Shown: positions 1-64,000 of the stretch, piece after piece
Layout: the number at the start of each line of letters is the position of its first letter
How positions within the stretch are numbered: the first letter of the stretch is position 1
NCBI GenBank assembly: GCA_033442325.1
Contig: JAWQFM010000003.1
Span: 2,473,970-2,537,969, forward strand
Direction of reading: 5' to 3'
Length of the DNA: 64,000 nucleotides
Source of the DNA: Salpingoeca rosetta
Lineage: Eukaryota > Protista > Choanoflagellata
Notes under the pieces: model-generated
What the model saw: the letters and a program-made list of their open reading frames with translations, nothing else
Told to the model about the DNA's origin: nothing
Database searches by the model: none
Translations under genes and position numbers: made by a program

Positions 1-465
1 TCTGTGTCTGTGTCTGTGTCTCTGTGTGTGTCTGTTGTGTGCGTGTCTGTTGTGTGTGTGTGTGTGTGTGATCTAATATGAACTGCCTCTTCCCCCCCCC
101 CTGAAATGGTGGCTGCCGACCCTGGTATCATCACTCGTATCACGTGGTGTGCTGCTGTCGGTTACAATTTACACTCCGTGATACCAACGACGAAAGCAAA
201 AAGCAAGCACGGGCACGGCACGAAGGAGCGAGAGAACGAAACAAAGCAGGGAAGCAGAGAAGACGACAGTGATGTGATGATGCTCCAAGCAGGGTCAAAT
301 CCGGTACCAATTGCAGCAACGGCAGCACAAAAGCAAAAAAGCACACACACACACACACACACGCACACTGTGCCTATCGGCAAGCAAGCCAACACGAAGC
401 GAGACACACGAAACATATGTACACGCAAGACAGACCAAGGCAAAACGGGAACAGCCCTGAGGGTT

Positions 466-4931
<4,466 letters not shown>

Positions 4932-5063
4932 GGCTGGCACACACAACACACAGAAGGTGAGTGTTCGAGGTGTTCGATGGCGCAAGTTGTGGCGATTGAT
5001 GAATGATTTCCATAACAAATCGACAACCACGCCGACGAACGACGACGAGCAGCAAACCCGACC
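4932..5063. promoter_or_regulatory. Bidirectional promoter/5'UTR region shared by HDAC3 and RPAP3
   Basis: Only 132 bp separate the two divergent start codons; contains TTGATGA at 4996-5002. Confidence 0.7.
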
Positions 5064-9129
<4,066 letters not shown>

Positions 9130-9391
9130 TGTGTGTGTGTGTGTGTGTATCTGTGTGTGTATCGCTGTTTGTGCGTGTGTGCATCTGTTTGTGTGTATGT
9201 GTGTGTATGTGTGTGTATGTGTGTGTGTCTGTTTGTGTGTGTGCGTGCATGAGCACGCTGGTGTGCGTGTACCTGTGTGCCTATTTGTGTCGTTGGCGTT
9301 TTGATTCAATTATGAAGCGACCATATCGCCACATACACATACGCAGCAATCATCGACACATCAGCACTGCCCACATGCAAACGAACGAACG

Positions 9392-9457
<66 letters not shown>

Positions 9458-9567
9458 AAAAAAAAGCAGGTCAGACATATCACACAACCTGACACGCAAT
9501 ACACACTACCACCACACCACCAACATGACGGCCACCACAACCACCAACATGACGGCGATCACCACTG

Positions 9568-10070
9568 CTAGTTTGCGACACCGGTGTTCGCTGCCCATGC
9601 GTCAATGAGCGCAGCAACAGCGGACGTCTGCTGCTGCTCAGGGAAGTATCCAGCGCTGTGCAACTTCGCATACTGGCACAAGGATGCATCTGTGAACGTT
9701 GTGGAAACGTTTTCCGCGTCGGTGGGACCGCCCATCCCCGTGCCGCCTGTGGAGCGACCAACGACAAGGACAGGCACGCCCACACGCGCGTGTTTCTCCG
9801 CCTGCACCGTGGCGAGTGTTGGAGCAGATGGTCGCGGCGACATGAGCAGGCTACGGGCTGCAGACACGAGTGGGAAGCGCGCGCCCTTTGCAAGTGCCTC
9901 GAATGTGACATCCGAGTAGAACGAGCGGTAGGCGGGGGAGGCAGATGCACAGCGGGTGTGGCCGCTCGGCGCTACGCCACTGCCGCCGGCAGCCAGCGTT
10001 GAAGGTGGTGATGACTTGCCACTCCTCGCACGGCTGCGCACATCACCCGCACCTGAGGATGACGATGTTG

Positions 10071-10115
<45 letters not shown>

Positions 10116-11485
10116 TTGCTGTCTTGTCATCCTTGGCCCTGATGGTGCTCGGGTGGTGGCTGCCGTACACATTAACGATGGCGTCTTGAAATGCGCCGTT
10201 GTACTCGGGCGTGTCCGGGAAGCCGTGGCGCAAGTACTTGCGCACGACAATGGACTTGTGGACGTGGAACAGCAACTGCCCCACCCACGCCCAAGATAGC
10301 AGCGAGCCGAAGAACAAGAGGCGGGAAAGACGGTTGCGCATGTCTGTTGCGGATGACGGCTGCACCACCACAACGCCACTGATGGTGTTCTTGTGCTGCG
10401 TTGCACACATGAGCGCAGCCTCCTCCAGCAGGCCAGGCACAACCAGCACCACCTTGTTGTCAAACGCGTCCGTGGTCTCCGCTGCCGTGCTGCCGCTGCG
10501 GGTAGTGTTGGTGTTGTCGTCACTCTTTTCACTCTCCTTCTTCTTCTTCTTGTTGTCACCGCCGCTGTTACTGCTGCCTGCATCGCCATCCTCGTCCTCG
10601 CCCGGGTTGAGGCCGGCCTCTGGTTCTTCTGATGCAGCAAACATCTTGCACAGCGCGTGCGACACCGTGTGCAGCCAGTGGGCGTAGTCGGCAGCCTCGA
10701 AGCGGAAGGTGAGTTCCGGGTGGGCCATAGGGGTCTGAAAGCCAAAGCCCATGGGCTCAACCACAAACACATCGGTGCCGGCCTGTGCCAGCTCAAACGC
10801 AAGCCCGAGGGATCCGTCGGCGACATGGGGTGGGCTGCACACGTGCAGGCAGCGCACACCCGAGAATGTGCCCCGGTGCTGTAGCAATGTTGGTGGTTGT
10901 TGCAAGTGGTGCACAGTGCCATGGGTGAGCTTGGGACCGAGTGGAGTCGGGGGGTTGAGGTACACCACGAGCATGGCAAGATTGCTTCAGAACAATCCAT
11001 ACGTGCACAAAACATACGTACAATCAACACCACACGCACGCACGCATAAGCTTGCACGCACGCACACACACACACAAGCACGCATAAGCTTGCACGCGCG
11101 CGCACACACACTCACTCACTCGCTCACTCACTCACGTGCACACACACATGCACTCACTCACTCACTCACTGACTCACACACTCACTCACTCACTCACTCA
11201 CAGTCGCTCCACCCGCAATACTGCTGCTGCAGCTGCTGCACGCACCTGGACGTACAGAACCCTGCACCTGTAGCCAGGCAAGGTCATATTGAGGACACGG
11301 GGCTGGAAGTCCGTGCAGAAGATGTTGGCTGCCTTGTCCAGGACAGAGTTGAGCGTTCTGTTGGCCACAGAGGGAGCAAACCAGTTCTCCACAACAAACG
11401 AGCTGTACTCAAACTGATCCAGCAGCACAATCACGATGAACACAAACAGGGCCACAGCCCCGGCTCCAAGCAGCCACCAAAACAT
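9568..11485 (-). CDS. Membrane-anchored alpha/beta-hydrolase-fold protein with degenerate catalytic motifs (2 exons, ~516 aa)
   Basis: Exon 1 11485-11246 (MFWWLLGAGAVALFVFIVIVLL signal anchor); exon 2 about 10878-9568. Fold landmarks occur in the right order: DVFVVEPMGFGF (cf. D-x-P-G-F-G), KVVLVVPGLL, ISGVVVV, VPVLVVG, LHSAGYFPEQQQ (cf. AGHFP..EQP). Confidence 0.65.
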
Positions 11486-11790
11486 GGCGACAAAGGACAA
11501 GAAGGTGGAGGTGCAGACACAAACAGCGGCGATCAAAGTCAAAGAGTCAGCGGTGGTGTGTGTGCAGAGCGATGATGAGGATGAGTGAGTGGGAAGTCTG
11601 GCTTGATGAAATGTTTTTATGGAAGATACAGCTGATTTTCTACAATCACCACAGCCACCACAAAGTCAACGACAAACACAAACAACACACCCCCAGCCAG
11701 CCAGACGCACACACACACACACACACAAACACACACGCACACACACGCCCACACGCACACACACACACACACACACCAGCGAAGGCCAGG

Positions 11791-12981
11791 ATGGCGTACA
11801 ACAGCAGTAGCAGCGGTGATGTGCTGGAGCTGGGGGCAATAGTGTGCGTGTGCACGTGCAGTTCCAAAGCGTCTGCGCTGGATACACAGCCACAGGCTTC
11901 ACCGCCTTTGAAACGGCCATCGAGCCTGTCACTCGCAGACTTCCATGTGCTTGTCATGGAACAAGGTGACAGCTTCGGCCTGCCTGAAGGCCCAAACTAC
12001 CAAGGAGAAGCCCTAACAGCATGCGCCACTCGAATCGCCCAGCGCTATGCCCAGCATGGACGTACGTGCAAGATGTCGTTGTTGGCACCGGTGGCGAGGG
12101 TGGCGGTGTTGGCGGCATGCGCATGGGTTTTCGGCGCTATTGTTGTTGTTGTTGGTCTTCCTTGCCCGCTGGCCATTTCCTGTCAGCAGTTTATTCCCTC
12201 CATCTAACTTGACCCGCACACGTGTTATCATATGTCACGTCCGCAGTTCGCAAACCCGTGAGCGTGACCATCATGGGCCACGCGAATCGGCTGAAGAAAT
12301 ACGGCGGCGCAGCAGTGGCGTTTCTTGTTCCATGCACAGACCCTGGTACGTGTCGCTCTCCGAGCGTCGGTGAATATCCTTTCCAACCACCACCCGTTCT
12401 TATGCGTGCCGTGGCTTTGCATGGCGTGGCTTTGCATCTTCGTTCACACTCACGCTAAAACATGCATTTGCATGTGCACAGGGTCTCTACAGTTGCAAGC
12501 AGGCATCAAGCTCATCCCCATGCCACAAGCCGTGGAGCTAGCACAGGACAACAAGTTTATGGCAGACTACAAGTGGGTGGCGAATGCGTTTGTTCGTGTG
12601 TGTGTGTGTGTGTGTGTGCGTGTGTGTGTGCGTGTGTGTGCATGACAGCAGCGGCCTCAATCTTTTCTTCAAGTTCAGAGCGTCAACCTTTCATTCTCTC
12701 CCCCCGTTCCTCTCCCCCAACTGTACAGTGAGACCGTGCTTGCGTTGGCCGGATTCTTCAAAGACAAAATGAAACAGCCAGAGGAAGCGCAACGCATGTT
12801 CTCTGGCGTGTAAGTTGCATTGTCATGCATGTTTTCGGTCGTGTTGTGGAACTGGTTGGTGTGGTTCTGCTGTTGTGGCCGCAAACACACACACACACGT
12901 GTGTTTGCGTGTGCCACCGTGTACATCTTCACATGTGCGTCTCATAGTATGTACCGCCAACAACAACCAACAACAACAACC

Positions 12982-13028
<47 letters not shown>

Positions 13029-13050
13029 CCAACAACAACCAACAACAACC

Positions 13051-13133
<83 letters not shown>

Positions 13134-13823
13134 ACAAACAACAACAACAACAACAAACAACAACAACAACAAACAAACAACAACAACAACAACAACCAAC
13201 AACCACACCCGTTCAGGCACAAGTATCCTCTGCAGCAGCAAATGAACCCGCTGTTCTTGCAGCCAAACATGCACCTCCGTGACGCATGCTTTCGGTCATG
13301 GACCAACCCGCATTTCAAAACGGGGGCGCTGCGCCCAAAGCAGACGGCGCCCGCAACAGCAACCAGCACAACCGCACGCAAGCACGCAGAACGGTTGAAC
13401 GACGTGCGTTTCAACCGCCAACGCTCGAGCGTATATGAGGTGGAGGGCGCTGATCGCAGCGACGTTGATGACGATCCGCGACACGACGGCAACAGCAGCA
13501 GCAGCAGTAGTAGTGGTGACAACGAACGTGATGATGGTGGTGATGATGGTATTGGCAACCGTGGTGTTGGAGCACCAGGTACACGTGGCGATGAACACAG
13601 CACCGACACCAGCGCCAACAACACAACACGGGCGAGCACCCTCTCGCAACAGCAGCCGGGCGCAAGTGCGTTTACATTCCCCAGCTTGCATAATGGCAGT
13701 GTTCGACAGCGCAAGTCCAGCCGCGCCGTACGCAACACATCGGACTCATCCTTTGACCCCATGCGTGATGATCTCGACTCTGATTTCACAAATCCGCTCT
13801 ATGAAGCATCGTCTCCTCTGTAG
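11791..13823 (+). CDS. Hypothetical protein with a degenerate Nudix-like N-terminal domain and disordered tail with NPx[FY] motifs (multi-exon)
   Basis: Phase-consistent splicing gives MAYNSSSS/DFHVLVMEQGDSFGLPEGPNYQGEALTACATRIAQRYAQHG/LRKPVSVTIMG..PCTDP/GSLQLQAGIKLIP..ADY/NETVLALAGFF..FSG/VHKYPLQQQMNPLF...DFTNPLYEASSPL*. The first intron is in frame and could be retained. Confidence 0.6.
12958..13203. repeat. Interrupted (CAA)n microsatellite, intronic
   Basis: Seen directly. Confidence 0.9.
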
Positions 13824-14603
13824 CGCTTGGTCGCTTGTTTGTTTGTTTGTGTGCGTGCGTGTGTGTTTGTTTGTTTGTTTGTGTGCGTGCGTGTGTGTGT
13901 TTTTTTTTTTTTGTGTGTGGTGTGGTGTGGTGTTGTGCGTGTGTGTTTGTTTGTTTTGTTTTGTTTTGTTTGTTTTTTGTTGTGTGTGGTGTGGTGTGGT
14001 GTGGTGGTGTGTGTGTGTGTGTGTGTGTCTGTTTGTTTGTTTGTTTGTTTGTTTGTTTGTTTGTTTGTTCGTGTATGGGCTGCACTTCGTGACATCTTTG
14101 TCTCCTCGCTTGTCAATACTTCCCCCTTCTCCCAAAAGTGGTTGCCGCACGATGTACGTGCAATTTAACAGCACAACGCTCAAACTATCAGCTCAAACTA
14201 TCATCATGTGTATGGGATGGTGATCATGGCAGCGTGAAGGTCAGTCAACAAGATGCAAACACACACACACACGCACGCACGCACGCACGCACACACACAC
14301 ATTCGGCAAGCGGTCGGCATAGTTACATGACGCAAGTTGGCAGTGACGACAACGGCAACAAAAGAACAAAAGCGCAGATGTAACACAAGAGGGCACAAAA
14401 ATGGAAACAAGAACATGCGTTGAAGTGAAAAAATACAGCGCGCGGGGCAACACGACGTGTGCACATCATGTCATTGCACCAGAACACATTGGCGAGCAAG
14501 CAAGCAAGAACGAGAAAAGCTTTGATCATCAAAGGAGAGGGACCATGTGATGGTGAGAGAGGGGAGGGACCACGTGATGGTCAAGAGGGGACGGGTGGAA
14601 CGA

Positions 14604-21377
<6,774 letters not shown>

Positions 21378-21848
21378 CGTGTGTGCGTGCGCACTCACGG
21401 GTCTGCCCAGCACGACAATACAGCAACAACTGCAACAACACCCGCAACAACTGCAACAACACCGCAATGGCTTGCTGAATCAATTGAGCGTATGCCCGTG
21501 GTACGGTGGCTCTTCTCTTTTACCCCTTCTGGCTTCTCCTGTTGTTCTGCTGTTGCGTTGGCCGAGGGATCCCAACACCAAGCACAGCGCTGGCGTGTGC
21601 GTTGTGTGGGTGGCAAAGACGCAAAGACGCAAACAAGCACCCGGCTGGCTGGTGATGGAGGACAGGCAAGCACAAAAGCGCAATCCTGAAAATTAGTTGA
21701 AGATTTACATAAAACACGCAGCTACGACTCCCACACCAGGCGATCGACCCAAACGCACACACATCGCGGCGTGCTGTGCTGCGGTGGTGGTGCTGTGCTC
21801 TGTGTGTGAGAGGTAGTGAGTGGTGTTTGAGCGTGGCTGTGTGGAAGG

Positions 21849-24800
21849 ATGCAGCAGCAGCAGGAGCGGCGTGGTTGTTCTCGTCGTCGCTATGATGGGC
21901 GGCGGCGAAGGCACCACCGCCGATTCCATGTGGCTGCGCTTGTGCTGGCCATAACGGCAGTGTTCGTGACGCTGGCACAGCTGCACGGTGACGGTGTGCT
22001 GGTTGGTGTTGTCGGTGCATCAACGACAACACCTACTACGACAACTACACCTACAACCACATCTACGACAACTACAACCACAACTACAACCACCACCACC
22101 ACAAGTTCCACTGCAAATACAACTACCACAACCCACACCACCACAACGACAACACCTACTACGACAACTACACCTACGACAACTACAACCACAACTACGA
22201 CAACTACAACCACAACTACAACCACCACCACAACAAGAGGACCAATTCCTGTCAGTTGCCACTGCCAACCATTTCTGTCATGCCCTCAGTACAACATCAC
22301 GATCGTTTCTCACAGTGCTGTATTGTTGTGACCTTGGATTGCTGCTGTTGTGCTGACAGGAGTTTATCGGCCTTCCCGAAAATGCAACAGTGGAGCGTGG
22401 CGCAACCTTCACATTTCCCACCCCGACTGTGATCTTGGATGACAAGGACGTCAACCTGACCTACACCATCGAGGGTGCAAACGCGGTGCGTTTTGTGTGC
22501 GTGCGCGTGTGCATTTCGGGGTGGGCACTTTCAAGCATGGCTGCTTTCGTGCTTGCCTGCAGTGACAGCTACATGCTTGTGCTGCGTGTTTGCTTCACTT
22601 TGTGCAAGCCATGTGTGTATGAGAGAGTGTGTGTGTGTGCGTGTTTGCTTCACTTTGTACAAGCCATGTGTGCTTGTGCGAACCTGTTGCTGTACTCCTC
22701 CCCCCCTCTCGTCTAACACCTTCTTTATACGCGTGCGCAACCACGCAGGTTGACACATCGCGGCGTGCGGGTACAACGTTCTCGCTCGAGTATATTACCG
22801 AGGACTCGGATGGAGAGGTTGGCAGACACATCCTCACCCTCACCATCGTGGACACGCAGCCGCCGCGCCTGGTGTGGATCGGCGGCAACGGCACGCTGAC
22901 ACACGAGGCAGGAACGCCCTTCGACTACGCATCATCGCTCGTGCGTGCATACGATAACGGTGATGGCGTGACAATTGAGCTGCCCACCATCAATATCCTC
23001 CCACCGTCCGTTCCAGACCAGCAACCCATCACCTTTGGCGTCGTTGATGCGGCCGGCCTCCACGGCAACTACATCACCCGCAACATCACCATCGTGGACA
23101 CACTACCGCCTGTTGTCACAGCACCGCAACCGCTCGTGCTGCCCATGGCGGAGGCCGGCAACGTCGCGGCATACCTCCAGTCAACAGACCTCTACGCTGG
23201 TGACGTGAGCGACCTTATCTCCGTCGATCAAGCGGCCATCCCGGCCGTGTTCGCGTCGTCCCCAACAGTCGTTGATGTCCTGTTTGATGCTCCCGACACT
23301 GCAGGCAACAGCGTCAACGGCACGGTGACCGTTCGGTTTCTCGATCAGACACCGCCCACCATCGTCTTCAACTCCACGTTTGTGGACGAGGACGCCACCA
23401 CCGCCAACCAAACCCACATTGTCCTGCCCTCGCTCACCCCTCCACTGGACATGATTGCGGACGTACTGGACAACGTGGCCGCTCCAACCAACGCCCCCTC
23501 GCTCATCGTGGTGCGTCGGCCCACCATTCCCCTAATCACGTGTGGTGCTGCCGCCACGGCCGTTGCCAACGCGTGGAGGGGTACGCTGCCCAATCCGGAC
23601 CCGCGCGCGGCCTCGTCGCTGATTGCCGTTGACGCCCCCAACGGCGCTGCGTACAGCGTGGACGTCACTGTCTCCGATGCTGCGGGCAACGAAGCCGTGG
23701 CGAGCGTGGTGCTTGAGTACGCCGACCACACCCCGCCCAATCTCACGCTGCTGGGCGAGACGAGGGTGGTGCTGGACCTCCCTACCTCCTTTGTTGAGGC
23801 TGGCGCCGTTGCATTTGACAACCGCCTCTTCAACGACGTCCTCATATGCGCACATGTTGACCGCTTTGAGCACGTCGCTGACGCAAGCGCATGCAGCCTT
23901 GCCAACGTGACTGTGGTCGCCAGCAGTGACAGTGGGAACGGCGGCGGCGAGAATGGCAGTGATGGCGGTGGTGTTGGTGCTGCTATGGTGCGGTTGTCTG
24001 GCGCCGACCCTGGCGCGAGTGGCGGGCTGGAGGTGTTGCAAATCGGGTTGCAGCCGCAGGAGTGCTTCGTCGTCACATACACGGCTGACGACGGCGTACA
24101 GACCACGACACGCAGGCGGGTGGTGTATGCAAAGGACACACAGCCTCCAACCGTGTTCCTGCAAGGCGAAAAGTACGTGCAGGTGGCATATGCGCACGTG
24201 TTTGTGGACCCCGGCGCGTTTGCGCTAGATGCGGTGGAGGGCGTGCTGCAAGCGAGCGTGCATGACACCGTTGACCGATTCCAGGTTGGCGTGTACACGG
24301 TGCGATACGAGGCGGTGGACAGCAGCGGTAACAGCAACTACGAAGACCGGCAGGTGGAGGTGCTGCCCCTTCGCTCGTACACGGGCATGCTACGGCTTGT
24401 TCTTCGCCTGGCCACCAGCAGCGATGGCAACAGTGGTGGTCTTGATGGTGGTGGTCTTGGTGGTCTTGGTGGGGACGTGTTGAATGCAACACGTATTGAG
24501 CAGGTGCTGGCGTCACAGCTGGCTGTGGAGCACGCAATTGTGCTCACGCTGCGCAGCAATGCCACTGCCACAGACAGCTTTGACGATGCATTCAACATCC
24601 GCAACCCGTTTGCTGCTGTGAACAACAGCAGCGGCCGTGCTGGTGCTGGTGCATCAAGCGATGAAGGGGGAGGGGCAGCCCGACGAAGACGGCAACAACA
24701 GCAACAACAGCTGCAGCAAGGACATGGCTGGGTGCAGCGGCGTGCTGCTGATGGTGATGATGTCGTTGCGATTACGGATGTGCTGTTCCTGGATGACACA

Positions 24801-26231
24801 CTCACGCCCATCCATGAGGTGGATGTTGCCGCTGCAATCGCCAACCTGCCATCCAACGCGGCAGGCGTGTCTGTTGTCAGTGCCACTGCCCTGGCGACTG
24901 TGCTGCCGCCACTGGAGATACCGACAACGGCCACCCCACTACAGTCGACAGCATCGACAACAGTGACGAGTCGGGGCAGCACGTCCGTCGCCCTGACCAC
25001 CACAACGCCGACAACAACGACCACGGACAGCCAGCAAGGGAGTGGCAGTGGTGCTGGCGCGGACGAACAGGTGCAGCTGGGCATCATCGTTGGGGTTGCG
25101 GCTGGCGCGGGTCTGGTGGTGATTGTGGTTGCTGTTGTAGTGGTGCGCATGTGTCGACGGCGCCGCGTTGCTGTGCGATATGCGCCCGGCACGAGTGGCC
25201 CGTTTGCCTTTGACAAGGAGGTGGTCACGCTGCACGACAACCCCGTGTTTGTTCGCCGCGACAGCAGAGCGTCCCGCCACAGCGTCTCTGCGAATGGCAC
25301 GGCGAGCAGCGACGGTGTACGTGCAGGTGCAGGTGCAAGTGCAAGCCGGGCATACATGGAGCCAGCTGCCACCCGCGAGTACGAGGTGCCCGTGCCTGCA
25401 GGCACGATGCATATGAGCGGCAACGCGCGCCAAGGGGCAGGCATGGGCAGCGACAGAACGTACATGCAGCCAGTGGCACGCACTGGTGCAAGTGGTGGAA
25501 ACAGCGGGATGGGCGATGATGCAGCAAGCCTGCGGCTGTCGCAACAGGGCAGTGCACGCTCGCGCTCCGGTCTCGGAAGCGTGGACGCGCGCGTGTACAT
25601 GCAGCCTGTTGCAACGACGGCTGCGCCGCGGGGTGTCAGAAGCCGCACCACCACGCAGACGCGCACTGAGAGTGGTGGCGATGGTGGTGATGACGATGCA
25701 TATGCGGCGCTTGATGGGACGCAGAGGACCTACGACGCCACAGATACCGTGTTGGCAGCATGCGGTGGCGGCGGTGGTGGTGGCCGTGATCATGCTCGCG
25801 ACCGTGGTGGCAGCCACGATGACAGTGAAGCGACCGGGCGCCGTGCAACGCGGCGACTGCCATCGATACGGCGCAATGGCGGTGGCGGTGATGAAATGGT
25901 GACGGGGACATCCACGCCCTGGTTCCATCCCCACCTCGATCGCATGGGTGCGGAGCAGCAGCTGCGTGAGGCTGGCGGTGTGCAAGGAATGTTTTTGGTG
26001 CGCCTGCGAGCGCAGAGTGGAGATGCATACACATCGTACGCGCTCTCCGTTATGACAGACGGGCGTGTGCTACACCACTTGCTTGTGCGCACGCCTGATG
26101 GGTTTACCGTGAATGGCGCTGCGCTTGTTCCCGCGTGTCGCTCCTTGCCTGCGCTGGTGGAGCGACTCATGCTACCAAACCCGACAGGCGTCCTCCTCAC
26201 CCGCCCCTGCCTGTGCGAGGTGGATGTGTGA
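21849..26231 (+). CDS. Type I membrane receptor: signal peptide, Thr-rich mucin stretch, HYR/DUF5011-like Ig repeats, TM helix, Tyr-motif tail and C-terminal SH2 (3 exons, ~1336 aa)
   Basis: Exons 21849-22250, 22360-22485, 22749-26231. Repeats start D[TQH]x[PP] (DTQPP, DTLPP, DQTPP, DHTPPNLTLLG, DTQPPTVFLQG...FVDPGAFALDAVEG..YTVRYEAVDSSGN). TM is LGIIVGVAAGAGLVVIVVAVVVV followed by RMCRRRR. SH2 reads PWFHPHLDRMGAEQQL...GMFLVR...YALSV...VLHHL. Confidence 0.88.
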
Positions 26232-26249
26232 TGAGTTGGAAGCTTTGTT

Positions 26250-26280
<31 letters not shown>

Positions 26281-26959
26281 CTGTGTCTGTGTCTGTGTCT
26301 GTGTATGTGTATGTGTGTATGTGTGTGTATCTGCGTGTCTGTCGGCGTGTGTCTCTGTGTCTCTGTCTGTGTGTCTGTCTGTGTGTCTGTGTGTGTGTCT
26401 GTGTGTGTGTCTGTGTGTGTGTCTGTGTGTGTGTGTGTGTGTGTGCATGCGTGTGCGTGTGTTTGCAGATGCGTTCCTCCGTCCCCTGCCCCTTGTCTTC
26501 ATCCAGCCCTCCCCCGCCACTTGCCTGTGTCTCTTGTTTTGTACATTACGCGTTCTGAAAAGACCATAGGCACTATGCAACCGCCACACACGTTGATGTG
26601 TGGCACTGGCGCTTTGTTTGTTGACCACCGTGTTGGGTTTGGCATGCTGGTGCATGTTGCTGTGCTGCCTGCAGCACAGCATGTGTTGTGGCACTTTGCG
26701 TTTGCCTCGATGCGTGTACTCTCGTTGTACCTGACTTGGCTTTGCCTGCTTACTTTGGCATGCGTTTCCTTCTTCATTGCTTCATTGCTTCATTGCTTGC
26801 TTCATTGCTTGCTCTTTCTTTCCATTGTGACACCTCGTTCATTTTTGTTTGTGTCTTGCTGAAAGGAAGAAGACGACGAAGAAGCAGCACAAACAACAAG
26901 CAACAAGAACAAGAACGACAAGCCACCACACACACGACCACACATCACAGACTGCGACG

Positions 26960-27154
26960 ATGAAAGAGGCGCTTGCCATCCCGCTGGTGCTGGGCGGGTG
27001 CTTTGCGGCGTACTTTGCCGTGTTCCGGAACCGCAAGAAGGTGGACTATGTGTTTGAAGGACGGGAGGAACGGCAAGCAGAGGCGCGGGTTGCAGCGGAG
27101 CAGTTCCGACACCGCATGGACGCCAGGCTGCATGACAAGTCACAGAAGGAGTGA
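26960..27154 (+). CDS. Intronless 64-aa single-TM microprotein
   Basis: MKEALAIPLVLGGCFAAYFAVFRNRKKVDYVFEGREERQAEARVAAEQFRHRMDARLHDKSQKE*. GC3-rich codons, non-repetitive island between microsatellites, and start context gcgacgATG identical to that of the gene at 29227. Confidence 0.65.
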   Translation: MKEALAIPLVLGGCFAAYFAVFRNRKKVDYVFEGREERQAEARVAAEQFRHRMDARLHDKSQKE

Positions 27155-27800
27155 ATGATTCTGTGTGTCTGTCTGTGTGTATGTGTGTGTGACTGTGTGT
27201 CTGTCTGTGTGTATGTGTGTGTGACTGTGTGTCTGTCTGTGTGTATGTGTGTGTGTGTGTGCGTCTCCGTTCGCTGTTGTGTGTGTGTGTCTGTGTGTGT
27301 GTGTGCGTGTCTGTGCGCGCGTGCGTGTCTGTGTACGTCTCCGTTCGCTGTTGTCTGTGCACCTCCTGTAAGTACACGCGACCTTACGCTGCCGCACCCC
27401 TTCTCCCCCCCCCCCTCCCCGCTCTCCTCCTCTCCTTCGTGTCATTGCCGCTGTTGTTGTACGACATGCTGGTGGACGTGCAATATGGTTTGCGTCGCAC
27501 TGCGCTTCCCCTTCCCCCTCCACTCTCGTCTTTCTCCAATGTCTTCCAATGGTGGCTTCTTGTGAGCTGTTGCATGGGACCGTCCACGCACCTGTTTCTT
27601 ACTTCCTTCGGAGACTGGTTGCGTCGTTACTCTTTGCGTGGGCTCGCCCCCCGAATACACAACTTCCATATGCACTGAACCCAACTCCCACTATGAACAA
27701 CTGACACTCTCGGTCGAATTAACCGAATGAGGAGGTTATAATGCACTGTACACAAGACCTCCGTGATGGTGGACAGGCGCACGAAACGCAGAGAGAGCGA

Positions 27801-27849
<49 letters not shown>

Positions 27850-28094
27850 TCACTCACTCACACACAGCTGTGCAGCTTAGGTGTGTGCAAGCACCAAACA
27901 GCGGGAAGGAGCAGGGGGAGAACAGGACCTAACTAAAAGAAGTACGCAAGTCGTAAGAGCTAGTCAAACAGCAATCAAGCGCATGTAATGAACGTAACAG
28001 AACGAGCTGAGGAGCGGCTGATGCGATGTGGTCATAGGGATGCGATGGGATGTGGTGGTGCTGTGCGGTGGGGCGATGATCACGTGATATCACA

Positions 28095-28338
28095 TCACGT
28101 CCACGGCACCGAAGTGTTGGTGCCGTTGTGACATGGTGGGCAGTGGGAATGTGTTGTGGCGTGGACGCGACGAAAGTACACAATGGAGGAGATGCACAGA
28201 ACAACGATGGAACACGTAATGTAGGCAATTAGGTAGCGGAACCGTGGCGGCAGGTCGCCCTCTCGATACCACAGCACCTAAACACGATCAATTCGGAACG
28301 CAGATGTGAGCTAAGGTAAAGGCGCTCTTGCGAGTGTA

Positions 28339-28383
<45 letters not shown>

Positions 28384-29032
28384 ATGTGTACGTGTGTGTG
28401 TGTGTGTGTGCGTCTGTCTGTCTGTGTGTGTCTGTGTGTCTGTGTGTGTGTATGTGATTGTGTCTGGGTGTGTGTTCATCTATCTGCGTGTTTGCCGCTT
28501 CTTGCACGAAATGTGGGCACTGTCGTGAGCGTGGATAGGGGAATACTCACGAGAACAAACTCGGGGATGGCGACAAGCACCACGCCGACGGCAAAGAAGA
28601 TGTGTATGATCTCCAAGCTGTCTCTGGTGAATGCAAACGCAATGGTCGCCTTCAAAAAGACCGTCAGACGAAGGAGACGACGTAAGTATAGGTGTGTGTG
28701 TGTGTGTGTGAAAGTGGTTGTAGGACCTCTCGTTGCCACAGTACATGCAGACCCACACACGCGCAGACCCACACACACATACACACACACACACATATGC
28801 AGGCACACACACACACGTGCACACACACACACACGTGCACACACACACACACGTGCACACACACACACATGAATACAAACATACGAACAACCACAAAGCA
28901 AACGCACACGATCCATCATACCGTCACGGCGGCGACGGTGACGGCCGCACAAATGTAGTTTGTGCGCTGGACAGACTTTGGGTCCGGCCCAAACAAGGCC
29001 ACGCTGGCGTCATCATCATGATACCCCACCAT
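28095..29032 (-). CDS. TMEM243: TMEM243 (C7orf23/DUF2678) homologue, 3 TM, 130 aa
   Basis: Exons 29032-28922 ([37 protein letters not shown]), 28649-28551 ([33 protein letters not shown]) and 28277-28095 ([19 protein letters not shown]...). Matches the recalled family signature IFFAV...WYRQGDLEPKFR. Confidence 0.88.
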
Positions 29033-29226
29033 CGTCCCTCCCTTCTCTCCATCTGGCACACCAGCAAACGAAACAGCAGCAGCAGCAACGTCGTGTGTGT
29101 CGGTTGGTTGGATATGGGGTGAGGCGAATGAATTGATGAGTCACCATTCGCTTGTTGTTGACATTCTTGGCGTTTGTTGTTTGCTTGCCCTCGACCAACA
29201 ACGAACACGAACGACGAACAGCGACG

Positions 29227-31362
29227 ATGAGTGAGCGAGGGAAGGAGAAGACGCACGGCGTGTTCCAGTGCCTCTATCGCGGGTTCATCCACACAGATTC
29301 CCCGGACGGCAAGTCCATCCCTGGCGAGGCTGCCGTCCAGAAGGCTCACTCCATGCTCAGTCGCAAACGCATCAAGGTGGGCGAAGAGTGCTGGGGCAAG
29401 AGGGGGGGGGCACGGAAAGACGGAAGGAAGGACCAGGAAGGATGCTTTCAACAGCACACATTGTTGAGTGCACTGCTGGAAAGATCACCACCACTGTATG
29501 CTTGTATTTGTTGTGGCGTTGCCGTCAAGAGGACTGGGTGTTATCAGCAAGGCAAGGAACGGGGGCACATCGCCCTTGCCGTGTGTGGTCGATTGGGGCC
29601 TCCTGTGTAGTGTGCATCGAAAGATCTCCTCTCACCCCTTTCGTCTCACTTTGTCTTGCGCACTGTAGAAAACCCGAAAGCTACACCCGCTCTTCGGCCG
29701 CGGCTTTGACACGCCGCTGCTTATGACCGTCAGTTACCATCTCGCCCGCGGCGCGCGCATGTGTGTGTGTGTGTGCCTACTGTGCCCTGGAGTTTCCCGC
29801 ATGACAACTACAACAGCCGTGCCCTTTGTCCCCTTCCTGACATTTCGTTGCGGCGTGCATGCACGCAACTCCGTTGCTCCCTCGATCCCTGTTTCATGCC
29901 GTGCAGATCCAGTCCGGTGCCGTGCGCGTCGATCTGCCAAGCGATGGGAAGACGCAGGGTGCAGTCGTCATGAACTGCCAGCTGCATAAGGTACGTTGAA
30001 TGGTCTCGGATGATCTCAAGTGTCCCACCAGCCACTGTCGCAGTGACGTCTCGCTGTTCGCTTTGTGTTGGTTCCCTTGGTGTATCCCTTTTGGGCTACG
30101 TGGTTTCGTGGTCATTGCCGAGCGCCAGCGACTGCACACAGCTACTAACAGCTGTGCTGCTGGTTTCTTTTCAACTTGCGCCACCACCCCTCGGCTGTGT
30201 TTGCTCATGCCCAACTGCACGGCGACTCCGCCACGTGACGCCAACCACACCAGATTGCGTTCATCAGCCACGTTGCCAATGCGGTCGGCATTGTGGTGAA
30301 GCGGCCGGGCAACGGCAAGTTCAAGTGCCATCTCTTTCTTCTCGACGACGAGGACGGGGTAAGCCAAACGCTTGTCAACAGCAACTCAAAGCAGCAGCAG
30401 ACAAACACACAAAGAAGCATACAAGCAAGCAAACACGTGGGTGAAGCGGCTACTCGTTCTTCATATTCACGCTCTGCTCTTCCTTTCCCCCCGGCGTTGA
30501 TTGCGTTGCCACATCGTGCTTGCAGGCAGTGGAAGTGTGCCGATTGCTCAAGAAGGTGACCAACGAAGCGTTCAATAGGGTAAGTCGGTTCTATGACTTG
30601 CCGTGACACGCTTTTTTGTCTCCGCTTGCAAAACAGTTCATGTTTTTCAGCCACAGCTGTTGCTTCGTTGTATATGCGCGCTTCTCACGCGTGCGTGTGC
30701 TGTGTGCGGTGTCCCTGCGTGATGTGATTGCTGCTCAGCTTCGTCGAGTGAGCTGCCGCCTGCGCAGTAAGCAAATCAAGGAGGGTCCACCGGCTGTTGC
30801 AACACGCAAACCTTCGCTGGCAGATGAAGATCAGCCGTGGTGAGGAGATTGCGCCCGCTCGTGTTGCTGTTGGCTGTTTGCTGTGTGTTGCAGCGCTCCG
30901 TCGTGGCTTGCTCCAATTGCCTCGTGCCTGCAGGCAACAGGACATTCGTGTCCATCGCCATTGTTTTGTATTCTAACCACTATTCGAGTCTAACCACTGC
31001 CAACTGTGTCTACATTGCACATCTCACCACAAGGTTTCACGGGCCCTTGTCACGTGCGCACGCTGAAGATATTTTGCAAGACTATGCAGCAATTGATGGC
31101 CTCTTTCTTGTTCGCCAACGTGAAGGGTATGTATGTACTTGTGCGTGTGTGTGCTCGTGTGTGGATGTGCGCGCGCGTGTGTGTGTGTGGAGGGGGTGTG
31201 CGTGCGTGTGTACTCGTGAGAGAGTGTGTGTGTATGTGTGTGTGTGTGTGTACTCGTGAGAGAGAGAGAGAGTGTGTGTGTGTGTGTGTGTGTGCTCGTG
31301 TGCAAATATCCCCCGCTTTTTTTTTGTTTGGGGGGGGGGGGTGCGTGCGTGTGTCGTCGTGA

Positions 31363-31432
<70 letters not shown>

Positions 31433-32294
31433 AAAGCGTGCAGCATGTCATGGCTTGATTTATTCAGTGCATCGCATCACTTACTCCGTTGCTTTCGTGA
31501 ACTCAACATCTCACTCACATATGCGTGCAGCAAAGAGAATGAGTTTGCTATCAGCTTTGTGGTCGGCGGCATGGTGTTCCACAATCGTGTGGAACGCAAC
31601 AAAGAGGGTGCGTCCTGGGTGGTGTGTCTTCCTTGCTTGCACATCATGTCGTTGCCTGCATGCATTGTGAGTTCGCTTGTTCTTCAGTGCTCATTGCCCG
31701 CTACGTCAACATGCTGCGCTCACAAATGAATCGAATCCTATCCAGGGCTCTACGTCAACAGCAAAGGCACCGTATTTCCCAGTCTGCGGTAAGTTACGAG
31801 CTGCAACAACGCAAAGCAAAACTCAACCAGTGGCGCAACGGGGCGCCATGTTGCGTATTCCACAGCAGTGACTCTTAAGATTGCGTGTGTTTGCACACAC
31901 GCATGCGACGATGCACACAAACATTTTCGTGCAACACACGCACGCACACGCACGCACGCACGCACGCATGCACAAACACGCACGCACGCTCATACATGCA
32001 ACTCATGTACACACGCTGCAGGATCATGATTTCTGAGTACCAGAATCGCCATCCTGACATGCAGTGCATCCTCACGGAATTTGTTCCTCGGGACCGCGTT
32101 GGCGGAGGTGAGCCCATGTGACATCACACTTTTGAACGTCTTGGGGGCTGCACCCTGTTCCCAAACCCAATGTCCATGCCATTGTCCCAATATCATTGCT
32201 GTGGAATGTTGCCGCTTTGGTTGCGCAGGTGTATGTGCGTGTTTCACGACAACAGCCATCGTAGCAAAGACGCTCACCATTACGCGCCGTTTCT

Positions 32295-32362
<68 letters not shown>

Positions 32363-32533
32363 GTTTCGCAGGGGTGGAGTATGCCAACGCGGCTGTCATT
32401 AATCAAGCACGCAAGACGGTATGTACAAGGGGTAGAATACAAAGAGAACAGGATGAGAGGGGCAAACACAAGCGACAGAGCATATCCAACCCACAACGGC
32501 AACGTCTCACCCACCTGCTTTGTGTGCGTGCGT

Positions 32534-32629
<96 letters not shown>

Positions 32630-33348
32630 GCGTGCAGAAGAAGCAGGCGTCGTTCTCGCGGTGGAGCGAATCGGATGTGCGGCAGGTGCTGGAGAACCTC
32701 GACCAGCTTGATCTCGACGGCGACGATGCACCGCAGGACGACACGCCAAAGGTCGAGGACCTCAAGGTGAGCGTGTGTAGATGTGTGTGCGTGTGTAGAT
32801 GTGTGAGCGTGTGTAGATGTGTGTGCGTGTGTAGATGTGTGTGTGCGTTGTGTGCGTTGTGTGTGTGTGATTATTCCTCGCCTCTTACTTGTGCTTATTC
32901 TCCTTGCCCTATTCCCCTCGCTTGCCACTCGCCGTTCAACAACGCAACTGTTGCCTGCAGGTGGCACCCTCTGACGTGCAATTTGACCCCATTTTCGATG
33001 ACGTTCGCTTCGGGTATGTGGACTCGGTCGTATGGTCACACCGCACTGTTCCTCAAGGCTTCCAGTGTGTCCCTCTCACAATACTTTGCTTGCAAGCACT
33101 GGACATTGCTTTGAGCACCTGCATGCCACCATTACGCACACGTGCTCTCGCCTTGCCAGTCATTCCGCGATGTACCATGGCTCTTTCTGCTCTCTTTTTG
33201 TGCTTGCAGATTCGGCAACGAGTTTGTGTCGCTTGTGATGAGTGGAAACACCGAAGTGATTGAACCGTCAGAGGATGTGAACTTGGACAGCGAGTGCTTT
33301 GATCTCTCGTCCATGATGACCCACCTCGACCAAGAGGACGAGTGCTGA
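29227..33348 (+). CDS. PTB + SH2 adaptor protein (Shc-like domain order) with acidic C-terminal tail (~14 exons)
   Basis: PTB-like region: VFQCLYRGFI..., LHKIAFIS...IVVKRPGNGKFKCHLFLLDDEDGAVEVCRLLKKVTNEAF. SH2: QPWFHGPLSRAHAEDIL...GLFLVRQRE..FAISFV...VFHNRVE...MISEYQ...ILTEFVP. Tail includes EYAN and ends HLDQEDEC* at 33348. Confidence 0.85.
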
Positions 33349-33364
33349 TCATGCGTATGCTGTG

Positions 33365-33416
<52 letters not shown>

Positions 33417-33640
33417 ATACCATCTGTGCATCCGTGAATGGGTCTTCCTCTTTCTACGCACGCTTAAACCCCACCCTCACCCTGCTCTCCACGAGACCCA
33501 ACACCATTATCCGCCCACCCAGTTGCCAACGCACTCTTTTGTGGAGCACTGGCTGCTTGCTCGTCTCATTGTCATGCTTGTTGACTAAGGGTCGCGAATG
33601 CTTTCTGTACCGGCTACCATAAAACGGCGCTGGGAACATG

Positions 33641-33752
<112 letters not shown>

Positions 33753-33974
33753 GCAGGAACGAGAGACCAAGAAAGGAGAGCAAACAAGCAAGCAAGCAAA
33801 GGGTACGAGCAGACACACACACAAGCAATGTACAACAGCCAACAGCAAGCAAGGCACAGCCGCCCTGACCACTGCTGTACGAGAACGACGAAACGCACAA
33901 CAGCGACACACCAACGAGGACAACTCAACACACACACACACATGGGTGCACATTTCTTTTCATGTGTTTCAAGC

Positions 33975-34158
33975 TCAGCTCATGCTGGATCGCTTGTACT
34001 TAACGAGCTGGTAAACGCAAGAAGAAACAAAAAGTAGCAATGTGCACGTGAGCTGTGGATGAATGACAGGCAAGATGGGAGGAAATGACGAACATGACGT
34101 GAACCAAGAACAAAACCATCACACAGACACACAGAAACACAGACGCACACACACACAG

Positions 34159-34230
<72 letters not shown>

Positions 34231-36891
34231 GCCAACCTGCTTAAGGGCGTATTCGAGGATGTGCTTGCCATCGCGCTTTGTCTTGTCGAGGCGATGTGTG
34301 ATGCCCATAATGTCGCCGCACTCGCGCACAAAGTACTCCAGGTCATCCTCCGTGCCTGGCGAGACAAAAACAAAAACAAAAAAAAAAAAGGGGGGGAGGG
34401 GGGGTACGTGGTACGACGAGAGGCAAGCAATCACCATGCGCAAGCACATGTGAGTAGAAGAACACCATCAGAACAAAACCAAAACCACACGCGCACACTA
34501 GCTCACTGATCAAGCACCGCAACATCCCGAATACACCAGTTGCGTTCATCTTCACACACACGCGCATGCATACACACACACATACGCATACGCATACACA
34601 CGCACACACACACATACGCATACGCATACACACGCACACGCACACGCACGCACGCACACACGCACGAACTGACATTTGTTTGCGAGCTGGTTGAGCCTGA
34701 CTTTCTCCGAGGAGAAGCTCTCGTCGAGGTCAAACAGGTCAAGGGCAGGTGGGCCCATCTCCCTGAACGTGGGCGGAAACACGGCAGGCTGCAGTGGTGG
34801 CAGGGGCGCCTCAAACTGCGGCTCAATCAGACGCAACTGCTCGTGTGCGACATCAAGATCTGCATACGCCTGCACGGTGGCTGGGATGTGCTTGGTGGAG
34901 ATACCAAAGAGAGAGCCGGAAAAGAGCGTGGTGAAATCGCGGGGGACGTCATCGCTCTCCTGCAGACACACGCGCGGCTTATCTGCTCGCGTGGTGGTGG
35001 TGGTGGTGGTGGGGGGGGGTGTCGTGTGAGGAATGGTTTGGGTCGAGTGATGAACAGAAAACGAGACTGAGCGCGCCAGCAGGCATGTCGCACACACACA
35101 GACACACAGACAAACAAACAAACACACACAGACACACAGACACACAGACACACAGACACACCTGCGAGCTTCTGCACGTGTGGGATGGGGACGTATTCTG
35201 AAATCTCGGGCTCCTCTGCGTCAATGTGGTTGAGCTCAAAGTCGTCGTCTGTCAACCATGACAGCACAACGTCCAGCAGTGTGCCGTTCTCCTCCTGACG
35301 AACATAACCGGTACAGGGGCGAGGCGGAAGGGAGACGTTGTTTGCGAGACATAAAGAAAGGTGCCGCGAAGGCAGGCAGTCGACAACACGACAAAACATC
35401 AAGCGCACAACAAAGGACACATGACACACACACACACACGCACACGCACGCACACGCACACGCACACACACACACACACGCACACGCACACACCTTGTCC
35501 AGGTACTGGTCACTGAAGATGTGGCAGGAGCCAATCACCGCCAGCTTGCCCGGGCGAGACTACAGACAGCAAACGGCGTGAATAGAAAGCATATACGCAT
35601 GACTTTGAGTGAAACATGGCGCTGAACGTCGACAAGTATTGGCAGCGCGGCGTTGAAAGGAAGAAACCAAAACGACAGACAAAACAACCAGCAACGGGGT
35701 GGGGTACAAACAAATGGCACCACTGGTGGTACATAGAACGCACATCGTTGCTGTAGAATGCGCAGGTTGGGCGGTTGAGCGGGATGGAGACGTTGCCTGT
35801 GCTGAGAACGGGAACAGCCGGTGGCTGCACGCTCAGCGTTGCGCCAAACGGGTACAGGTACTGTAAGCTCATCTGATCAAAGGCCGTATCATCTGCCCTG
35901 CCACTGGGCTGCGGTTTTCCCGCCGCCTTGTTGATTTCCCTGTTCAGCACGCCGTTGGAGACCAGGCACTCCTTCGGGTGGTGGTATTTGTAGAAGGTGG
36001 AGCGCACAACAGCGTCGGCGTTTACCATGACGCCGTATTCCTCCAGCAGGAAGTTGATGTTTGTGTCAAAGCGGGTTTCGCCGCCCTCGCCCACCATGAT
36101 GAGTAGGCTCCCGCCATTCTCCAAGTACTGCCGAATCACCTCAAACTGTGGCGCCAAGACACGGAGGACAGAATGAACACAAATAATGCATGCGCGTGTG
36201 AGGGGAGGGGAGGAGAGGGGAGGGGTGTTGTTCGTGCGTGATACACAGCAAGGAAAGATGCTCCACCGCGTCTACGCAAACTGATACAAGCACATCAAAC
36301 ACCCGTTTGTGCGTGTTGATAGGCGCACACACTTATGAATACTACTCACATAACACACGCACACACACGTACAAAAAACACACGCGCGGACATACGCACA
36401 CAGACACACACACACACACACACTCACGCATACATACGGACACACACAGACACGCATACATACGGACACACACAGACACACACACACACACAGAGCGGCG
36501 ACATTACCTCTCCTGCTGTGAACTTTTGTCGCGGGCCGGCGAAGACAAGGACGCGTGCATCCTCCAGCCTCTCTGATGTCAACTCCTCCTTCAACCTGAA
36601 AACGACACGCCAGACACGTGCAAAGTTGGAAGTGAGCTTCAATGCCCTTCAACCCTCCCCCTCCCTCCGCGAAGGACATTGCGCCGAGAGTTTTGCACAT
36701 GTGCAACAGTCACACCACGCGATTCAGGCCTCGTTTACACCACCCTCTTCACCACGCGCAGCCAGGGCGACTTACGATGCGACTCTCCATGTTGATCTGA
36801 GCCTTCGCGTGAGCTGCTTGAACCCACTTCCAGGAGAGAACACCTCTTTCTTGCCGGCATTGAACAAGAGCAGCGGTTTCTCACTGTCCAT
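33975..36891 (-). CDS. IFT52: Intraflagellar transport protein 52 (IFT-B), multi-exon
   Basis: MDSEKPLLLFNAGKKEVF; FAGPRQKFTAGEFEVIRQYLENGGSLLIMVGEGGETRFDTNINFLLEEYG; YHHPKECLVSNGVLNREI; YPFGATLSV; IEPQFEAPLPPLQPAVFPPTFRE..PPALDLFDLDESFSSEKVRLNQLANKC..DDLEYFVRECG; ends LVKYKRSSMS*. Confidence 0.96.
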
Positions 36892-37185
36892 GTTTGGGTT
36901 CTGATGGCGGCTGAGATCTGCGTACGACAGGGTCGCTGGTCACACAGTCAGGTTTTCCACACCACAACCAAGTCCAGTAAGACGCCTCTATCGTCACAGA
37001 ACGTGCACCACAGCCCGTTGTTGGGAAATTCTAGCCAATCCTTGAAGCGAGGCTTAATGTGTTCCGTCCACGGCTCACTCGCTTCGTCGTCTCGTCGCTC
37101 GTTGAGCTTGCTTGTGTGCGTTTGGTTGGTTGGTGTGGCCGTTGCTGTTTGGTCTGTTGTGCTGCGTTTTCGGTCTCAGCGGGCT

Positions 37186-37192
37186 GTTGCCA
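37186..37192 (+). promoter_or_regulatory. RFX X-box half-site GTTGCCA near the inferred IFT52 transcription start
   Basis: Exact GTTGYCA match, about 110 bp beyond a probable 5'UTR intron of IFT52 (GT at 37078, AG at ~36918). IFT genes are canonical RFX targets. Confidence 0.55.
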
Positions 37193-37289
37193 TTGATGAG
37201 CATTTGTTGGAGTTTTACGTTAATTTTCGTACCTCGACGATCTGCCACATTTTCCACCAAACGCAACCTGTTGTGGTGACAAGGCGCTG

Positions 37290-37305
37290 CCGCGAAAAAT
37301 TCGAA
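37290..37305 (+). promoter_or_regulatory. E2F/CDE plus CHR-like composite element CCGCGAAAAATTCGAA upstream of anillin
   Basis: TTTTCGCGG (reverse strand) directly abuts TTCGAA, ~140 bp upstream of the anillin ATG. Confidence 0.5.
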
Positions 37306-37442
37306 TTCCTCCATCATCCAGCAGAAAGATACACGCACGACCTGCGACCATCGATACCATCGATACAGAGCACCACCACCGACTCAAGAGCAGCACCAGC
37401 AGCATCTCCACATCAGCCCAGCGGGCAGCATAGCGAGCCACC

Positions 37443-38399
37443 ATGGCAGCACGCGTCAAAGCTGACATGCGCCGCATGGTACGCCATGCTTGCGTGTGTT
37501 CATTGGTTGCTGCTTCTGTCGGTCCTTGATTGCGTGACATGCACCACAGCATACAGCCACACACATATACACACAACTACACACACACAACTACACACAC
37601 AGCTACACACACACACACAGCTACACACAGCTACACACAGCTACACACACAGCTACACACACACACAACTACACACACAACTACACACACACACAGCTAC
37701 ACACACAACTACACACACACAGCTACACACACACACAACTACACACACACACAACTCATCTCTGCGAACATGTTGCATGCGCAGATGGAAGAGAAGGCGA
37801 GGCGAAGGCGCACGAGGCAGAGTAACGCCGTGAGACTGGGAGATGGCCCTCGCACGACCGAGCTTCCAAGCCGCAACACATCCCAGCCCACCTCCACGCG
37901 GACATCGGACATTGCACCCATCGGCGATGCCATCCTCGCACAAGAACTGACAAAGCCGCCTCTCAAGAGCGGCACCAGCTCACACAGCATCAGCAGCACT
38001 CGCGGCAAGAGCAGCGGTCGACCCAGCATTGGCCGCCGCCGCAGCTCCTTCGCCCCACAGGACCTCGTCAACAACCCCTTTGGCGGTGACATGCTGCTGG
38101 CTGAACAGGATGAGGAAAACGCTCCCGAGCGCAGTGTACCGAAACAGCACGGCAAGCGGGCCCCGCCGCCTGTCGCACCCAAGCGACACAAAGGTGCACC
38201 TGTGCAGCGGCAGGACTCAAGGGCCGCCCTCGGACAGCTGCAGACCAGCACTGAGCGTGCGTACTCCAAACCAGCCGTGACTGCCCCACGCGCCACGGAC
38301 AAGGGCAGGCGAAGCACGTTCAAGTTTGGAGAGGCAGACGCAGACGCAGCCGCAGAGGATGATGGCACGAAGGGCGTGCGTCGTCGCCCAAAGAAGCAA

Positions 38400-38432
<33 letters not shown>

Positions 38433-40398
38433 TCCTCCAGCAGCAGCACTGCTCCCAGTGCCATCAGCAAGCGCCTCACTCGGCGCGCGTCTGTGGAAAG
38501 CTGCCGTGAGTCTGCATACATGGCGGACGCCCTGCCGTACTGCAAGATCCTCAGCAGCGAGGAAGACGCTGAGCGGGAGACAGAGGTGGATGGGGATGAC
38601 AGTGTGGATGAGAGCCGCATGGATCAAAGTGATCACGGCGACGAAGGCTCTGTTGCAGTGGATGGCGGGAACAAAGACGCTGTGCGCGGCATGCAGGACA
38701 ACTCGGCCGACATGAGTGCAGACTCGAGCTACTATGAGTTCCTGGTTGGTCGCCGCCGCTCTGCAGCACCGTCAGCCACAGCCACAACCGCAGATACAGC
38801 CACGAGCAGCAGCAGTGGTGTGAGAGACGCACGCAACATGGACCAGGCTGAGGGCGGCGAGGATGATGATGATGATGTTGACTGCGAGGATGATGTGAAC
38901 GACGCTGATCAGAGCATTATCAAGGGCACGGCAATCGAGTCTGTGCCCCGCACCAGCAGCACAGACAGTGATGATGCATGGCACGAAGTGGAGACGCTTG
39001 CCGAGTTTGCAGGCACGCCCGTGCCGCCAAAGCCAAAGCGCCACCACCGTGGTGCCGAGGCACGCGCAGCCATCGAACACAGCCACCATGCACACGACAA
39101 GGACGACGAAGAACAAGACGTGCAGGGTCGCCTGAAAGGCAGTGGGAACCGGCAGCTGTCGATGGAGCAACGTGAGTTTGCAACTGCATTGTCCAAGACA
39201 GCGTCCGTGCGCGGTCGTTCCAACTCCATCTGCATGGATGCCCCCGTGTCCCAGCAGCAACACCGCAGCAGCAACCAAGCGGATTCCGATGATGATGGTG
39301 ACGATGATGATATGGTTGTGCCTGCAGACAGCTCGGCTCACTCGCGGCACCTTCGTGCGAGCCAGCCGAACCTGAGCAAGCGCCGTCGTGCCAGCAACGC
39401 TTCTGCCTCCCGCCTTGCAGCTCGCAGCGAGGTTGCACTGGATCGGGTTGGCCTGAACGAGGCATTGTCACCGCCTGACTCGCGCATGATGTCCCCGCGT
39501 CGCGCGTACCTGTGCTCGCCAAACTTTGAACGCACAGCATCTGTGCTTGTTGGCCGCAAGTCATCTGATACCAACCACGAGCTTGAACGCCACGAGAAAG
39601 TGCGTATGTGTGTGTATGTGTGTGGGGGAGGTGCGTGTGGGCGCGTGTTTTTGTGTAAGTGTGTGTGTATGTGTGTATGTGTATGTGTGTGGGTGTGTGT
39701 GTGTGGGTGGGTGTGTATCATGTGAGAGTGGAGGCTTGTGGAGTGGTTCCATCATGAAACTTGTCGCGCCACTCACAAAGGGTGTGATTACTTGTGTGCT
39801 TGCTGCTTGCCTCTTCAGGTAATCACTGCAACAGAGCGCATGTGTCAGTTTTATTCCGAGGCCGACAGTATCGAGCCCCTCTACCACAGGAAGGCGGCGC
39901 AGGTCGCACGCGCAGCCATTCTGGCAAAGGTGAGGAGGCGCATGCGTTTCTGCACGTGCTCGTGTGTGTGCTTGTGGTTGTGTGTGCGCTTGTGGTTGTG
40001 TGTGGATGTGGATGTGTGTGTGATTGACCGAGTGTGTGTGTGTGTGTGTATGTGTGTGTGTGTGTCGCAATAGAGCTTCAATGTAGTACCATCTCATCAC
40101 ACTCAACTCATGTTGGTGGTGTGCTGTTACTTTAAAACCAGAGCGACGAGGGCAAGGTCGATACAGCGCTGACCCGGACGGTGACACTGACGCAGATTCG
40201 GCTGCGGTTGCACTGGTGGGCAACCATCCCCAACCGTGAGGCGTCTTCCTTCTTTCTGTTTGTGACACTCCGGTACAAGGACCAGTCATTTGCCACCCGC
40301 ATGGTTCGTGTGGACGGCAGCAGCGACGCCACAGAGGTTTCCTTGCGGGACACCATCTCCTTGTAAGTTGCGCGTGCACGTGCGTGTATTTGTGTGTA

Positions 40399-40447
<49 letters not shown>

Positions 40448-42430
40448 GCTTCCATGCGTGCCGTGTACGCATGTGCTTCCATGGGCGACAGTTTCACGTG
40501 GATGGGGCATGCAAGTGTGTCTCTTGTGCATTTTACACCACTGCCGTTCATGCAATCGCCTCAACGTGCGTTCACTCTGATGCTCCATCAGCGAGAACGT
40601 GGAGCCGGGCTTCACCGTGGAGGCGCAAGTGTACTGCTACACATTCACGGACCCAGAGGTAAGAGAGTCAGAGTATTGTGTTGCGTGCTGTTCCTTTGTC
40701 ACAACTGTTTACATGCATACACCCCACTCACGCCCACGCACACACTCACGCACAAATTCACGCACACACTGGCGCTCACGCTCACATACATACACACACG
40801 CAACTGCATGCACAACGGCCTCTCGCGTAGCGCGTGCAGGCACAGCGCCGGGTGAGCACGCCCAAAAAGGCCATGGAACGTATGGGCCAGGCTGCGCGGC
40901 ACATTCGCAACGCAACACCACGGAAGCTCAAGAAGTTCAGGCAGATTATTTCGTCAAAACTCAGCGGTGTGTTCATATGTTTCTACTTCTGTTCGCGTCG
41001 TCCGCGCTGTTTGATCACGGGTTGATTGTGCCTGACATGGGGTATAAGCGTTTTAACGAGCTGGCAAACTTGGTGTCAGCTCCTGTTGTCGCAATGACTC
41101 ATGCTCGTCGCTGTGCATGAACAGAGCTCGCGGATTCGCGTTCAAGCCGTGCTGGGTCGCGTGGTCCAGCAACGCCCGAGCGCCCAGCTCGCCCACGCAC
41201 GCGTGAGGGCACAACTCGCGACATCACAAAGGACTTTGTGCAGGTGTGCGTGTGTGTGTGTGTGTGCGGATGTGTACGTCGCTGCACCATATGTGGTCCT
41301 GTTGCTTTCTTGGTCAGTCCAATTTTGTGCGCACGCCGTGGTTCCACTCACGCTGTGCCTTGTCACCCTTGTCTCGACGGTCACTCTGCCACGTGACGTT
41401 TGCAGTTGGCTGAGTTCAAGCTGACGCAGAGCGACATGGGCGACCACCACCTTGACCTGACGCTTGTGCACGGCGAGGACCACCCTGTTGGGGATGTTGT
41501 GTTTGTGTCGTCGCGCATCTCCGCTGTGCAGACGGATGACTACGAGGGGTTCCTCACCTTCAAGACAGACTGTGGCTGGGAGCGCTTCTGGACCGTGCTC
41601 AAGAACGGCGTCATGTCCCAGTACACGCAGATTAAGCCCCGCCAACTCCTGGTACACACTCGCACACACGCTCTCTCTCTCACAAGCATACACACACACA
41701 CACACACACACAACCGTTCAAACAAGTTGGTTCGTCTTGTGGTCAAACACGGTGTGGGATGCTGATATTCACCGTGTTTTTGTTGCTGCTGCTGTTGTTG
41801 TTCTTCTTCTTCTTGTTCTTCTTATTCTCACCACTGCCGTGCTGGTTTTGGTGACTTGTGTGTTGTTGTGTTGTGGTGTGCAACAGGCGACGACGGACCT
41901 GTCCACCTTGCCCCCAAACACACACGTACAACGTGTGTCTCGGCAGGAGTGTGCACGGCACCATTCCTTTGATCTTCGCGGTGAGTTTGATTTGCGGCAT
42001 GTAGCGTGTGGCATGCCACTGGTCGCAAGCACATACAAGCAAGTCATTGGTTGCTCGTTGTGTTTTGTGTTGCTTTGTCCCCTGATCTCACACCCCTTGC
42101 TCTGTTTGGTGGTGACGCTTCCAGCACTGAGCCCAATTGCAGAGGAGATTGTGCTTCTGCGGGTTGCCGGCGACTCAAAGGTGTGTGCATGTGCGTGTGT
42201 TTGTATGTGTGTTTGTATGTGTTTGTTTGTATGTGTGTTTGTATGTGTTTGTTTGTATGTGTTTGTTTGTATGTGCGTGTGTGTGCTTGTGCATTCTTGC
42301 TCGTTTCATCCGCCAACACCCCCTGCCCTCCCTCCGCCCCAATTTCCATCCACCACAGGAGCACCAAACCGCTTGGCGTGCTGCGCTTTCAAACACTCTC
42401 ACTCGCCTTCAAGCCTGGTCCACCGCCTAA
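37443..42430 (+). CDS. ANLN: Anillin homologue: long disordered N-terminus, anillin-homology (RBD/C2) region and C-terminal PH domain
   Basis: Exon 1 MAARVKADMRRM (37443-37478); large exon 37785-39599. AH/C2-like region: TVTLTQIRLRLHW..ISFENVEPGFTVEAQVY. PH: EGFLTF..GWERFWTVLKNG...RVSRQECARHHSFDL...AGDSKEHQTAWRAALSNTLTRLQAW (cf. anillin REFCARRNTFEL..SADTKEE..W..L...IRLW). Rhotekin-like identity is not fully excluded. Confidence 0.8.
37555..37757. repeat. Intronic minisatellite of (AC)n-AGCT/AACT units
   Basis: Seen directly in anillin intron 1. Confidence 0.85.
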
Positions 42431-43067
42431 CTCCCGACAGCCATCAAAGCAACCCACTCACACCACACCAAACACCACACACCACACACCACACCACCAC
42501 ACTCGTTCGCTTCCTGCTTGTTCTGCTTACTCGATCCAGCAAAGTGTGTTTCTGTTGAGGAGAAATTACAAAAGTCTTCCAAGAAGTTTCGGTTGCGCCT
42601 CAGGCCAAGGTGGAAAAAAAAAAAGAAAAATTCGCACAACCCAACACAAACAAGCAAAGCAAAGGAAGCAAGCAAGCAAGCAAGCAAGCAAGGAGGCGTT
42701 TGTTTTGTTTCGCAGCTGGTGTGCGTTGGCTGCGAGAGTGAGTGTGCATTGTGATTGGTGGGTTGGATTGTGTGTGTGTTGTCGGAGGCACCACCAACAC
42801 CGAAGCAGCAAAGACAGCGACAGCAAAGCAAAGCAAGCAAGCAGTTCGACTGTCGCAGGCCTGGACTGCGCGCGCGTGTGTGCGTGTGTTTGTGCGTGAG
42901 ACTGAGGCATCCGCAACTTCAGCCCCCAACGACAGCGAACAACAACACCCCTCGCTTGACGTGAGGTGGCACATAAGGGTGGATTGTGCGTGAGTGTGTG
43001 CGTAAGTGTGAGTGTGAGAGGGAGAGAACTTGACAGACTTGACACGAAAACAAGAGCGCCGCCAGCG

Positions 43068-43625
43068 ATGGATCCCGTCAACTCCTTTGCGGTAGAGGCT
43101 GACGACGAAATCAAAAGTGAGCACATTGATCGAGAAATGCCTGTGCGTGCTTTGCGTCTGTGCGCGCCTTGCGCTCGCTCGCGCTTGCACAAGCTGTGTG
43201 AAGTGGGTTGAGCCGTTTTAATCTGCTCATCTGTGGTTTTGCCTTGATGTCAATGCCAGATGTGCGCCTTCAGCTCAAGGCCCTAAGTGGCCGAACATCC
43301 AAGAAGGTGGAGTTGCTTCGCGACATGAACGAGTTCTTCACCCGCCAGGTGAGGCCGCTGTGCCTTCGCATTGTCGTCTGTGTGCAGTGTGCATCGTGTT
43401 GGCCGTGTGACGCTGATGTCTGCTTGTAGACTCTTGTGCGGCCGCGTTGGTGCCTTTGCCCACCACCCACGGCTGCACACTCACACGCCGCCACTGTCCA
43501 TCCCAACAACAGGCCGACATTGAACTCCAGTATGCGCGGCAGCTGGATGGCCTGTATGCCAAGTTTGTCAAGCCGCGCAGTGAGCGGGGAGCCGTGGCCA
43601 ACGTCGCCAAGGCCCTCAGGTGTGC

Positions 43626-43665
<40 letters not shown>

Positions 43666-46600
43666 GTGTGTGTGTGTGGTTTTCGTTATTCGCAGTCTTG
43701 CGCACTGCACATTTGCACACCGCCCACGGCGTGTGTCGTAGCCTCGTTTTCACTCATGTGTCTCCTCTGTTCTCGCACTCACAACCATACTCGCCAATGC
43801 GCCAACCCATTCACCCACGTGTGCGTTTGCAGGCGGCCCACGCAAGAAGGCGAAGAGAACGAGGCGGTTGCGTCCCGCCTGGATGGCGAGACGCACGGGC
43901 AGGTCATGGACGTGTGGTATGTGCTGTTGGAGCAGATGCGCAAACGCGCAGACGCCCGGCAGCGGTTTGCCACAAACCTCGCAGACGAAATGAAGGTGTG
44001 CGCGTGTGCGTGTGTGTGAGTGCGCGCGCGCGCGTGGCTGTGTGTGAGTGAGCGAGTGGGAGTTGGGGAGGGGAGTGAGTGGATGAATGAGTGGGTCAGA
44101 GGCGGCGGTGTGAAGATGACATGTCGTCATGCATTCATGCGCAACACTTGTTGACGTGCTCGTGATCCATTGCATGTGTAGCATCCTCACCTCCATCTGC
44201 ACATCCTACCACACACCCTACCACACACACGCACACACCATGCCCGCACCAGTCGCGGTTGGACTGCCTAGAGCGCGAGAGTGTGGCTGCATCGAAGCGC
44301 TGCCTTGAACTTGGCGGTCATATCCAGGTCTGTACTGCAATCGTGCACGAATGCACTGTGTCGGAATTGCTCGCCTGCCTGTGTGTGCGTGTGTCTGTGT
44401 TTGTGTGTGCGTGTGTGTGTGTGTTTGTGTGTGCGTGCATATGTGTGTGTGCTTGCATACCTCTTTCTTTTCTGTGTGTGTGTGCTATCTACCCATGCTG
44501 ACACGTTTGTGCTTGTGGGTTGCAATGCGTGTTGTCTTCTTCGCAGCTTGAGCTTCAGCGGTCGTTCAAGCAAGTTGACGACACCCTCAAAGTCTACTAC
44601 TCTTCGCAAAGTACGCAGCCACACACCGCATCTCTGTGTGTTGGTGTTTGTATTGTTGCACGCACATCCACGTGTTGTGTGCGTGTGTGTGTGTGTTGTT
44701 TGTGCCCCCCTCGCTCCCCCTCCATTTCTTCATGTGCTTCGCTCACTCGCCCGCTTGATGGCTGCGTCCGTGATAATGATGCAATGACAACGCGTGTGTG
44801 GTTGATAGCCAAGTGCGCAAAGGCAGAGGAGAGCTGGGACAAGGCGAAGGAGAAGGGTCAAATCAAGAAGGGCGAGAAAGTGCGTTGCATTGATGAGTTC
44901 TGCCTGCACAACAGCTAACCATGACTGTGCATGGCGCAGTGCCCACGCTTCTGTGCTGCTGCGTCCTCACAAACGCTACATCACACACTCACTCACTCAC
45001 TCACTCACTCACTCTCCCACACGCACTCTCTCTCTCTCACGCACTCTCTCGCTCTCTCATTCGTGCACACGTTGCGCTGTCATGTTACTCCGGCCCCCAG
45101 ATGAAAGAGAAGGTGGTTCTCGCTGAGAAGAAGGCCGTTGCTGCGCGCAATGAATACGTCCTCTCCCTCTTCTCCGCCAACGCGTGCAAGCGGCGCTACT
45201 ACAAGGTGCGCTGTGAGCGCATGCATGTGTCTGCGCGAGCGTGCGTGTGTGTGTGTGTTTACAGGTCATGCTGCCAGTCAGTGTCAGTGTCACCCCTCAC
45301 CCATCACTCATCGTCGTCATTGCTTGCTTGTCCCTGCCACCGCGGCTTGTACGTGTGCTACCCCCTCCCCTCTTCTTCTTCTTCTTCTTCTTCTTCTTCT
45401 TCTTCTTCTTCTTCTTCTTCTTCTTCTTCTTCTTGAACTCCAATTTCCGTTCTGTCCCTGCAGCGTGAGATCAGCCACTTGGTGGACGCGATGGACAAGT
45501 ACTTCCACTCCAACTTCCGCCACATCTTCAAGATCTTCCGTGATCTCTCCATGCAGGTTTGTACCGCGTCCAGCTGGGCAATGCGTGCCCGACACGTTTG
45601 AGCTCTGGCGTCGTGTTGGTTGTGTCTGTGGTGTGTGTGTTGTGCGACTGCATTCCCCCTTTTCCTTTCATTTTGCCTCATGCCTGATCGGTTGTGATCG
45701 CCCCAAACGCCCACACGCCCACATGCATTCAAACACGCACACACACACGCACACCGCATACATATTCAACACATACACACACATATTCATACACTTCATA
45801 CACACACCCCATACACGCACATTCAACATAACACACACACATGTATTCACACACGCGCATCCCACAGGCGGAGGCGATTGTGACCAAGTCGATTGAGACG
45901 GTGCACGACACGGCGAGCAGCGTCAGCGCCAAGGCGGAGAAGGAGAAGTTCTTCAAGGACAACCGCGTGTACTTTATGGACCGCCGCATGTTCGAGTTTG
46001 TCAAGTTCAGGCCAGACGAGGTGCGCCACGTGTCTTGATCGTGTGCGTGTGTGCGCGGGTGTACGTGCTTGTGTTTTGGTTGTTTATGTGTGTGTGTGTG
46101 TGTGCATATGCTTGTATTGTTGTATTTGTGCGAGTATGAGAGTTTCTTGCGTCTGTCGCCTTGCCCTCAGTGCATGCGTTGTACATCATCGCTGTTTGGA
46201 TGTGACCATTTCATACCCTTGCCGCAATTTCTTTGATAATCGTTGCATATATATTCTCACCCTCGTTCCTCCTCGATGTGTGTCTGTGTGCGTGTTTGCT
46301 TTATGCACGCGTGCGCGCTGGTTTCAGCCGATGGATGTTCAATGCACACCAGACACGCTGGGAGACCTCATTGGCCGCTATCAGGACCTCGAAGCGATGG
46401 TAAGCCCATTTGCAGCTATTGTGCAATTGCAATGCCTGCTCGTCACTTGGATGTACCCTGTCCTTCCTTGTTCACGACTGCCGTTGCTGCTGCTGGGGTG
46501 AACTGTGTCATCCAACGTGCCTGATTCCTTGTGTGCTCACCGAACACTTTCGCTTTGAAATGCACACGCGCATGGCTTGTGTGGTGACGTGTGCGTGTGT

Positions 46601-48096
46601 GTGCGTGTGTGTGTATGTTCAGGTTGCCAAACTCGATCATCAGATTACGGAGGAGAAGAAGACGCTCAAGACCATTGGTGTTCTTCGTCGCGAAATCGGA
46701 CATTCGCTCCAGGTACACACACACGCGCACGCACACACATACACACACATACGCACTCGCTTACTTGCTCTTTTAGTATTACCCCCATATTCGTGTGTGT
46801 GCGCATGTTTGCTGTGTGCCCTGCTGTGCGTGTATCCTGTGCGTGCCACTAGCACACATCTCTCTTTATCCACATACTCTCACAGGCTCACACACACACA
46901 CACACAACATTTGCGCGTGCGCATAGGCGAATGATGAAGGGGTGCCCAAGTGCGTGGAGAACACAAGCATGTACACAGAAAGCTACGCCCGGCTTGTGTT
47001 GAAGAAGGTGCACAAAGCATCCCTTGTCAGCCAGCTCAAGGTCCTTGGCGAGGTTCGTTCATCAATACACACACACACACATACACACACACATAATTGC
47101 ATGCTTGCGGCTGCGATTGTGTCTGCCATAACGCTTCTTGAATCGGTGCGAACTAACACACACATACACACACACCAAATTTCCATTGCTCTTCACTGTT
47201 GTCCACAGGCACTGGGACCAAACAAACCCATGAGCTCGCACACATACGAAGACCAACTCTCTGGTCAGCAAACTGACGTTGTCTGTCTCCTCACTTTGCA
47301 TTGTTTGTTGTACTTTGACGTTTCTTCAGTGTCAGCTCCTTACCCCGACCCGGCTCACTCCATTTACTGTTCGCTGCGTGTGCATTGCATGTGTGTCTGT
47401 GTCTGTATACGAACGCATATATGTGTGTGTGATCAGAATCCGAGACGGAGGAGGAAGAGGACTTTGATTACCTTCAGTCCTCGCACAAGAGTGGCAGCTT
47501 GCGCCGCGCCTCGTGAGTTCTCCACTTGTTTTCACACAGCTGCTGCACCACGTGCACTACATGCCTTTGTCCGAATACCTCATTCTGTTTCTTTGCTTGA
47601 GCCACTCCTGCTGACCTCGTTTACCATTATCACCATCACCACCATCAATCATCATCGATGCATCATCAATCATCAGGCTGGCGCACCGCACGTCCACATC
47701 GTCGCTTCCGCCGGAGACAACCAACGGCAGCGCACAGGTACAGCTGACGCGTGACTTGCACGAACACAATACCGTGACACTGTGACCACCACGAGCGAGT
47801 GGCTGTTGCTGTCCCGCATGAGTCATGCCAATGCTGAGTGAACAGTGACGTCTGATTCACAAAGTGCTTCGTTGCCGTTGTGTACGTATGTCCTTGTTCG
47901 TCTTCCACAGGGCACGTCAACGCACACACCAGATGCTCAGTCCATTCGCAGCCGCAGGTTCGTGTTGTTGACACACACTGGCCATCTCAACCCATGCGCA
48001 CACACACACACACACACGCCATGCTTATTTGTTGTTCGACTTGTCAATGCTCCTGTTCTTGTATTGCTGCCTGTACTTTGCAGCCTCACACGTGCC

Positions 48097-48161
<65 letters not shown>

Positions 48162-51100
48162 GCACGCACGCATACACACGTGATGATTGCGCGGCGTCCC
48201 AGCGGGTCTGCTGCGTCCACGCTGTCTGCGCTGCAGAACGAGGAAGTGGCACGCAGCCGGCTCAACACCGCCACCACACACGTGCCCGCCAGCGAAGATG
48301 GCGGTGGGGACGACAGCAGCGGCGGTATTAGTGCGGGGTCATCGCATATGAGTGTGCGGCGCCCGGCACCAGCACCACCGGGACCGCCGGCTGGACGCTC
48401 CTCTCCTCGTCTCGGCCGCAGCGCTCGCAGGGGCAAGCGCGTACGTTGCAGGGGCATCGCCCGCGCTGTGTGTCTGTGTGTGTCTGTGTCTGTATGTGTG
48501 TCTGTGTGTCTGTGTGTCTGTATCTGTGTCTCTGTGTCTGCCTATGTTGGTTTTGTTCTTGTCACTAATGTTTTACTGTCAGGTGCTCACCACGTTTGTG
48601 GCGTGCAGTCAGCAGCAGCCGCTCATCCCATTATTGACCCCCCTCCCCCTCTCTTTTTTCTCCTTCAGCCGGAGCGCCCGCCTGATCCGCGCCGCGGTGC
48701 GTCTGTGAGCGCCGGTACCGGGCGACCAAAACCGCCGGCAAAGCCGCCATTGCCTGCAGGCAAAGTCACACCCAAGGCCACGCCCAAGCGGCCGCCACGC
48801 CCCACGCCTGCCAAGCGCCCCGAGCCAGCGGGGGCGGGCGAACGCCTCTCGCCTGCAGCGCTGAACGCCTCCAAGTTTGGCAGCGTGCTTGATGTGATGG
48901 CGAGCGCCACGAACAGGGAGGTGCCACTGCTGGTTGAGAGTTGCATCAAGGCCATCCGCGATATCGGCATGAAGGAGGAAGGCATCTTCAGGGTGCCCGG
49001 CTCATCCTTGCAGGTAGCACACCACGTGGACTGCGCATGCGTGCAGTGTGCGTGCATGTGTTTGCCGGTGTGTGTGTGTGTGTGTGTGCATGTGTGTCTA
49101 CGTGCGTGCATGTGCATGTGTGTCTACGTGCGTGCATGTGCATGTGTGTGTATGTGTGTGCGTGTCTGCAACAATGTCAATGTACTCAGTATGTGCGTGC
49201 TCTGTAGCCCACTTCACACTCGGCTCACCACATGTCACCACCACCAAAACCAAACCAAACCAAATCAAACCCAACCTTTCTTTTCCTTGGAACAGATTGA
49301 CGAGCTGAAGGAGGCGTTTGAGCGCGGCCAGGATCCGTTGGCAGACGGCGTTCCATCACACATCCACCCAGCTGCCATTGCAGGTGACGCTTTTTATTGC
49401 TGTGCTGGCTTGGGTTTTTTGTGCATGTGCACAAACACGCTCAAAAGCGTGCTTCATTGTTCTTCATTGTGCTTGGTGCCGCCCATGTCGTCATCGCAAA
49501 CATACAACCACAATTGCACATATTCACAAACACATACGCGCACATGCACACCTGCAGGCCTGTTGAAGTTGTTCCTGCGTGAGCTGGCGGATCCCGTCAT
49601 GACCAACGATAACTACTCCCTCCTCATCCAGGTTCGTGTGTGTGCGTGTGTGTGCGTGTGTGTGCGTGTGTGTGCGTGTGTGTGCGTGTGTGTGCGTGTG
49701 TGTGCGTGCACGCGTTCATACATGAGTGCGTGGTTGTCTGTCTGTGGTTATGAACGCAAGCTGTCGCTTGTTTCTTCTTCGCTGCCTACTCTTCACATAC
49801 ACAGTGCCCTCACCCATTGTCAAACCAAACCAAACCATACCAAACTACCCACTCCCCACCACCACCACCGCCACGACAGATTGGCAACCTGCCTGACCAG
49901 CAGAAGCGGCTGCAGGGCATCCGGCGAATTGTGCACGAGCGGCTGCCGCCCGCAAACAGGCGCGTGTTGGAGGTGCTCATGCCGTTCCTGTATGAGGTGG
50001 CGCAACACGAGGCCGACAACAAGATGGGCACGTCGAACCTGGCCCTCGTGTTTGGGCCAACGCTCATGCCAGCGCCCAAGCATGACATGGGCGCAATGCT
50101 GCGTGATGCAACCACTGTCAACACCATCATGAGCTGCCTCATTGAGTACCACGAGTGGATCTTTGCGTCGGCAGCAGCACAACACGACGGCAGTGCTTCC
50201 ACCACAGATGCAACCGCACCCGAAGCAGAAGCATCACCGAAAGACAGTGCCGCCTCCGCCACCACACCAGCCACAGCAGCCACATCATCAACAGCAGCAT
50301 CAGGGGCAACAGCCACGGGTGATTCGAAGCCTGTTGCAGCCAAGCGCAAGCCGACACCGCGCGTCGTGACATATGCGCTGGCGCTGCACGACTACCAGGG
50401 GCGAAACCCGTCCGAGCTGTCGTTTGCAAAGGGCGCGCGCATCCCCGTGCACGAGAAGACAGACCCCAATTGGTGGAAGGGCGAGCTTGACGGAAAGAAA
50501 GGGTATGTCGCTGCGGCGTACGTGAAGGATGCCGGCCTTGAAGTAGACGCGAAACCAGCGACAACAGCAGCAACAGCAGCAACAGCAGGCGGGAATGACG
50601 GCACGACTTCTGCTGCAGCAAACCAGACGCCCCAAGCAGCGCCGCGGTCACAGAAGAAGGTTCCGCCTGCCGTTCGTCCCCGCACCAAGTCCACAGCAAG
50701 CATGCGGGGCAAGCTTGAGGAGCACGGCAGCGGTGTGCAGCAGGCCGGACCCGTGGCTGCCGCAGCAAAGACATCGTCATTGTCGTCGTCGTCGTCGTCA
50801 CCACCACCAGCAGCACCTGCACCGGCACCTCCACGAGCACCATCGGATGAGCTGGAGAAGGAAGCTGAGGAGACGGACGACGAGGACTCGCCAACAACAC
50901 ACACAGGGACGCTCGACCTCGATGCGCGGGCACAGTCGGCGTTTGTGCTACCAACGAGACCCCACCCAGCTGCTGCTGTTGGCAGTGGTGGACACGGTGA
51001 CGCCGGTGACGAGACAGACGGAGAAAGTGTCGGGTACCTTGACATTGGCGAGATTCAGTCTCGTCGAGCAACGCTGGCCTCTGAGCGGTCGCCCGGTGTA

Positions 51101-51905
51101 CCGCCGCCACCGCCGCCAGCAGACTACAGCGACAACGACGACGACGATGCTGATGCTGCTGATGGTGCTGATGGTGCTGATGTGCAGGTTCGATCGCGCG
51201 CAGGTACGGGTGTGCGCCAGTCCCCACGTCACATCTCGCTCGACATGACTGTGGATGCGGCGACAACAGACGGCGACACAGAACCGCCACCGCCACCGCC
51301 CATCCCTGCACCAGACTACGATGAGGACCCGTTTGGAAGCAGCGACGCCGTCAGCTCGCCAAAGCCGCGGCTGAGCGATTCGCTGGACACGCCCGCAGAG
51401 ACACCGGCGCCCCCGAACGGCGCTGGCTCGCGGCTGTTTGAGACGCGGACGGCATCCAAGGACTCGATTGGCAGTGGGGGCGGGGCGAGCCGCCTGTCGC
51501 GCGCAATGTCGTTTGGGCCCATGTTTGCACCGCCGCCGCCACCAGACGAGGATGAGGAGGACGATGATGATGATGATGGTGATGGTGATGCGTTTGATGG
51601 TGGCGATGGCAGCGTGACACAGATCACCCTTCCGCCGCCGCCGCCACCGACAGATGCGGATGCGGGCGGTTTTAGCGACGACGAAGTTGATGATCTTCCT
51701 CCGCCCCCACCACCAACAGGTGTGTAAATGTGTGTGTATGTGTGCATGTCTGTGTGTGCATGTGTGTGTGTGTGACGTCTGCGTTGCACTACCTTTGTTT
51801 CTCCTGACATTCCACCTCTCTTCTTACGTGTTCGTTTGCGTGCCAAACTTTGCAGGGGACGATGAGTTTTTGGATTTGCCGCCGCCACCAACACCGGATG
51901 CATAG
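43068..51905 (+). CDS. srGAP/ARHGAP4-like protein: F-BAR, RhoGAP, SH3 and Pro-rich acidic tail (>20 exons)
   Basis: F-BAR: VRLQLKAL..ELLRDMNEFFTRQADIELQYARQLDGL; ARNEYVLSLFSANACKRRYYK. RhoGAP: VPLLVESCIKAIRDIGMKEEGIFRVPG, AGLLKLFLREL, NKMGTSNLALVFGPTL. SH3: ALALHDYQGRNPSELSFAKG..NWWKGELDGKKGYVAAAYV. Ends DLPPPPTPDA*. Confidence 0.9.
45371..45433. repeat. (TTC)n microsatellite, intronic
   Basis: Seen directly. Confidence 0.9.
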
Positions 51906-52533
51906 TGGAACACAGGGAAGGAACAGGATCTTAGCACGCGTTGTGTCGTGTGTGTGTGCGCGCGTTTGCTTTTGTGCGTCAACGTAGTTGTCCAGGTTGC
52001 CTTGCTTGTCTCTTCACGCTTCACGTTTGTATTCAAACCAACGTCCCAATCCCCTTTTGATGTTGACAAATGAGTGTGTGCTTGATTGGCGTGCTTGTTG
52101 TCTTCGCTTGCAATGTCGTGTGTTCGCTGCTGAACCAAGAACGTGAGGGTGGACATGTCGTGTGGTTATGCGCTTTGATCTCGTGCTTGTCGTGTGGATT
52201 TTGTCGAATCACAAAAAGACATACAGGATGTGACCCACAAACGGTGGATGCTGTGGCTGTGGTGGTGGTGGGGATAGCAGGGAGGGAGGAGTTGGTCTTG
52301 CACTGATGTGGACTATGTTGTGGCGGTGGTGGTGTTGACTATGCTATGGCTCTTCTTTTGCACGTGACACGAATCGGTTCATTACCAGAGAAAAGAAGCA
52401 TGAAGGAATGGGCAGGGAAGATGGTGAAGCAAAAGAAAGAGATCAACTACTGACATGAAATGAAGAGCAATGATACTTTGAACACACATGTGCACCACAG
52501 CTGTGTATGTATGGTTGTTTGGTCATTGCACCA

Positions 52534-64000
<11,467 letters not shown>

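Follow-up and report, generated by a model that had tools for sequence, protein, structure and literature searches.

An expressed gene of the choanoflagellate Salpingoeca rosetta, found in the 64,000-nt stretch of genomic DNA analyzed here (the window), raises the question of what a receptor does with a phosphotyrosine (pTyr) reader in place of a writer, a design that, to our knowledge, is not used by animals. Choanoflagellate repertoires of tyrosine kinases, phosphatases, and SH2 domains exceed those of most animals, and we know of almost no tests of pTyr wiring at the level of choanoflagellate receptors. Establishing whether such a protein is a docking scaffold, a part of a split receptor, or a self-clustering switch would show what role pTyr signaling had before multicellularity. 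The gene is well suited to such a test. S. rosetta can be manipulated genetically, and the gene has one large exon, four near-identical tyrosine sites, and one SH2 domain; the candidate trans-readers, Crk and Vav, are already cloned or identified.

The gene is located on the + strand and contains three exons (21849-22250, 22360-22485, and 22749-26231; positions are those of the window), with a product of ~1336 aa. The boundaries 21849-26231, proposed in an earlier note made from the sequence, agree with both the open reading frame (ORF) and the RNA data, the latter comprising two independent 3698-nt contigs (runs X4 and X5) and raw stranded reads (X20). Exon 1 opens with the first ATG past the likely transcription start, no ATG being found between about 21720 and 21848, and raw reads over 21922-22243 map to the + RNA strand. 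Intron 1 (22251..22359, 109 nt) and intron 2 (22486..22748, 263 nt), both with GT..AG borders, are spliced out in the X4 and X5 contigs as well as in the X20 reads; at the first joint (22250-22360), the segment 22202-22250 is fused to exon 2 in the RNA contigs. Exon 2, delimited by the spliced contigs, is continuous in frame with exons 1 and 3, and its 42 codons encode the N-terminal half of Ig-like repeat 1. Both contigs are gapless over 22748-26237 and cover the transmembrane (TM) segment, the tail, the SH2 domain, and the stop codon (26229..26231). Therefore, the TM segment and the SH2 domain belong to one transcript, and the finding named in the earlier note as fatal to its proposal, RNA-seq data placing them in separate transcripts, did not materialize. 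No additional exon was found beyond the stop codon, which is reached by the RNA contig. Farther downstream, the 3' UTR leads into a (GT)n microsatellite, at the start of which (26237) the RNA contigs end. The expression level is modest. The public gene model begins 307 residues too late and does not contain the N-terminal leader, the mucin tip, and two further Ig repeats of the full gene. This corrected N-terminus, together with the NPx[FY] motif and the paralog map given below, is useful for cloning.

From the N- to the C-terminus, the product is composed of a leader, a poly-Thr mucin tip, six HYR/DUF5011 Ig-like repeats, a juxtamembrane module, a Thr-rich stalk, the TM helix, the cytoplasmic tail, and the SH2 domain. 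The segment previously taken for a signal peptide is indeed hydrophobic (aa 28-57, nt 21930-22019, +), although it is preceded by a strongly basic stretch of 27 aa encoded at the start of exon 1 and may be either a cleaved signal or a signal-anchor. Under both interpretations the repeats are outside and the SH2 domain is inside. The adjacent Thr/Pro/Ser mucin-like run (aa 59-129, nt 22023-22235, +) is likewise present as proposed; however, it forms the distal N-terminal tip and not a membrane-adjacent stalk, whereas a second, shorter Thr-rich stalk (24915..25076, +) sits before the TM helix.

The Ig-like array in exon 3 (the remaining, C-terminal half of repeat 1, followed by repeats 2-6; 22749..24383, +) was delineated by Pfam, a custom HMM, and alignment to the closest paralog, L006. 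Pfam alone calls one or two repeats (repeat 6 and part of repeat 5), repeat 6 matching PF16403 (7e-13; 48.9 bits against a gathering threshold of 27) and, borderline, HYR (PF02494; 1.3e-4; 22.7 against 21.7). When the custom HMM, trained on 430 DUF5011 domains, is combined with the D-x-x-P-P repeat ends, which recur periodically, six Ig units are obtained, the first of which is split by intron 2 (exon-3 aa 10-30, 46-115, 145-195, 202-221+294-319, 333-358+440-455, and 471-538). The i-E values of the six units are 4e-22, 6.5e-7, 4e-5, 6.7e-5, 1e-3, and 0.46, and the unit scoring 0.46 is merely the exon-3 half of repeat 1. Every unit is terminated by D-x-x-P-P (DTQPP at 22851, DTLPP at 23097, DQTPP at 23343, DHTPP at 23724, and DTQPP at 24135, +), and repeats 4 and 5 contain insertions. 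Thus, the HMM, the repeat ends, and the colinearity with L006 bring the earlier estimate of at least five repeats to six.

The juxtamembrane extracellular module (24384..24914, +) has a β-α-β ... β-α-β secondary-structure pattern and contains a low-complexity loop with RRRR (24681-24692) and a poly-Gln run. It can be aligned with the equivalent regions of L006, L007, and P0033. A Pfam search with the module returned no family, an ESM Atlas search gave no lead, and AlphaFold2 produced no confident model (pLDDT 33.6). A SEA-like, furin-processed domain, with a ferredoxin-like β-α-β-β-α-β fold and a cleavage loop, is a tentative candidate: the order of secondary-structure elements suits it and RRRR falls in the loop, but the pLDDT is low and neither Pfam nor the Atlas lends support. 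The TM helix (25077..25145, +; exon-3 aa 777-799), with the stop-transfer sequence RMCRRRR after it, is the sole such segment in exon 3 (Kyte-Doolittle 19-mer maximum 2.99), as had been anticipated.

At the C-terminus, the SH2 domain (25920..26180, +; exon-3 aa 1058-1144) is identified by Pfam PF00017 (35.6 bits against a cut-off of 21, E 9.8e-9), and a six-frame scan of the genome finds it at C3:2499889-2500131 with 41.2 bits. A PDB sequence search returns the SH2 domains of ZAP-70, Syk, and SHP2 at 4e-10. The profile and structure-prediction checks suggested in the earlier note were thus carried out, and its SH2 domain with an intact FLVR motif withstood them: AlphaFold2 predicts the helix-strands-helix order with pLDDT 90-96, and the best Foldseek matches of the model are all SH2 domains (ZAP-70, Syk, PLCγ1, Grb7, Vav2, and M. 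brevicollis crka1; rmsd 1.7-2.7 Å over about 84 residues). Alignment to the ZAP-70 C-terminal SH2 and 25 S. rosetta SH2 domains locates the pocket residues Arg αA2 (R1065, 25941-25943), the FLVR Arg βB5 (R1085, 26001-26003), and His βD4 (H1109, 26073-26075); hence, the pTyr pocket is intact, and pTyr binding is predicted. The residue at βD5 is His as well, which matches no classical SH2 specificity group and gives no prediction of the ligand.

No kinase or phosphatase family was found by Pfam in the ORF, in line with the earlier reading. The product does not have the cytoplasmic tyrosine kinase domain characteristic of receptor tyrosine kinases, and none of the PF07714 matches listed falls within the window (a further 10 matches are weaker). 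The genome as a whole contains at least 160 kinase-domain, at least 92 SH2, and at least 22 PTB matches, many of the kinase matches being in long receptor-like open frames.

The cytoplasmic tail (258 aa) is disordered and contains four R-x-Y-x-x-P motifs: R-A-Y-M-E-P (25347..25364, +; Tyr at exon-3 aa 869), R-E-Y-E-V-P (25374..25391, +; Tyr 878), R-T-Y-M-Q-P (25455..25472, +; Tyr 905), and R-V-Y-M-Q-P (25590..25607, +; Tyr 950), the last two each followed by V-A. Besides these, the non-YxxP tyrosines DAYAALD (Tyr 985) and RTYDAT (Tyr 995) are found at 25701..25733 (+), and a seventh tail tyrosine is in VRYAPG. All six motifs quoted in the earlier note (RAYMEPAA, REYEVPVP, RTYMQPVA, RVYMQPVA, DAYAALD, and RTYDAT) are present. 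Among 200,000 shuffles of the tail, at least four YxxP motifs occurred in 9, at least five RxY in 94, and at least four RxYxxP in none; the array is therefore far from chance. In agreement with the original proposal, one transcript encodes a type I receptor-like protein that lacks a kinase and combines an SH2 domain of its own with a non-random tyrosine array.

In another reading, the protein would serve in adhesion or in the glycocalyx, with the ectodomain as its functional part and a vestigial tail, whose motifs are never phosphorylated and whose SH2 domain is inert or binds non-phosphorylated ligands. This would be in keeping with the modest expression and with the nature of the tail, which is of low complexity (rich in Gly, Ala, Arg, and Ser) and specific to the lineage, neither a paralog nor an ortholog of the tail itself having been found. 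We nevertheless regard a vestigial tail as very improbable, given the three main pTyr-coordinating residues kept in a confidently predicted fold, the shuffling result, and the conservation of YMQPVA: its six codons differ between motifs 3 and 4 at two synonymous sites only, whereas the flanks are unrelated.

Proteins with the layout DUF5011-TM-YxxP-SH2 have been described from choanoflagellates and interpreted as likely docking receptors for the SH2 domain of Crk (Shigeno-Nakazawa et al., 2016, PMC5043372). The assignment of TM-SH2 proteins to a functionally uncharacterized choanoflagellate group in the earlier note is borne out by that description. Since the architecture has been in the literature since 2016, the gene is a good experimental candidate and not a new kind of receptor. 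With one TM segment and four YxxP motifs in the tail, the product has the features of the family, and the S. rosetta entry F2UMJ5 of the published Table S6 (4 YxxP, one DUF5011, one SH2) fits the public model of the gene, this match being one of features and not of an accession look-up. PTSG_05573 and the M. brevicollis proteins A9V449 and A9VAL3 likewise combine a single TM pass, DUF5011, cytosolic YxxP, and a C-terminal SH2 domain with the absence of a kinase. The ectodomain aligns with L006 and with L007 (E 7e-18), and L007 contains DMYDVPR and DNMYDVPK, the motifs quoted for PTSG_05573, which points to kinship with a named member of the YxxP-repeat TM family. The tails differ, however, in the number of motifs (four here, ten in the published YxxP-repeat TM protein used for comparison) and in their type, R-x-Y-[M/E]-x-P here versus acidic [D/E]-M-Y-D-V-P in the sites tested with Crk.

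Sequence comparison reveals paralogs in the same genome. The closest, L006 (G000:C12:1071770-1075350), has a colinear six-repeat DUF5011 ectodomain (27% identity, E 6e-23), the juxtamembrane module, a TM segment, an NPx[FY] motif (NPLF), three YDxP motifs, and the SH2 sequence most similar to that of the gene in the genome (35-39% identity). Unlike the gene, it encodes two SH2 domains, and its juxtamembrane module is free of RRRR and poly-Gln insertions. The closest paralogs share the SH2 type, but their motifs are acidic (YD[VKL]P). Receptor SH2 domains without a YxxP array are found in proteins of the TNFR type (L001) and the cadherin type (L002-L004). The latter resemble the gene product in being type I receptors that have no kinase, bear an NPx[YF] close to the membrane, and carry an SH2 domain at the C-terminus; their ectodomains, in contrast, contain cadherin, VWD, and EGF domains, and their SH2 sequences group in a clade of their own with good support (98/97). 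Cadherin-TM-SH2 receptors, MBCDH1/2, were reportedly described in M. brevicollis by Abedin and King in 2008. The protocadherin-SH2 protein of Choanoeca perplexa (PMC6040629) is comparable.

A feature missed by the earlier note is a membrane-proximal NPVF (25239..25250, +; context HDNPVF) 32 aa past the TM helix. NPx[FY] motifs of this sort are recognized by PTB and endocytic adaptors. Such a motif occurs within 80 aa of the TM segment in seven of the eight related S. rosetta receptor tails, with a chance expectation of 0.7-2.9% per tail. The layout TM - NPx[FY] - SH2 is common to receptors with cadherin, TNFR, and DUF5011 ectodomains, which suggests a common intracellular docking logic independent of YxxP. 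On this basis, the protein might be a co-receptor, the ligand-binding subunit of a split receptor, whose SH2 domain captures either a kinase phosphorylated on tyrosine or a receptor tyrosine kinase in its active state and whose YxxP sites are secondary substrates. Such a role would suit the intact SH2 pocket and the lack of a kinase in a gene whose genome is rich in them. We consider it unlikely as a full account, for the precise keeping of four R-x-Y-x-x-P motifs is left unexplained, and it overlaps with the explanation preferred below instead of excluding it.

The earlier note further proposed that the receptor reads its own pTyr: after phosphorylation by a separate kinase, its SH2 domain would bind its own R-x-pY-M/E-x-P sites, either in cis, closing the tail, or in trans, forming head-to-tail or branched homo-oligomers with one SH2 domain and four sites per chain. 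Reader and motifs do reside in one polypeptide, the SH2 domain being separated from the last YxxP by about 108 disordered residues, enough for cis binding, and a YxxP array and SH2 recur jointly in several divergent paralogs and M. brevicollis proteins. Models for such closure are Crk pY221-SH2 and Src pY527-SH2, in which one chain carries both the SH2 domain and a tyrosine in a YxxP motif or in the tail, although these are cytosolic proteins with one regulatory site, whereas here four candidate sites lie 108-190 residues upstream of the SH2 domain. The unusual motifs (Arg at -2, Met at +1) and the unusual βD5 His make a private pairing conceivable. At its strongest, this would be a self-templating switch, in which a βD5-His SH2 domain is tuned to its own R-x-pY-M/E-x-P and one priming event by a foreign kinase leads to branched homo-clusters or an opened cis state. 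That version is improbable in our estimate; if true, it would be a receptor-intrinsic clustering mechanism without an animal counterpart.

The comparative data argue against an obligate self-pairing, and we regard self-reading in general as doubtful though possible. Receptor SH2 domains occur without YxxP (L001-L004), and published YxxP-array TM proteins occur without SH2 (PTSG_12435/12436, F2UH22, and F2U6S2; PMC5043372). The most similar SH2 domain, in L006, coexists with acidic YDxP, and HH-type SH2 domains are also found in cytosolic multi-exon genes, such as one on C10 encoding a PH-like domain and SH2. AlphaFold2 modeling of the tail with the SH2 domain docked no motif (tail pLDDT <50), a result of little weight, since the modeled chain is unphosphorylated. 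Finally, soluble readers exist for such motifs: the SH2 domain of M. brevicollis Crk (crka1) binds pYxxP (YDVP) peptides of the paralog PTSG_05573, as measured by ITC (PMC5043372), and that of Vav has pYMEP specificity. Thus, while the receptor, its SH2 domain, its array, and their common transcript stand as proposed, the reading of its own pTyr finds no support.

Because YxxP arrays and receptor SH2 domains are also found apart, they can be regarded as independent modules, and the comparative pattern favors reading in trans over obligate self-pairing. We therefore prefer, with a probability of roughly 0.55, the explanation that the product of the gene is a receptor-scaffold of the DUF5011-TM-YxxP-SH2 family, single-pass and without a kinase, whose tail sites are read in trans. 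The glycosylated ectodomain, with its mucin tip and six Ig-like repeats, would engage an external ligand or surface, and kinases encoded elsewhere, either Src- or Abl-type cytoplasmic kinases or neighboring receptor kinases, would phosphorylate the YxxP tyrosines. The resulting pYxxP sites could recruit soluble SH2 proteins, Crk-type adaptors (pYxxP) and Vav-type GEFs (pYMEP), coupling the receptor to Rho/Rac-type control of the cytoskeleton. Its own SH2 domain may tether the receptor to another tyrosine-phosphorylated partner, a kinase or another receptor tail, stabilizing the complex or supporting processive phosphorylation, and the NPVF motif may bind a PTB or endocytic adaptor. Counted against this explanation are the divergence of the motifs, with Arg at -2 and Met or Glu at +1, from the Crk-tested acidic YDxP sites, the βD5 His of the SH2 domain, and two negative results: a word search returned no ortholog outside S. 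rosetta, and no tail peptides were found in the supplements of one S. rosetta phosphoproteome paper.

The proposed receptor-scaffold would act as a transmembrane adaptor, similar to LAT or to the substrate domain of p130Cas/BCAR1, that additionally bears a reader domain. The tail resembles the p130Cas substrate domain by functional analogy, both being disordered YxxP arrays, which in p130Cas dock Crk- or Nck-type SH2 adaptors once phosphorylated. Membership in the p130Cas/BCAR1 family was rejected, since the product has no SH3 domain, Ser-rich region, or FAT-like C-terminal domain (SH3 and FAT were searched in Pfam), spans the membrane, and carries its own SH2 domain. LAT, PAG/Cbp, and nephrin are, like the gene product, kinase-less membrane proteins bearing tyrosine motifs, but they have no SH2 domain, the ectodomains of LAT and PAG are minimal, and there is no sequence relationship to the gene. 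In these proteins, Src-family kinases phosphorylate the motifs, SH2 adaptors bind them, and clustering is driven by multivalency. As to the readers available in trans, S. rosetta possesses a Vav.

The receptor gene lies on the plus strand of the window (21849-26231) and comprises three exons, with boundaries that agree between sequence and RNA. Exon 1 begins with the ATG at 21849, no other ATG being found between about 21720 and 21848, and extends to 22250, followed by the donor GTCAGT at 22251; exon 2 (22360-22485) is followed by the donor GTGCGT at 22486, and exon 3 extends from 22749 to the stop codon at 26229-26231. Raw reads of two stranded RNA-seq runs, together with two RNA contig sets, were mapped against positions 21600-26400 (4801 letters), and both introns, which have GT..AG ends, are skipped in the reads and contigs. 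A 3698-nt contig in each of two studies spans 22202-22250, 22360-22484, and 22748-26237 without gaps; therefore, the transmembrane (TM) segment and the SH2 domain, which the earlier note had placed in one receptor, are encoded by a single mRNA and not by separate transcripts. At this gene, the first mates of the raw reads map to the minus strand, as is typical of plus-strand RNA. The RNA contigs are interrupted within the poly-Thr coding repeat, which is still covered by reads of the correct strand.

The three exons encode 134, 42, and 1160 aa, i.e., 1336 aa in total, full-length numbering being arithmetic only, since the protein searches were conducted exon by exon and not with the joined protein. 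The public protein model (P0001, 1028 aa) takes an internal Met of exon 3 (nt 23145) as its start and omits the leader, the mucin run, and more than two of the Ig repeats; the RNA contigs reach back two exons upstream of it, adding 307 residues. An RNA joint from 24717 to 25762, located at CAG-repeat sequence and present in several runs, among raw reads as well as contigs, was rejected as an isoform, as it has AA..AT ends, five extra letters (GAGCG), and a 22-nt anchor, and is out of frame; cross-mapping from another transcript is its most likely source. At positions 21600-21760, RNA reads lie on the opposite strand and one RNA contig reaches about 1.9 kb further upstream, which points to a minus-strand transcript, divergent or overlapping, that abuts the 5' end of the receptor gene.

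The product of exon 1 opens with 27 strongly basic residues and continues with a hydrophobic stretch (aa 28-57) and roughly 70 residues rich in Thr, Pro, and Ser. Pfam recognizes DUF5011 (PF16403, 7e-13) and HYR (1.3e-4) in exon 3, and when separate segments are submitted, recognition is limited to repeat 6 and, weakly, repeat 5. A custom HMM derived from 430 DUF5011 domains among the database matches reveals six Ig-like units, all ending in D-x-x-P-P, with insertions interrupting repeats 4 and 5. Bacterial DUF5011 proteins (e.g., myxobacterial) and S. rosetta PTSG_12379 are the top database matches. Repeat 6 and the second Thr-rich stalk are separated by a module of approximately 180 aa whose pattern is beta-alpha-beta ... 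beta-alpha-beta; this module is common to the receptor, the SH2-bearing loci L006 and L007, and PTSG_12379 (P0033); no fold for it was obtained with AlphaFold2 on the four-sequence alignment (pLDDT 33.6) or by an ESM Atlas feature search (<0.8). A low-complexity loop of this juxtamembrane module carries RRRR (window 24681-24692), and GRRRR and GRKRRR occupy the equivalent place in PTSG_12379 and L007, none being present in L006. As a guess from the sequence, RRRR could be a proprotein-convertase (furin) site in a SEA-like domain.

After the single TM helix (exon-3 aa 777-799) come RMCRRRR and a 258-aa tail rich in Gly, Ala, Arg, and Ser. Four of the seven tail tyrosines belong to R-x-Y-[M/E]-x-P motifs (RAYMEP, REYEVP, RTYMQP, and RVYMQP). 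Shuffling the tail 200,000 times yielded four YxxP in 9 cases, five RxY in 94, and four RxYxxP in none. The codons of the two YMQPVA copies are identical except at two synonymous third positions, with unrelated flanks, which is a small sign that the peptide may be under constraint. No paralog of the tail was found in the genome. Word-index protein searches with the tail plus SH2 and with SH2 alone matched only the receptor itself and no ortholog; they require shared 5-mers and similar protein length and are thus not proof of absence. None of the tail peptides appears in the supplementary files of the p38 phosphoproteomics paper on S. rosetta.

The C-terminal 105 residues form an SH2 domain (Pfam 35.6 bits, cut-off 21) modeled by AlphaFold2 with a pLDDT of 90-96; the top Foldseek matches are SH2 domains only, and the closest solved structures are the C-SH2 domains of ZAP-70 and Syk and the N-SH2 domain of SHP2. 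The domain keeps Arg αA2, Arg βB5 (FLVR), and His βD4. Its βD5 residue is His, which places it outside the classical specificity groups; Vav, a group II domain with Thr at βD5, has pYMEP specificity (PMC2193212). The same His-His pair at βD4/βD5 was observed in the SH2 domains of two multi-exon, apparently cytosolic genes of this genome, L026 (contig C16, 1046485-1046817 and 1048790-1049005) and L027 (contig C10, 898844-899500), where in one case a PH-like segment precedes the SH2 and another locus carries a pair of SH2 exons. Pfam detects no kinase or phosphatase domain in the receptor gene, as had been read from the sequence; among the PF07714 matches listed for the genome, none falls inside the window (10 weaker matches lie outside this list). 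The analysis confirms and sharpens the original observation of a TM-SH2 receptor with tyrosine motifs.

The receptor is a member of an already described kind. In their search for pre-metazoan partners of the Crk SH2 domain, Shigeno-Nakazawa et al. (2016; PMC5043372) reported S. rosetta and M. brevicollis TM proteins that carry multiple YxxP motifs on the cytosolic side, three of these proteins combining DUF5011 or other ectodomains with C-terminal SH2-like domains, and demonstrated by ITC that pYDVP peptides of PTSG_05573 are bound by the M. brevicollis crka1 SH2. Their Table S6 lists more S. rosetta proteins, including F2UMJ5 with four YxxP, one DUF5011, and one SH2 match (PMC5043372). P0001 contains exactly these features, and by this match of features, not of accession, the receptor is very probably already listed there; a text search for F2UMJ5 returned nothing. 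A protocadherin-TM-SH2 protein unique to a choanoflagellate was also described (Richter et al., 2018; PMC6040629).

The searched genome (55.4 Mb, 68 contigs) encodes PTSG_12379 (P0033) at 100% identity, which identifies it as that of S. rosetta. It contains 92 SH2 matches, several of which end long receptor-like open frames. These include TNFR repeats-TM-two SH2 (L001), cadherin/VWD/EGF-TM-SH2 (L002-L004), DUF5011-TM-three YDxP-two SH2 (L006), and DUF5011-TM-YDVP/YEDV repeats-SH2 (L007), the last of which has the motifs that Shigeno-Nakazawa et al. give for PTSG_05573. The SH2 domain nearest to that of the receptor is the second one of L006 (39% identity, E 1.7e-9), and the two proteins are colinear over all six repeats (E 6e-23) and SH2 (E 3e-11). 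A tree of 26 S. rosetta SH2 domains resolves only the cadherin-receptor clade (98/97) and the pair of L007 with the first SH2 of L006. The receptor domain falls with other DUF5011/TNFR-receptor SH2 domains at weak support (80/87), its nearest row being the long branch of L024 from a multi-exon gene; hence, a receptor-specific SH2 clade was dropped. TNFR-DUF5011 receptors with 60-92% identity to PTSG_12379 form a family that has expanded recently, the SH2 tail being present in some members (L007) and absent from others (P0033); its loci are found on contigs C13 (about 760-781 kb), C15 (about 923-928 kb), C26 (about 298-302 and 448-451 kb), C9 (about 1491-1499 kb), and C3 (about 1048-1050 kb).

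For everything beyond architecture, expression, and motif statistics we infer, and a kinase-less receptor-scaffold would be the most economical reading. Its YxxP sites would be phosphorylated by kinases encoded elsewhere and read by soluble SH2 proteins of the Crk and Vav types, with known preferences for pYxxP and pYMEP, respectively; S. rosetta has both Crk (PTSG_05410) and Vav (PMC6562523). The receptor's own SH2 would bind a further phosphorylated partner. The earlier note had proposed instead that this SH2 reads the receptor's own phosphotyrosine motifs. Such self-reading is possible, although nothing in the analysis favors it: in related proteins YxxP arrays and receptor SH2 domains are found apart, the nearest paralog pairs a similar SH2 with different motifs, and AlphaFold2 leaves the tail disordered and undocked beside a confident SH2, in a run uninformative on self-binding. 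The interpretation in the earlier note is supported in part: the kinase-less SH2 receptor, its single transcript, and its non-random motifs stand, whereas self-reading is not favored.

The receptor-scaffold may have an additional docking site, HDNPVF, 32 residues past the TM helix (window 25239-25250). NPx[FY] lies no more than 80 residues from the TM in seven of the eight S. rosetta receptor tails examined (the receptor, L001-L004, L006, and P0033), with a per-tail chance of 0.7-2.9%, on receptors with DUF5011, TNFR, or cadherin ectodomains, one of them without SH2. This recurrence suggests that membrane-proximal NPx[FY] serves these receptors as a shared docking site of the PTB or endocytic kind, and NPVF would recruit an adaptor of either type; at least 22 PTB (PF00640) matches are present in the genome. 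The receptor is well suited to experiment.

An adjoining plus-strand multi-exon gene (about 29150-33350) contains a real SH2 exon at 31035-31133 (Pfam 1.1e-5; also matched in the genome scan) and no PTB domain by Pfam on ORF pieces or the PF00640 genome scan. The GC content (52-63%) and the pervasive (GT)n/(CA)n microsatellites are in keeping with S. rosetta, and an N run (assembly gap) at about 7150-7290 lies within long CAA/CAG and ACA repeats.

What the first reader, a model, noticed from the sequence alone, without database searches (positions are those of the whole stretch)
36892..37442. Flagellum gene and cytokinesis gene share one promoter with RFX and E2F/CHR-like sites
Seen: IFT52 and anillin start codons are 551 bp apart. 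GTTGCCA (37186-37192) sits on the IFT52 side and CCGCGAAAAATTCGAA (37290-37305) on the anillin side. Known: RFX drives IFT genes; CDE/E2F-CHR elements bind DREAM/MuvB at G2/M genes such as animal anillin; choanoflagellates retract and rebuild the flagellum around division. Inference: a compact switch coupling or insulating the mitotic and ciliogenic programmes, and a hint of animal-like DREAM cis-grammar before animals.
Basis: partly seen in the sequence, partly recalled or inferred. Interest (0 to 1): 0.7.

Follow-up and report, generated by a model that had tools for sequence, protein, structure and literature searches.

The report
IFT52–anillin promoter with E2F/CHR site
Two back-to-back genes of the choanoflagellate Salpingoeca rosetta, one for building the flagellum and one for cell division, start only about 100 bases apart, and the division gene's start carries a short motif of the kind animals use to time mitotic genes, which a second choanoflagellate keeps at the same gene.

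Summary
The window is Salpingoeca rosetta. IFT52 (minus strand) and the genome's only anillin-domain gene, PTSG_09415 (plus strand), have start codons 551 bp apart, and both motifs sit at the stated coordinates.

RNA-seq shows most of the 551 bp is 5'UTR. IFT52 starts at about 37177-37184 and anillin at about 37265-37296, so the untranscribed core is only about 100 bp.

The E2F/CHR reading is supported by sequence evidence:
- CCGCGAAA-AA-TTCGAA lies at the anillin start.
- Its class occurs once in the 64-kb window and once in 22 kb of Monosiga brevicollis, there in front of the anillin ortholog, which is again head-to-head with IFT52.
- Genome-wide, E2F-like sites next to TTYGAA prefer fixed spacings and precede NCAPH, a CDC20/Fizzy gene, a kinesin-5-like gene and a TTK/Mps1-like kinase.
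- LIN54-like, LIN9 and E2F genes are present.

The RFX reading is weak. GTTGCCA lies 2-15 bp upstream of the IFT52 start, but published data list no high-confidence RFX motif for IFT52 and no significant change in the cRFXa mutant.

Nothing shows a coupling switch. The scan had already noted E2F/CHR elements at two other loci of this genome.

The parts
36774..36891 (-). IFT52 coding exon 1 (39 codons); intron 36594-36773 follows
   Evidence: Pfam IFT52_GIFT. tblastn of P0002 residues 1-39 at 100% identity. Spliced reads join 36593 to 36774 in all four runs.
36892..37184 (-). IFT52 5'UTR, about 290 nt, with no upstream ATG
   Evidence: IFT52-sense reads are continuous from exon 1 up to about 37188. 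The script finds no ATG in the 293 nt.
37177..37184 (-). Main IFT52 transcription start cluster; a weak tail of starts reaches about 37296
   Evidence: Five molecule ends at 37177 (X21) and six at 37184 (X22). Depth falls from 17-21 to 3-6 across this point.
37186..37192 (+). GTTGCCA, the RFX monomer core, 2-15 bp upstream of the IFT52 start
   Evidence: The consensus GTTGCCA and the position rule (60% of motifs within 50 bp of a start site) come from PMC10530576. In 12-mer context it reads GCTGTTGCCATT. Every instance read in File S7 (part 1 of 5) has A or G where this has T, and EGD78348 is absent from the whole file.
37193..37289 (.). AT-richer core between the two main start sites (46% GC over 37185-37290)
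37290..37297 (+). CCGCGAAA, an E2F-like (CDE-like) site matching 7 of 8 positions of GCGSSAAA
   Evidence: Genome-wide spacing preference relative to TTYGAA.
37300..37305 (+). TTCGAA, a CHR-type hexamer (TTYRAA), 2 nt after the E2F-like site
   Evidence: TTCGAA is a functional CHR variant in mammals, and CHRs lie on or near start sites (PMC4176359). LIN54 binds TTYRAA (PMC4974476).
37265..37296 (+). Approximate anillin transcription start region
   Evidence: In X23, anillin-sense depth is 0 over 37189-37260, 0.86 in 37261-37296 and 3-7.5 further on.
37297..37442 (+). Anillin 5'UTR, with no upstream ATG; holds a tandem CCATCGATA x2 at 37348-37365
37443..37478 (+). Anillin coding exon 1 (12 codons); intron 37479-37784; exon 2 starts at 37785
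   Evidence: Loose read ends at 37478 continue with the first bases of exon 2. tblastn of P0001.

Best explanation
This is a compact bidirectional promoter of Salpingoeca rosetta. IFT52 and the single anillin-domain gene are transcribed outward from start sites about 100 bp apart, and each start has its own proximal element.

At the anillin start sits a composite of an E2F-like site and a CHR hexamer (CCGCGAAA-AA-TTCGAA). Inferred, not shown: an E2F/DP plus MuvB-type (LIN54-like) complex binds it and limits anillin transcription to cycling or late-cycle cells, as CDE/CHR and E2F/CHR elements do at animal G2/M genes, human ANLN among them.

GTTGCCA, 2-15 bp upstream of the IFT52 start, is a sub-threshold RFX monomer site. 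It may add a small RFX input to IFT52.

The two genes are regulated separately. The pairing itself is old, being shared with Monosiga brevicollis, but no evidence shows that it works as a switch.
For: Shown directly:
- Gene identities and coordinates.
- Start sites and strand-specific coverage from three raw RNA-seq runs.
- X22 has the highest IFT52 depth and no anillin reads, so expression is uncoupled.

Comparative:
- In M. brevicollis, IFT52 is again head-to-head with the anillin ortholog (tblastn E 1e-26; start codons 724 bp apart).
- The only CGCG-N3-5-CHR composite in that 22-kb locus lies 89 bp upstream of the anillin start codon, with the CHR end toward the gene.
- Shuffles of the M. 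brevicollis spacer give P 0.025 for any such composite and 0.005 for one so placed.

Genome-wide:
- CGCGAAA-N(0-8)-TTYGAA has 38 hits against 14 for the reversed control. They concentrate at N0 (18) and N2 (12, this site's class).
- GCGSSAAATTYGAA has 13 hits against 0 for the control.

Genes downstream of such sites, with the CHR end nearest the gene:
- condensin Cnd2/NCAPH and a CDC20/Fizzy-family gene;
- the kinesin EGD77373, whose best human hit is KIF11; there the composite lies within about 25 bp upstream of the annotated start;
- a TTK/Mps1-like kinase;
- an FHA protein.

Candidate binding proteins in the genome: one gene with tandem TCR/CXC domains, LIN9/DIRP, and several E2F_TDP genes.

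Literature:
- TTCGAA and CTTGAA are functional CHRs.
- CHRs sit at start sites.
- ANLN, CDC20 and NCAPH are human conserved-CHR genes (PMC4176359).
- S. rosetta anillin rises together with Polo and Aurora kinases in colonies (PMC4054682).
Against: - There are no binding data and no cell-cycle-resolved expression data for this organism.
- The bare pattern CCGCG-N5-TTYGAA is hardly enriched genome-wide (63 against 48 for the control). The signal appears only when the spacer completes an E2F-like site, a refinement I made after seeing the hits.
- The spacing between CGCG and the CHR is 5 nt here and 3 nt in M. brevicollis, against 4 nt in the animal CDE/CHR.
- The Polo-box gene and the cyclin genes have none of my exact patterns nearby.
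- About a quarter of the composite hits lie in coding exons, and many flanking genes could not be named.
- For RFX: IFT52 is not significantly changed in the cRFXa mutant and has no high-confidence motif. The 7-mer alone is expected 0.14 times in this interval.
Confidence: 0.6

Rival explanations
1. This is an ordinary bidirectional promoter, and both motifs are chance matches without function.
For: Divergent start-site pairs are common in S. rosetta (PMC12572184). GTTGCCA is not over-represented in the window. CCGCG-N5-TTYGAA is only 63 against 48 genome-wide. The motifs were picked by eye.
Against: The composite is unique in 64 kb and lies at the RNA-seq start site. The same class is unique in 22 kb of M. 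brevicollis and sits at the orthologous gene. There is a strong spacing preference, and mitotic genes lie downstream of sister sites.
Confidence: 0.15
2. GTTGCCA belongs to the cell-cycle promoter rather than to IFT52. On this reading, RFX-core sites accompany E2F/CHR composites at S. rosetta mitotic genes, echoing the cell-cycle role of RFX in fungi.
For: An RFX 7-mer lies within 120 bp of the composite at 4 of 6 cell-cycle promoters (anillin, TTK-like, kinesin-5-like, CDC20/Fizzy), against 2 of 42 other composite sites (my Fisher estimate is about 0.001, post hoc). The kinesin-5-like gene EGD77373 has a strict RFX motif and is up, not down, in the cRFXa mutant (logFC +0.74, FDR 2.7e-4). cRFXa mutants proliferate slowly, while IFT52 itself does not respond.
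Against: The sample is small and the subset was defined after the fact. Over all composite sites the 6-mer is not enriched (P 0.2). The positions and orientations of the RFX cores differ between promoters. Here the 7-mer is right at the IFT52 start and about 80-110 bp from the anillin start.
Confidence: 0.15
3. One reading: the shared core mechanically couples or insulates the ciliogenic (RFX) and mitotic (DREAM) programmes. Selection for that coupling is why the gene pair has been kept.
For: The head-to-head pair is kept in M. brevicollis although the two genomes share little synteny. Relative to the neighbouring FCH-RhoGAP-SH3 gene, the pair has been inverted as a unit. The flagellum retracts at cytokinesis (PMC13081904). 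The start sites are about 100 bp apart, and weak IFT52 starts reach into the composite.
Against: No expression or binding data show an interaction. IFT52 does not depend on cRFXa. The pair is absent in Trichoplax and Nematostella. A three-gene microsynteny block could persist by chance. One RNA sample shows IFT52 without anillin, but three samples cannot reveal any reciprocal pattern.
Confidence: 0.1

Closest known systems
Animal CDE/CHR and E2F/CHR-like promoter elements bound by DREAM/MuvB (LIN54 on the CHR, E2F4-DP on the CDE)
   Same: A TTYRAA hexamer (TTCGAA, a validated variant) lies at the transcription start of a late-cell-cycle gene. A G/C-rich E2F-type half lies just upstream of it, on the side away from the gene. 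Human ANLN is itself a conserved-CHR gene (PMC4176359, PMC4974476).
   Different: The gap between CGCG and the CHR is 5 nt here and 3 nt in M. brevicollis, not 4. Genome-wide, S. rosetta prefers a full E2F-like 8-mer abutting the CHR or 2 nt away from it. Binding and cell-cycle timing are untested. The organism is not an animal.
RFX monomer motif of S. rosetta ciliary promoters (Coyle et al. 2023, PMC10530576)
   Same: The GTTGCCA core is identical. It lies within 50 bp of a ciliary gene's start, as do 60% of the published instances.
   Different: The extended 12-mer has T where the listed instances have A or G, so it is not among the published high-scoring sites. IFT52 is not significantly reduced in the cRFXa mutant.
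Divergent (bidirectional) promoters of the compact S. rosetta genome (PMC12572184)
   Same: Two active start sites flank one short, AT-richer gap.
   Different: Here the pairing is also found in M. brevicollis. That paper did not examine conservation of pairs.
Plant DREAM-like complexes with TSO1/TCX (tesmin-family) proteins
   Same: The tandem CXC DNA-binding architecture is shared. In S. rosetta the two TCR domains lie about 770 bp apart on one strand.
   Different: From my own knowledge, plant G2/M promoters are described mainly through MSA (Myb) and E2F sites. I ran no comparison of plant cis-elements here.

Membership tests
CHR promoter element (MuvB/LIN54 target) | Hexamer TTYRAA, with the outer TT and AA intact | tested here: met
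   TTCGAA at 37300-37305. Consensus from PMC4974476. TTCGAA is functional in mouse Bub1 (PMC4176359).
CHR promoter element (MuvB/LIN54 target) | Located on or very close to the transcription start site | tested here: met
   Anillin-sense reads begin within 37261-37296, and the composite is at 37290-37305. Resolution is about 35 bp.
CHR promoter element (MuvB/LIN54 target) | [quoted passage not shown] | not testable with these tools
   No synchronised S. rosetta data are available. Indirect support: one of three RNA samples has no anillin reads, and anillin rises with Polo and Aurora kinases in colonies (PMC4054682).
CHR promoter element (MuvB/LIN54 target) | Bound by LIN54 within MuvB/DREAM | not testable with these tools
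   The genome encodes a tandem-TCR/CXC gene, a DIRP (LIN9) gene and E2F_TDP genes.
CDE/CHR tandem element | G/C-rich CDE exactly 4 nt upstream of the CHR | tested here: inconclusive
   CCGCG is followed by 5 nt (AAAAA) before TTCGAA. The gap is 4 nt only if the CDE is read as CGCGA. M. brevicollis has 3 nt before CTTGAA. In mammals only 23% of CHR promoters have a CDE.
E2F site | TTTSSCGC (reverse complement GCGSSAAA) | tested here: inconclusive
   CCGCGAAA matches 7 of 8 positions. Perfect 8-mers abutting a CHR occur 13 times in the genome against 0 for the control.
RFX site (X-box) | Monomer core GTTRCY / GTTGCCA | tested here: met
   37186-37192. Consensus as in PMC10530576.
RFX site (X-box) | Second inverted half-site (RGYAAC after 0-3 nt) | tested here: not met
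   The sequence after GTTGCC is ATTGATGAG. By eye, no RGYAAC half follows in the required 0-3 nt register. Monomer sites are nevertheless the form reported in S. rosetta.
RFX site (X-box) | The target gene depends on RFX | tested here: not met
   Published RNA-seq gives IFT52 (EGD78348) cRFXa logFC -0.33, FDR 0.45, with Sro_RFX_motif FALSE. The gene is absent from the motif-instance file. The paralogs cRFXb and cRFXc have not been tested.
Anillin | C-terminal anillin-homology domain followed by a PH domain | tested here: met
   PF08174 at 48 bits over residues 667-846. Weak PH match at 881-979. Best solved-structure hits are human anillin 4xh3 and its PH domain 2y7b.

The most novel reading that the evidence does not exclude
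The IFT52-anillin head-to-head unit has been kept since the common ancestor of S. rosetta and M. brevicollis, even through a local inversion. On this reading it was kept because its roughly 100-bp core is a shared regulatory node. An E2F/MuvB-type complex at the anillin start and an RFX factor at the IFT52 start would influence each other, tying flagellar rebuilding to exit from division.
Probability: 0.1. Interest if true: 0.8.

Novelty: new variant of a known kind. Interest (0 to 1): 0.5.

Why it matters
If the composite works as inferred, the promoter logic that animals use to time mitotic genes (E2F plus CHR, read by DREAM/MuvB) was already in place in the unicellular relatives of animals. 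It used the same hexamer at the same place, the start site, in front of some of the same genes: anillin, CDC20, condensin H, kinesin-5 and Mps1.

I found no paper in the held library that describes CHR-type elements in choanoflagellates or other unicellular holozoans.

S. rosetta can be transfected and edited, so this 100-bp promoter is a small, directly testable case. It has one side for an RFX test and one for an E2F/CHR test.

The RFX part adds little to what is published. The 'switch' idea remains speculation.

Tried and rejected
- Rfam scan of 36700-37500 for a small RNA under the coverage hump: nothing.
- Word-based protein search with the anillin C-terminal half: only self was found, so the M. 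brevicollis ortholog had to be reached through IFT52 and tblastn.
- Exons were never joined. IFT52 and anillin were searched exon by exon by reference. The full proteins used (P0001, P0002, P0007) are database entries.
- Alternative readings of GAAAAATTCGAATTCC as a heat-shock element (needs a 5-bp GAA/TTC period) or a STAT GAS site (TTCNNNGAA): the spacing does not fit (by eye).
- Cross-matching my composite hits with the Polo-box gene and nine cyclin-domain loci: none lies nearby.
- The kinesin beside L027 is KIF1A-like, with the composite in the opposite orientation. It was dropped from the list.
- General excess of RFX 6-mers near all composite sites: not significant.
Eight of the 12 N2-class sites stay unexamined, and the LIN54-like gene could not be read.
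- First solved-structure search with residues 600-990 gave nothing. Residues 640-990 gave anillin.
- Trichoplax and Nematostella IFT52 neighbours: no anillin.

Full report
WHAT IS THERE

The window is from Salpingoeca rosetta. The large plus-strand exon at 37785-39617 is 99% identical to PTSG_09415 (P0001, 990 aa). The same locus is found on GL832982.1 of GCA_000188695.1.

IFT52 lies on the minus strand.
- Exon 1 is 36774-36891, followed by intron 36594-36773.
- Its identity rests on Pfam IFT52_GIFT on two exons and on 99% identity to the S. rosetta protein P0002.

The plus-strand gene starts at 37443.
- Exon 1 ends at 37478 and exon 2 starts at 37785.
- It has an anillin-homology domain (48 bits) and a weak C-terminal PH domain.
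- Its best solved-structure match is human anillin.
- It is the only PF08174 candidate in the 55.4-Mb genome.

The gap between start codons is exactly 551 bp, and both motifs are at the stated coordinates. I searched exon by exon and did not join exons. The full-length proteins used are database entries.

WHERE TRANSCRIPTION STARTS

Three raw, stranded RNA-seq runs of 2026 were laid on 36505-37555.

IFT52-sense reads run without a break from exon 1 up to about 37188.
- Five molecule ends fall at 37177 and six at 37184.
- A thin tail reaches about 37296.

Anillin-sense reads in X23 are absent from 37189-37260. They appear in the 37261-37296 bin and continue to 37478, where they splice to exon 2.

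Most of the '551-bp promoter' is therefore 5'UTR: about 290 nt for IFT52 and about 150 nt for anillin. Neither 5'UTR holds an upstream ATG. The region between the main starts is about 100 bp and AT-richer.

GTTGCCA lies 2-15 bp upstream of the IFT52 start. The E2F-like/CHR composite lies at the anillin start.

X22 has the highest IFT52 depth and no anillin reads at all, so the two sides are not co-regulated.

THE RFX SIDE

Coyle et al. 2023 (PMC10530576) showed three things:
- cRFXa controls ciliogenesis in S. rosetta.
- GTTGCCA-type monomer motifs are enriched at ciliary promoters.
- 60% of those motifs lie within 50 bp of the start site.

The site here fits in core sequence and position. Two of their results count against it.
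- File S6 lists IFT52 (EGD78348) with Sro_RFX_motif FALSE, cRFXa logFC -0.33 and FDR 0.45.
- EGD78348 does not appear in the motif-instance file. Every listed instance I read has A or G after GTTGCCA, where this site has T.

The 7-mer occurs 16 times in the window, fewer than in shuffles.

M. brevicollis has GTTGCCT in the same orientation 88 bp from its IFT52 start codon. A 6-mer match there is not significant, and its IFT52 is not in the published motif list either.

Verdict: a plausible weak site with no functional support.

THE ANILLIN SIDE

CGCG-N5-TTYGAA occurs once in 64 kb, against 0.13 expected.

In mammals TTCGAA is one of the three commonest functional CHRs, and CHRs lie on or near start sites. 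ANLN, CDC20 and NCAPH are on the list of late genes with conserved CHRs (PMC4176359). LIN54 reads TTYRAA (PMC4974476).

Comparative test.
- M. brevicollis IFT52 (P0007) was located on CH991546.1.
- Its divergent neighbour, an unannotated 800-aa gene, is the anillin ortholog (tblastn of P0001 residues 588-908, E 1e-26, plus the PH part). The start codons are 724 bp apart.
- The class CGCG-N3-5-{TTTGAA, TTCGAA, TTTAAA, CTTGAA} occurs once in that whole 22-kb locus. It reads CGCGCAGCTTGAA and lies 89 bp upstream of the anillin start codon, with the CHR end toward the gene.
- Markov shuffles of the spacer give 0.025 for any hit and 0.005 for a hit so placed.
- I widened the class after seeing the sequence, so these values are optimistic.

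Genome-wide test.
- The spacers are far from random, however. Many complete an E2F-like site.
- CGCGAAA-N(0-8)-TTYGAA has 38 hits against 14 for the control.
- Split by spacing, that is N0 18, N1 4, N2 12 (this site's class), N3 2, N5 1, N8 1, and none at N4, N6 or N7.
- The perfect E2F 8-mer abutting the CHR (GCGSSAAATTYGAA) has 13 hits against 0.

Which genes carry such sites?

I had sequence for 50 sites. I ranked exon-like frames with a codon model trained on the IFT52 and anillin exons, then named them with Pfam and solved-structure searches.

With the CHR end nearest the gene, the sites precede:
- condensin Cnd2/NCAPH (same N2 class as anillin);
- a CDC20/Fizzy-family gene;
- the kinesin EGD77373, whose best human hit is KIF11;
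- a TTK/Mps1-like kinase;
- an FHA protein with a long disordered tail, which from memory recalls Ki-67 (the FHA match is weak).

I identified EGD77373 because the published RFX instance GTTGGCAACGGC lies at L057:4443. The composite there lies within about 25 bp upstream of the annotated start.

Two more sites, in the other orientation, lie beside an E2F-family gene and a zf-PARP gene.

About a quarter of the sites are inside coding exons, and many neighbours have no recognisable domain. One kinesin neighbour is KIF1A-like and was dropped. The Polo-box gene and the cyclin loci have none of these exact patterns nearby.

Canonical mitotic genes are roughly 1-2% of the gene set (my own rough estimate, not computed here). 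Six late-cell-cycle genes, counting anillin and the tentatively named FHA protein, among roughly 38 non-coding sites is well above that. This is not a formal annotated test.

Candidate readers of the composite are present in the genome:
- one gene with two TCR/CXC domains about 770 bp apart;
- a DIRP/LIN9 gene;
- several E2F_TDP genes.

THE GENE PAIR

S. rosetta and M. brevicollis share little synteny (PMC4054682), yet the head-to-head pair is kept.

The next gene (FCH-RhoGAP-SH3) is also nearby in both species. It lies downstream of anillin in S. rosetta and downstream of IFT52 in M. brevicollis. The pair has therefore been inverted as a unit.

In Trichoplax and Nematostella, IFT52 has other neighbours.

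This is compatible with constraint on a shared promoter. It is also compatible with a small block surviving by chance. Divergent active start-site pairs are common in this genome (PMC12572184).

HOW IT MOST LIKELY WORKS

Shown:
- two start sites about 100 bp apart;
- independent expression of the two genes;
- the position of both motifs;
- conservation of the pair and of the composite class;
- the genome-wide spacing preference;
- mitotic genes downstream of sister sites.

Inferred:
- an E2F/DP plus LIN54-MuvB-type complex binds the composite and restricts anillin to cycling cells;
- RFX contributes weakly, if at all, to IFT52.

Not supported: a coupling or insulating switch.

NOVELTY

RFX control of cilia in S. 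rosetta is published. Searches of the held library found no description of CHR-type elements in choanoflagellates or Capsaspora.

This scan had already noted E2F/CHR elements at two other loci of the same genome (s1-444850 and s1-444872). My genome-wide and comparative tests agree with those notes in substance. I could not reproduce the Polo kinase example with my patterns.

The spacing differs from the animal 4-nt rule, so I class the element as a variant of a known kind.

Noticed in passing
L031:1475-1488, L033:1475-1488, L018:1480-1493; also G000 contig 20 at 447185-447198: A 14-bp palindrome, TGTCAA-NN-TTGACA, has 47 sites in the genome against 1 for the reversed control. Four copies lie 22-34 bp upstream of a CGCG-N5-TTYGAA composite, including those before the NCAPH and CDC20/Fizzy genes. 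The anillin promoter has only a half-site (GTGACA, 37275-37280). The half-sites recall TALE homeodomain sites (my recollection). What binds it is unknown.
   Followed up: partly
window 37186-37192; L042 about 4479; L057:4443-4454; L031 about 1540: An RFX 7-mer core lies within 120 bp of the E2F/CHR composite at 4 of 6 cell-cycle promoters, against 2 of 42 other composite sites (post hoc). The kinesin-5-like gene EGD77373 has a strict RFX motif and is up-regulated in the cRFXa mutant.
   Followed up: partly
window 37009-37188: RNA-seq depth in the distal IFT52 5'UTR is about twice that of the coding exons. Opposite-strand reads, 10-100% of the sense depth, pile up toward 37184. This may be a library artefact at the mRNA 5' end or a short antisense or promoter-associated RNA. 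Rfam finds nothing.
   Followed up: partly
window 37348-37365: A tandem CCATCGATA x2 lies in the anillin 5'UTR. On the other strand it reads TATCGAT twice, close to the insect DRE TATCGATA (my recollection). It was not seen in the other cell-cycle promoters inspected.
   Followed up: no
window 33975-50524 compared with L011:6413-18352: A three-gene microsynteny block (IFT52, anillin, FCH-RhoGAP-SH3) is shared between S. rosetta and M. brevicollis, with the IFT52-anillin pair inverted as a unit. The M. brevicollis RhoGAP gene is under-annotated: tblastx finds colinear exons at 13660-18352 where only two short genes are called.
   Followed up: partly
L043:4497-4509 and L044:4474-4486 (G000 contig 3, 1549896 and 1555573): Two identical CGCGAAATTTGAA sites lie 5.7 kb apart, each upstream of a copy of the same 219-aa exon with no Pfam match. 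This is a tandem gene duplication that carried its promoter element along.
   Followed up: no
L055:4494-4506 (G000 contig 18, 911493): An E2F-like/CHR composite lies about 1.1 kb upstream of an E2F-family gene (E2F_TDP domain), in the opposite orientation. This could be auto-regulation.
   Followed up: no
window 37560-37760 and 36340-36500: Long CA-rich microsatellites fill the first introns of both genes. They account for all the extra genomic matches to this region.
   Followed up: no
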